Shown here: piece by piece, positions 1-64,000 of the stretch
Position numbering within the stretch: position 1 is the stretch's first letter
Layout: the number at the start of each line of letters is the position of its first letter
Source of the DNA: Fistulifera solaris
Lineage: Eukaryota
Length of the DNA stretch: 64,000 bases
Direction of reading: 5' to 3'
Assembly (NCBI GenBank): GCA_030295235.1
Contig: AP026167.1
Coordinates: 310,001-374,000, forward strand
Translations under genes and position numbers: made by a program
The notes under the pieces: generated by a model
Databases searched by the model: none
What the model was told of the DNA's origin: nothing
What the model saw: the letters and a program-made list of their open reading frames with translations, nothing else

Positions 1-556
1 TGACTCTGACTCAATAAAAACGAGCTAGATAAATAACAATATTTATAGTGAAAAGTAGCTGAGAAATGGATAATTCTTCCTATATACTTATATACCATAC
101 GAAACTGGAAACCTAGCGGGATGAGGCATGAGGATTGAGGATTGATAATGCTTACTTTATTATTCATCTTTCTTCTCAGTTCAGTTCACTGTTGTGGTGT
201 ATCTTTTTCTCGTTGGTCCTTTGTCGTTTGTTGTTTGTCGAGCGCAGGACGCTGGAGGTAGGATGCAAGCACTGACTCCGTCTCCTGATGTGCGTCTTAA
301 GTTTCATGTGCTAAAGCGACCAGGAATAGCTGTATAACTGTGTAGCTAAAAGGAAGAAGTGAACAGTGGAATTACCCAATACAAAATTGTACAACTATAA
401 ACAGACGATCTCATAGAACTATAGACGACTCCTACCTCCAGAAAGGAATCGAAACTATTTCGTAGCTTTTTTGAATTTCTGAACGCGTGCTTCCTCTCAA
501 TCAAACAAATTTGGCTATTGGTCAACTTCTCGTCCTTGCCAAAGAACCGTTTTGAC

Positions 557-1762
557 ATGAGCTACGGACTGCACTATCCCCTGTGGCTGCTCCACAAGCG
601 ATTTCCTTTCATCTTCTTAATCCTGATAGCGTTTCACGCTTTTCTTTCGACTTCGTTTCTCGCCAAGCTCTCGAGGGACTACCATTTGCACCTCTTCCGC
701 TACGAGCCTACTCCGCAAGCTCTCGACCCAAACGCTTCCTTCTCCGCGTGCTTATTAGTCAAAGACGACAATGCTATTCTAAGTGAATGGATCGCGTATC
801 ATTACCATGTTCTGAGACTGCGGCGACTGATCGTCGCTGTCGATCCAACAAGCACAGATTCACCAGGCGAGATCTTAGAAAGATACAGTCGACTGACGGA
901 TCTTGAAATCATTCAATGGAAAGACGAAGATTATCTGAGCCCCGATTTCCTTAGAAAACATCAGCCCGTCGAACCGTTCTTGCGAAGGGGGTCCGCCGAT
1001 ACATACTTGTCTCCCGAAAAGATGCGACAAGTCGCGAATCATCGATACCGACAAAGTGCATTTTTCGCCGCTTGTTTGAAGGAAATGAAAGTACGGGGAA
1101 GCTCGTACGTCATTCACATCGACACGGACGAATTTGTGACTACCGAGAATCCCTTCGCGGAAACCAGAGAGGGCGATTTGCACCAAGACAGCGCATCGAC
1201 CGAAGATTCGGTCCTGATGAAAGTACAAAAGCACATTCAAGAAAACAACCACGACTATCCTTGCTACAGCGTATTTCGCGTTCCGTACGGCTCGATAGAA
1301 AGCACGGAGGGACAAGTCAATGCTATGGTTCCACGTAACTTTGACGCCCAGCAATTCGAAACCTTGCGCTGGCGACACCACAGTAGTCCCGAAAAGATGA
1401 TGCTAATCGAACACTATCCCAAAGTGATTGTCGATGTGTCGGTTTTGCCGGCCGAACGGTTGTCGCGAGAAACGGTTTCCAGCATTCATCGTCCGTTCTG
1501 GGATATTTGTGAGCATATTCAGCAACCCGCCGAACATCCGGAGTTATACCGAGACCAAGCCATCGTGATCAATCACTACGTGGGAAGTTGGGAACGATAT
1601 GGCTCCAAGAACGATGATCGACGGAATCAAATGACTTATGAAAGTAGAGCTACGGCGAATGAGGGCGCGTACGATGGCATTAGACCTTGGTTGCAAGATT
1701 TTACCGATGCGATGGGTGTTGCTCGAGCCACAGCTCTTCTGGGAAGTCAATATCAGCGTTAA
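557..1762 (+). CDS. Glycosyltransferase-like type II membrane protein (GT-A fold, GT2/GT92-like)
   Basis: Intact ORF with first ATG at 557. N-terminal hydrophobic anchor; motifs SACLLVKDD..L.EWIAYHYH, HIDTDEF (DxD) and INHYVGSWERY. Confidence 0.75.
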   Translation: MSYGLHYPLWLLHKRFPFIFLILIAFHAFLSTSFLAKLSRDYHLHLFRYEPTPQALDPNASFSACLLVKDDNAILSEWIAYHYHVLRLRRLIVAVDPTSTDSPGEILERYSRLTDLEIIQWKDEDYLSPDFLRKHQPVEPFLRRGSADTYLSPEKMRQVANHRYRQSAFFAACLKEMKVRGSSYVIHIDTDEFVTTENPFAETREGDLHQDSASTEDSVLMKVQKHIQENNHDYPCYSVFRVPYGSIESTEGQVNAMVPRNFDAQQFETLRWRHHSSPEKMMLIEHYPKVIVDVSVLPAERLSRETVSSIHRPFWDICEHIQQPAEHPELYRDQAIVINHYVGSWERYGSKNDDRRNQMTYESRATANEGAYDGIRPWLQDFTDAMGVARATALLGSQYQR

Positions 1763-2094
1763 ATTTGAATTTGATATTGGGTCTCCGCATCACATTTTGA
1801 TTCATTTTACTTGTAAATAATGTGTAATATTAATTGATGCATCACCAACGCTCAAAAATTTCGCACTACCTGGTAGTGCTGCGTGTTGTTGTTCGAAAAC
1901 TCCGCCTCTTGCCGTGACTCCTCATAGCATTCGTGAGTGACGTCACAGAAACACGCAGAAAAATGAACGCTTGTCGAACCCATTCGGACGACCATGAAAA
2001 TCATTCGAGATGTTCCCGATGTTTCTCTTATCCTTCGAACCCCTGCAAATAGCTTTTGACGAAGCTCTTTAACTTAATAATCTACTTTGCAAAG

Positions 2095-3828
2095 ATGATT
2101 ACTTATAATTGGGAACGAGTACGAAGGGAACTTCAGGAGCAATCGCAAACTGCGGTTCCTACGCTGTTGGGAATGGTTATTTCCAAAATTCCGTGGCTAG
2201 TGACGTTGCGTTTTGTCGGTCAGCTGGGTGCCACGGAACTTGCGGCGGCCGCTCTGGCCATGACATTACGGAATTTAACGGGATTGTCCTTGTCGGTGGG
2301 GTTGAGTTCCGCTCTGGCGACCTTGACGTCTCAGTCGCGCGGTCAATTGCAAGCCAAACTAGCCGAGCGGAAGAATCAGAAACAGACAGAAGGCGTTGAT
2401 TCGAAGCTATTTATGGAATACGACAATGATATTGAGACCGTCGAACTTGAGGAACGATTGGGTTTTTTGGGAAGACGGAACGAAAGGGTCTTGAGTTCGA
2501 ACGCACTGCCACGAGCACCACTCCTCCCTTTGGTCTACTACTATCGCGGCATTTTCTTGCAGCTTGCATTTGTTATTCCGATTTTTATTTGGTGGTGGAA
2601 AGGCCTCCGTCCTTTTCTTGTAGCTTTGGGTCAAGAAGAACAATTGGCTGCTAAGACCGATTCGTATCTCCGAATACTAGCTCCGGGCCTCATTTTCTAT
2701 TCCATCAACTGGACTACAATCGTTTGGTTGCAGTCCATCGAAATGGCATTTCTACCGGCCTACGCATCTTGTGTTGGTGCATTGTTTCATATTCCACTGA
2801 ACGTGTTTTTTATTCATTTTATGGGATGGGGATATCTGGGTGCCGCTGCGGCCACCACGACCTACGAGCTAATCCAGCCGACGTTGTTATTGTCGTACAC
2901 ATTCGGTACAAGCGCTGGATCGAAGCGTGTCCTCCATAATATCGCCGCTTCGGCCGTGGATCGCTACGAACTCTCGTTCTGGCAAGAATCAATCATGGCC
3001 GTTTCGTCATGGACGGGTGTCAAAGAATATCTTGGCCTGGCGATTCCCGGCCTGGTGTCTATTTCAGAATGGTGGGCCTCGGAAACCTGCATATTCCTTT
3101 CCGGACGACTCACTCCGTTGCCGGAGGTCACATTAGGAGCAATGGCGTTGTTTCAGTCCATCAACACCTTTTGTTTCATGTTCCCGGTATCATTCGGCAT
3201 CGCAGGTGCCGCACGTGTTGGCAGTCTTTTGGGACGCAATGATCCACATGCGGCATCGTTTGCCGGTTTGGTCAGTGTTGCTAGTGCGTCTTCCGTGAGC
3301 GCTTTGATCGGGATAATGCTCTTCATCATTCCCCACGGCTTCTTTCCGTCGCTCTTTGCACCCAGTGAGGATGATTTGATTAAAGAGACAATGAAGATCA
3401 TTCCCCTGTTGGCATTATACGTGTTCGCGGACGGAACACAAACGGCCTTAAATGGCGTGATTAAAGGTTGTGGACGACAAGCCGTTGCCATGCCCGCCGT
3501 AATTGTTTCGTATTGGGTTGTCGGAGTGCCACTGGCGTATTACTTGGCATTTGTGCGTCACCTTGGAACGGGTACTTGCGACGACGGGTATTTCTGTGGT
3601 GTTGTAGGTCTCGTCGCTGGAACAACGACAGGAACATGGTTGCACATGATACTCTTTGGTGTTGTCGTGTTTGCTTTTACGGATTGGGAAGAACAGGCCG
3701 AAAAAGCCCAGTTTCGCGTCCAAAAGGAGCTCCATGCTGCTCCTACAATGAGTTTCTCCTCCAATGAGACGATTGGGACTGAGGGGGACGAAGAAGTCGA
3801 ACTGACAGGAGTCCCTGATACGACATGA
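2095..3828 (+). CDS. MATE family efflux transporter
   Basis: About 12 hydrophobic segments; motifs FVGQLGATELAAAALA, SEWWASE, RVGSLLG, DGTQTALNGVIKGCGRQ, SYWVVGVPLAY. Confidence 0.92.
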   Translation: MITYNWERVRRELQEQSQTAVPTLLGMVISKIPWLVTLRFVGQLGATELAAAALAMTLRNLTGLSLSVGLSSALATLTSQSRGQLQAKLAERKNQKQTEGVDSKLFMEYDNDIETVELEERLGFLGRRNERVLSSNALPRAPLLPLVYYYRGIFLQLAFVIPIFIWWWKGLRPFLVALGQEEQLAAKTDSYLRILAPGLIFYSINWTTIVWLQSIEMAFLPAYASCVGALFHIPLNVFFIHFMGWGYLGAAAATTTYELIQPTLLLSYTFGTSAGSKRVLHNIAASAVDRYELSFWQESIMAVSSWTGVKEYLGLAIPGLVSISEWWASETCIFLSGRLTPLPEVTLGAMALFQSINTFCFMFPVSFGIAGAARVGSLLGRNDPHAASFAGLVSVASASSVSALIGIMLFIIPHGFFPSLFAPSEDDLIKETMKIIPLLALYVFADGTQTALNGVIKGCGRQAVAMPAVIVSYWVVGVPLAYYLAFVRHLGTGTCDDGYFCGVVGLVAGTTTGTWLHMILFGVVVFAFTDWEEQAEKAQFRVQKELHAAPTMSFSSNETIGTEGDEEVELTGVPDTT

Positions 3829-4169
3829 AGCACTAGTGGCTACTAGTGACTGAAACTGTGACATCATCATCGTGAACGAAAAGATAGCCACTAACCTTAC
3901 TATCCGGACTGCAGTAAATCGCCCAGTCGTGGAAGAAGTCTGGGTAACGGACGCGCGTACCGTCTACATAAACGAAGATACAAACAACCTTTTTACGACA
4001 CCACCCATCATCATTCTTCGCTCTTCGTTGGAATTCTCAATAAATAATAGAATCTCCCACTTTGACACCTCGCTTGATAAAACGAACGCCCCATAAAACA
4101 AGACAATCAGTCCAATTCCATAGAAATCAGTCGATTAATAACACATTCATAAGTTTCTTGTACCTAACC

Positions 4170-5000
4170 ATGACACGGAGAACACTAAAAAGATCATTTA
4201 TATTTTCGGCGGCGACGATCGCCGTCAGCTTACTGCTTTTAGAGCCAACAACATCCGCCGCCGTTGGTCTTTTGACACGAAAGAAGTCACCTTCCATGGA
4301 TAACGCAAATTTACGACATGCCAACGGAGAGCACTTCTTGCTCTCTACATCTGAATATCAGACACCGATGGCCTTTCTTGCGGACGAGTTCGAAGGCGTA
4401 TTAGAGGGCAACGACATTGTGGTGCCCCGATTGCTGCAAGCATGCAAGAAATTGGAAGAAACGATGCGATTTCTCGGGCAGACGTCTACAGCCAATGACT
4501 TTCACGGCAACGTGGAGAAAGTTGAACAGTTGTTACAACAAGCTCCTGCGGAAAGTCGTAACACAATGTATGCTTTACTCTCTTATGAGAAGAGTCTTGG
4601 CATCCATCCACCGAGCGACGGATTGAAACGGCGGCTGAAGGATCCCTCGGCTGCCATGGGTCTATTGTGGATCGAGCGCAGTCTCAGCTTCAATCATGCA
4701 ATGTACAAGGAAGTGCTGAGAAAAGCGGAACCCGTGAAAGCGGCCATGAACGCCTACCAAACCGTCTTGGAGCCTTTTCATAGTTGGACGCTTCGGAAGT
4801 TGACTACGGCCAGCATACAACATACAACTCCAGCGAGAGAGCAACTCTTTGCACAATTAGCCGGTAATCGTTCAGAAGATCCTATCTTGATGGCAACGCA
4901 AAACGATCTTTGCCGCTTGCTAAACAATTTGGGTCCTCTCATTCGACGGTGGCGTGAAACTTTTCAAGAGTTAGATTTAGACGACAACCGCAAGGTTTAG
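4170..5000 (+). CDS. Glycolipid transfer protein (GLTP) domain protein with N-terminal hydrophobic segment
   Basis: NDFHGNVEKV, SAAMGLLWIERSLSF and AYQTVLEPFHSW match GLTP-family motifs; ATG at 4170. Confidence 0.8.
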   Translation: MTRRTLKRSFIFSAATIAVSLLLLEPTTSAAVGLLTRKKSPSMDNANLRHANGEHFLLSTSEYQTPMAFLADEFEGVLEGNDIVVPRLLQACKKLEETMRFLGQTSTANDFHGNVEKVEQLLQQAPAESRNTMYALLSYEKSLGIHPPSDGLKRRLKDPSAAMGLLWIERSLSFNHAMYKEVLRKAEPVKAAMNAYQTVLEPFHSWTLRKLTTASIQHTTPAREQLFAQLAGNRSEDPILMATQNDLCRLLNNLGPLIRRWRETFQELDLDDNRKV

Positions 5001-5099
5001 AAAGATTAGATTTTTGTAACCAATGGCTGAACTCAATTAGTTCATAGACTATCGATTCTACACCGTTTGTTTGTATTCTCTAATAATTGTAATTGTTCC

Positions 5100-7504
5100 T
5101 TATCCCTCCAGTGCAACCTTTTCATTAAACTCCCAATCAGGTTGAACCGCCATTGCCCAATTAAATTTGTCTCGGAGAGTTTTGGAGAAAATCTTTTCAA
5201 TGGGAACTTCATTGCGCTTGCAGAACGCTACGGAGATTCGTGGATCCATGTAATTGATCTTTGATGTTCCGAGAGACACCTCCTTATTATCGTCCTTGTG
5301 CTTGAGATCCATCTCCATTTTATTTATCTTTGCAGTCCAGGCTTCGATTCGCTTTACCAACTGATCTTTGGTAGGTACCTTCTCCCAAAGATGGGCTTTT
5401 TGGAACTTCTTGTCGGCTAAATCGCGTTTCTTTTGCTTCGCCTTTTCGTCGGCTTGGGTAGCAGCAATTTTCTCTTCGTTCGTTTTGGCGGCTTCTTTCA
5501 TCTTCTTGGCCTTTTCAACAGCTTTCTGTACATCTTCTGCCATTTCTTCGAATGACTTCCGTACCGGAAGGCCGCTCGAATCACCACTATTTAGCTTCTT
5601 AAGCATTTGTTTAAGGTCCTTCTTTTGTTTCTTCAATGTTGCTAGCTTGCTGCCGATAGCTTCCAGTGCAGTCTCTTGCGCTTTTGAAACGGAGCGCTGG
5701 TGATTACACAAAATAGCTACTTCTCTGTTTGCGTTGTTGTATTCCACAACTTTCTCTGTAGCAGTTAAGTTCTTCCATTGCGATCCGGCTTCGTGCTTGC
5801 GAAGCTCGTCTTGTAACGTCTTGGAAGCATTGTAAGTACGAAACACTTTCGCAGAAAGTCCATCCATAAATGTCTTCAGATGTTGGTTAAGTAAAGTCGG
5901 GTTAATGGAGTCAAACACTTCCTGGTCGGGTTTCTTCTTCTTGCAGAACGACTTGAAGTTTTCATAAACCTGTTCGCCCATTCCGTTATTCTCATTGTAC
6001 ATCGTGGCTCCAAAATCGATTGTTTGTTTGTACAACATCGAATCTTTACCAAGGAACTCCAATTTGATTTCACGGTTAACGCCTCCTTCTCCATTCGGGT
6101 CGAACTCCAAATGCTCAACGCGCAACGAGCAACATCCGACCGTATCCGCTTCTTCGTCAGTGTCTTTCTCGCCACCCACACGAAGTGCCAATCGATCAAT
6201 CACCCACACGGCCGTCGCCAGCTGCTTTGTTTCTTGATCCTTCGACTTCAGATCTTTCTTGTAAGATTTTCGGATCTTCTCAATGTTGGAGCACAATAAG
6301 GCTGCTTTGTTGTACTTGGAACGATCCGACTTGCCCTTGAACGACGACTGAGCTGCCAGTTGCATGTACTTGGACTGATTATTGATGTTTTTCCTTCCAA
6401 GTGGCGAGCCACTGTCCTCTCGGATCATGCTTGATATCACCCCAAGCGTGTCCGGGTACCGAGCAGCGTGGCACAGCGGCGCATTGAGACAAGTTGAGGG
6501 ATACTTGTTCGGGTGCCACACGCTGCTTCAGCTTTCCCATTTTCGGATGTTCACCACGACCACGAAAGGTTCCGGGAGGTTCCATATTGTAGTTACCCAC
6601 CTTTTCAATGTGCCCATCGACAATGGCATACCCAAAACGAAACATAACTTGGTTTCGGTCGTCTTTGTTAGCCTTCCTCTGTTCATCCGTAATAGCTTTC
6701 TTGATGATTTTCTGCTCGTTCAAATGGCGTCGGATAGGTTCGAAGTCGCACTTTTTAAAGTCCTAGAAAAATAGGATGATGTTAGCGGACAATACGTTAG
6801 CAATGACGCGCAAATAGAAAGCAAGTCTACCTACCTTGATGATGTGCTTCTTTCCCAACACTTCTAAAAAGTCGGCAAAGTAGTTTTTGATGAAGATTTT
6901 GGCTGTTTTGGGATCACCGAGATGCATACCTTCGGGATCCATGGCAGCAAAAAATGTTGCGGCCTCCTCTTGAGCCGGAGTGAGATCGACATCTTTCCCG
7001 TCGTACTTCATCTTTATTCCATGCGGGACGTATTCCTCCGGAAAGCTCACTCCAGAGTGTTCCATCGTACGCCACTGACAGCCCTCCGGAGGTTCTACGG
7101 AGTCCCACCACAAGAATGACTGCATAGCATACTGCAAGCGCTCCGCTTTGTCGAGTTTCTTCAATGCCTTTATTGCTGTTTTCTTCATGGCCGTGTCGTC
7201 ACTTTTGGGTTTGTCGGGTTTCACGTCTTCCGTTTTCTTTTTTCTTCTTTACTGGGCCGGATACGACTTTGTCGGGTTTGCGCTTCTTCGATTCCTTTTC
7301 TTTGTTCTTCTTTTTATTTTTGAGTTGCTTCAAAGGAACGTCATCGTCATAATCCTCGTCGTCGTCATGCATCTCGCCATCTTCTTCATCTTTCACGGGG
7401 CGTTTCTTCTTTTTCTTGGGCACGGCTTCATCATTTCCATTCTTCTTTTTCTTGGGCAAAACTTCGTTGTCCATATCGAACTCTTCTTCATCCGTGGAAG
7501 ACAT
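5100..7504 (-). CDS. TOP1: DNA topoisomerase I (type IB); one intron (~6763-6834) and apparent frameshifts near 7230 and 6385
   Basis: [52 protein letters not shown] and catalytic SKINYMDPR across ORFs 7199-7726, 6763-7224, 6379-6723 and 5100-6521. Confidence 0.96.
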
Positions 7505-8009
7505 TGTGATGTGCCAAGACGTTTTCTTGATTGGTAGTTTAGGAAGTATAACGGTCTTATTTTTACGCCAAGTCGATGAAGTATGTGCGGAGAGGGTAAA
7601 AACAAAACGAGGTGCACAAAAATGCACTTCCTGCGTAGAAAATGTACTGCGCTGAACGCGGGAAAGCAATCGGATCTGCGATTTTTTTGTTGAAGGGGAA
7701 AAACATACTTTGTACTTTGTGTGCATACTTTGTACTTTGTAAATAAGCCTGAAGCGGTCGGACTCCTAGGTCGGACGACGGCAGACGAGGAGTTAAAACG
7801 AGACGCGGTGATTTTGAGCGACGAACTATTTACACTACTTGATAGCACAACGATAGCAACACGACTGGTTCAGTCAAGAGTACCTGTTCGATGTTTCGAC
7901 GATGATATGATTTGCGGAGTAACAAATATCCTGATTATTCGGTTCATACGTTGATCAAAATCCATGTATATTGAAAATTCAGCATAAACGGAAGGATGTT
8001 ACCGTAAGA

Positions 8010-10011
8010 ATGCCGTCGGATAAAAAAGCCTGTGTATATTCCTCGAGAGAAGCGTCTGCACGGAGCCTTTCGTGGCGGCTTCTCGGCGGGCTATTTCAAT
8101 ACGGTGGGTTCGCGTGAAGGATGGACACCACGGCAGGAGGAGAACATACAGCAGCGTCCCGAAGACTTTATGGATGAGCAAGATCACAATGAATGGGGAG
8201 GTCCATCGGCTGTACATGCCGCTTTTCAACCCGGGAAAGCAAATCAATCACAGCCCACACTGGCTTTGCTCTCAGGGGATGTGGTACCACCCGCAAATGT
8301 TGGTTGGCAGTTGCTTCGCGCATTGGGATGGCGAGAAAGTTCTTCATCGGCATTTGTGCCGTCCGCGAAACTTAGCACTCTCGACGCGGATAACACTGAA
8401 GAACAACTGTATCTCTCGGCAAAACGACTGCGAAAGATACAATTGAGTCAGATCAGAGTTGAAATACCTCAGCCCAAGCTAGATACAGCAGGTCTTGGTT
8501 TTCAAAGATTCGCAAATGCACCGGAGTTTGAAAGAGATCGTGAAAAGTTCCGCAAACTACAAGCTAATCGGAGGAAAGTGTATCGGGTGGCCGATGCAAT
8601 AGGAGGCACACCGAAGGGGTCCATCGCGCCAACAAAAGAAATTGACGAAGATGATCACTATGTGTCGTTTGAAACCGAACAGGATTTTGTGGGAAGTAAA
8701 TCCGTCGGCGGTTTTGCACTGCATGAAGACGAAGATGATGCCTATGATGACGAGGAGGATATTTCAAAGGTAACGGGGAAGGTGAATATTGATCAAGACA
8801 ACTATGATAACGTTGCCTACGAGCACCAGGACAGCACCGACGAAGAAAGAGAAGAATCATTACCACGAAAGTCAATTGGATCAAAGGGAGTAGCTTCGGT
8901 TCTCGGAAGTGTCTTATCGGCGTGGGCGTCGGCTTCCGCACCGGAAGCTGGTATGAAAAAAGCAGGCTTTGACCTCAGATGGTAGGCCCGTACTGCCTGG
9001 GTTTGTTCTCGGGGGCACGGACTCTAGTTTTGCTTCTTCGCAGCGGTTTCCTGGTCCTGCATTACCGGATGGCTACGAAGTACAGCCCCATGTTTTCTCA
9101 GCGGACGATCACCCACTCGTCATTCAAGCTCTTTCACACGCAGAGAAATTGGCAGCATCCTTAGAACAAAAGATTTCAGTCGTTGAGGACGCGTTAAAGG
9201 CAAACGCAGCAGTAAATAAACCTACACGACTGTATCAAAGGGTATCTTTGACGGTGTTAGAAGAGATATGAGCTCGCGCTTTGTCACTTCGACAGCCGTC
9301 ATGGAAACGCAGAATGATCCAGTGGCGGGACTATCCACGGCCGCGGACTATGAAGCGTCTCAAGCACTGAATCGATCGACAGATAGGACAGAAAATGAGA
9401 GTTCCCACACCAAGAAAATCAGTATTACAAGGACGGCTAGTACCTTTGTACCGGAACCTTTATTGTGCAAGCGTTTCCATGTGACCCCTCCGGAGCATAC
9501 GAATGCGACGGTGGTGGCGCAACCGAAGGAACCTCGAACACGGGAAGAAGTGTATTTCCAAGACGAAATCTTGGCTAAAGTAAAAGTCGCGCCTTCGCAT
9601 GAAAAGGCAATTAAATGGACGGAGCCAGAAGGGCACGATGCTGACGGACTGGATGTCAAGGCCCGACCTTCCATAGAAGTTTACAAGTCGATTTACAATG
9701 CCGCTGACGACTCTCCTGGAACAACAGATGATGAAAATGAGCTAGAAGAAACTTATAGGACAGACGCTAGCAACGTGGGTAGAGGTTCGACGGAAACAAT
9801 GTATCCAGTGGAGGACCAGGTTGTGCCTTACAGAAAACGAAGCCGAACACCTCCAAGATCTCCATCAAGCTCAGACGCTTCATTGTCGACGCTCAGTGGC
9901 AAGCGACGTAAACGGGACAAAAAGACCAAGAAAGAACGAAAGGAGCGTCGAAAAAGCGACGATCGTAAGCGGAAAAAGAAACACAAAAAGAGTTCCAAGC
10001 GGAAGCGATGA
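8010..10011 (+). CDS. GPATCH1: G-patch domain protein 1 / TOUGH-like splicing-associated protein (apparent frameshifts near 8025, 8965 and 9235)
   Basis: N-terminal signature [26 protein letters not shown]...[11 protein letters not shown]-patch-like [20 protein letters not shown], Lys/Arg-rich C-terminus. Confidence 0.85.
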
Positions 10012-10339
10012 CTGAGATACGCACGAATTGTCACTTTGTATATTTGCTAAAAAAACAGTAGCTTACCCAATAAATCGCACATAACGGATAATCTTATTAC
10101 TTTTCTCGTACCTTGGCCGCAATTCATGGTGAACTCTTCGTTGAACCGCCCTAGTTTCTGATCGGTGAACGGACAGGAATGTTCTTTAAACGGACGAGGA
10201 CAGGCCGAGCCACGCCTCGCGGCTGGCTCGCGGTCATCCGAAAAAACGGCCAACGCGTCTCGCTAAGCTCTTCCTCTAATTACTCGGAAGTGCCCTGAAA
10301 GTAAAAACAAATCACTTCTTCAAAGTATTCTTTTAAATC

Positions 10340-12785
10340 ATGTCTCTCTCGGGTGCCGGCAAACTGGGCGCCCCGACGTGCTCCTTCGATCCCCGACGAC
10401 ATGCCTGGTATCCTCCTACCGTCGATACGTCGACGCCTCTGGCGCAAGGTCACCTGATGATGAACAATACACTGACCGGATCCAAGCAAGCCTTCGTTCC
10501 CGTCGATGGCCGCACGGTTCGCTGGTACACGTGCGGGCCGACCGTCTATGACAGCAGTCACGTCGGCCATGCTCGCACGTACTTGAGTTTGGATATTATG
10601 CGTCGCATTATGACCGACTATTTTCATTACAACGTTCTGTATCATGTCAATATTACAGACATTGATGATAAAATCATCATGCGTGCCCGTCAGAATGTGC
10701 TGATTGAGAACTTGATTGACGATGCCACAAAGAATGGGAAATTAACACTCGAGGAAGTAAAAGCTATGATCGGAGCGGCTGTGGTTGAAGCGAGTGAAAA
10801 ATTGGAAAAGAAACGCCAGCAAATTGAAGGAGCTTTAAAAGAGGCGACGGAAAGACAAGATTCGCGTTCGCGTATGGAGCAAGAGGGTCTTTTGGACCAG
10901 CAGAAGCTGAAAGTATCGAATCTCGAGTCAGAAAAAGCAAGAATTGACGCTGCCATGAAGGACACAAATATTAGTCAGGATGCCAAGCAACTCATTCTGG
11001 TGTCAAAATCCGTGCTAGCAGATAAATTGGACGCAGAAAAAGGACACCTGGTGACCGATCATAGCGTCTTTATCAAACATGCGCGGTATTACGAAAAAGA
11101 GTTCATGGAAGACATGGAAGCGTTGGGCATTCGAGAACCAGACGTTTTGACGCGCGTCACCGAGTATATGCCTCAAATTATTGTGTTTATCGAGAAAATT
11201 GTTCAGCGGAAGATGGCTTACGAATCCAATGGAAGTGTGTACTTGTCTTTGGATGCGTTCCAAGCGGCTGGTCATAATTATCGCAAGCTTAGCCCCGCGG
11301 CGGCCGGGACGGAGACTTCGGCTGCTGAACTAGCTGAAAGCGAAGGTGCATTGAGCTCTGGTAGTGAAAAACGTAATCCCAACGATTTTGCTCTATGGAA
11401 GTCATCCAAGCCAGGTGAACCGGCTTGGGACTCTCCTGGGGGCCCGGTCGTCCTGGTTGGCACATTGAATGCAGTGCCGTTGCCAGTGACATTCTCGGAG
11501 AAAATCTCGATATTCATTCGGGAGGAGAAGATCTAAAATTCCCACATCATGATAATGAGTTGGCTCAAAGTGAAGCTTGTTTAGGGGCTTGCTGTGGCGG
11601 AGGAGGATCCGGCGAATGTCATCAGTGGGTCAATTACTTTACGCACACTGGACATTTGCACATTGAAGGGCTAAAAATGTCCAAGTCGCTCAAGAACTTT
11701 GTCACCATTCGAGAGGCTCTGGAAAAAATTCTCCGCGATTACTTCGCATTTTGTTTTTGATGCAGGGGTGGGATCAACCTATGAATTACTCACAGCAAAC
11801 GACGGATGATGCGCGAAGTAAGGAAACTACGTTCAAGGCATTTTTCCGTCAAGTAGAAGCGCTAGCTCGTGGTGATTATTTAGCGGATGAGGTTGGTTGG
11901 CGCATGGGTGATTACGACCGTGAACTAAGTTATGCTTTACTGGCTGCACAAAAGAAGGTGCACGAGAGTTTGCTCGATAACTTCAACACCAAAGAGGCAA
12001 TGCTCGCTTTATTGCAAGTCATTAGTCAGGCCAATATCTACCTTCGCATTCCAGATGTGAAACCAGCTGTACTGACACTCAAATCGATTGCAATCTATGT
12101 CACTCAAATTCTCAAAGTGTTCGGAGTTGTTCAAGGGAACGATGATTTTGGATTCGAAATGTCGGGAGGCGATGATGCCGGAGGCTCGAGTGCCGTTGGT
12201 CCCATGATTGACGCCTTGGTTTCTTTTCGTACGAAAATCCGCGATGAGGCGCTCTCAGCAGTAAAGAACAGTAAAGGTGACCCGAGTTCAGCGGCAAAGG
12301 CAATCCAAGCCATTTTGGAGACTTGTGATGCTTTACGTGATGAAATTTTACCGACAGTTGGAATTCGATTAGAGGATCGGCCCGAGGGTACTTTATGGAA
12401 CCGAGAAGACCCTGCGACAATGATGAAAGAACTGGAGGAGAAGAAAGCACGTGAAGCCGAATTACGGAAAGGCAAAATCGAGAAGAAATTGGTAGCGAAG
12501 GAGAAAGAGTTGGCAAAGTTAAGAGATTCGTTACAAGTTCCGGATCAGATGTTTCGTACGGACGAATTCAAGGAGTGGGACGAAATGGGTGTGCCGATCG
12601 TAAACGCTGATGGTACACCCGTAGGCGCAGGTCAGATTAAGAAGAAGAAAAAGGCAATTGAGAAACAAATGAAGATGTACGACGAATTAATGAGTAAAGC
12701 GGATGGAAACCCGCAAGCACTGTTAGATGCAACAGAGGCGGAAGTGAAAAAGCTTCAGGAGGAAGTGGCAGCTCTTTCAATTTAA
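10340..12785 (+). CDS. CARS1: Cysteinyl-tRNA synthetase, cytosolic type (apparent frameshifts near 11435 and 11725)
   Basis: [52 protein letters not shown]. Confidence 0.96.
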
Positions 12786-13172
12786 AACTATGGTGCCTTT
12801 TGTTATTTTTTTAATGAAGCGGTGGAATAACTGTTAAAAACTACTCCGTAACTCTCTCTAGAGACAGCGTTGCGGTGTGCAACACTGCCAAGCCAAGATT
12901 AGCTAACCCTTACAACGGACTATAATGTCTTACAGGTTTGATATTTTTTCGTTGAATATCTCCAAAAAACGTATATTTAATATCATGATCCGTCTTTGTC
13001 CTCTAATACGTTACGAGTACAATGATTATTGTAGGTCGACAACCATGGCATGATTTCAGGTTTCAGGGCAATGCAATCATCATTTTTCATTCTACCCATA
13101 AACATTATCTCATGACGCCCACTGTATAAATACCTAGCGTATAGCAATTGGACGCGTTCAAGTTCGAAAAGA

Positions 13173-16100
13173 ATGGCAGCGATCAATGGAGAGCGGACGA
13201 TCGAAACGGATGATGATCCTTGTGACGCTTTGAGTGAACGCCTGACTGCACTACTCAACAAGAACAGTGCGTTCCGCTGGAGGCAGTACGATCCACTACC
13301 CATCAATACTGATGCCAAAGCCACTGATTTTCAATGGACTGTGCCCCTCATTTCGAGGGCCAACTGGACGATTTTAAAAGCTAAGTGCAAAGGACTCACC
13401 GAAAACGATATAAAAGCTCGTTGGCTATGGAAAGGCGGACAGCCATGGAGGTCTTCCCTTCAATTCTTTGCTGCAATGATCTTGTTTTCGATTGTTGTGG
13501 GGGTCTTTTGATGTCTCAGTTGTTGCTGGCGGCCTCTTCCAGTTTGATGTGGGTTATCTGGAAGTCGATGTCTTTACTCGTCGATTGGGAGGAAATATGC
13601 GTTACTTGGTGTCCCCTTTGCTTGCAAAAGCATGTACCAGGCAGTTTGAGAGCATCATTCGATTGGGTTGACGCAGTGCTCTTTGCTGGGAGACGATTTG
13701 TCGGCAGAGAATGGACGGACGAGGACATCCTCTGGGAACAACCTATACTACCACTGTTTTCGCTTGCGGAACGTTTTCCACCGAAGGATGGTTGGGAAAC
13801 ATCCATTCTGAAAGTGCCTCCTCCAGCGCTGAAACATCTCGGCCGTCGTCATTCACTGGAACCTCGCTTCGTTTGGACATGGATGAACCGTTCTCGGAAT
13901 GACCCCGATAAGGGAAACTTGAAGGGCTTTTACGGAACTAGTTGGTCCACCGCAGAACATGCTGTAGCGCTTCATTTTTGTTATTTCATGTTGTCTGACG
14001 AGCAGTTACACAACAAAGTGTCAAAAATGGCTGCTGGTACAGAGAAATGCAAGCAAGAGCAATCGACACTTCAGATTTTCCATGAGGTCCAAACACGCAT
14101 TGGCGAAGTCAACACCGATTCAAACGAATCATCAGAGAATTTAGATGAAAGGACAGCTCTGGGACGCTCACGCAAAAAAGAGCTCTCGAAACAAGTCGTT
14201 TCTCTACATCAGCCAGATTCTACCTCTGTAAAGTTCATTGACTCGCCGTGTCAAGGTGAAGCATTTGAAGTGAAAGTGGCGTCACCTGAATCCGGTGCAG
14301 ATCAGGAAGAAAAACCACGGCCCGAGCCATTTGCTATGATGCCACTCGAAGAACTGTCTCCCACGTCGAGGGGCTCAGTGCGATCAGAAATGTCAGATGT
14401 CGAAGCAGATTTACCGTGGATAGATGTTGGGGCCAAAATAGGAATGCGGTTTCTAAATGCTGCGCAAGCGCAGCGACGTGCTTCACCTGAAGATAACGCG
14501 GAAGTTTACAAGGTTGGCAGCACCAAACGGAATGGCGATGAGGAAGGGTCTACACCTGGGAGAAAGCAGTTGCACAAACCAATCCATCCGATGTGGACAT
14601 CCACCATGTCGGTTCCTCTTGGTAGCCCGTTGAACGAGGAGAAAAGCGACTCGCCGCTGGATAGCCCCAACTTGATGTTGCGTTCACCACCCCGCACCAA
14701 ACATGACAATACGGCCCCCTTTTCGCAATCGATTATTTTATCGATTGAGGACCAAGAAGAAGATCGCGATGCAATTGAACCGAATGTGACCGACCCAATC
14801 ATCATGCGTGATTCAAGCGATAGTAAATCAGCTTTTTCTGTCAACTACGTTATTCAAGAAGACGATATTGGAGTGGCTTTGTTGGCATCAGACAACGGCG
14901 ATGTCGAAGCCAGTCAAATTGAAGAACGACCATACCCTCACGTTCGTCGGCAGCCACTATCTGTTGGAGTTAAAGTGGCCATACCCATCACACCGTGTCA
15001 GCCTGGCACGAAGAATCGAATATCCTCATCTAAATGTCAGATGGGCACAGTTGTGCATAGTCAGCGCATTTTTGTGAGTAACAACAACACGCCGTGCAAC
15101 ATATCAGGAACAAATGCAATTTCGGTTACATGCAAGCTGGACCGTTGCTTTCTTCGCAATGGCGAGTTCTCAGAGCTAACCTTTCGCATAAAAGATGAAT
15201 GGAAGGACCGATACATGCCTCGACACTCTAAAGTACCTATTGGCTCTTGCGTTTCGACCTCGTTTGGTGTGGGAGTCCTTGTTGGCTGGAGATTTGAAGA
15301 CGATTGTCACGTCGTCAGGTGTTTATGGCAAAGGAGAGGGACGGGACCGCACATGCTTACATGAATCGTGATGCGATCCATGGAATCATTGAGGCGGCGG
15401 TCGGTTTTGAAGTCGGAACAGATAGTGGTGAAGGCGTGGTACTGGCTTGTGTGAAAGGCGGGACAACATTTGAGTCACCGAGGTTTCTTGTTGCACTTAC
15501 CGACGAAGGAAAGGGCAAAGGCAAGGTTATTGACGTAAGTCGTGAGGACATAAAACACTGTCATGGGGCTCAGTTCATTCCTGTGATTGAACATATCAGA
15601 GAAGCGGCGATTTTTCAACTCCAGATCGACACATACCGTGCAGCGCTCCGTGAACAAAGGCTAGAAGGGAATGCAGCAGATGATGATGACGACGATGATT
15701 TTGAAGATGATTTTGTCTGGGATTCGTGGTATAAATGCGTAGAAATTATCTGGCAAAGTTTTCTAAGGGCGGTTGATGAGAACAAGGAATTCGACGAAGG
15801 CTTGAATGAGTTTGTTTCTGACATAATTGTTTTTCTCGAAAGCCTGGAAGGAAAAGAAGGCGAGCATATCAATGATGAAGCGAAAGACGAAAATAACGAT
15901 AATTCGGATGAAGCTTTCATTAAGACACCCCTTAATCCTCCTGACTCTCGGTTTTGGCTAGTCAGCGAAGTACTTGGAGACCTTTTTGAAAAGGATGGGG
16001 GACAAGAGGTTGAGCTCGTGGATTCAGATCGTCAACCTTGTCGCCAATCAACAAGTGAAGCTAGAGACGGTAATAAGAAGCGCTATTTTGAGCGAGCTTT

Positions 16101-18738
16101 TGCGATAATCAAGGTCTTGATGAGAACCATATCGATTGCAAGAGCCGAAAGTGTAAATTTTCCGGTAAGTACTTCGCGCAGCGAACATGCCTTTACATGA
16201 CACAATCTAACATACCTTTACAATCAAAAGCGCTTTCGTCTTTTGCTTTCCATTACGTATGAGTTTCTAATTTTCTGCCGCACAGTGGTTAAGGTGCAAC
16301 AAAAGAATTCAGTACAATCCCTTGAGGTACGTATTTCTCAGTACAGATAGTATATTTAATGCCCTTTCTCACTGTCGGTTCAAGGTTTGGAAACGGGCAT
16401 GGCGTGAGATAGTGACGACTTTTGGTCCGATAAAGCGGCGGTTAGAGCGAATAGGCAAAGCTATGTTGCACAAAATGGAAACTCAAGGTAGAAAAGCGAA
16501 GACGCAGCTCAGTAAGTTATTCACGTTACTTCTGCACGATGAAAGGCTGTTGGTCGCCATTGAACATGGTGATTGGACAAGGTGTGTAACTCAAATTGAG
16601 TCGGCGTTACTAAGAGCTATGATTATTGAGGAGAAAAGTGTGACTTTCTACCGAAAGACGATTTCATTCATCGTGAAGAATATTCAATCGGTCTTAACCA
16701 AGGATAGTGAGGCAGCCAATAGAAACAATGCAAAACTGATATTGTTTCTCAAAGCAATCCAATCCCTAGCCTCTCCGCGGAGAACGCTTTTAAAATTTCT
16801 GACGCGCAATGACATTATGGAGTTCTTGGAAAGAATTCTCGTGCGCACCTATTACCGCGAAGATGCTGTCACTCGCATGCTAAATATCCATGCTTCAAAC
16901 TTCACCTCAATGCGTCATCTTCGAATGCTGAAAGACTTTTCGGTGGCTGGTCGTATTTGGATTCCGCTTCTCGACGCAGCAGATGAAGAATGCTCATACT
17001 TGGTATCACACCTTCCTGAAAATTCGAAAGAATTCATGTGTCCAATATCCAGTCTTTTCTCTTTGTGCGTGGCCCAATTTCATAAGATTAACGCTGGCGA
17101 TCTTTCTAAGGACTGGCTGGAATTCCTTCTAGAAGAAGATTCGGCCCGCATCATTCAGGATCTTGATATGAAGCTAATTCTATCGTTAGAGTCGTTTTCG
17201 AAGGACGTGAGGGAAATGCTTGATGTTCTCCCTTATTATTCAAGGTAAGCAACTATTCGAAGTGAATCAACGACTATTCCGTGGTCACTCATGCGATAAC
17301 GTCACGATCCAAGCATCGACGATGATTTTTTGAATTTGATAGATGAGGTCGATCTCGAACAACTACTGAAGGATGCCTCAAAAGCCATGGACGAATCTGA
17401 TGACTTCTCCCAATTTCTACGCGAAAAGGTGACGATCGCAATTGAAAGATTCTTGGTAAGTCCATCACTACAGAAAACGTATTTCCGTTTCAGCACTCTA
17501 AAAACGTTTCAACTTTGAAATGAAAAAAGAATTACCTGCCGAAGCTTTCGATCCCTGTAGAGCGTAGAGATCTTGGCGGTGAATTAGAGGGATGGATTCT
17601 GACTTGCCGAGGCGAAAACGGCGGTGATTTAACTCTTTCCGATGTGAATATTCGTCGAGAAAATTTGGTTTGTCAGGTCATGGGCGGTGAATCAATATTT
17701 TTTCCTATGTTCGGTGATAACGAAGACGCCACCTCGGTGGCTTCCTCGATCATCCCACAGGAAGGCTATGATCCGTCCGCTGTATACATTGAAGAATCAA
17801 TCCTCGATGAGGTACGCGAACTTATTCTCCAAGCTCAGCGGCATGGTTGCTGGAAGGTCGGAGTTGGTGGGATTGGCCAGGTAAGTCTGACTACAACGGC
17901 ATCGGCAAGCTGTAGGGCTTGACTGATATTCGCTTGTTGCAGCCTGCTTCGGATAAATACGTTGCCTCTGTACTCCAAGATCTCCCTATTTCCTCTGTTC
18001 TTAATTGTGGCATCGAGCTTTGGAGAAATTTGGAAATCGACGACGATGAGTTAATGGAAATTGCCATCCGTGATGTTTCGTACCAAATCGAATTGCACAA
18101 AGACGCGGTGGACCCCCGTAACCCTGATGAGCTCAATCATTTGGGACAAATAGACTCAACACTGCCTCTAGAAGATCGCAACACAACTTCTAACGAGCCA
18201 CAGAAGGGAATACGGCTTAGTCGATTCAATCCTCGCATTGACCCTACAATTCTTTTCTTAGACATGAAGAACCTCAAGTTACATCTGGATAATTTCTTCT
18301 TCCGAATTGAAAAGAAAAAAGAACCGTACTATCTTTGATCCAGTTTTCGAAGGAAGGGGTATGGTGTCATTGCAAAACTTGTCTATTCGCCTTCGAATAG
18401 AATGCGCCAAGGATAGAGTTGATCATTACAACAACAAAGGGAAAAACTGCTCCCCTGTACTACATCTGCGCGAGCTTCACGTCAAGCTGGAAAAGATTAA
18501 ACTAAGGATTAGAGATACTGGTTTCGGATCTGACTGGGTTTTGAACCAAGCTGTTCACGTTTTCCAGGAAGCAATCACAAAAGTTGTCGAGGATAATTTA
18601 AAGGAGCAAATAGAGCTTCATATCAAGAAGACCATGGATATCGCAAACGCCTACTTTGTTACAAATCCGCAAGTGTTTCTGAATCTTCTGGGGATTTCTC
18701 TTGACGATCTTGACGACGACAACATAGTGTGGGTTTAG
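13173..18738 (+). CDS. Large multi-exon hypothetical protein: N-terminal TM segment, disordered middle, short beta-rich repeats, helical region, BPI/TULIP-like C-terminus (tentative)
   Basis: Contiguous same-strand ORFs 13173-13511, 13385-15364, 15304-16200, 16322-17248, 17330-17518, 17644-17922, 17919-18338 and 18307-18738, joined by GT..AG introns (donors near 16166, 16327, 17245, 17456, 17881) and single-base shifts. Confidence 0.6.
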
Positions 18739-19065
18739 GTAGGAAGGATAAATGAATTTTTTACTTAGGATCTACGTGAAACCATTTGGAAAAATAAGGA
18801 ATGTATGAAACAAGAAGCTATCGGCTACGCTGCAGCAGATGTTTGGCATATAAACCAAGAGGATGTGGTCTTGCTTCTACGCAGAGCCCACGAGCAGTAT
18901 GCGCTCCACTTTGTCGCCGCAGTCGATTAAAGAAGAGTGAATAATTCGAATCAGCATGATGGTGGAGTAAGTCGTGTCTTTCGTCGACGAGAGGAGAACA
19001 TGCGAAAAAATATTCTTCCATACCAAACTGTTTGGTTTTGATGCTCTTTCCATTTTTCTTTGATA

Positions 19066-19551
19066 TTATTTGTTGATCGCTTGTGATAGCTGCAAGTTCG
19101 GCACTGTCGCGCTGTCGTCGCTATAATAGAGAGTTGTTCGCAATTGCTCGATTGCATCGACATCAGCGTAATTTTTGCTTGCGTCTCCCTTGCCAATTCC
19201 CCGTCTGATTAGGAGTGCCAGTCGACTTTGCGATGACAGCCGAGCTACTGGTCTTTTGGGTATATTATCGCTATCAATGCCATTCAAGTCAAACTCTTCG
19301 CTTTGTCCGATGCTGTCCCAATCTAGAGTAATGGGCAATCCACCGGAGCAGGATGGATTATCTCCCAGTATGAGTGGATAGCTACGAACACGAACCTTTC
19401 CAAAAGAAACCGACTTTGACTGGCCATGCGTTTCCCCAGTGGAAGAATCACTGTGGTTTGACACGTCCCAGTCCTTGGAAGACAGGTCTGGGGAAAAGGT
19501 GTGACCGGATACATCGAGAAACTCGCATGATACAATTTGAGACGGAGCCAT
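19066..19551 (-). CDS. Small protein with VSF..V.VR.Y...LGDNPSCS.G.PI.LDW motif (CSRNP-N-like motif seen in many diatom proteins)
   Basis: KSVSFGKVRVRSYPLILGDNPSCSGGLPITLDWD within ORF 19066-19938; likely ATG at 19551. Confidence 0.6.
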   Translation of the reverse strand: MAPSQIVSCEFLDVSGHTFSPDLSSKDWDVSNHSDSSTGETHGQSKSVSFGKVRVRSYPLILGDNPSCSGGLPITLDWDSIGQSEEFDLNGIDSDNIPKRPVARLSSQSRLALLIRRGIGKGDASKNYADVDAIEQLRTTLYYSDDSATVPNLQLSQAINK

Positions 19552-19752
19552 TTCAAGTTCTTGGAGTAAACGATAGGATCCCACAAGGCGCAGCCGACAG
19601 CACAACGTATGAGCAGTTTCACAAAGAATTGTCACGAAAAATGGCGAAAAATATAGCGTAACGCGTAAACAAGTCTTCAATACCTTAAAATCAATTACTC
19701 CGTACTCCGTATCAAAAGACTTTATGACGGACAACTGGCTGCATGAAAGGTG

Positions 19753-19803
19753 GAAAGTAGAAAGTGAAAAGTGAAGAGTGAACAGTGAAGAGTGAAGAAT
19801 GAG
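19753..19803 (+). repeat. Imperfect 7-bp tandem repeat (AAGAGTG-like)
   Basis: gaaagtagaaagtgaaaagtgaagagtgaacagtgaagagtgaagaatgag, read directly. Confidence 0.7.
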
Positions 19804-21010
19804 AAGAACTGCTCGTTGCTCTTGGCTCGTGGCCCCCTGCTCCATGCTTGCAAGGCGGCATGACGCATGACTGCTTGACAACTTCAAGGTGATCAAGGAA
19901 ATACCGAGTACTGTCACAATCATGCCAGGTAAAGACATAAATCATACGGAGTAAATAAAGACAGACGTCATCCGCATCATTAGTCTTGCCTTAGCTTTAT
20001 AGTCCAGGAAGTAAGAAGTGCCTTACCCCGTACATCACATCATAGTAAAAAAAATAGCCAATAGACATAAACTGGTAGACTTCACACTTCACACTACACT
20101 ACAGACTCCAACCATTTTTATCAATTTTTATTGTTCCTTATCCATTCACCTCACTCATTCTTCGTTTCTGAAGATTTCTCCGAAGAAGAACAAGTAGTGA
20201 CCAAACAAAAAAACAGATCCGTTTCAAGTTTCAAATAGACGACTCCAGTCAATACACGGGTGATCATTGAATGCCAATAGCCAATCCCGTTCTCCCTAAA
20301 ATTTGGCACGTGGCAAGAATTTTATGCTTTATGCTTTGTGCTGCTTGCAGCTTGCAAGCAGCTCCGTATTAGTAAGTGTGAGACCGAAGAACAAAGCCCA
20401 GTGCCAAAACGGGCCTTGCCTGTGTTGTGTGGTTTCTAGAGACCTGGATCAAAACTTAAAACTTGAGCATGAAGCATGAAGCAAATAGATACGATTCACG
20501 GTTTATGTTCGTGTTCTATTTTAAATAATGTTGATCGTTGATCTCTGCCTGAATCCTGAATGTGAGAATGAAAGAGTGACAAGAGACAAAACGCTTGTAA
20601 AAGTTAAAGACAAGGATTTCTTCAGTTTACGTCTGTTGATGTGCCATGTGCTGTGTGCTGTCTCCCATTGTGCCTTTGGTAAAGAACGGTAGTTTGGTAC
20701 CAAACATTATTAGCTATGCGACACCAACCGGCAACCGGCATCCCACTGTCACGACATGGAGACGGCGGATATGTCTACGTCATCCTTCCGGACGGCGTGT
20801 GTGCCATGTGCCGGAATGCACGACATTATTTCATTGTTGCTCATCACTCGTAACAAAATCAGGAGTCCCTCGCAATCCTCCCTTTATGGATCATCTTCAA
20901 CCAAACACTTAGTTTATAGTGCCGTAGACGCTCCAGCGGGATTTTTAGACAGAATACGAGTAGAGGACGAGATTTGAGAGCATCCCAGCGTGCTGAAACC
21001 GTAAACCACG

Positions 21011-23147
21011 ATGAGGTGCCATTCCTTAGCATTCAGCTTTCTCATCTTAGCAAATGGGACGACTTTTGCATTTAGGCCACCTTTATCGGTGCTCAAACGA
21101 AGCAGAACCCCATATCGCATGGCTTCCGACTCGCCCGAAGATCCAGAATCGGAATTATTCGACTTTCTTAAGTCGATCGTAGAGCGACCGATCGATTGGA
21201 ATGTCAACGAGCCAGGGAAGTCGCCGTTTGGGTTTGATAAAAATGCTGAGCTGTGGAATGGTCGCATCGCTCAGGTGAGCTTATTGGAGTCGTCAGCTGC
21301 TGGTCAAGAGTGCATGGAACTCACTTCTTTTATTCGCATCAGATTTCCTTCGTATGGATCTTCTTACAAGAGTGGATTCAGGGGAAAGGTGTCTTACAAT
21401 CCATTGTAGAGGGCGACTTGGCGAGTAATATCTCACTGGAAGTGGTTTGTCTCATGTTGCTGTTTGTGAGTTTTCAATTCTGCATGCTGCCCTTCGAGCA
21501 AAACGTAAAGATTCGCGTCCCTCGAGAGTGGCTCGACAACCCCGCCATTTTGCAAAACTTATCCCGTCCACCCAATAGACCGCAACGACCGCAACGAAAG
21601 GAATTCAAAAAGCCCGACGTGAGAAAATGGAACTTGAATGGAGAAAATAAAGCACCATATGGTATGGATGTCAATGCCGAGGTCTGGAATGGACGAGTTG
21701 CCATGGTACGTAAACGAACATTAAATACATCGTCAAGTCATTTCGTCATTCGCACTCAATCTCTTGACAGGTCTGTTTTGCGTGGGTGTTTTTACAGGAA
21801 TGGATACAAGATAAAGGTCTGTTAATTGGATTAGAAGAAAAGCATGGACCGAGTGAAGCGGCACTGCTCTTGTTTATTATTGGACTCGGCGGCTTTATTA
21901 CCTATCTACACAACATGTTTTCCTTGGAGGCCGAAGCGTATCGAAAATCGCGATTACCACCCACAACAGAGGCACCAAAGTCATTTAGCCCTGTCGCGAG
22001 CAGAACATTCGAGTTTGGTCAAACGACCGGTAGAATGCCAGCATTGCATGGTCAACCAAGTTCACCGCCAAGTGTTCCACCCAACAATGTGCTCAGGCAA
22101 CCAATGGCGGGAAGCTATTCATCTCCTAATGGATCTTATGCACCAAATATGCCACCAGTAAGTTTTAGGCAACAGCCTAGACTGGGCAGTAACGCACCTA
22201 GACCAAATACGACACAGACGAACTTGAGGCAGCCAGGAACTCTCGAGAGAAAATTGCCGCAGACAGTGGATCAGACTAGACCCTATTTTCAACAATCATC
22301 ACTACCACCTCCAACCTCATTTAGACGCAATCCACCACCTCCGGTCTACGGCCACGCTGCGCCCTCTTCGACGCCTCTCAATGCACCTATGCAGCAAAGT
22401 ACCGATAACGATGTTTATCAACCCATTCAGCAACAACAATATGCAAGACAAGGGATGCAACCATCCGGCACTTCCTGGCTATATAGGTCTCCCAGCAATT
22501 CTGGAGTACCTCCTCGAGCTTATGATCCTCCTTCCGCTCCAACGGCAGCCCCGTTGCAAAAGTCGATGATCCAGTCATACGAGGAGTCATTAAGAACTAT
22601 GACGAAAGAACCAACTACTCTTAAAGCAGCAACAAATCAACAGGGACTACCATATCAAGCTCCTTCAAACTCTGATCAACCGCGTGTTTGGCCCAATGTA
22701 CCTGACATTGTCACGCCACCACGTATGCAACTCTTTAAATCGGATGCACTTTCATCCGCTGCCAAAGGTGACCCTTCCTTGCTGGACCAGGTCGAGCCAA
22801 CGCTTCCAATGAGATCGAGTGCGGACATTGTACCACCGGAGATTAAGCCTGGTGTCCGTCCTTTCCCGAAGCCCGAGCCGTTTGCATTCAGTCCTGACAA
22901 CCCAATCGCACAACTGGGAAAATATTCTTATGAACAATCTAGGGCTGATTATAATATTCAGCAATCTGTAGGCGATAAGTCGACAAGCGCCTCATCTCCA
23001 CCAGAGAATACGTGTTTTGATAAAACGGAAGAGAAGCGGCGGCACCGAATCCGATGCCATACTCCACAGAAGAATATGCACCTCGCTACCAGCCTTCACC
23101 TTACAACATGCCTCATAAAGGCCGTAGATCTTATCTCGACACGTTAG
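21011..23147 (+). CDS. Plastid-targeted LHC-like protein (HLIP/OHP/SEP-type chlorophyll-binding motif, duplicated) with long Pro/Gln-rich tail; introns 21275-21342 and 21706-21770
   Basis: Signal peptide ending TFA|FRP. Spliced motifs GFDKNAELWNGRIAQ|ISFVWIFLQEWIQGKG and GMDVNAEVWNGRVAM|VCFAWVFLQEWIQDKG (ExxNGRxA). The 3' end may be affected by an indel. Confidence 0.75.
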
Positions 23148-23374
23148 GCCCTTCGTGAGCAACTAGCATGCTCCAACAAAATTGCTACGAATCAAATCGC
23201 TAACTACTCCAGAGCAGTGATTAGAACGCTCTCACAAATGCTTTTCAAAGCATTTTGAGCGATCAAATGAAACGAATGCTTCTATGAACATGACATAATC
23301 TTTAATCCCTTTAGATAGACGCATTATTGCATGCCACACAGCGAAGTGACTAAAGTTTTGAAGTTCGCCACGTT

Positions 23375-23991
23375 TTATACGGATCCTGTTGGCTTGCCAG
23401 CAATGCTGACAAGATTGATGCAGTACCGATTTCCTTTGCCATCAGGAAGATTGTGCCCCAGGTGAGTACCATCCAAAGACACTGTCTCTCCCGAATTCCT
23501 CAAAACACGAACGTTCTCCCACACCACCTCGTCATCCCGAAACGAAGGCCATCCGTGTTTTCGAGATTCTTTGACAAAATCTTCCGCGGATCGATTCTTG
23601 GGCGCGACGAACAGTGGCTTTCCTGTAACGGAATCATAAAAGGTAATGGGGCCCTGCGCATTCAAGACGGTGTCTTCAAAACTGGTCTTTTGAAAGTAGC
23701 CACCGAGTTCCGCAAATCGACGATTATAATTGCAGATCCGATCCGCGAGTTGCTTATCGACGCCATACAAAAGATCCGACTGCACCGGAGCCGCCGATGT
23801 CCCGTGCTCTTTCTGCACCATGATGGATTCATCACCGTATCGAATCTGGCCACCCACAGCGTTTGCGGGTGCCGTCGCACCAAGAAAACAGCGGCACCAC
23901 TAGATTGAAAAAAGGCACGACGCGAAATGTCGCTGCCGGACCAAGCCAGAATCGATGGAAGGAAAAGAAAAAGCGTAGGAAGAATTCTCAT
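23375..23991 (-). CDS. MsrB/SelR-like methionine sulfoxide reductase protein, probably plastid/thylakoid-targeted (frameshift near 23870)
   Basis: HGWPSFRD, GTHLGHNLPD and RYCINLVSI motifs; N-terminal signal peptide followed by SRRAFF (ORF 23662-23991). Confidence 0.8.
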
Positions 23992-24783
23992 TGCGAGGAA
24001 GAGCAGTTCAGTGCCTTTTTCAACTAGCTGTTCAAACGCACGGTAAGTAGAAATATTATTGAAAATGCGACGTCCCTTTAGACTTGCTACAAGTACTTGT
24101 AGACTCTATTCATTCATCATGTTGCCATTTTGTTGCAGTTATTCTTGCCGAGAATGATGCCAATAAGAGTGAGTCACTGCCTTACTATCAATCCAAAATG
24201 TATACGATCTTTTCTCACGACTGGATTCCTGTCTCGAGTCATGAACTTGTTGATTTGGAAATGGAAAACTGTACCAGGTACCAGTAGTCAATAGCAGCAT
24301 ACTTTGTATTCAACCAACAAAATGTAAGGGGCTGCATACAATAATTTATTATCGAAGAGAAAACCTTCAACACTCAACACCGTGATTCAGTAACGGGGCT
24401 GAATTCTCACACCCAGTGAATAGTGAGTGGAGTGAGTCGTCCTCTGAGTTCGAAACAAGTTGTCACGCCTGCATTCTACCTGGTACTCCACTGTACTTTG
24501 TACTCCTTACCGGTACCAGTACCAGGTACCTGATACTGGTAAAAAAATAAGTGTGGATGAAATGAGAACCTTCCCCTTACTGTAGAAAAGTTCAAGTTAA
24601 AAATTGAACTGATGGTGCGGGAAAATGCCAAGTCGACATCAGCCATCAGCCGGAAAAGCCGATCGGAAGGCAACGACGAGCAACGTGTGTCGTAAACGCT
24701 CAAGAAAATCATACTCTTCCTCAATCTTTCCACAAAAAGGTCGCAACAGCTACTATTTTGAAAGTTGTGTGTTTGGTTTCAGA

Positions 24784-25702
24784 ATGAAAAGCCGCTTCCT
24801 TTTTATTGCCTGGTTGGCAGTGACAACGACCGCTTTCTCGCCATCGCTAATCAACAAAAAAGCTTCTCCACTCATATTGGAAGCGAAGAAAAAGAACGGG
24901 AAATCGAAAGGAAGCAGCTCTCCGGCAAAATCATCCAAAGGATTTGGATCGAAACCGGTAATAAAGGCGGAGATCCGCCTTTCACAAGAGGAAGCTGCTC
25001 GCAACCTGTTGTCCTACCGCTTGTCACTGGAAGCGAAGCTTCGTGCCAGAAAGAACATTGGCCCTCAATCTACCCCGAAGGTCTCCTTAAAGCTTCCTTC
25101 TCGCGACCCCGTCAAAGAGGAAAACTTCGCTCGTAGTTTACTGGCGTCCCGCTTGGCCCTAGAAGCTTTGATTCGAGCCAGAATTGTCAAAGATGTAGGC
25201 CCCAAGCCCACACCCAAGACCGCCATCGAGCTTCCTCCTCGTGACTCGATCAAAGAAGAAAAAAAGCGCTCGTAGTCTGCTAGCATCTCGCTTGGAATTG
25301 GAAGCTTTGATTCGATCCAGAATTGTCAAAGATGTAGGCCCCAAGCCCACACCCAAGACCGCCATCGAGCTTCCTCCTCGTGATACTGTGAAAGAAGAGA
25401 AAAACGCTCGTAGTCTTTTGGCATCTCGCCTCACATTGGAAAAAGCTGCAGCAGAAACCAAACGAAAACGCGAACAGGAGAACCGACAACGCGGTATTTT
25501 GAGTTATCGACTGGCGATTCAATCCAAAGCATGGGAAGTTGAGAGAGCCAAGCTAGAGGCAGCTGCTGCTTTACGAAAAGCTCGACAGCAGCCCAAAGCT
25601 CCACAGGAGGAACAAATTCTAGCAAACAAATACAAGGCTATTGAGTGCATCGAGGAGAGAGCTTTCACTATTCTGATGGACCTAGGAATGGTCGGAGTTT
25701 AA
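24784..25702 (+). CDS. Putative plastid-targeted protein with ~46-aa tandem repeats and C-terminal ERAFTILMDLGMV motif (frameshift in A-run near 25262)
   Basis: MKSRFLFIAWLAVTTTA|FSP presequence; repeated ARSLLASRL.LEA..R.R units. Confidence 0.7.
24997..25440 (+). repeat. Coding tandem repeat, period ~132-139 bp (three full copies plus a partial fourth)
   Basis: Unit starts at 24997, 25129, 25268 and 25406; copies 2 and 3 are nearly identical (gaagctttgattcga..ccagaattgtcaaagatgtaggccccaagcccacacccaagaccgccatcgagcttcctcctcgtga). Confidence 0.9.
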
Positions 25703-25778
25703 ATTTGTTTACAAACAAACACATAATTGATAAAGAAATAATAGGCTACTGCTTCACGCTAAATTTATTTTGTAAAAT

Positions 25779-26821
25779 TTAAACGGAAACAGTCACGGGA
25801 TCTCTAATATCCTCCATGATCTGTGCATCGAGACCTTTTTCTCGTAGCGGACCTAAAATAGAGTTGAGCGTCACTTTGCGACTGCCCAAATCGGGAACTT
25901 TCGCATCAGCTCCCTCTCCGTAGAAATCACAATGTTCTGTTCCTGACGTGTAAGTTATAACGCATTTCATGCCGGCTCCTTTGGCTGCCCGCAATCCAAT
26001 GAGACTATCTTCAATAACTACACAAACATTCGGGTCCTCAATTCCCAATCTTTCCCGAGCTACATTGTAAATCAGCGGATCCGGTTTCTTGGCGGCGACA
26101 TCATCCCCCAGTATACACACATCTAGTTTCGCCACACGCTCTGGTCCCAGTGTATAATCGAGTGTTTGCAGGGCCGACTCTTTCGTCGATGCGGAACACA
26201 CCCCACTGCCACCGTATCATCGGCGAGTGCCTCATCCATAAGCTCCAACAAACCCGGTCGAGGTTCCGCTTGCTCTTTCATTATACGCTGATATACTTTA
26301 TTTTTGAACGTTTGCAACTGATCAATGAGTTCTTGTTGAGCTTCGAGTGTGGTTGGAGGTGGTTGATCGCCGACGTGGGGGAATGTTTGAGTCGTATTGC
26401 GGAAATGAAAGAACATTTTTGTTTGCCTCCACCGATCGAGTTCTGCAAGACATCATAGTATTCGGTCTTTATTTAATACAAGGATGATGGTATTGGTGAA
26501 GGAAGCAGTCCGATAAGAGTGAGACAAAGATTGAGGTGACGCATGTGTGCGGCACACAGTTTTCCTTGGACATACCGACCAGTGCACCGGAACGCCATCA
26601 ATGGTGAGATCAAATTCTTGGAAGGCTTCATTGTAAGCCACACGATGCAGTTCTTCAGTTTCCAAAATAACTCCGTCACAATCGAACAAAATGGCAAATT
26701 CAAAACTCTTATGATTCGAAGCTGCTCGGGACGACGACCGTACTCCAAAGCGTGCAGTAGGAACAAACGACTGGGTGGCGCCAAATATCGAGAGGGAGGA
26801 TATTATAGGTATTAGTTTCAT
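25779..26821 (-). CDS. cbbY: CbbY-family HAD sugar phosphatase, plastid presequence; intron ~26467-26575, frameshift near 26200
   Basis: FDCDGVILETEELHRVAYNEAF, YYDVLQNSIGGGK, KKPDPLIY, VVIEDSLIGLRAA; presequence ...GATQS|FVP. Confidence 0.85.
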
Positions 26822-27180
26822 GTTGTTGCGAATGTATGTTAACGAATGAAAGCCAAAGAAAAATGATAAACGTAAATGCACCTCGACGAAAAACGTTGGG
26901 AAAGAATAAAAGACACACCTGCTTGGTGCACTGACGTCATCGCCTCTACGACATTGTGAGAGTGCGGACGGACGCCAGACCCCGAAAAGACCTCCGATAC
27001 CGCCGACGCGACCTCCATCGGATCGATTGCGTCGTCCGTCGCATCGCATCGCGTCGAAATCAATTAATTTTGAAAAAGCATCGTCAAAGCGTTTGAAGTA
27101 TGCGAGGACCTTTGGCATTCACATGATCGGAATAAAAGCGCCTACATAGCACCAAACTGTCAAAAGAAGACTCCTCTTCC

Positions 27181-28212
27181 ATGACGGCCTTCAAAGCCGC
27201 ATATGTGCGTTTTCGTCGACGTCCCGATCAGCCCGATCGATGGGACGATCTATCGGAAATGATTGATTTTGGAGGACAAATCGGCGATCCCAGAATCATG
27301 CGCATGCCATCGTTGTCACAAGAAGACGTGTATCAGGGACCGATCTTTGGCTTACGAGATTTTCCAGGATTTCTTTATGCACCTCAAGCACTGTCCATCA
27401 ACTTGCAACACTTTTTGTCCTACCGTGCTCTATCCGTTTATTGCGAAACACCCCACACAACCAATATTGATTTGATTCCGCCGAAATCACACGAAATTGT
27501 CAACAATATTGAAAACAACGAAAGTCAGTGGGATTTGTGGAAGAATACAGTACGAATCGAGGATAGTAAGGAGAAACTCAAAACGTCACGATCCACTACA
27601 CGCACATTTTACCGAAATTATGACAAATTATCTTGGGCCACACTGGGCCATCATTACGATTGGACATCCCGCACCTATCCTCTAGAAATGAGTTCTCCCA
27701 TGGCTCCAGAACTCACGGATCTGTCGACCTTTTTTGCCCGCACGGCGTTTCAGTATTCCGCTGCAGGTATTAGTACTTCGTTTTCCTTCGCCGCTACGGC
27801 CTCCATTGTCAATTTTTACAATGAAAAATCGAATATGGGGTGTCATCGGGATGATGGTGAGCTGGCAGTGGACAAACCGATAGTGAGTGTCAGTATGGGA
27901 CGACCCGCTGTATTCTTGTTGGGTGGGGCCACCAAAGACGATGTGCCCGTACCGATTTTGGTACGCGCTGGAGATGTCATGATATTGGGAGGCGCCTCGC
28001 GACTGAATTATCATTCCATGGCGCGATTACTACCGTATGAGGGTCTACCTCCCGTGGCGGAGTCGGCTTGTCCGCAGGAACCCGTGGGTTTGTCAGGCTT
28101 ACAGTTAGTTCCTCCGGAAGATATGATATTTGTCAACGAATTTCTGTCGTCACATCGCATCAATGTGAACGTGCGACAGGTTTTTCCGGACAGTCAGGTG
28201 CGAGATGATTGA
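27181..28212 (+). CDS. ALKBH1: AlkB homolog 1-like 2OG-Fe(II) dioxygenase
   Basis: LSWATLGHHYDW, IVNFY...MGCHRD (HxD), PIVSVSMG, RLNYHSM, RINVNVRQV. Confidence 0.88.
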   Translation: MTAFKAAYVRFRRRPDQPDRWDDLSEMIDFGGQIGDPRIMRMPSLSQEDVYQGPIFGLRDFPGFLYAPQALSINLQHFLSYRALSVYCETPHTTNIDLIPPKSHEIVNNIENNESQWDLWKNTVRIEDSKEKLKTSRSTTRTFYRNYDKLSWATLGHHYDWTSRTYPLEMSSPMAPELTDLSTFFARTAFQYSAAGISTSFSFAATASIVNFYNEKSNMGCHRDDGELAVDKPIVSVSMGRPAVFLLGGATKDDVPVPILVRAGDVMILGGASRLNYHSMARLLPYEGLPPVAESACPQEPVGLSGLQLVPPEDMIFVNEFLSSHRINVNVRQVFPDSQVRDD

Positions 28213-29664
28213 GCGATCGAGTTGATGCTTTAAATGGCCTGTGTTGCCTGTTAATGATGATGTCCAAAAATGAAAGAGGAAGCCGAATCCACGCAGTAGC
28301 GTTTAGCGTTAAGGATCAAGTAAAGCTCGACACTCGACACGTCAGAGAGAACCCAGAAACGGTACTCATGTACTAGGTCACTTTGAGAGGACAGACTGTG
28401 TTTAACAAAATTAGTACCACTGCATGTTGAAGGTGCAGCTAGAAGCTACAAGTACTGGTACCGGGGTACCGGTACCTGGTACAGCTGTTTGCTTCCGGTC
28501 ACTGACCTATGTAAATTTCGTAGAAAATGTACCGGATAGTACAAAATCTACGTGCCATTTTCGCGTACGAGCTAAGTCTACTTCACGAAAACCTATGATT
28601 TGACTGAAAAAGCATCTTTTCAGAAAATAAATTTGATCATACTGACACTAATCATATTTGACAGCAATTTCTTGTCATCAATTCTTTTTAAACCTACCTT
28701 TTTTTGAACAAATGGTCGGTTTCATTTCAGTCCCGGGTCAGTCACGCATCGTCACACGACCGACAGGCACGCACCGTTTCGCGCAAAATCTCGCTCCCTT
28801 CTTGCAACTTGCAACATGCCCTCATTACCATTCTTGTTCATGTTGCTGCATCTTAAAGCGAATTTCTTGATAAAGTAAGTTGAAATTACATGAAATTAGT
28901 ACTCTGCCATGAGCGCTGAAGCGATCCAGCGCTGTTTAGTCTGTTTCATCCTCTATTTCGCCCTCTGACGGCAACTTGTCCATATCGTCACTTCCGTCTT
29001 CATCATCGATTTCATGATTGGAACGGCTTTCTTCAACAATGATCGTGTCAATTTTGTTGAACCAAGCTCTCTTTGAGTGCTAGGTGATGATCTTTCAAGG
29101 TCTGAAGGAAATGCTCTCCACAAATCCATTTGTCTTGATAGCCCGCGAGTCATCACTGCACACAAACGTGTGCCAATTTTCACCGACAGTTTTAAGAACC
29201 GAAATGTTGCGAGTCAGGCACGATATATATACCAATCGACGCTAAATAAAAAAAGGAACAATATGTGTGTTGATCGTGCCTGACTAAAGCAGCCTGCAAG
29301 TGTTATTAGCAATGTAATGATAGGATCGGCATTCTCGAAAACAACACGAGATTTGTCGCGATGGCAGTAGGGCGGAGGAGTAGTCGGACCGCGACTCAAC
29401 TCCGTTGTGGTAGGCTTCTACGGAGCCTACATGAAGTCTGGGCCATTATGCAAACAGCTGTACATGGTACAGTACCGTACCAGGGACCGAATCTAAAAGT
29501 TCGAGCCTTCACATTCGAACTCGATCGAACCACGTTCGAAACGAAAAGTGCCTCTTATGAAGTCGAGAACAAAGCCGTCATCGCCGTCATACGACCCCTC
29601 GTCGAAGTCATTGAAAGCAAACTAGAATCCGGCAACATAATCGATTCATTTCACAAAAACCAAA

Positions 29665-30748
29665 ATGACCAAAAATCAGCTGGAACAGCTCAAAGAACAT
29701 ACCATTGTGGTCTCCGACACGGGCGAAGTGTCGGCGATCAAGCGTCTGAAGCCTCAAGATGCTACAACGAATCCTTCCCTGATTTACAAGGCTGCACAGA
29801 TGCCGGAATACGAGAAGCTCATTGATGATGCGGTAGCTTATGCGAAAGGCGATCTAGCTCTTGCCATGGTACGTTTCGTTTGTGTGAACAACTAGTCGTT
29901 GAATTGTTGCGCATGTATTCGTCATGTTTCATTCCGTCGAAACAAAAGATCGCACAATCTGCCGTTTTATCTTTACTCTAACGATTGAGTTATGGATTTT
30001 TTTCTTTTAGGACAAAGTTGCTGTCAATTTCGGGACAGAGATCTCGAAAATTGTACCCGGATACGTTTCGACCGAAGTCGACGCACGTTTGTCATTTGAT
30101 ACCGAGGCCACCATTTCGAAAGCGCGTAAAATTATTGAATTGTACAAAGAAGCAGGTGTCGATAAATCGCGCATTTTAATTAAAATTGCCGCAACGTGGG
30201 AGGGTATTCAAGCTGCGCAAGTCTTGGAAAAGGAAGGAATTACCTGCAATCTCACCCTAATCTTCAGTCTTGCACAAGCCGTAGCCTGCGCGGAAGGAGG
30301 TATTACACTCGTGAGTCCGTTTGTGGGGCGCATCATGGATTGGCATAAGAAAGAATCGGGTGTCGACGGATTCAAGCCGGAAGAAGATCCTGGTGTTATT
30401 TCCGTCACACAGATTTACAACTACTACAAAAAATTCGGTTACAATACGATTGTAATGGGGGCCAGTTTCCGTAATGCGGGTGAGATCTTGATGTTGGCAG
30501 GATGCGATCGACTCACTATTTCACCGTCTTTGCTCGATGAATTGGTTGCGTCCACAGAACCCGTGACAAAGCGTCTCGACGCAGCCGAGGCAGCGTCTTC
30601 GGATATGCAAAAGATTCAAATTGATGAGAAATCATTCCGTTGGATGCTTAATGAAGATCCTATGGCGACTGAAAAGCTAGCGGAAGGTATTCGTAACTTT
30701 GCAGCTGACATTGTGCACTTGGAAAATATTGTCAAGAAGAAAATGTAA
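29665..30748 (+). CDS. TALDO1: Transaldolase; intron 29869-30010
   Basis: [38 protein letters not shown] (Schiff-base Lys), [15 protein letters not shown]. Confidence 0.96.
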
Positions 30749-31539
30749 GCAGCGAAAGGCACTTCAATACGACTAAAGCTTCATTTGAACAAAGTATTTG
30801 CTTTTCTTCTTACTATGTAAATGGATCTATTCTTAGATAATTTGAAGATTGCTTGATTTGCTAGCGACTCTAATCGTAAATTAGATAATAGCAGATCATG
30901 AAGTGCAAATCTCTAGTTTTCGATGCCGGCACGCCTTTTAACCGGTTCAATCGAAGACACACTTGTGCCTTGTGCCTCGGGATTTTGGGGCAAATGTCCG
31001 CTTCGGACTTCGGACTATCTTCCCCAGAAACCAGAAACACGATTGTAGACATAACTCGACAAGTTGTTTTCTTCATGGGACTCAGGCGCAATCCTACTAT
31101 GAATAAACGGTCCCAAAATAAGTCAGTATGAAGAAAAATGCGCAAACCCAACGCCTTCGTCTTTAAGTATAAATCATGTTTTCGTATCACTCGCCGTTGA
31201 TTGGGCCAGAAATCATACGGAGACCTACGCCAGAGAGCTTTTGCACTTGTTCGGAGCTTGGAAACGAATGAAGGGGAAAATGAGCGGGTGTTCGCCCTCC
31301 TTCCTTTGCTCCTCGAGGAATGCCTTTGATGAGCAAACAAGACTTTAATCTGCTGTTTAGCTAAATGGATGTCCTTCGCACTCGGGGGAGGAGAAAGGGT
31401 TTGAATCGGGCTTAACTTTCTGGGGTGATGGCAAAAGTGGGTAAAACAGGTTACATAGAATAAAAGCTAAAGATAGGACTACAAGCTTCATGGTGTTATA
31501 TTTTTTAAAATAAGAAACATTTGCACTCAAGTTAGCATA

Positions 31540-32382
31540 TCAATCGAAACGGAGAGTTGTTTTGATTCGCTTACTTGATGATGACATGGATGACTTTCCA
31601 AAGTCATTTTTTCGCTTGACTAGAGCGGAATGGTCTCCCTCCGAAATCATACTGGCTTCCTCCATATCCGGTGTCTCTGTAGACAGATCATCCGACTCGA
31701 GCTCGGCGCCTTCGTGCAAGCGCGACCACACACGCTGAAAGAAGATTTTCCGTGACCCGTAGCGAGGGCGTCCCGAACTGGTGGATTCCGAAGGACCCGG
31801 TTGCTGCTGCAACTTGATAACTGCATCGCGAATGCTTGCAGGGCAGAAACTGCACTTGCCAGCAATGTGCTTGAGGATTGTTTGCGATGTTGTCGTTTGC
31901 GCAAGACTGCGAACAGAGTTGGGGTAATACCGACCAAAGCCAGGTTGGCCTTCACAATGCTTGCAGCACATACCCAAAAAGCCAATTTCACGGGTCTTGT
32001 AGCACCCCACTCGATCAGCGGGAGTGAGACGACAGGGTTTCATTTGCGCCATGGCAACAAACAGGGCATCTGGGACAAGGTCAATGTCTTTCATGAGCAC
32101 CAGTTTGCTGCCTTTAATCAATGACTCCAACGGTGGAAGATCAGAAAGGTCTAAGAGTTCTGTTGCTGGCGGCATCTTTGGTGATAACTTAGTATCTGGA
32201 AGTAATCTCTTGTAAGATTTCTCCGAGTCCTTTTCTTCGAGCGACCTGGAGTATGACTGATACGATGCCTTTCGTGGGAAGTAATCCGATTCATCGCCGT
32301 TCGGCTCGGGAGTCACACTACGGCTGTGCTTTAGCGACAAGAGAAAGCTTGCTGCTACTTCTTCGGTGTCTATTTCTTGCAT
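31540..32382 (-). CDS. Cys/His-rich domain protein of a family I associate with diatoms (putative Zn-binding nuclear regulator)
   Basis: GMCCKHC..G.GRYYPNS..SL.Q.....HI..KC..CP and IFFQRVWSRLH; N-terminal AASFLLSL; basic C-terminus. Confidence 0.6.
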   Translation of the reverse strand: MQEIDTEEVAASFLLSLKHSRSVTPEPNGDESDYFPRKASYQSYSRSLEEKDSEKSYKRLLPDTKLSPKMPPATELLDLSDLPPLESLIKGSKLVLMKDIDLVPDALFVAMAQMKPCRLTPADRVGCYKTREIGFLGMCCKHCEGQPGFGRYYPNSVRSLAQTTTSQTILKHIAGKCSFCPASIRDAVIKLQQQPGPSESTSSGRPRYGSRKIFFQRVWSRLHEGAELESDDLSTETPDMEEASMISEGDHSALVKRKNDFGKSSMSSSSKRIKTTLRFD

Positions 32383-33245
32383 GTTTGAGTTTAAGTGAAA
32401 CCTGAATGAATGAGAGACAAGAATGAATGGGGCTTCCACGAAAGACGTTTGCAGACGGATGGAACGACTGAATGAAACGGTTTCGTAAAAAACAAAAATG
32501 AGGAGTTGACCACGCGTGGACGACTAGTTACCGAAACGAATAGAGAAAAGAGAGAACTGTTCTCATGCATTTTGTACTATCTAGGACCGAGTAAACGACG
32601 AACACAGCTTCATTTTTCTCCTCAATGACTCGTGGCGAGCAGAAACGAATCGCTTTTTTTTTAGCGAAAGTCGGAGTGCCGTAGTTGGCATCCGTTTTTC
32701 CCACTTTTCGTGTTATAGTAGAAGTATGCATGAAACTTGCCTAACAAAAGGTCGTTCTACTGTTCTACTCGTGAAGACCAATGACCCTTGCCTTTAAGTG
32801 ACTCGTGTCGTAGTTTCTAAGCGTGTATAGGATCATTGTGTAGCATGACCCTGTAACTGGCACGGTTTCAACGCCAACATGCCAAAATGAAATGAAAACT
32901 CAACGGATGGATTTCATGGTTAGCTCGCGCGCATTTGCGCGCATCTCCCGTAGATCGTGAAACGGCGAACGAAACACGAAACTGGCGTCGGACTTCGACG
33001 TACGTCCGACGAACTTTCCGTCCGCCCTTCGACACGACACACGACACGCGACAAACGACAGAGCGATCGAGGCGAAGCGATAAGCGATGCGCGAGGACAG
33101 AGGAGCACCGTCCTTCCTTCGCTCGCTCCACAAACAGAACGCAGCCGACGGTTATCCTTTTTTGATGCATTTCTCATCCCTATCACATGGGTCGCCTGTA
33201 TCTAGGATTTATCATCGAAACAAAAAGCCAAAAATACGAGCAATA

Positions 33246-35022
33246 ATGATTCGACGCGCTATTCCTTTAATAGCACGCCACACGCGACCGCTAAGACAGG
33301 CCCGGTCCTTCGCTGTAGCTTCGCCCCGTACGGCTGATCTCGACGAGGAGGAAGCCAGGCGACAAGCCATTCGCTCAGCACTCGACAAAAAGACGGGACG
33401 TGGCTGGACTGATCCGTGGGATCTTGATGAACTGATGGATTCTCGAATGGAGTATGACGATTTACCCGACTGGTCTCCCGATCTCGTTTCTCGGACGTCC
33501 CAGGAACGACTACAGGTGCAACCTATTCCACCTCTGACATTTCTCACGCAAATGAATCTCCCGTCCCCGCCGCCACCCAGTCCAGGACAAGGATATACGA
33601 AAGTTTATGCACTTCAACGACAACGTAAGCAGTATGAGATAGTCCGTGAGCAAGTGGAGGCTTCTGCTTCGACGAGACTTCCAGCGATCCAAGCGTTGCC
33701 TTCGTGGGAAGAAAAACAAGATGCCGTCGATGAGCTCTTTGAAGAAATTGAATTTCAATTGAAGGCATCCAATCAAGTCCTGGGTATGCATCCTCGGTTT
33801 GGAGAGTGGGTTGAAAAAGCATTGGAAGAATATCTGCAGTCAATTCAGAATGCCGATTTGGGTGTTAGTACTAGTAACGAGGAAAACAAAGATGAGTCAC
33901 AGGAAGGGATCCCAGTGTTCATGGACTGTTACAGCGATAAAGACGGCCCAGAGCAGCTAGTTCCTTCCATTCTGCACCCTCTGTCAATTAATCCGAGGGG
34001 AACAAATGGCAATATGGTCGAAGAATGGGAACTAGCGGCTCATAAAAGAGTAAGCGCATCATGATCCGCCATTCCACACAAAAAATTGCCAATGCTCTGA
34101 TAAAGCACACGGCGGCCACCGTTCTGGTCAGTGGCTGTCAAGGGGTGGGAAAAACGGCGGCCGTGGCTGCGATCGTGGCTTCGGCGCGATCGTCTGGTTA
34201 TTTAGTCTTGTATCTACCCAATGGTGATCAGTTGCATCAGAATGGATTTTATGTTGAACCGAACCCGCAAAAGAAAGGAGTTTTTGATTTACCTATTATG
34301 TCACAAAGGGCGTGCGATGATTTCTTGAAGACTCACAAGAGTGACATGACTGGTTTGAATGTTCCCAAAGGCGTCATCGCAGAGCACTTGGCGAAAGATC
34401 AGCTGCAACGGTTATTTCGCGATGCAAAAGACGATAGTCAAATTTCATTAAGCGCTCTTCTCGACTTTGGACGCGAGCGAATTAACTTCGCGGCGCCTTG
34501 CCTCTCCGTAGCTATGAACTATTTGATGTATCACCAAGACGAGAAGCCGTTTCTGTTGGCGATGGACGAGTTCAACTGTTTTTACATGCCCAGTCACTAC
34601 TATCATGCTGATTATGACCCCGAGGTTAAGAAGGCGATTCCCTACGATTGTATTAGTATTTTTCAACCGGCTATGGAAGCCACTGCTTTGACAGGCTCGT
34701 CAGCGCCAAGAATTGTAAAACGCGGTGCTGTACTAGTTGCCGTTACCGAGTCTCACGCCGTCACACGGGCAACAACGGATGCGCTTATCAACCGCGCCAA
34801 AGAGTTGTCGGCCGAAGAAGGCACCCCTTTGTTCATGTAGAAGTCCCTCGATTGTCCAAACTGGAAGTGGAGCACATGCTGTCGAACTACGAAGCCACTG
34901 GTGTTGGCAAACTACGTCTCGATCGAGGTGAAACTGTCTCTAATGCACAAGAAGTCGAGTATCTGCGCATGGTTTCGGGTGGAATTGCCGGGCACCTTAT
35001 GAACGCCTGCATGGTAGAATAA
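33246..35022 (+). CDS. DAP3: Mitochondrial small-subunit ribosomal protein mS29/DAP3-like (frameshifts near 34048 and 34835)
   Basis: Arg-rich mitochondrial presequence MIRRAIPLIARH; P-loop SGCQGVGKT; LYLPNG; LLAMDEFN; C-terminus continues as VEVPRLSKLE...NACMVE* in another frame. Confidence 0.72.
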
Positions 35023-35170
35023 AATATGACAATACAAAAAGAGGACGAAGTTCGGTTGTGGTGGTTAATCTATCAAACTAAGATGTTCTGTCTTGAACCA
35101 GCTAAAATCACTACTTCTTCAATCTATAATATTAGATTCTCTTTCTTTCGTCCATTTCACTTATCTTGCT

Positions 35171-35895
35171 CTAATACTTGGCCAAGATATCCACCATTTT
35201 GACCACCGAATATTCCTTGCCTTCAATTTCCACTTCATTACCGGCAAAATCTCGGAATTTGATCATATCCCCCGGAGTGACATCCATGGTCATAAGTTCC
35301 CCATTGCTGGCCATTTTTCCGGGTCCGACCTTGACAACTTCACCCGTCGACGCTCGTTTTGTTTGGCTGGAACTTTTCGCCAACAAAATCCCACCTTCCG
35401 TCGCGCTTTCCGACGAATCCACGGCAACCAAAACATTGTCAAAAACAACATTGACGGACTCCAAGGTTAATTGGTCGCCGTGAAATTTCACCAAGACATC
35501 ATCGTCGCGAATCAACGTGTGCGGTTGTCCATCGAGATCAATTTCGGTACCATCGAATTTTCCGTACACGACACTTTCACCGACCTTCACGGGCATTTGT
35601 ACCGTAATACCGGAATCTTGGTGTGTTTTGCCGGGCCCTACCGCTTGGACGGTCCCTTCCGTTTTGACAATTTTAGCTTTGCCCGTCAAGAGAATACCTC
35701 CTTCGGTTTTGTCTTGGGCGGGTGCCTTTTGACGAGAATAAAATTATTCAATGGAACTACATCGCCTTTAATTTTACGACCATCCAATTTGGCAGCGTGA
35801 CAAATAATAGTGGACGTCGATGGTCGGTGAGCGACGAGAAAGCTCGATGCGGTGGATATCAGAGTCGTTAGGATGCAGATGGATGTGAATTTCAT
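35171..35895 (-). CDS. CPN20: Chloroplast co-chaperonin 20/21 (two GroES domains; frameshift near 35725)
   Basis: Presequence ...STASS|FLV; tandem GroES motifs VPLNNFILVK..TEGG, GTVQAVGPG, TEGGILL, GEVVKVGPG, DILAKY. Confidence 0.9.
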
Positions 35896-36400
35896 GTTGT
35901 TGATTGTTATTAATAGCGCTTTACTGGTGTAACGTTGAAAAAATCTTGGTGTAGAGATAGTTGTCAATAAGATGGAAGTAGTGAAATGGGGTGATCTCAA
36001 TTTATGATGGATTGGAACAACGAGACTTGTTGCGATGAAATAATAATGATTTTGTGATTTGTGATTGTGATGATGGGCAAACGTCAGTTATAGGGAATTT
36101 CACTTTTCTTGTTTACAAGATTCCATTTGGCTGGTGGCTTCCACTTGGAAGAATTGGATGCCATATGAGTGCCGATCTTTTACAAAGAGAATTACAGTCC
36201 GGAACGTGTACCTCGTACCTCTCCCAGCTAAATTACATGCATGATGCATGTCAACTATAACTACTAATCTTTCATCACAAACTATACAAAGCCAAAAGCA
36301 CAAATATCAAAGTAATAAAGGGCAAACACAACGATCTTTATCATTCATTGTCGGCAAAGTGAGACTGTGCTAATCAAACAAGACGACAAACACATACGTT

Positions 36401-37400
36401 ATGAATTTCTGGAGAACCGTAGCACTTATCGGATGGACATCCTCCTCCGTGCAAGCCATTCGACACATTCAATTCGCTTCACCTTTGCAAGCATTGACTA
36501 TTCCTGATGCAGATGTCCCACCCACACCACGTTCTCGCTATTTGAAAAGATAGCGGCCGGCTTACAAGCCGAACAACAAGTGCGTGACAAATTAGGAGAA
36601 GATGGTCCAATTGCCGTCGATATATCGCAAGCCGATTGGGCGCAAGCCGCTACCGCAAACGCGAAACGCCAGCAACTTCACAAAGATCGAATGCTGGAAG
36701 AAGCCTTTGACAAAGCTGTAGCATCTGTGGACGCAAAATTGTCCAAGAAACAACAGTCATCATCATCAACTTCTCCGTCGCAATACCAATTCGTCGGAGT
36801 CATTCAACCAACGATGCCTCCCAAGTCATTCAATGGTTCGCTCGTCCCAAACCGGCGAATAGTAAATGGTCCGTTCGTTTGGTCCATGTTAATCGGGATG
36901 CTATTGTGCACGATTTGTTTCGAAGAGGGAAGATCGATCTCTTTGGACGTTATACCAATACTGGATCGAAAGATCCCGAAACGGGTCTGCCGGTGGTGCG
37001 CAGTCAATACAGTGTACGAGAACGATCGTGGAAGTAAGAGCATTTGTATGAGAGTGAAACATCTGTGTGTGTGTGTTTTTGGTCCATTCGTCTCAACCAC
37101 AAGTCGTCGTGTCTTCGTTTTTCGTCATTGTTTTAGAAACTTGTGGAACTTTTCACCGAAACACTTGTTTACGGACTCGTCGGGTATGTACTGGCGTGAA
37201 CGACGTTTACCGGAAGGTCTGTATACCGATGGTGTGAACGTATACGAAAGCAGTTATCGATACCGTGATGGACGCAATGGAATGCACCTGGTGTCGTCGT
37301 TTGCCCAATTCCTCAAGAGTCAGACCTTTACCGATAAGTTGAAACTCAAGATTCAGGAGAAATTGAAAAGGATTCTCCCGACATTGTTTTGGAAGAGTAA
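36401..37400 (+). CDS. Hypothetical protein (intron ~37033-37136; several apparent frameshifts)
   Basis: ATG at 36401 with a signal-like N-terminus; protein-like segments YQFVGVI, WFARPKP..KWSVRLVHVNR and NLWNFSP..YWRERRL..GLYTDG..YRYRDGRNGM spread over different frames. Confidence 0.55.
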
Positions 37401-37465
37401 CACCAAATCAGACTATAACATCCATTCTAGTATTCAGTTTGTGTGGTATATCGTTAAGTCGAGCT

Positions 37466-38914
37466 TTAGTTATAGACCATGTATTTGGGCGTCGAACTGA
37501 ATTTTTGTATCCCTTGACGACCTTATTGACCGATTCGAGGAAATCCTTCTCGGACACACTCTTGCGTCGCGCACGGATGGCATACATACCCGCTTCGGTA
37601 CACACGGAATGCAGTTCAGCACCCGTCGTGTTAGGACACAACCGCGCAATCAATTCAAAACGGATGTCGCGGTCACAGTTCATGCGCTTCGAGTGAATCT
37701 TGAGAATGTGACCTCTTCCTTCTAAATCCGGCAGTCCGAATTCGACTTTCCGATCCAAGCGACCGGGTCGAAGTAAGGCAGGATCCAACGTATCGGGTCG
37801 ATTCGTCGCCATGAGTACTTTGATATTTCCTCGAGCATCGAATCCGTCCAATTCGGTCACAATTTGCAACATGGTACGTTGCACTTCATTGTCATTGCCA
37901 TTATCATCTCCACTGGATCGGGCACCACCTATAGCGTCAATTTCATCGAAGAAAATGATACACGCCCGTTTCGAGCGGGCCATGGTGAACAGTTCACGAA
38001 CCATTCGAGCACCCTCTCCCACGTATTTCTGTACTAATTCCGACCCAATGACACGAATGAAACAAGCATCCGTTCGATTAGCGACCGCACGAGCACTCAA
38101 TGTCTTTCCCGTTCCGGGAGGACCGTACAATAAGACTCCCTTGGGCGGATCGATCCCCAACGTCACAAAACGTTCCGGATGCAGCAAGGGCAATTCTAAC
38201 ACTTCTCGTAATTTCTCCATCGCATCTTTGGCACCTCCTACATCGTCGTAGGTGACATCGGGTTTGTCTTCGACCGTCATGAGACTCACCGTGGGATCAA
38301 TCCGGGGTGGAAGTGGAATTTGAATCGAATACTTGCTCCGATCGACCCCAACGCGCATTCCTTCTTCAATATCCGTCGGTGCAACTCGTTCACCGAGACC
38401 GACCACGAATTTGGCAATCTGTTTGACATTAATCACATATTTGTTGGGTGCATTGTTGCTGTTATTGTTGCTGGTGCTGTCGACATCTTCGGCCTCGGTC
38501 GTGATGATTTTAGTGCAGCGAGCGACTTGCAACGGGGCTTCCTCACTCATCATTTGCTTGTCACCGACCAAATCCCACATGGAAGGAGGAGATAAACCTG
38601 TATCACTTTCTTTGATGCCAATTAAGTCTTTGACGGTTTGTTGATGCTTTTGATTTCTTCTTCGAGTGTTTTAATCTTGGCGCTGTACGGACCGAGACCG
38701 TAGGATTTGAGAAGAGCAATATCGCCTTCATCTAACGGAGGCGGGGTGTCTTCTTTTCTTCCTATTATTAATAAAAATTTTAGTAAGGAGTAGATTGAGA
38801 GAATGAAGTGTGAGACACCGGAGGTTCATTTAATTAATTAACGATGACTTATCTCGGAAAGAATCTTACCTCATCGTAGTCGCCTACGTTTTTCGTTTGA
38901 CATTCACCACTCAT
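37466..38914 (-). CDS. RPT1: 26S proteasome AAA-ATPase subunit RPT1 / PSMC2 (intron ~38762-38869; indels near 38650 and 37500)
   Basis: [43 protein letters not shown]-terminal [11 protein letters not shown]. Confidence 0.95.
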
Positions 38915-39361
38915 GCTTTACTTCAAATCAGCAATGAGAAAGACTGTTTCGATATTTTCTGCCAGATTGCTTGAATTCGTTGTAATACTAATGAAATGAA
39001 TGCTATCTCGCACCATGGTCGATTTGCTTGCCGTCGTCTCGACGACCTTCGTGGGCATTCTTTTCGCGGGGGACGTCTGCATCGTGACTGCAAACGTTTC
39101 AGTCATGCTTCCGTTGTGGATGTACTATGGCTGCGAACTGTGAGTTTACAGTGTCTCCACGACTGAGCTTCAGTCATGAGACGCGAGAAAAGCAACGTTT
39201 TTGGCAACGGCTGATCATCCAGTCTATCACTATCGACCGAAGTGTAAACGACCTTTTCCTTGACTGGGTTTCAGTCATGACACGGTTTGCTTTTCGACGT
39301 TTGACAATTTTGCATTTATTGCTTATTTGCGACTTTTTCTTGCGTACTATTGAGAAAAGAA

Positions 39362-39997
39362 ATGGCGGAGGAAGATGATTTAGATGCCTTCTTCAATGAA
39401 GTTGAAGAAGCAACCGAACAAGTCGTCAAGGAGACGGAGAATAGTAAGGAAGTCGAACAACCACCGTCCAAGAAACCGAAAATTGTTCGTGGGGTGGTGG
39501 TAGCAGCAGCATCCGCAGCAACATCCAGTTTTGCAGTAAATCAGCCAATTGCTTCATCAACTCCTCCAGCGGCCGACCTTCCACCGCCTCCACCACCCGC
39601 TAAAGCTACTTTGTCGATCCCTCCGCCTCCACAAACCGGCCCTAAAAAGCCACACATTCGACAAGCGGCCGGAAAGATGTGGGAAGATCACAAATTGGCC
39701 GACTGGCCCGACAATGATTTTCGTCTATTTGTTGGAAATTTGGGAAATGAAGTGTCGGATGAAATGTTGTTAGAACACTTTCAAAAGTACACGAGCACAC
39801 AAAGGGCCGCGATCATTCGTGAACCGTCAGGGAAAAGCAGAGGCTATGGCTTTGTCTCCTTTTCGGATCCTTTGCAATTCGCAAAAGCACTGAGAGAAAT
39901 GGAACAAACGTGGTTGGGAGCGAGACCGATTCGAGTAAAGCGGAGTAATTGGAAAGAGCGAGAACTCAACAAACAAAAGAACAAGAGAAACAGATGA
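39362..39997 (+). CDS. RBM42: RNA-binding protein 42-like (single RRM)
   Basis: RQAAGKMWEDHKLADWPDNDFRLFVGNLGNEV, SRGYGFVSF, LGARPIRV. Confidence 0.88.
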   Translation: MAEEDDLDAFFNEVEEATEQVVKETENSKEVEQPPSKKPKIVRGVVVAAASAATSSFAVNQPIASSTPPAADLPPPPPPAKATLSIPPPPQTGPKKPHIRQAAGKMWEDHKLADWPDNDFRLFVGNLGNEVSDEMLLEHFQKYTSTQRAAIIREPSGKSRGYGFVSFSDPLQFAKALREMEQTWLGARPIRVKRSNWKERELNKQKNKRNR

Positions 39998-40120
39998 CAT
40001 TGCACATAGAGAAACAGTAAGGGCTTTGGAATTGTAGAGGGAAACAGTAGTCGCTGACATCAAATGAATACCCATTAATTCATTACTATTTTAAGTTACT
40101 CAAACAAAGGTACTATTCGT

Positions 40121-41296
40121 TCACAAACGCTCCAAGCTCTCAAGAAACCCTCGCAGCCTTCGTATGTATTCCGCCAATTTCCCCGGCCCATCGGTAATAT
40201 CGTTGTGCCCCCGGTCTGCTACCCACCACGGATCGCGTTTGTATTCGTCAGGAACCGCTTTGTGAAGATCTTGACCGTGACTAATCTCGACTTCTTGATC
40301 CAAATAACCATGAATGAGCATGCACGGACACCGGATCTTCTTGATCCGATCAATATTGGGATAAATATCCAAACAAGCCAAAAGACGACTGGGAGTTAAC
40401 ACACGCATGCCACTCGTAAACGGACTGTGCAATATCATTCCGCCGAGTGCTTTCTTTTGTTTCGCTACATTGGCTGCCAAGTAGCAACATGGTCCGCTTC
40501 CGACAGACTGTCCGTACAGGATTATTTTTTCCGTCCGTTGATTCACCACTTCTCGGCAAACATACTCATACACGGCATCAATGTCACGATAAGTGCTCGC
40601 TTCTTCAGGTACTCCTCCACTTTCACCGTACCCAGAGTAATCGTACACGAGTACATCGCAATCCAAACTATGAGCCATGACAATCTGCAGAGGAAACATG
40701 GCACCTATATCGGTAGCATTGCCGTGACTGTAAATGATGATACGAGTTCGTTCGGATCGGCGCGAAGGTGGCACCGAATACAAGACCGCGGCTACGTACA
40801 CTCCCCCAGGAGATGGAATTTTCAGAGCATGAATGGAGCCGTCTTCATGAGGCGGTACCTGCAATCGTGGATCTAACAAAAGTCGATATGATACCCCGGC
40901 TTTCTGATCACGTGAATCTCGAGCAATGCGCATCTTGGATCGTTTGCGACGCTCGACGGCTTGATCCGCAAGCTGCTCAAACGGCGATTTGATTTTTTCC
41001 TTGGTTTGTCCGTGAGTAGCTGGTGCCTCGAAGGGTCCCGAGCGGTCCGGACTTCTTATTTCTCCGACACTAGTATTTTCCTCATCGTTTTCTGCGTTTT
41101 CGTTCGTTTCCTCATCAAGAGGAGCTTCTTCATTGTGTCCTAAAACGCGGCCGCTTTTGTCGCGTCTTTCAAACTCGTACAATGCCGGCTCTGGTGGGAA
41201 GAAAGTCAGTGCTCCTGCAACACTTCCTTTATTACAACCAGATTGAACCCATAGGCAGAATAGCGCCGATATAGCGGAAGGACAACAACAACACAT
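40121..41296 (-). CDS. ABHD17: ABHD17-like alpha/beta hydrolase (putative depalmitoylase)
   Basis: N-terminal Cys cluster, FFPPEP, YSHGNATDIG, YDYSGYGES, YGQSVGSGP nucleophile elbow, D..V..SHG, GHND. Confidence 0.88.
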   Translation of the reverse strand: MCCCCPSAISALFCLWVQSGCNKGSVAGALTFFPPEPALYEFERRDKSGRVLGHNEEAPLDEETNENAENDEENTSVGEIRSPDRSGPFEAPATHGQTKEKIKSPFEQLADQAVERRKRSKMRIARDSRDQKAGVSYRLLLDPRLQVPPHEDGSIHALKIPSPGGVYVAAVLYSVPPSRRSERTRIIIYSHGNATDIGAMFPLQIVMAHSLDCDVLVYDYSGYGESGGVPEEASTYRDIDAVYEYVCREVVNQRTEKIILYGQSVGSGPCCYLAANVAKQKKALGGMILHSPFTSGMRVLTPSRLLACLDIYPNIDRIKKIRCPCMLIHGYLDQEVEISHGQDLHKAVPDEYKRDPWWVADRGHNDITDGPGKLAEYIRRLRGFLESLERL

Positions 41297-41742
41297 GGAC
41301 GGGCAATCGAATCGGAAGGTTTTATTGCGTGATAAACGAGGGGTGGTTTGTGTGTGCCTGTATTAGCTCGTTGTATTCGGGGAGCAATTTATAGCTTTCC
41401 TGACGTGAATTGATGTTTTCTTGTTATACACAGTACAAAGTGTGGATGGATCACAAGCACCGCAGCATGATACAAAAATGAAATGTCGGCAGGTCCTCGT
41501 TGCACATGACTTCATCGTCTCTCTCACATGTCGCGCGCAACAAACACGGCCAAAGCAAAGACTTTTGTGTCTTGTGTGTTCTCCGGGACGATCTGCTGGC
41601 GTGCCACCGATAAGCCCACTCTGCAACGGATAGATTTGTTTAATCGATTTGGGTAACGCATAGCAAGTGGGAGAAGGGCTCGCGTGCTATCTTACCATTT
41701 TTCAAAGATTGTGAAGTTAGAACAAACCTCGTAACTAACGTT

Positions 41743-41824
41743 GACGACGTGGCCGAGTGGCTAAGGCGGTAGATTGCTAATCTACTTTCCTCTGGAAGCG
41801 CAGGTTCGAATCCTGCCGTCGTCG
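41743..41824 (+). tRNA. tRNA-Ser (anticodon GCT)
   Basis: Acceptor stem GACGACG/CGTCGTC plus G discriminator; D-arm TGGCCGAGTGG; anticodon arm GTAGA-TTGCTAA-TCTAC; long variable arm; T-loop GGTTCGAATCC. Confidence 0.97.
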
Positions 41825-42037
41825 TTCTTTGTGTGATATCGGCATTTCGATTGCGTTGTGACAATTTTGGGCATAAGACCCGCAACAACAGGTGTGGGTT
41901 TACGCTTGACGCTTTTTCCTTCGTGATTCGTGATGCTTTTGTTGACGTGAGAACTTTCTTGCTGCTTGCTGTGATCCACCACATCAAAACTGATCACGAG
42001 TGTTCACAACAATTCTTTTATGCATAGCAGACTGGTT

Positions 42038-43159
42038 ATGCCGAAAAGCCCCACATTGTATCGATTAGCCGCGGATCGGCAATACCATAAGATCCCTTTG
42101 CGATTGCAAACCAACCCCGAGGATTTACTTTGGACAGATCGTTACGGTTCGACGGCGCTTCATATTCTGTGTCAAGTTCGCAATGTCGACAAGGGTCTTC
42201 TAGCGGCAGTGGATGCAATTTTAGAAAAAGCACCTGAGCAGGTATCGTGGGCGAATATAGCGAGCTGGACTCCTTTGCATTTCGCGGTCGAAAAACCGTT
42301 GGTGTGGAGAAGTAGTGATACGTACTCGACGGCGCTCATTCTCCGATTAATACGAGCGTGTCCCGCGGCTGTGAGTCAGCGAACGAAGGGAGGTTTTAAA
42401 ACCAAAACACCATTCCATATTGCTTGCGAAGCGGCTGCGGACTACAAAGTTCTCAAGGCCATGTTGACGATCAATCCATCATTAGCGACAGAACCCTACT
42501 CGAAACGAGATGCTTACTCATTGATCGAAAATCCCATTCAAGCGTTATGGAAAGCTCATCTGCATTTGAGTCAGTCCGGCTTCAGTGGAAGTAGTATGCA
42601 TCAAGCAGAAAAGAAAATGGCGCTGTTATTGCAGGCGGCACATTGTGGCACCGTTACATTTGCCAACAAAGAACGATCTTTTCGTATCCTGAACGCGGTG
42701 TGTGCCGTCAGGTGTCCTCGTGATTATTTTGCAAGGATTTTGAATGACCATGTGGACGATGTTCGATTGCCGGATGAAAAGGGGCTTCATGCCTTGCATT
42801 ACGCGGTGAGGAGCGTTTCTGCTGATTCACAATCCTACACGGAGTTTGTTCTAGAGGCTCTGTTAAGTGTGTTTCCTCAAGCGGCAGCGCTGCGTGACGA
42901 TGTCGGAAGGTTGCCCTTACATGTTGCTATATCCTCGACATTCCTGCAGTGGCATAGAGGCGGATTGCGCGAACTGACGCTAGCACACACTGATGCCTTG
43001 CGCACCCCAGACCCCGAAAGTGGTCTTGTCCCTTTTCTTGGCTCGGCCGAGGGGGCCAAAAAAAGTCGGATGCACTTATCGACTACCTATGAGCTTTTAC
43101 GAGCGGCTCCCGATGTTACCCTCATGTTGCACTCCGACACGGAAACGGTTGCAGCATGA
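42038..43159 (+). CDS. Ankyrin-repeat-like protein
   Basis: Repeated G.TALH / WTPLH / TPFH / GLHALH / GRLPLH motifs; C-terminal GLVPF...LSTTYELLRAAP. Confidence 0.8.
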   Translation: MPKSPTLYRLAADRQYHKIPLRLQTNPEDLLWTDRYGSTALHILCQVRNVDKGLLAAVDAILEKAPEQVSWANIASWTPLHFAVEKPLVWRSSDTYSTALILRLIRACPAAVSQRTKGGFKTKTPFHIACEAAADYKVLKAMLTINPSLATEPYSKRDAYSLIENPIQALWKAHLHLSQSGFSGSSMHQAEKKMALLLQAAHCGTVTFANKERSFRILNAVCAVRCPRDYFARILNDHVDDVRLPDEKGLHALHYAVRSVSADSQSYTEFVLEALLSVFPQAAALRDDVGRLPLHVAISSTFLQWHRGGLRELTLAHTDALRTPDPESGLVPFLGSAEGAKKSRMHLSTTYELLRAAPDVTLMLHSDTETVAA

Positions 43160-43598
43160 AGTCGTACATAGTTTAAAATTATTTGTGATGAATAGAGATA
43201 GATGTGTTATGATTACAGCACTAATTCCTTGTAGGTGGGATCGATTGTCAAATTGTAGCGAGCAATCATTCATTTACGACCCCCTTTTCGATTGCGTTTA
43301 TGTTCTTTGTGTAAGCGTTTGTTACATATTTTACACCAAAGTTTCGAGGTTTGTTTTTGGCCTAGACTACAGTATGGAAAGGCGAAAACGAAAAGGCTTT
43401 AGCGTTGCGTATTGCACAGCAACACCAGGGAGCTTGGCGGAAACTGCTCACTCCGAGCGGTTTCAGAATTTCGACCTTGTATGTCGTACCGTTATACACC
43501 CAATTAAAAAGGAACTTCTTTTCGGCGATAATTGTTTACTCTCAGCGCGCGGAACGGTTATATTACTTAGCAGTTGAAACGTGTTAAAAGTTTATTAG

Positions 43599-43720
43599 CT
43601 AGAGAGAGAAATCTCTCTATAGAGAGAGAAATCTCGCTTTAGAGAGATTTTTCTCACTATAGCGAGAGAAATCTCTCTATAGAGAGATTTTTCTCTCTAT
43701 AGCGAGAAAAAATCTCTCTT
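43599..43720. repeat. Left array: six 20-bp quasi-palindromic units in mixed orientation
   Basis: Units at 43601, 43621, 43641 (reversed), 43661, 43681 (reversed) and 43701; consensus AGAGAGAGAAATCTCTCTAT. Confidence 0.95.
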
Positions 43721-43889
43721 CTCGAAATGCACGTGTGTCCAAATAAATATTTCAATTAAGGTTAAACTTGATCCGTCAATTCATTTTTCTCCAATCAAGA
43801 ATCATCCAATGAACAAACACAAAAACAAAAAAGACTTCGGAGTTGTACACACTCTTCTATTTAATGAACTACAATTCGTCCTCGAATAT

Positions 43890-45062
43890 CTACTCATCAA
43901 TCAACCTCTTCAACAGGCTCATCGGGCTGAGCTTTGGAAAGACGAATAGCACGTTTGCAGGCCGAGTGCCATTCTTGGCTCTGTGTGCTGGTTTACGACG
44001 ATCCAATTTCAACTTCACTTTTGTTTTTACTGTTACAGGCCCGCTTTTGATCCGTGGCTCATCTTGGACAAAGTTTGTCGTCTCCATGCTGACTGAAGAG
44101 TCTGGCGAGTTTCCGCGGTCTGGGGCTGCTTCGTTTTCCATCAGCAATAATGTGCCGCTATTCTCAACAAGCCCGTCATCGTCTACTGGGGCCATTTCAA
44201 GCTGAAGCATCCGATTGCTTGCCCGTTCAAACTGTTGCATGTCATGATCCACTGCGCTCTCGAGCCGCAAGATGGCCTGTTGTTCGTCAGCGAGCTGTGA
44301 CTGCAGAAGCCGTAATCGTTCACTAATCCAGCCTTGTTTAATCTCCAGTGCATCTCGGTTGCATCTCAGTTCATTGAAACGCGTGCTAGAAACATTCCAC
44401 TCATACTCGTCCAACATGGCTTTCTCTTCAAGCTTCAGGACCGCATGCTGTTGTCCAGCCGCATGTGCATGAAGCTGCTGCAGTTTTTCCCGGCCTTGTT
44501 TCAGCTGCATCTCTAATCCTTTCAGTCGCTCATTCTGCTCAAGAACTCGATTCTTTTGATTGTGAAGCTCGCGTTCATTGTAGTTGACGCTGTCTTCGAG
44601 GAGCAACACTGCACCTTGCTTGTCAGTCAGCTGTGCATTGAGAAGCTGCAATTCGCCTTGTTTGTTTGCTTTCTTGATTTCAAGAGCATTGACATCTTCA
44701 GTCAACACACGAAGGTGCTCGGCTTTTTCTCGCTTCTTCTGGTTGCTGAGAGTAACAAGTCGCTCGAGCAACATTTTCTCTTGCTCTTTCACTCGAATCT
44801 GTTCTTCTGACGGCTTGAAGATGCGCTTGATCTAGACGGAGGCTTTCCGTGGATTCAACGGAATATTGCTCGAGCTTGATACGGTCGTGCTCAACCTGCT
44901 GAAGGCTTTTCAGAATCTGATCGCGTTTGAGATGGACATCTTTGTCTTGGCACTGAACTTCTTCCAGTTTTGTGAACAAGCCCGACTTTGCCTGCTCCTG
45001 TTGTTTGAGGAGATGCCGTGGTGGTCATCTTCTTCCTTAAGGTCCTGTGTGTTGCTTGCCAT
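43890..45062 (-). CDS. Long coiled-coil protein inside the element (apparent frameshifts near 45010 and 44808)
   Basis: L/Q/E-rich heptad pattern across ORFs 44910-45161, 44698-44979 and 43890-44792; likely ATG at 45062 (MASNTQ). Confidence 0.55.
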
Positions 45063-45181
45063 GCTTGCCGCTAGCGTCAAGAGTAGAAGGCGGATCAATT
45101 CGCTTGTATGATCGAATTGATGCTCGATGATAGTATGATAAATCTGTAGTAACATAGACAAGTCAAAATTGAAGAATTAGC

Positions 45182-46589
45182 TTAGTTGGTAGACATAGTA
45201 TCATCGCTGCTGTCGTCGTCTGAGTTACCTTCTTCGTCACTCAATTCCAAGTCTAATTCTTGCTCACGTTCCGCGTTCGACTTCAAAGTTTCTTCGGCAA
45301 AGAGCGCTTCTTGTTCACCCAACAACTGGCCAGTAGTTTCTTCTCCGCCCGACTTGCGTGACGCCGGCGCTTCTTTTGCTTCGGGTCTTTGCTAGTGTTA
45401 TGGATTTTCATCATACGCTTCATCCGCTCTGCCAATTCATCTAGCTTATCCTTTTTAGCAGGAGTTGAAGTTTTCTCAAAAGAGTCATCAATCTGCACTT
45501 GCCACATCACGTAGATAACGGTCCACTTCATCTTCTTGAACTTGGTAGGCAACACGTGCTGAATCGCCGTCAGCTCGCTTCCATGGATCTTACTCTGCCC
45601 ATCTGAGGAACCGAAACGATCATCAAACACACAGCACTTGTGATTCAAATTGAGCTGGACGGTGCGAGTTTGAAGTACGGGGGTTTCAAGCTTTGTGGCA
45701 AAGGTCTGTGTCATCGCCATAGCCTCGTCCGAAGTACATGTCGGTCGCTTGCCCATACTTGTCCTCGTCCCGTTCAACGTCGGCCATGATATCAGGATTC
45801 ATGTAGAAATATGCCGGTGCCGTCGGAATGGTAAGGCTAATGCTCATACCATCCGGTGCCAGCCGTGCAGAATACTTCCCAATGTCGTTTGGATCGAGAA
45901 CAGGCAAGCGCCAAATCAAACGCTTTCGCAACCCCCTTCTTCCGAGTCATGTGCACAAACGGAGTAGCTATCCCGAGGATGCTTTCCGGATACAAGCGGT
46001 TTTGGAACACATCGACCTCAATCTCAACTACGTCGTCAAAAAGCAATGACGCCATGTTCTCAGTCGCCTTTGCAAATGATCGAGGCAACGAGCTTGTTTT
46101 TCTGCAGCGCAGGTGAAGACTCCAATGCAATCAAAGTGTCTTGATCACTGGAGGAGGATGAAGACTGGCTTGAGGGACTGTCTGGACTGGTGTCTGAATT
46201 GTCTCGATCTGTAGAAGGGCGGATACCAGCTTTCTCTAGCACTGACTGGTAATCTTCAATCGAAAGTAATCTCCACTTGGCGTGAATGTGTTAGAAGGAG
46301 CTTTGAAAACAAGAAGAATAGTAGGAAACCATACCTTTTGAATTTTGTTTTCCACTTGGCGTTTCCTCTTTTCGTCTACGCCGTAAAGTCGACTCTTGGA
46401 CTTGATGAGATTTCCCAACTTGAAGCGGGGCTCTCGGCTCAAATCTTTCGTAAAGCCTCCGGCTTGTTCGATGTCGCGAAGAAGCTCGTTGAGTATTGGC
46501 TCTGGAAGTCCGTCCGATCTAGAACGAAGAGAGAGAGCGCTGGCTTGTTTTGTTGATGCAGATCTAGTTGCAGAGGATGATTTCTTCAT
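45182..46589 (-). CDS. Unknown element-associated protein (intron 46276-46334; about four apparent frameshifts)
   Basis: Splicing gives ...LLRDIEQAGG..LYG..RKRQVENKIQK|WRLLSIEDYQSVLEKAGI, then a Ser-rich linker, a beta-rich region (ORFs 45837-46130, 45686-45931, 45283-45777) and an acidic tail ending at TAA 45182. Confidence 0.55.
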
Positions 46590-47151
46590 CTCCGCAAAAA
46601 TAATGCGTTCTGAGTTCTGAATCTGGTTGATCTGGGCCTCTTTTGGACAACGATGTACGATGTATCATGTATCCTTGATGTTCAGGGTTTTCTGTTCTCT
46701 CAAACTTCGCAAGTCGCAAGAATCCTAAAAACGTCCGCTTTATTTTAATTTTGTATTGCCCTAATGCCTAGTTGCGTAAGAACAGAAGCCGCTATCGTAT
46801 GAAGTGTAGCAAATTCGTTTTCTAGATATGCCAGGTTCCTAATATATCGAGTTACTGTTTCATCCTAAATCACGAATTCCTAAATGAGTGTCTTGGGGCA
46901 ATAATAATTGCTCGGTAAAAAGTGACAAACGACAACGACAAAACACAAAACACACGTTGATCAAAAACCAAAAACATTATCATTGTTTAAGTTTCCTTCA
47001 AGCAACTTTCACTTTTCAGCTTTTGTTGCATTGATTCTGATGATTCTGATCGAAGAAACTTTGAAGGCTGACAATCTGTGTGACTAAATCAACAAAACCT
47101 ACCCGGGGCCCGCTTTGCTTCTTGTTCTTTCAACGCTCTTTTCTGGCTACA

Positions 47152-48173
47152 ATGGCCTTTCTCTTTACACCCAAGGAGATGATGGTGAAAGGCCTTCTCT
47201 TGATACCCAGCTATGATGTCAGTCGCATTAAAAAGCTCTGTCAAAACACCAAGCTGAAAGACTTTAAGCATTGGTATGGAGCAACGCCGGAAGTTAGCAG
47301 CGCAATTTGGAAAGATCTCCAAACGTGTGACAATGTCTCGAATCGAATCAATCCACGAAAGGTAAGTTCCTTGCACTCGATCACAATAAAAACACCATAC
47401 CTCTAAACCTTTACATGGATAGGCTCGTGTGGAATACTTTTTCATGTCTTTACATTTCTTGAGAAAGTATCCCACAGGTGAAGAACAAGCGAAGTTGTTC
47501 AACATCAATCGAGAGACGGTGTCGACTTGGACATGGTTCTTTCTCGAAAAGATCGCAGTCTTGGAGAGCCAGAAGATTGTTTGGCCGAAAGAGTGGGAAA
47601 AAGAGCGGTACGCTGCTGCAAGGAAGAAAGGGAAAGACCAGCAAGATGTCTATGCTGTTAGCTTCGGATGTTCGGTCGATGGAACTCATGGTCGTATCCA
47701 CGAACCGTCAGTGGGAGAGCCGCAGTCAAAGAACCCAATCTACTTCTCGCACAAATCTCATGGACCTGCCTTTGCTTACGAATTTGCAATAGATATTTTC
47801 CAAGATCGTCTTGTTTGGATGAATGGGCCTTTTCCTGCGTCTACCCCCGATAGAGAAATCTTCAAAAATGGTTTGATGAAAATGATACCCGATGGTATGC
47901 GTGTTGTGGCAGATAGCGGATACTCGGGAGAGAAATTGAAGCATATTATTAGTGGCCCAAATCCCCGTGACAGCAAAAAGTTGCGTAAATTCAAGTCGCG
48001 AGCAAGGTCGCGTCAGGAAGATTTCAATGCAGCGTCTCAAGAACTACAAGATTTGTGCCGAAACTTTTCGCCATGATCGATACCGTAAAAAGAGACACAA
48101 GGCATCGTGGACAGCTGTAGCTATTATATGCCAGTATCGAATTGAGCATGAAAAAACGTTTTGGAGTGTTTAA
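47152..48173 (+). CDS. DDE transposase, PIF/Harbinger/IS5-like (DDE_Tnp_4 type); intron 47362-47422; one indel near 48028
   Basis: HTH-like LHFLRKYPT..AKLFNINRETVSTWTW; catalytic SVDGTH, VVADSGY and RSRQEDFN; YFSHK, WMNGPFPA, FRH...H..AV. Confidence 0.88.
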
Positions 48174-48239
48174 AGAAAGATAGAAGAACTAAAGTTTTCA
48201 ATGCTGAACATTGAGCAAACCACTATTTATACATTGTAT

Positions 48240-48779
48240 CTACTTCTTAGATTTCTTACTCTTCTTCAACTTCTTTGATTTAAGATAAGCTATGAAGAGC
48301 TCGCGACGTTTCTCTTGCCCGATATGCTGGCGAAACGTACTGCGATCGAAAACTTGGTACGCCAAATTGCTCAGGTAAAGCTTCTTAAAACCCAACGATT
48401 CGTCAAGCTTGGCTCTCACATCACAACGAAGCAATCGTTGAGCTTCAGATCCATCCCAAACAGGCTTTCCACGCCTATCAATTACTTGCTTGGGGAACAC
48501 GGTACGATCCCGACGAAGAGCATCTTCGTCCGCGGCCGCAGAGGCATACAGTTCGAGATGCTCCTTCCGAAGTCTTTTGAGGTTGGGAGAGAAGTTCTTG
48601 AAAGCAAACTGCTGAAAAAGTTCCCGCCGATCAGAAAGATTGTAGACCTCTTCCGCTGACATTTTGGTTGAGTCAATAGGCACGTGGCCGCTCACAAGAT
48701 CATTGACAAGCTGCTTCTTCGCTTTGGACTTTATCCAGAGGTTTCCTTCCTTATCCTTTGGTCCCTCCCTTTTGGCCAT
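48240..48779 (-). CDS. Small basic protein with an internally duplicated domain, convergent with the transposase
   Basis: Intact 179-aa ORF with two copies of W-x2-S-x-A-x2-L...D...Y...(F/Y)QxF-x4-F and a Lys-rich C-terminus. Confidence 0.7.
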   Translation of the reverse strand: MAKREGPKDKEGNLWIKSKAKKQLVNDLVSGHVPIDSTKMSAEEVYNLSDRRELFQQFAFKNFSPNLKRLRKEHLELYASAAADEDALRRDRTVFPKQVIDRRGKPVWDGSEAQRLLRCDVRAKLDESLGFKKLYLSNLAYQVFDRSTFRQHIGQEKRRELFIAYLKSKKLKKSKKSKK

Positions 48780-49000
48780 TTTTCGATGCAGACCTTTTAA
48801 AAGAAATTCCGGCTGATATCAAATTACTCTTTGTTGAATGGAAACAATCTTCTTATTTCAATGGACTTGTCAAGAAGAACAAATACGGAGTATAATGTGT
48901 TTTGAGTGCGACGAGTTTTCGTCGAGTTCGTTAAACATTGAAAAGCCTTAATTAAAAAGCGTCATATTTTCTGTTGAGGTTCGTGGCGTACTCATTTGCG

Positions 49001-49080
49001 CTAGAGAGAGAAATCTCACTTTAGAGAGAGAAATCTCTCTATAGAGAGAAATCTCACTATAGAGAGAGAAATCTCTCTAT
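49001..49080. repeat. Right array: four units of the same 20-bp quasi-palindrome, all in forward orientation
   Basis: Units at 49003, 49023, 49043 (18 bp) and 49061. Confidence 0.95.
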
Positions 49081-49786
49081 GGCAACAAGCAAAATTACAT
49101 AGGGAATAAGGTGATTTACTATTATTGTATAAAACGTGAACTAGAACCGGATGCTGGTTGATACAGTTGTGTACTAAATTGATTCTTTTGTGTGATGACA
49201 TGTCATATAGACTAAAAGTGTAAATATCTTGTCACGGAGAGACTTCCGACAAGCACCCAGAGAGCAGAGAGCCACTCCTCAACAATTATCGGCATTAGGA
49301 GTAAGGCTCTCGATGCAGCGGGAATCGGGAATGTTCCTCAGAAACTCTGAAGTTGAGAGGATGAGATATGAGATGATAGTAAAATCTATAACTGACGTCA
49401 CAACGATTGAAATGACAAGTAGTGACATAAACAATGTCCGGCACTCAAGTGTACTATCGACTGTTCACTGTTTTGCTGACTGGTAAAAAATGAGACTCCC
49501 ATAATGAGTTGCAACAAACTGCAGACTTTGAACCACGGAGCTTTCGTTCATTTCGAATTTCTGAAACACGCTCCGCAAACCTCTCTACTCTCTATTAATG
49601 CTAAGCCATACTTGGTTGATTATTGCCGCGGAACTTGCGCAAGTACCAGTGGTGTCGAGATTGCACATTAAAAAACAAAGACAGCCGCAACGGATGCCCC
49701 CCGTGGGAATGCGAAAAAGGAATAGACCGTGCGAATCATCTTTCGTTCGCTAGCATTGTTGATAAGATTCGTCACAGATGCGATCC

Positions 49787-51891
49787 ATGGCGGGTGACAA
49801 TTGGAAGGTGAATCAAGATAGCGAGGTTCCTCACATGGTGGAAAGTAGTTTTGAAGACGACTACGATATCGCATGGTGCGATAGAAGGTATGCGGGCGAT
49901 GCTGACAGTTACGACGATCCGTATACATACTCGGATGATAGCGCTTCGCTTTCTGATGCGTATTTCTTCCCTCAGGCCGATGATGATCTAGCTCGGCCTG
50001 CGCGTTTCGAGAAGAAGATGCTTTGCATCAACATCCAGTTGGATCCTACGGAACCTTGGATAACGCCTCTAAAATAACGCTGCCGCTGTGGCTGGGCGGA
50101 TCCACCATTCAAGAGGACTCGGAAATGATATCGCTACCACAGCAGTACGATGACATGAATTCTCGCATAACACCCGAAAACGGTGGGAAACGCAAAAGAA
50201 TCGCCGTCAGCCCAGAAGGTTGCACGCGAAACAAAGAGAACGAATCGCTCGAGAAAAAGCGGTTGCGCAGATAAGGGGTCGTCCTCAGAAAGGGAATGAA
50301 TGGAGAGACAAAGTATTCGCTTTTCTATTCTTGCTGCAATTGGTTATAATCTGTCTCATCGCCCTGCGATTTGGCGTGCAAATGTATCAAAGTGACCCGA
50401 CATGGCTTCCGTCTATATTCAGAACCAAGGCGACGAGTGCTTTTGCGTCTCCTGGTCGTCAATTACACTCGGGCAGGAATCATGCTTTTGAGTTCACGTT
50501 GGACTTTAAGAACTTTCTTGACTTGGTCAGTGCTTCGGGAATATATGCCTTCATTATCGTTTTCATAAGCTTTGGCTTTATGATGGTGTTGGGAAAGGCG
50601 CTGATACAATTCATCCTCGTACTTTCAATCCTTATGGCTTTGGGCTGGCACATAATCGGTTTGACCGCAGACCCTTATGGCATCATTTCGATTGTGGGCT
50701 TCTCAGCGTTACTAGCGACTTTGGGCTATGCGTTTAGCAGCTGGCACCGCATACCATTCATCGCTACAAATCTACAAACGGCAATGCATGCGATGCGAAG
50801 CACTGCCGACATTACTATCCTGGGGATTGGTGGCTTGGCCGTTGCTTTTACTTGGATCATTATCTGGTCCATGGCGTTCATTGGTCTCGTGAATACATTC
50901 AACAGTGCCGACTGCACAAGTGATTTCAAGTGCGAAGCGCATGTGAAGAATGGTCGTCTCGCGCTCTACTTCGCTCTCGCTTTTTCCCTCTACTGGACGA
51001 ATTCCGTCATTAAAAACGTTGTCCGGGTGACTGTTGCGAGTACAGTTGGCACTTGGTGGTTCCGCCCGGATCATGTAGATCCGTTCTGTACAACAGCAGT
51101 GTCAAAACCACTGCAGCGTTCCGTGACAATGTTATTTGGATCGGTATGTCTTAGCAGCCTTGTTGTCCAGCCCGTTTGGTTACTGACAGGACTCTGGACG
51201 GTCTTCGGGTGTTTGTATGACAAGCAAGATGGGGATCACCCACCTCGGACTTTCACTGATGAAAGAAGGCATGATTTGGAAGCAACTCTTGACTTGGAAT
51301 CAGCTCAAAGTGAGTCGGCTGCTGATTCTATTGGTGCAACCCTGGAACTAGCTGGCTACCGTAAAAGGTGTCGCTCGTTTGTGCGATCATGCAATCGCTG
51401 GTCGTATTCGTACATTGGCTTGTGTAAGTGAAAAGAATAACTTCTTTTGTGTGCACTATACTTTTCGTTACTAATGTGCTTTGTTGCAACCAGATGGATA
51501 TTCGTTCGAAGAGGCAGGAGTTCGCGCACTTCAATTATTTGAGACGAGAGGTTGGCTAGCACTAGTCAATGATAGTTTTATTTCCAACGTTCTGTTTCTG
51601 GCCTGTATTATTACTGCAGGAAGCACGGGTACTTTTGCAGTTGTTATCGAGGAAGTTGATGGCTTCTTCCTCACTTCCTTTCACAAGCCGGTCATCACCT
51701 CGTTCATTGTAGGGTCGGTGGTAGGTTATGTCCTGGGGGACATACTTCTATTTGGTCTGGTTGCCGGTGCGGTGGACACGATCCTTGTGTGTTTTGCTGC
51801 TGCTCCGCTCGATTTTGACAAGAATCACCGATCCCTCAGTCGCGAAATGAGAGAAGCGTGGAGCCAGAATGTTTGGGAAGTCGTGCACTAG
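49787..51891 (+). CDS. Choline transporter-like (CTL/SLC44/PNS1) membrane protein; intron 51424-51493; frameshifts in the N-terminal part
   Basis: WRDKVFAFLF, RIPF..NL..A, YWT..V.KNV..VTVA..GTWWF, FGSVCLSSL, N.W.Y.YIGLYGYSF.EAG, VDTILVCFA. Confidence 0.85.
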
Positions 51892-52022
51892 CGCTTGTTG
51901 GTGCATAAATGTACTCTATTTATACGGTACGCTGAGCGTCTAATCTGTAATATTTTAAAGATAAATGATTTGTACAGGTCATATGAATAAGAAAGGTTAC
52001 CTTGATTTTCGGTAAGAAACGG

Positions 52023-52338
52023 TTAGGAAGTGTCGAATTCTTCGCCGACTCTCTCTACGGGTGAAAAGACGTTCGAGTCAAAAAAAGTTTTCGATTTTCC
52101 GCTCTATCTCCGCTTTGGCCTGCGCTTTCACCAAAAGATGAGTTGCATCTAAGTCTTGTAAAATGAACTTTTTATCAGCTGGCTTGAGTTCATTCAAATA
52201 CTGGATGAATTGTTTCGTAGGCACATCGCAAGACACCAAATACCCTGCCGAGGGTATCGCCTCCTCCGACGCTTCCTGTACTGAATTTCCTGCTGCTGCT
52301 CGTGCGTCTAAAGTCTTTAGCTTCTTTTTCGAAGACAT
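52023..52338 (-). CDS. GTF2H5: TFIIH subunit 5 (p8/TFB5); indel in an A-run near 52083
   Basis: GYLVSCDVPTKQFIQYLNE...FILQDLDATHLLV. Confidence 0.85.
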
Positions 52339-53644
52339 CTGTGCCAATTACGATAACAACGGTAAACAAAAGAAGCCTTTCATGTACTGGTATCTTTTGA
52401 CCATCGACCAACCTCTGATGCGGGAGTTCCGTTTATCGCGTTCATCGCCTAGCATAGCATAGAGTTAGGGGTAAACCTGATAACATCGTGAAACGATGAT
52501 TCGCATCGATTTGCTACGCTCTGTACTACCTCTACTTGCCAGCATCCTCGTTCCTTTTGACGTTTTCATCTCCCCACTCTAAAATAAGGGGAATTGTTGC
52601 AAAGTGAGTATCTCTTCTTTGTTTTGCCAGATCTTGTAGCCGAGGCCCAAGCCCAGCACACGACCCATCGATATGTGAGGACGACTTGACTACCTATACA
52701 CATCCTACGAGAAAGAACAAAGGCGGAAGTAATCTCATCTGAGGAAAGCTATTAGTAAAGTTACTTCTCGGATTAGCCATGGGTAAACATTAGACGAAAG
52801 GGCGAAGTCACTTTTCGTCATTTTACTTTCTCTCCGTCTCCATCAATACAATTTAAATTTACAATCGCCAAGAGATCAAGCAACCTGTGGCTTGAGTAAT
52901 TGACGTTTCTTCTGTTCCACCTCAAATACTCTGTTGTATGGGATTTCACTGCTTGACGACCTTGAGTGGTGGCGGTGACGGTGGTGATCGTCTTCTCTGT
53001 GAATTTCTGTGGCGGTAGGGAACCAACCGCAACAAGTACGGCACTGTAAATGAATAGAAAGGTAAAGTTAGAGTATATATCATAGAAATAGAGCAGGTAT
53101 TGCGAGATCGTGAACCTACCGGGCAGCACCAGAATACAGTGCACATTCCGCAAACGTCGCAATTAATGCATGCACTGCTGCATGCCAACGCGGATTGAAA
53201 TGGCCATAGCCATATACGCTGACAGAACGTATGCTCGGTCAGATCGGGAGTGATATCGCACCAATTCGGCATGGTATTACAAAAGACTTGATTCTGTGCC
53301 TTCGGCAGTGAAAGGCATTATCGAGTGGGCGTATGCTTTCGAATTATTTGATAAAAGAACAAACGTTGAGAAATCTCCACCCGCTGTAAGTTGTCGGCGA
53401 CGACTGCAACGCTTGTCACTCTAAATAAGTTAACGGATGATATTTCATGATACGGCAAACAAATTTGTAACACTATTCAAATGACTGTTGCGGCACTAAA
53501 TACAAAGCTATTTAAGAGAACAACATGATGGCAAAATTCGATGCTATGAATACTTAGGGTATTCGCCCGACCAGTACATTGGTCAACGGCTAAAGATAAG
53601 TGTAGGACAAAATGTACACGCTTGTTTAACCCAGACGTTTTGCG

Positions 53645-54595
53645 CTAGGTCGTTGCAAACTCCAGTCCAGTCATAACTTTCTCCAAAGCACATTCTCGCT
53701 TATTATTGGATGCTCCGCCGCGGTTCGACGAGAGAACTACCTCATTCTGTTCTCGAAATTGCTTCTTTGCTTCAGCGGCACTGACACGCGACTTGCCAAG
53801 TGACCAAATTCCGTGTCGGCGCTTTTTGGCATTCTTAATTTCTCTCTCGAGCAATTCTCGCTTGTCGAAATATTCCGCATTTCCTCCCGTATACAACTCT
53901 GCTAAGCCCTTGCGAGCGAGTTCTACTGACAAATCGATCGCACCAAGTCCTGGAATACATCCCAGTAAGGAACCAAATCGAGGTAGCGTCTGGACCTGAC
54001 AAATAGCTCGTCCGTACTGGTCCTTGCGTAAAAATGTGATCTTTACCATTTTATGCAAAACAAGCTGAGAGATGTATTCTTTTGCTTCTTCAGCAAATGG
54101 CTGCGATTTTTGCGACTTCGTTTTGGCGATTTCGGGACAGTCAATGCCATAAAAGCGAATGCTGAGCGTCGAGTCGGCAATGCCACGTTTTTGCAACGGT
54201 TCAGCCCTTTGGCGTCGAATGGAATAGAGAGGATAATGACGAACCCGGATGGTATCTCCGTCAATTACCCGTTCAACGAATGCATAAATACTCTTTTGCT
54301 GTGTAAAATAATTTTTGGGAACATCGTCCACTGTTTGAAACTGTACAAAAGAATCGAAAGAAGGCAGCACATGAGTATTAGTCACCGCAGCAGCTTGAGC
54401 ATCATTTGGTACGAGGATTATAGATGCACAAGCAAGAACACTTCGGGCAATGAAACCTCTTCTTGTTGTCGGCCGTTGCAGTGTACTCGGTATAAGAGGT
54501 TCAGACTCATCCTTTACGTGATCTCGGTTCAGTAACGGCGGAACAGGCGTGTCGTTGCTTTTCAAAGCCAGCCAAGAAAGGAAGAGCTTATACAT
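53645..54595 (-). CDS. Staphylococcal-nuclease (SNase/LCL3-like) protein; an upstream exon may exist
   Basis: VIDGDTIRV, IRFYGIDCPE, QPFAEEAK, KDQYGRAI, GLAELY, AKKRRHGIWS. Confidence 0.88.
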   Translation of the reverse strand: MYKLFLSWLALKSNDTPVPPLLNRDHVKDESEPLIPSTLQRPTTRRGFIARSVLACASIILVPNDAQAAAVTNTHVLPSFDSFVQFQTVDDVPKNYFTQQKSIYAFVERVIDGDTIRVRHYPLYSIRRQRAEPLQKRGIADSTLSIRFYGIDCPEIAKTKSQKSQPFAEEAKEYISQLVLHKMVKITFLRKDQYGRAICQVQTLPRFGSLLGCIPGLGAIDLSVELARKGLAELYTGGNAEYFDKRELLEREIKNAKKRRHGIWSLGKSRVSAAEAKKQFREQNEVVLSSNRGGASNNKRECALEKVMTGLEFATT

Positions 54596-55189
54596 ATGCT
54601 ATGAGACGACCGATTTTAAATGTGAAGAAAGAATTTTCACAGTCGTCTTACGCTTCAAACGGTGTCAAGGCAAAATCACAAAATTGTGCTTCATTACAAA
54701 GTACTGACCTGCGTCCAAAACATCATTGTGTTTCCCGGAGACGCCGCTCGCGCAATTACCAAAAGCGAAACGTAGATTGCAACAAGGAATCTCAAATGGC
54801 TTGTTTTGGATCTGGATCGGATGATGTTCATCGCGTTCTCCTGCCGTGTTTCTTATTGCGTTGGATACTTGATTTTTGGGAGGATCGTCGGAATCAAATT
54901 CCAACGATATTCTTCAACGGAATCCATAAGCTAAGTCTTTGGTTGCGTTAAGACATTTACATAGTTATTATTTGTTAAATTGTCCAGCATGTCCAATTGG
55001 ATCCCTCTACTATGCAAACTATTTTTTTCTCAACAAAATAATCCATTTTCATTTTCTCACAAATGGTTCAAGCTGGCCCCGTGCTGAGTAAGCTCTAGCC
55101 ACTAGCCACAAGTGCTAGAGTAAAGGGCGAGTCCTCGACCGAGACGAACTTATACTACTTAGGCTACCATTCAATTTGAAGGACAAGAG

Positions 55190-55619
55190 AGAACGCATCA
55201 TGGATCGTCGTTATAGACGGTCTTTATCCTTCAAATAAAGCTGTTAACTAGCCTTCTTATTTCTTATCCATCTGTTTGCGAAAGAGTGACGGCAAAAACA
55301 AAAGTGGCGGTCGAGTAAAGCAAGCTTGATAATTTCCTGTCTCATGACTGAAATCCAGTCATGACTGCTGAAATCTTACATTTTTGAGGATCGTGCATTT
55401 TGAAGAACGCATCATGGATCGTCGTTATAGACGGTCTTTATCCTTCAAATAAAGCTGTAAACTAGCCTTCTTATTTCTTATCCATCTGTTTGCGAAAGAG
55501 TGACGGCAAAAACAAAAGTGGCGGTCGAGTAAAGCAAGCTTGATAATTTCCTGTCTCATGACTGAAATCCAGTCATGACTGCTGAAATCTTACATTTTGG
55601 AGGATCGTACATTTTGAAG
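55190..55619 (+). repeat. 214-bp tandem duplication (two copies) in the intergenic region between divergent genes
   Basis: agaacgcatcatggatcgtcg... starts at 55190 and again at 55404; I count three substitutions between the copies. Confidence 0.95.
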
Positions 55620-55718
55620 GGCATGACGAAATGAAGTGTCTCTGGTTGTTGCTATAGGTCATCGTCGACAGCATTAGAACTGCTGAAGTAACAATTCTTC
55701 CAAAATAATTCATAGAAG

Positions 55719-56738
55719 ATGGCTTCGGGGCTTCATGATCGTCGAGGATTCGATTCCTGGCTGCGTATGAACCTCGTCTTGTTGGTGCTCTCGTTGATGA
55801 TGATTTTTGTCAACTGGAAGTTGGGTTTGGCATCTTTTCTCTTCCTCTGCATTACATTTATTAGTTCCGAAGCCGCATCGGCTCCTCCCGCGAACAGTCC
55901 CGATCAGTTTGAGGCGTGGGTGCGTCGCAAGGGCGCCCGCAAACCCGTCCTTTTATGCCTCGGAGACTCGCTCACGCATGGCACCGTCAGCTCGTCGTTT
56001 ACTCCGGATATTCCCTACAAACTCAGTTCGACGTTGGGTTTGTCTCCGCCGACGCAAAACTTCTTCATGGATCCTTTGTGGGTTGTCAACGCGGGTCAAA
56101 ACTGTATCACAACGCACGGCATCCTTCACGAACGATTGCACCGAGCCCTCGGTTGTTTTCCGGATTTTGTACTCATCATGATCGGAACGAATGACATGCA
56201 GTGCCTCGTCAATGGTAGCTTGGCCAAAGCCATTGTGAAGATCAATAAGCTTCCTGAAGTACCGACAATGGAAATCTATGAGCGTAATTTGACCAAGATC
56301 ATTGATTATATTCACAACCACACACCGCAAACACAAATTGGAGTTTGCACCTTGCCGCCCATGGGAGAAAATCTCGACGCAAATCCCAATCGAATCGTTC
56401 GACAAGCAAATGAGGTGATTGAACGCGTTGTGAAGAAAGCCCCCGGAAAGGTCACCTTGATCCCCGTCTATTCTCGTTTCGAATCGATACTCGAAAAGAA
56501 ATCGAAGAAATCAGGGTCCAAGTTTGAATATCATTACCTTCTCAGCTCGATTCAAGTTCCACTCTTCTATATGATCCCTGCCATATTTGATTGGAATCGA
56601 TTAGCGTCACTGTGCGGAAATACATTGTTGGTAGATGGTTTGCATTTAAGTGAAAAAGGGCGTGATGAACTGGTGAATCTGATTGTGGAGTGGCTACTCA
56701 GTGCGAATGTCGCCAAAGCCATTGCCGTCAAAAACTAA
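55719..56738 (+). CDS. SGNH/GDSL hydrolase with N-terminal transmembrane hairpin
   Basis: LCLGDSLTHG, VNAG, MIGTND, VDGLHLS. Confidence 0.9.
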   Translation: MASGLHDRRGFDSWLRMNLVLLVLSLMMIFVNWKLGLASFLFLCITFISSEAASAPPANSPDQFEAWVRRKGARKPVLLCLGDSLTHGTVSSSFTPDIPYKLSSTLGLSPPTQNFFMDPLWVVNAGQNCITTHGILHERLHRALGCFPDFVLIMIGTNDMQCLVNGSLAKAIVKINKLPEVPTMEIYERNLTKIIDYIHNHTPQTQIGVCTLPPMGENLDANPNRIVRQANEVIERVVKKAPGKVTLIPVYSRFESILEKKSKKSGSKFEYHYLLSSIQVPLFYMIPAIFDWNRLASLCGNTLLVDGLHLSEKGRDELVNLIVEWLLSANVAKAIAVKN

Positions 56739-56877
56739 ATTAGCGTGATCATTGATGAGAAGAATTTTTGTTATAAGCGGAGGTTAACTTTCGTGATGAC
56801 GCAGCAATCTCGTGATGCCTTGCTCTGAAGAAAACGAACTTTAATCATAATTTCACTAGTAGCGCTGTTTACATTCA

Positions 56878-58118
56878 TCAAGGTCGACGTTTTGCAATCG
56901 TTTGAGAGGAATCGTTCGATACTGCATCGTCATTGACTACGGTAAATTCGCCCAGCCAAGTCCGTACTACTTCGTAGGTGAGAAACATCAACGCCGAATT
57001 GGGAACCACTTTGACCAAGTGGATTCCCATACCTGAGTACAGTCCCTGGCGTCCTTCCTCTTTCGCAATCACCGCCATAGTTTGCCACATTCCTTTGTAT
57101 TTGAAAATTCCCGAGCGTGCTTGTTCTCTCATTCTAGTTCGAGCGACTTCGTGTGGATATGTGCCTACAGAGGCAATCATCTTGGCCAACGCCGCTGTCC
57201 AGAAAATAGTAAATTTATTGAGCTCCGAATCCGGCGACAAGCCATGAGCAATTCGATTGTTGTTGTGACGTTTCAATAATCGCGTTTTCAATTGCTCATA
57301 AACAATAAATTGAACCGAACCTTCTAAACATCCCCAGTAACTCGCTTGAATGCCTCTGTAAAATCCCCCGATGCCTTCTTCCTTGAAAATAGTCTTAATT
57401 GCATCACCATAACCATTGTAACTGCGTTGTCCCGCCGCCGCATCGGCAAATATTTGCATCCGTGTACGTACCATCCATATCGGATTGGTGAGCGTATTCC
57501 CTACAATCCCCGCAAAGAATCCGGCCAACAAAGCATTGGGTGGTGATCCTTCCGGAAAGTACGGCCCCAAAGCGTGTTTGGATTGTTGATACGCATAAAA
57601 GTACGCCGATCGACTCGGAATAATACCCACCAACGTCGGAGGGAGACCCCGGAAGAACCCCGCCAAACCGTCTTGTTGCACAATGCGTCGAGCGATTTCC
57701 ACTGGACCACGACGCGCAATCCCCGCCGTATTCGATGATTGCAATTGTGTCTTAATGACGTCCAGGGGATTAGTGATACATGATGCTATTGTTCCAGCCA
57801 CGCCGCCCGAAAAGATTCTGTGTTAGAAGGGAAAAAAAGAGTCAGTGGATCGGCCAGATGAGTGATTGAGTGATTGATTGATTGAATCATTCTAACGTAC
57901 TTGAACAGCTCCATTTTAGTTGCTGTCATGGTTTTCACAGCTGGTTTTGAACCACCACGGGGAGCGGCACTTTTTGTAGAGTGTAAAGAACAACTAGTGC
58001 CTCGCGACTGGGTCGTCCACCGATCGATGGTTTGACCCACACGAACAGCCAAGAGGGAAGCTGGAGAAGCAGCCCAACAGGCGTGAGCCGCAAATAGAAG
58101 CAATAATATTGTCCTCAT
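56878..58118 (-). CDS. Mitochondrial carrier family protein (Rim2/SLC25A33/36-like) with signal-peptide-like N-extension; intron 57818-57900
   Basis: Three PxDxxKxR-type repeats (PLDVIKTQ, PIWMVRTR, PHEVARTR) plus GIIPSRSAYF; exon 1 starts MRTILLLLFAAHACWA and splices to FKIFSGGVAG. Confidence 0.88.
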
Positions 58119-58572
58119 TTTGACTCTCGAAATAGTCTGCGCAAGTAAAAAGCATTCCATAGATTCATGAAAGTGAGGTTTTTGTTGGTTTTGTTTCGTT
58201 TCTTTGGAGGTTGACGCCGATGATGTGCATGGGTTGATAACCTTTTCCCGCTCAAATTGACCTTATGTCGTACGGTACCCATACCGGTACCTGTGCCCTT
58301 ACTGCAATCTGTCTCCGCAAGAGGTCGTGACTCGTGACCGCATGCACGAATCAACCGCAAAACGTATTCCGAGAAATCGTGAAGCAAAACTGACTCATTT
58401 TCGCACCTTTCTCGATTTACATTCGACGTTTTTACTTTCTTATCGTATGCCGACCGCTGTTCTCAAAGGAATCGTATCAGACAAAGCAGAGTGCTTTCTC
58501 GTCCTATCTCATAGGCGAGACCTCTGGAGAATTGTAATAGTTTTCGCACACAAAGCTTGTACGTAGTACCAA

Positions 58573-59664
58573 ATGATGACTCGTTTCAAGTCGCTTCTCT
58601 TGTCGTTGTGGTTGGGTCATAGTCAGGGACTGTCGGTGAGCCCTGTCACTGCGATTAATTCCAACCAATTGCAAGCCGAGAAGAGTAAACTACTGGACCT
58701 GCTCCAAGCTACTCCCAAAGAAGACCCGGTATTAGCGGACCCTTTGACGAAAGAGTCGCTCACAATTTCGACCACGTCGCCCTTTCTTGGTGGGAGTCGA
58801 TACTCTCGTCAAACGTTTACTCTTCAATCGCCTTCCAATACTTATAGAGGCACGTCCGGTACTTTTCTAGATCTGCTGCAACCTGCTGGTGAAGATAATT
58901 CGACGGAGAGTTCTCTCTTCAAAACCGTCGTTCCGCTCATTCCTCCTCCTCTACGGTCGGCCATGGCTGGCATGAATGACGAATACATTCCCATGAGAGA
59001 TTTGTTTACGTCTCCGTCGGTGAGCTTTGCCTACGAGAGGGGATGGCGCCAAGGATTTCGAGCAGCTGGCTTTCCCGGACCGGACCAGGAAGCGGAAATG
59101 GCCATGGCGTACTTTGCTCCCAGCATGGCGAAAAGTGACGACAAGGTCCTGGTGGATATGTCGTGTGCCACCGGTTTATTCACACGGCGTTTCGCGGCGA
59201 GTGGGAAGTATTCACGCGTGTTGGGATGTGATTATTCCGACTCGATGTTGTTGGAGGCGGGTCGTCGCATCCGGGCGGAACCTTCACTATTGACGAGCAA
59301 GTCGACCAAACTGGACTTGATCCGTCTGGACGTGGGACGAATCCCTATGAAGGACAACTCTGTGGATGCGTTGCATGCAGGGGCAGCCATGCATTGTTGG
59401 CCAGATTTGGATGCAGCCATGTCGGAGATTTACCGTGTTTTGAAACCCGGCGGACGTTATTTTGCCACCACGTTTCTCTCTTCCTATTTTGGAAATTTAC
59501 AGAGAGCCGAAGGAGGCGCTTCCGGTCCCAGCAAGCAAGCTTTTCAATATTTTGGATCTGTAGAAGAAATTCGATTTTTATTGGTGAGCGGAGGTTTCCA
59601 AAGGGAAAACATTGTGATCGAGGTTCTTGGAAACGCGTGCGTTGTCATAAGGTGCGAGAAGTAA
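58573..59664 (+). CDS. SAM-dependent methyltransferase (type 11, plastid UbiE-like family)
   Basis: LFTSPSVSFAYERGWRQGF..AGFPGPD, LVDMSCATGLFTR, AGAAMHCWP, RVLKPGG; signal-like N-terminus. Confidence 0.88.
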   Translation: MMTRFKSLLLSLWLGHSQGLSVSPVTAINSNQLQAEKSKLLDLLQATPKEDPVLADPLTKESLTISTTSPFLGGSRYSRQTFTLQSPSNTYRGTSGTFLDLLQPAGEDNSTESSLFKTVVPLIPPPLRSAMAGMNDEYIPMRDLFTSPSVSFAYERGWRQGFRAAGFPGPDQEAEMAMAYFAPSMAKSDDKVLVDMSCATGLFTRRFAASGKYSRVLGCDYSDSMLLEAGRRIRAEPSLLTSKSTKLDLIRLDVGRIPMKDNSVDALHAGAAMHCWPDLDAAMSEIYRVLKPGGRYFATTFLSSYFGNLQRAEGGASGPSKQAFQYFGSVEEIRFLLVSGGFQRENIVIEVLGNACVVIRCEK

Positions 59665-59756
59665 ATGCGTTTCTTCAAGTGATTTTCAAGTTTATAGAAA
59701 AAATACAGCTTTTACATTATAAGATCAAGTTGTTGCAAAAACATAAGCATGCTCAA

Positions 59757-62204
59757 TTAGGCGGGTGGGGCAATATCGTTTGTGTTTCTTCTAGAAGAGG
59801 CAAACTCGTCGGTTGTCACGTTCATATTTACCGGTAAACCTTGTTCTTGTCGTATCTCAGCCGCTTCCTTGAAAGCGGCAACAGAAGCTTCAACTTGGCC
59901 GCACTCTAAGCAAAGAGTTCCAATTATATTCTCAATTCGTGCGACAAACGCGTGCCGCTCACCAAAGAACCTTTTGGTCAGCTGGGAAGCTTCTCGGTAG
60001 ACCGTGAGTGCTTCCTTGAAATTGCCTTGTGCATGATGCGCCCTTCCTATGTCGAGTAGAGTTTGCGCAACGTCGAAGGATATCTCTTCGTCAGGAGAAG
60101 TTTTCCTCTGGATGGCAAGGCATTGATAATAAGCATTCAATGCGAACTCGAACTCTTCTCGAGCGAGATACGCTTTCCCTAGCGCGAAAAGAGTCTCCGC
60201 GGCTAAAGGATGATCCTCGCCGTACTTCTGTCGGCGGATAGACAATGCTTCGTTTAAAGGCTTAATGCATTGATAGAGATCGCCAATCTCATAAAGAATT
60301 TGTCCACGGCGATGTAGCGCTTCAGCAATCTGAGTGCTTCCGGGGCCCTGTAGAAGTCTCGACATCTCAAGGAACTTGTCAAGATGTTTTAGCGAGTCCA
60401 TTTTCTCACCTTTGTGAAAATCTAGTACTGCCATGTTGTACCACATTGCTGCCACTTCGGGGTCGTCCATGTTTGTGTGCATCAAGCGAAGAGCATCTTT
60501 GCATGTAGTAATCGCGGCGTCGTAATTGCAATTATAAAAATGAACGTGGCCCATGTTCAACAAAGTCCTCGAAAGTTTCTTCCGAAGTCGTAATGTACGA
60601 GAAATATCGTTGGGATTATCGGTTGGTTCATCTGAACAAATAGAGGAAGAAGAAGAGTTCGGAGAAACAGATTGCGAACTCGTTGCGTATAATTTCGCCA
60701 ACGCTGCGTTCCCACGTGTCAGCGCGTCCGATAGCATCTCCAAGGCATCAACAGGTCGCCTGTATTGCAAGTTTATTTGTGCTATGTTGTTCAAGCAAGC
60801 GAGAACGACGGGGTCAAATGCAAGGGCGTCAGTTTGTGGCTTCTTGTGAGAAAGTGAGGCTGCCAGGTCGAAAAATTGCACTGCCGAATCGGCGCTGCCC
60901 CAGTGATAATGAATCAAGCCCATATTGTACATGGTTGCCTTTGAGCATTGGTAGAGGGGGGATTGTGAACTGCTGGAAGTCGATTGTGTTATCGCCTGGG
61001 GGAGAGTACAAGTTGATTTTGAAAGGTTCACCGAAGGATAATGGGTACCTCGTATGCCCGCTTTTGAACTTCGAGTCTTGAGGGAAAAGACCGGGAATAC
61101 TACTGTCGATACATGAATCGTGTTTCATGCCTGGCTTCGGAGTTCCTGGGAGATGCTTCGTAACATTATCGTCGGCGACCAAATGGTATAGTGACTTTAC
61201 ACCCTCGACTAATACTTGTCGGCTTTGCTCCGTCAGCATTCCTGTTGTGAACAAGGCATGCAGTTTCTCCATTTGTTCTTGTCTCTCTTTGCTTGGAAGA
61301 CCGCTTTGGCTGTCACCTTCTACGTACATGAGTGTCTGTAATGATTCCTGAAACAGCTTCATGGCTGTTAAGCATTCATTGGCATAAAGCATGTGTACGC
61401 CAAGATTCGTAGTCACTCCGGCATGTCGTAAAACGACAGGATCGGGCGATCGAGACAGCTTCTGCCGCATAACATTTCTTCGCTCCACCATCAAAGCCAT
61501 TGCTTGCGCAGCGTAATCTTTTAGTTTCTGCTTTTCCTCTTCGGTCAAGCCTTGAGGGCGAGGCTCGGGGCCTTCCACACAGAATGTTCCTAGCTTATAG
61601 CCTGTAACGAATATATAAGAGCAATACAAGTGAGTATTGTGTTTTAGTCCTTTGCGAAGTGGGTCAAACGAGAAGTAACACACCTTCGGGGGGATATTAA
61701 AGGAGCTCCTGCATAAAATCTGAGGCGCGGCCCATCCGTCACCAAAGGACTATTCATGAATCGCTCGTCCTTTTGGTATCATTCACAACAATAATTCCTT
61801 TTTATTCAAAATTGTATGTGAGCAAAACGCTACTGCCCGCGAAGTTTCCCGAACATCACCTGGACATCCCGTGTTACTGAAAAGAATTGTCGGCCCAAAT
61901 CGATCAAGCTAATCAACGACGTTGGCACCCCAAATACTTTACAAGCTTCTTCTGTCAATTTGTCGAATGCTTCTTCTTTCTCGGCGTCTAGCAACAAGTA
62001 TGATTTAAGTGTTAAGAGACGCTGCAGCTCTCCTTCCACGGTTTGCTCTTCCGCTTCAGGATCCGGAACAGGAAGAATCCAGTCGGGTGTTTTTGAGTCA
62101 CCGGGAAGATTTCGCGAGGAAACCGACAGCAAGGCTTCTTTGAGCTCGTCTTCCGTAATATAGTCCTGTACAGAACGCCCAAATGCAGATGTTTGTGTTG
62201 CCAT
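59757..62204 (-). CDS. GAF-domain plus TPR-repeat protein; intron 61602-61683; frameshifts near 61875, 61775 and 60950
   Basis: GAF motifs E..[63 protein letters not shown]; kinesin-light-chain-like TPRs (YGEDHPLAAETLFALG). Confidence 0.8.
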
Positions 62205-62430
62205 AATGTGTAAATTAGTTGCAGATTGAGATGATGCCGCTGTAAAAACTGCCCCTCAAGGCTGTGTGTGGTTTTCTCGAAAGACTCCGATATCAAATCA
62301 AAGGAAGTTAAGCTGCTATAAAGGCAAGCTATTTCACGGATACAAATAGCAATTTCTATTTCCCGACTGTTCTAAAGTAATAAATAAACGCTTGAAGACG
62401 TTTATTGTTTGAATGATATTCTAATCGTCG

Positions 62431-62680
62431 TGACGTGACACCGAGTGGCGGGGGCGACAAATAATGGAAACGTCTTGCATTGCAATCGTAGTTCCACGGC
62501 ACTGCCCTGGCAAAAGTGGACAGCAACGATCGTTTGAAACAAAGGTTTGAAAGTTGAAAAGACCTTCGTGGTCGTTCGTGGCCAACCAAAGTCTACATCA
62601 AAGTAGTACGTTTCTCGCATACGTCAGCAAACAACGTCATGTTGGACACTTTGGTTGCCATTCTTTCTAAATACTGACGT
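62431..62680. promoter_or_regulatory. Cluster of four TGACGT (bZIP-type) motifs
   Basis: TGACGT at 62431 and 62675; ACGTCA at 62621 and 62634; upstream of the GAF-TPR start codon. Confidence 0.4.
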
Positions 62681-63245
62681 GGTTTGAAGTAACAAGGAAG
62701 TAACGCTTTTCCCGTGTTTCTGTTCTCTGTTCTGCGTCTGCCTTTGCATCCGACGTGCTTCGGACATTCGGAATAATATAGGCAGATTAACCTCTACCCT
62801 AATCGGTAAATATGTTTCATTTACCTATTTACTAAACTTTGTTGACAAAACGTCCGTGCTGCGAGCCTGTTGTGATTACATCGACGACAAGCACTTGACC
62901 TTGTCACAATCATCTGTAATCAATTTAATCAACAAAAGGTACGGCGGACTAATGATTGTAAATAAATGACGAAATACGTTGTAGCCTTCGTCGAGCAGCA
63001 GTGTGATTCTTTGCATTCGAGGAGGGGGGATTTTGCTAAATGACGACAGAGTTTCATTCAATCAACATTCCGATAGTCAGGCATGAACGTTGAATTCTAT
63101 GAGCTCAATTTTCAAGTCTCCATTGAATAGATACGTGTCGGATTTTCGCGTCTTTTGTTAAAACGAAGCCACAGTTAGCGTGTGAACAACAAACGACATA
63201 AATTTTCTCACATTTTCTCTCTGCTCTTTCAACACAGAATTAAAC

Positions 63246-63434
63246 ATGGTTGAATCACGTAAACCTGATAAGCTTTATGCCACACATCCTTCTGGTTACG
63301 GAAAGGGATCTCGTGCCTGCCGCGTCACTGGACGATTGGGCGGTATGGGACTTGTTCGAAAGTACGGCATCAACATGAAGCGTCAAGTGTTCCGTGAGCG
63401 CGCACTCGATATGGGCTGGGAGAAATACAACTAA
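63246..63434 (+). CDS. RPS29: 40S ribosomal protein S29 (uS14)
   Basis: HPSGYGKGSRACRV...GLVRKYGINM.RQ.FRE.A.DMG. Confidence 0.93.
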   Translation: MVESRKPDKLYATHPSGYGKGSRACRVTGRLGGMGLVRKYGINMKRQVFRERALDMGWEKYN

Positions 63435-64000
63435 ACTATGTTAGATGTAACAACTATTGCACTCTATAGTTTCGATTGTTTTCATGATATCTTGCCATGT
63501 TTTCCAGTTATTTTCGCTAAGGGCGTTTGAAGTTATTGTTGTATGCTGTGGTGCTACTTGATTTACTACTGATTGTGTATGATGTTCTGCCTTTGACTCC
63601 TTCCTAAATCCGGAGCTTGATCAGTTGATTCTTCATTGTGTTGCTTGTTGATGGACTAGCTTCTACTACCTAGCTAGCAAAGGGCAATTAATTGCAAACT
63701 TAATTTTTACAAATAGTTAACATTTGAAAATTCATTCCCCTAAAACTGTCGTACAGGTTCTTGATTATTCAGGGATGACGTTTTGCTGATGCTGTTGTGA
63801 CCAGGTTGTGACTCGCCACATCTACATTTCGTCGGCGTCGACACGTACTTTGTAGTGAAAGAGGTGTGAATACGGGTGTGTACTTGTACGTTGTGTACCG
63901 CCGTCGATCAACAGCTGCTTCATGCTTCACCCACCACATGCCGCAGTTGCTGTTGAAAAGACGTCGGGAAGGATCCTTTTGTGTTTTCATATCGGCGAGG

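Follow-up and report, generated by a model that had tools for sequence, protein, structure and literature searches.

Within the 64,000-nucleotide (64-kb) stretch of Fistulifera solaris DNA analyzed here (the window), a run of ordinary host genes is interrupted by a four-part coding unit, as the original prediction had proposed. The genes on its flanks encode an alpha/beta hydrolase, an ankyrin protein, and a choline-transporter-like protein, and those farther out encode topoisomerase I, Cys-tRNA synthetase, transaldolase, and a proteasome ATPase. Between them lie a DDE transposase gene (47152-48173, plus strand) and three further coding regions (43890-45062, 45182-46589, and 48240-48779, all on the minus strand), which are flanked by two arrays of a single 20-bp unit at 43600-43720 (left) and 49001-49080 (right); all were confirmed where they had been predicted. 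The encoded proteins are identical to F. solaris FisN_UnNu085, FisN_UnNu086, and a 179-aa protein (public proteins P0001, P0032, and P0023, respectively), all of which come from a single public scaffold of 5,612 bp. The public F. solaris proteome holds only one annotated copy, and BLASTN (E ≤ 1e-3) detected no second sequence resembling 43400-49400 within the window. Among the tests run, none placed the accessory genes apart from the transposase as syntenic single-copy host genes, none found the arrays scattered independently of it, and none matched the whole unit to an already described family.

The product of the transposase reading frame in the window matched the Pfam family DDE_Tnp_4 at 28.4 bits, and the identical public protein (P0001; FisN_UnNu085, 319 aa) matched it (PF13359) at 38.4 bits against a cut-off of 24.8, bearing out the predicted DDE transposase. 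Mapping by tblastn resolved the gene into exon 1 (47152-47361), a single GT..AG intron (47362-47422), and exon 2 (47423-48173), with an extra base at 48031 in the window relative to both a read-derived contig and P0001. Residues D156, D234, and E269 were invariant across 10 aligned relatives. Together, the DDE_Tnp_4 domain and the conserved D-D-E triad place the enzyme in the PHIS (PIF/Harbinger-IS5) superfamily. Relatives with 60-84% identity were found in metagenome and Logan contigs, with F. solaris the only named source, and six of them (P0002-P0007) have intact exon-2 reading frames. Three further relatives, found elsewhere, are decayed: in P0031 and P0008 similarity stops after residue 265, short of the catalytic E, and P0026 lacks the first 72 aa. 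In other annotated diatoms, no named homologue above E 1e-3 was found except for MMETSP/JGI entries with 32-39% identity.

As written in the window, three of the four reading frames are broken by 1-bp frameshifts, and all are fully open only once 11 indel differences from the read-derived contig are applied; the frameshifts are probably assembly errors. After this correction, the region at 43890-45062 yields a 390-aa reading frame, and tblastn showed residues 547-841 of P0032 to be 100% identical to 44807-43923, such that the region forms the C-terminal half of the 849-aa FisN_UnNu086 model. The N-terminal half of that model is the reading frame divergent from the transposase (45182-46589), 98% identical to P0032 on the same 5,612-bp contig, whose product consists of a serine-rich linker, an unassigned domain, and an acidic tail. 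Since the public annotation joins the two regions as one gene, the four coding regions of the original prediction stand, but the four genes may be three: the element encodes either an 849-aa protein or two proteins of ~400 and 390 aa, with a long coiled coil in the C-terminal half. AlphaFold2 predicted long helices for P0032 residues 455-751 (pLDDT up to 79), within accessory-protein models that are both of low confidence (mean pLDDT 45-46). The remaining gene (48240-48779) is open in the window and its product is 100% identical to P0023, a basic 179-aa protein with a lysine-rich C-terminus and relatives at 63-81% identity. A contig from a further read set, X2, covers 48316-48818 with zero differences; since this contig has a GT..AG joint and a poly-T loose end, it looks RNA-derived, and the 179-aa gene is apparently transcribed. 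No Pfam family was found in P0023 or P0032 at E ≤ 1 or in the window fragments at E ≤ 0.1, including the YqaJ domain of the second ISL2EU ORF, and P0032 had no PDB match of note. The canonical Myb/SANT partner was likewise undetectable, in line with the original prediction, as was a MADF domain, by Pfam and by sequence and profile searches of PDB, which returned nothing relevant; because the accessory structure models are poor, remote homology may have gone undetected.

TRF reported a period of 20 for both arrays, with 5.9 copies and 75% matches on the left (43600-43719) and 4.1 copies and 86% matches on the right (49002-49080). The left array is made up of five near-palindromic 16-bp cores (TCTCNCTWTAGNGAGA) at 20-bp steps, separated by 4-nt GAAA/TTTT spacers, and the right array of three cores flanked by half-sites belonging to the same unit. 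Spacing of 20 bp corresponds to about two helical turns. With up to 3 mismatches allowed, the unit TAGAGAGAGAAATCTCTCTA had nine matches in the window, all nine inside the two arrays, and matches in 0 of 100 shuffled sequences; similarly, 13 of the 15 exact half-sites (TAGAGAGA) in the window lay in the arrays (1.73 expected). By these counts, the arrays are specific to the unit. Each array unit contains an 8-bp inverted repeat, and single-strand folding of the arrays gave -39.1 kcal/mol (z -6.5) and -19.3 kcal/mol (z -3.75). Sequence changes inside the arrays are not compensatory, so that a role as hairpins, rather than as duplex binding sites, is unsupported.

Evidence that genes and arrays belong together came from a 1,015-bp metagenome contig (L001) that carries an internally deleted copy. 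Positions 4-598 of its reverse complement match window 43502-44087 and positions 596-1015 match 48660-49083 (82-93% identical), with a 3-bp CAT microhomology common to both sides of the junction. The 4,572 bp missing from the interior (44088-48659) contain the transposase and the greater part of both FisN_UnNu086 and the 179-aa gene. What L001 retains, in unchanged order and orientation, is both arrays together with the outer portion of the outermost gene on each side: the left array has six cores in L001, the right array is preserved core by core, and the right-end block is 93% identical overall. To the fused sequence the 179-aa gene contributes its 5' end and the coiled-coil gene its 3' end, with the last ~55 aa of the coiled-coil region retained. 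Indeed, chimeric proteins of 109-115 aa (P0027-P0030) were found in which residues 10-48 correspond to aa 2-40 of the 179-aa protein (82% identity, E 9e-20) and residues 36-101 to the C-terminus of the coiled-coil protein (67% identity, E 7e-28), and the same junction occurs in five variants that differ at 1-7 of 109 residues. Since L001 lacks the interior and retains both arrays, and comes from another source, the transposase, further genes, and arrays form one unit, as had been predicted. The unit appears to spawn transposase-less derivatives, and internally deleted, non-autonomous derivatives with both ends (L001, P0027-P0030) are a mark of class II elements. A chance neighborhood, in which a solo Harbinger-type transposase landed next to lineage-specific host genes that have nothing to do with it and the arrays belong to a separate satellite or MITE family, is already disfavored and seems very unlikely. 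It would fit accessory proteins without a family and a coiled-coil protein that, the chimera excepted, has no relatives below 50% identity, but it does not fit the joining in L001 of both outer genes with arrays in the same relative positions, the presence of three public genes on one small scaffold, or an array unit found nowhere else in 64 kb.

The original prediction had also taken the arrays as the ends of the element in place of terminal inverted repeats (TIRs), a part that probably does not hold. Past the left array, L001 and the window still share ~90% identity over ~100 bp (43502-43599), and a 20-bp inverted repeat (left arm GAGCGGTTTCAGAATTTCGA at 43455-43474, plus strand; right arm at 49553-49573) brackets ~6.1 kb outside both arrays. 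Its local alignment score of 30 (19 identical positions, 1 mismatch, 1 gap) was reached in 0 of 500 dinucleotide shuffles (mean 18.5, sd 2.2, maximum 27), and its BLASTN E value was 0.008. In a read set of the same organism (X1), the similarity of three contigs to the window starts at 43428 and extends rightwards, and their sequence to the left of it differs; a window-identical flank contig ends at 43457 (43428+29), which by k=31 contig logic suggests 43428 as a repeat boundary. On the other side, a window-identical flank contig starts at 49521. Overall, breaks or divergence in the X1 contigs fall at 43428-43469 and 49521, with read-contig break points at ~43428 and ~49550. Summed X1 depth, which is not a copy number, was 80.4 in the bin 49114-49547 vs. 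27.3 in the next bin. From these data, the left outer segment (43428-43599) would run from the putative left end to the left array, and the right outer segment (49081-49573), with the right candidate TIR arm at its far end, would also lie inside the element. Since the inverted repeat (43455/49573) and the read-contig boundaries (43428/49550) are 23-27 bp apart, with the shift running the same way at either side, no more than one of the two can represent the true ends. Taking the L001 homology, inverted repeat, and break points together, the predicted array-type ends are better read as arrays that are probably subterminal and lie inside short candidate TIRs.

The reading of the arrays themselves as termini, i.e., long palindromic "array TIRs" of an element spanning 43599-49080, draws on their mutual complementarity (77-82% over 57-82 nt), on the end of L001 only 3 bp past the right array, and on the 5,612-bp length of the public scaffold, close to the 5,481-bp array-to-array span. 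Logan contigs also break inside the arrays, but since any assembler breaks in repeat arrays this is uninformative on termini. We consider this reading quite unlikely, given the homology of L001 outside the left array, the significant inverted repeat farther out, the high X1 depth beyond the right array, and the absence of a target-site duplication abutting the arrays. At the putative termini considered, namely the edges of the arrays, those of the inverted repeat, and the boundaries of the read contigs, no target-site duplication, TWA or other, was seen, and no ANT, CWG, or C|TNA|G duplications were evident at the candidate ends.

X1 also contained diverged left-end copies, seen as loose ends at 43462, 43469, and 44064, and an interior contig with a summed depth, again not a copy number, of 37.4 vs. 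14-20 for the window-identical flank contigs. No clean empty site was found in the reads, and the sole long joint, linking 43710 to 49237, is a single contig with a 24-letter side and 85% likeness, of a kind that can arise from repeats. F. solaris is an allopolyploid, and homoeologous sequence could explain some of these apparent other copies; indeed, homoeologues or repeats could mimic the three left-flank sequences, the joint, and the doubled interior depth alike. L001, for its part, is too short to include flanks and could represent the orthologous locus of a relative rather than a transposed copy. It is conceivable, though unlikely, that the region is an immobile domesticated cluster in which a Harbinger-derived transposase and its neighbors were co-opted by the host, the arrays are regulatory or insulator repeats, and L001 is a decayed orthologous locus of a related diatom. 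HARBI1/NAIF1, ALP1/ALP2, and HDP1/HDP2 are comparable in having a Harbinger-type transposase conserved beside a partner gene, and co-domestication of PIF proteins is recurrent (PMC9710019). The single annotated copy, the well-conserved transposase clade (60-84% identity) with intact exon-2 frames in P0002-P0007, the apparent transcription of the 179-aa gene, and the lack of both a target-site duplication and an empty site would all agree with such a history. However, those pairs are single-copy host genes without transposon ends, whereas here there are end regions, arrays, a fully retained catalytic triad, and a transposase-less derivative that keeps both arrays and end segments in five sequence variants. 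Frameshifted or truncated relatives, X1 end segments joined to other sequence, and the lack of a named homologue above E 1e-3 in other annotated diatoms, bar the MMETSP/JGI entries at 32-39%, also argue against domestication.

On balance, the reading we favor is a cut-and-paste DNA transposon of the PHIS superfamily, low in copy number and probably autonomous, that belongs to F. solaris or a very close relative and spans ~6.1 kb (roughly 43455-49573; minimum 43502-49083). The element is an unusual version of a known type rather than a new type: its transposase is of the Harbinger type, its two or three helper genes are unfamiliar, and a palindrome block lies near either end. Ac/Ds (hAT) and En/Spm (CACTA) elements likewise have short protein-binding motifs clustered within their TIRs, as well as internally deleted non-autonomous derivatives with both ends; those elements, however, belong to other transposase superfamilies, and their motifs are dispersed or irregular in contrast to the perfect-period palindromic array here. 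Like the PIF/Harbinger element Harbinger3_DR, the F. solaris element has a DDE_Tnp_4-type transposase, more than one element-encoded protein, and repeated subterminal motifs that by analogy are likely to recruit protein, and its candidate TIRs are short in a group whose TIRs are given as 5 to 1042 bp (PMC4482050). Unlike that group, it has no detected Myb/SANT/MADF ORF, no TWA duplication was seen, its two or three accessory coding regions include a ~300-residue coiled coil, and as subterminal motif it has a 16-bp palindrome repeated in tandem at a strict period of 20 bp. Compared by description, Pangu elements share a second ORF without known motifs and an occurrence in a heterokont and algae; their TIRs start with AG or GG, and they average ~3.5 kb with ANT duplications, vs. 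~6.1 kb and no ANT seen here (Pangu, NuwaI, and NuwaII duplications are listed as ANT, CWG, or C|TNA|G in PMC4482050).

In the mechanism we propose, the 16-bp cores at 20-bp spacing would serve as subterminal binding platforms on which an element-encoded DNA-binding protein loads cooperatively, a role comparable to that of the Myb-like protein that binds a 9-bp subterminal motif in Harbinger3_DR (PMC9710019). The array-bound protein would bring the element ends together and recruit the transposase to the short TIRs just outside the arrays, and interrupted gap repair after excision could then leave transposase-less derivatives with both arrays, such as L001. More tentatively, the element may be the founding member of an undescribed diatom PHIS lineage in which the Myb/SANT ORF1 is replaced by two unrelated proteins, the basic one of 179 aa and a large one containing a ~300-residue coiled coil, which would read the phased palindrome arrays and bridge both ends, giving end recognition and synapsis unlike those of known Harbinger elements.

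To our knowledge, the DNA transposons of diatoms are barely characterized. In the literature searched, Harbinger-like elements of Thalassiosira receive a passing mention only (PMC2806351). The unit accounts for one previously unlinked scaffold, and the probable assembly frameshifts in the window copy matter for gene annotation. The 16-bp palindrome and the small basic protein make a compact candidate DNA-protein recognition pair and, if active, a low-copy transposon of this oleaginous production strain could serve for insertional mutagenesis. If true, a PHIS element without a Myb partner and with phased palindromic arrays and novel proteins would indicate that end recognition is modular in the superfamily.

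The window is gene-dense eukaryotic DNA (GC ~46%), and the main transposase ORF of the candidate Harbinger-type unit within it matches the Pfam family DDE_Tnp_4. Its best database relative was P0001 (annotated as "FisN_UnNu085 [Fistulifera solaris]", 319 aa; 47152-48173, + strand), encoded on a 5,612-bp contig, to which the window ORF is identical save for the last dozen residues. The gene has a single 61-bp intron with GT..AG ends (47362-47422, + strand), and catalytic residues D156, D234, and E269 were invariant in an alignment of 10 relatives. The 179-aa basic protein (48240-48779, - strand) was 100% identical to P0023, whose contig is likewise 5,612 bp, and the ORF divergent from the transposase (45182-46589) was 98% identical to P0032 (FisN_UnNu086, 849 aa, - strand), again on a 5,612-bp contig. 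The original prediction was of a four-gene element, and coding regions do lie at all of its coordinates; since P0032 continues without a break from the divergent ORF into the coiled-coil ORF (43890-45062), the public annotation counts three genes, not four. That the unit interrupts a run of ordinary host genes was borne out: alpha/beta hydrolase, ankyrin-repeat, and choline-transporter-like genes adjoin it, and topoisomerase I, Cys-tRNA synthetase, transaldolase, proteasome ATPase, and other ordinary genes lie further out. A tRNA-Ser gene (anticodon GCT; 41742-41825, + strand) was also seen between the hydrolase and ankyrin genes.

Frameshifts interrupt three of the four ORFs as they stand in the window. 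Contigs from three coded public sequencing runs (X1, X2, and X3) were compared with window positions 40000-53000. X1 (51.6 Mb of contigs) is very likely genomic DNA, since all 30 depth bins were covered, intergenic DNA included. Its 4,962-bp contig over 44075-49037 differed from the window by only 2 substitutions but by 13 indel letters at 11 places. With these 11 indel changes applied, a 390-aa coiled-coil ORF becomes continuous at precisely the predicted coordinates, the middle gene gains a 291-aa ORF and an upstream exon, and the second exon of the transposase reads through in full; the independently annotated P0001 and P0032 also side with the X1 contig against the window. Eleven indels against two substitutions is a pattern of error rather than of natural decay, and the frameshifts are probably assembly errors. 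A nanopore-only polished assembly of F. solaris is described in a preprint excerpt (bioRxiv 10.1101/2021.11.10.468027). Eight of the 11 indel sites (window 44808-48031) fell within 2 bp of a CG, against a background of 28% (binomial P 0.003, with the threshold set post hoc); if the window data are nanopore, CpG methylation of the unit could have left this trace, i.e., host silencing of a transposon. At the C-terminus of the coiled-coil protein (43915-43925), P0032 and the metagenome contig L001 read ...SPDEPVEEVD and the window reads ...SPMSLLKRLIDE, the window being without one G of a G-run present in L001; this is a probable further assembly indel, outside the 4,962-bp contig. The flank has an assembly frameshift as well: behind 50007, an extra C is present in two X1 contigs (summed depth 69.3), and here the gene lying upstream of the choline-transporter-like ORF is spread across three overlapping frames. 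A 70-bp skip with GT..AG ends in X2 (51423-51494) confirms an intron of the choline-transporter-like gene and suggests an RNA origin for X2. The transposase and UnNu086 were covered by no contig of X2 or X3, which says nothing on the expression of these genes.

No Myb/SANT partner was detected: neither P0023 nor P0032 contained a Pfam family at E≤1. PDB sequence searches with the accessory proteins gave only chance-level matches (E 0.58-0.86), and a protein atlas search returned no usable feature matches, with structural matches all at TM <0.4 and from models of pLDDT 0.43-0.44. AlphaFold2 gave a mean pLDDT of 45.2 for the 179-aa protein (5-sequence alignment) and of 45.9 for P0032 alone, the latter model being poor overall and informative for long helices only. 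Four such helices were predicted across residues 455-751 (pLDDT up to 79), consistent with a coiled coil. A complex prediction for the transposase and the 179-aa protein scored 0.00, which is no verdict and counts neither way. An internal duplication in the 179-aa protein, suspected from a W..S.A(K/Q)..L motif seen twice, was rejected (alignment score 26; shuffle mean 26.8).

Of 131 candidates in the transposase search, 22 proteins passed E≤1e-3: seven at 60-84% identity, all on ENA or Logan contigs, and a next tier at 32-39% that includes MMETSP and JGI entries. Some relatives are decayed, with P0031 and P0008 losing similarity after residue 265, ahead of the catalytic glutamate, and P0026 missing its first 72 residues. 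In the transposase protein alignment (A1, columns ~145-175), P0001-P0007 share an insertion of ~17-20 residues (EWEKERYAAARKKGK...) just before the first catalytic aspartate, which is missing from the 38-42% relatives P0009, P0010, and P0013. The 179-aa search retained 5 of 152 candidates, and the coiled-coil part, searched against 1.84 billion representatives, matched only P0032 itself, the chimeric protein P0027, and one generic coiled-coil protein. Scans of the viral contig and genome contig collections, with alignment A1 and with the array pattern, gave no matches.

The two flanking arrays have a period of 20 bp (TRF: 43600-43719, 5.9 copies; 49002-49080, 4.1 copies). All nine matches to the unit sequence TAGAGAGAGAAATCTCTCTA (≤3 mismatches) in 64 kb fell within them, with none in 100 shuffles, as did 13 of the 15 exact half-sites in the window (1.7 expected). 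Each array consists of near-palindromic 16-bp cores, TCTCNCTWTAGNGAGA, one per 20 bp (five in the left array, three in the right), separated by 4-nt spacers of GAAA, TTTT, or AAAA. Otherwise, a BLASTN comparison of 43400-49400 matched nothing elsewhere in the 64-kb window. The arrays had been described as hairpin arrays, and as single strands they do fold far better than shuffled sequences (z -6.5 and -3.75). However, variants among the units are not compensatory, so the palindromic repeats stand but there is no sign that hairpins, rather than duplex palindromes, are their functional form.

The strongest argument that genes and arrays form one unit, as originally proposed, came from a deletion derivative. 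P0027 (109 aa), a weak match of the 179-aa search, proved to be a chimera: residues 10-48 align to aa 2-40 in the 179-aa protein (E 9e-20, 82% identity) and residues 36-101 to the C-terminal end of the coiled-coil protein (E 7e-28, 67% identity). At 90%, it clusters into a group of four proteins on four contigs (three ENA, one JGI). A metagenome scan using P0028, another variant of this chimera, as query returned one locus, the 1,015-bp contig L001; this single scan did not recover the 9,377-bp contig carrying P0028. In reverse complement, positions 4-598 of L001 align to window 43502-44087 (82% identity) and positions 596-1015 to window 48660-49083 (93% identity). L001 is therefore without 4,572 bp of the window, comprising the transposase and the greater part of both UnNu086 and the 179-aa gene, and three bases (CAT) are common to both sides of the junction. 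Both arrays are kept at the same places; the three core variants of the right one recur in unchanged order, and the left one has six cores against five in the window. Five variants of the junction are known, differing at 1-7 of 109 residues. Losing the transposase through an internal deletion at a microhomology, with both end regions kept, is classic for non-autonomous class II derivatives. Since L001 is too short to include host flanks, it could also be a decayed orthologous locus and hence is no proof of transposition. Within ~50 bp of its breakpoint at 44087, X1 has loose ends at 44064 and 44139 along with a joint that goes back 57 (44125 to 44069, depth 44.7). The 3' end of the coiled-coil gene may here be prone to recombination, or a tandem duplication there may be variable.

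The arrays had been taken as the ends of the element, which they probably are not. Outside the left array, L001 still shares ~90% identity with the window over ~100 bp, up to 43502, where the contig ends. Inverted matches were sought between the 200 bp preceding the left array and the 620 bp following the right array; the best of them pairs 43455-43474 with 49553-49573 (19 identities, one mismatch, one gap), enclosing 6,119 bp. Its score of 30 exceeded all 500 dinucleotide shuffles (mean 18.5, sd 2.2, maximum 27), and the best direct match scored 19; beyond this 20-bp repeat, no longer direct or inverted homology was found between the array flanks. In X1, one flank contig identical to the window stops at 43457 and another begins at 49521; three contigs follow the window from 43428 rightwards and carry unlike sequence to the left of it (agreement 0.54). 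Given assembly with 31-letter words, which the overlap of exactly 30 letters between X1 records 4 and 5 fits, these features place repeat boundaries at ~43428 and ~49550. The two estimates agree that the unit reaches ~125-170 bp past the left array and ~470-490 bp past the right; since they differ by 23-27 bp, the exact termini are only approximate. Nothing convincing as a target-site duplication (TWA, ANT, CWG, or other) was seen at three candidate pairs of ends.

X1 also held hints of further copies. Depth was 37.4 for the interior contig, 25.5 for an array-adjacent contig, and 14-20 for window-identical flank contigs; summed depth reached 84 in bin 43906-44339 and 80 in bin 49114-49547, although summed depth is not copy number. 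Loose ends at 43462, 43469, and 44064 resemble diverged versions of the window's own sequence, and loose-end 30-mers of the read contigs had no match elsewhere in the window. One contig joins 43710 to 49237, skipping 5,526 bp (depth 12.7, with a 24-letter side), and three more joints (43463 to 43590; 43466/43709, on opposite strands; 49584 to 49787) have roughly single-copy depth. Taken together, the four joints could reflect a short allele that has just one array and lies at the homoeologous site or, as a mini-derivative, elsewhere; they are leads only, as repeats may give rise to joints with a short side and low likeness. Two CAGAGAG heptamers in tandem (49258-49272) and, ~310 bp off and inverted, two tandem CTCTCTA heptamers (49582-49595) resemble array half-sites and adjoin the joint positions 49237 and 49584. 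The same preprint excerpt counts 53 of 295 pyrosequencing scaffolds as unlinked (bioRxiv 10.1101/2021.11.10.468027); together with the locus tag "UnNu", in our own reading of that tag, this fits a collapsed repeat.

By its transposase, the unit belongs to the PHIS superfamily. It differs from PIF/Harbinger proper in having no Myb/SANT family in P0023 or P0032, and from ISL2EU in missing the YqaJ ORF of that group. It resembles Pangu, as far as the accessible part of that description goes, in its second ORF without known motifs and its occurrence in heterokonts (PMC4482050), but the ANT duplication of Pangu was not seen at the candidate ends. We found no description of the unit in the literature; since Repbase and Dfam lay outside that search, an earlier description is possible and the unit is not established as undescribed.

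The unit thus combines a DDE transposase of PHIS type whose triad is intact, accessory genes, a transposase-less derivative, and phased palindromic arrays linked to it across two sources. Such a unit would move by cut-and-paste transposition. An element-encoded protein would bind the arrays and recruit the transposase to the nearby short TIRs, for which the Myb-like protein and 9-bp subterminal motif of Harbinger3_DR, as excerpted, offer an analogue (PMC9710019). The 20-bp period, approximately two helical turns, would set all sites on one face of the helix, and the coiled coil could bridge the ends.
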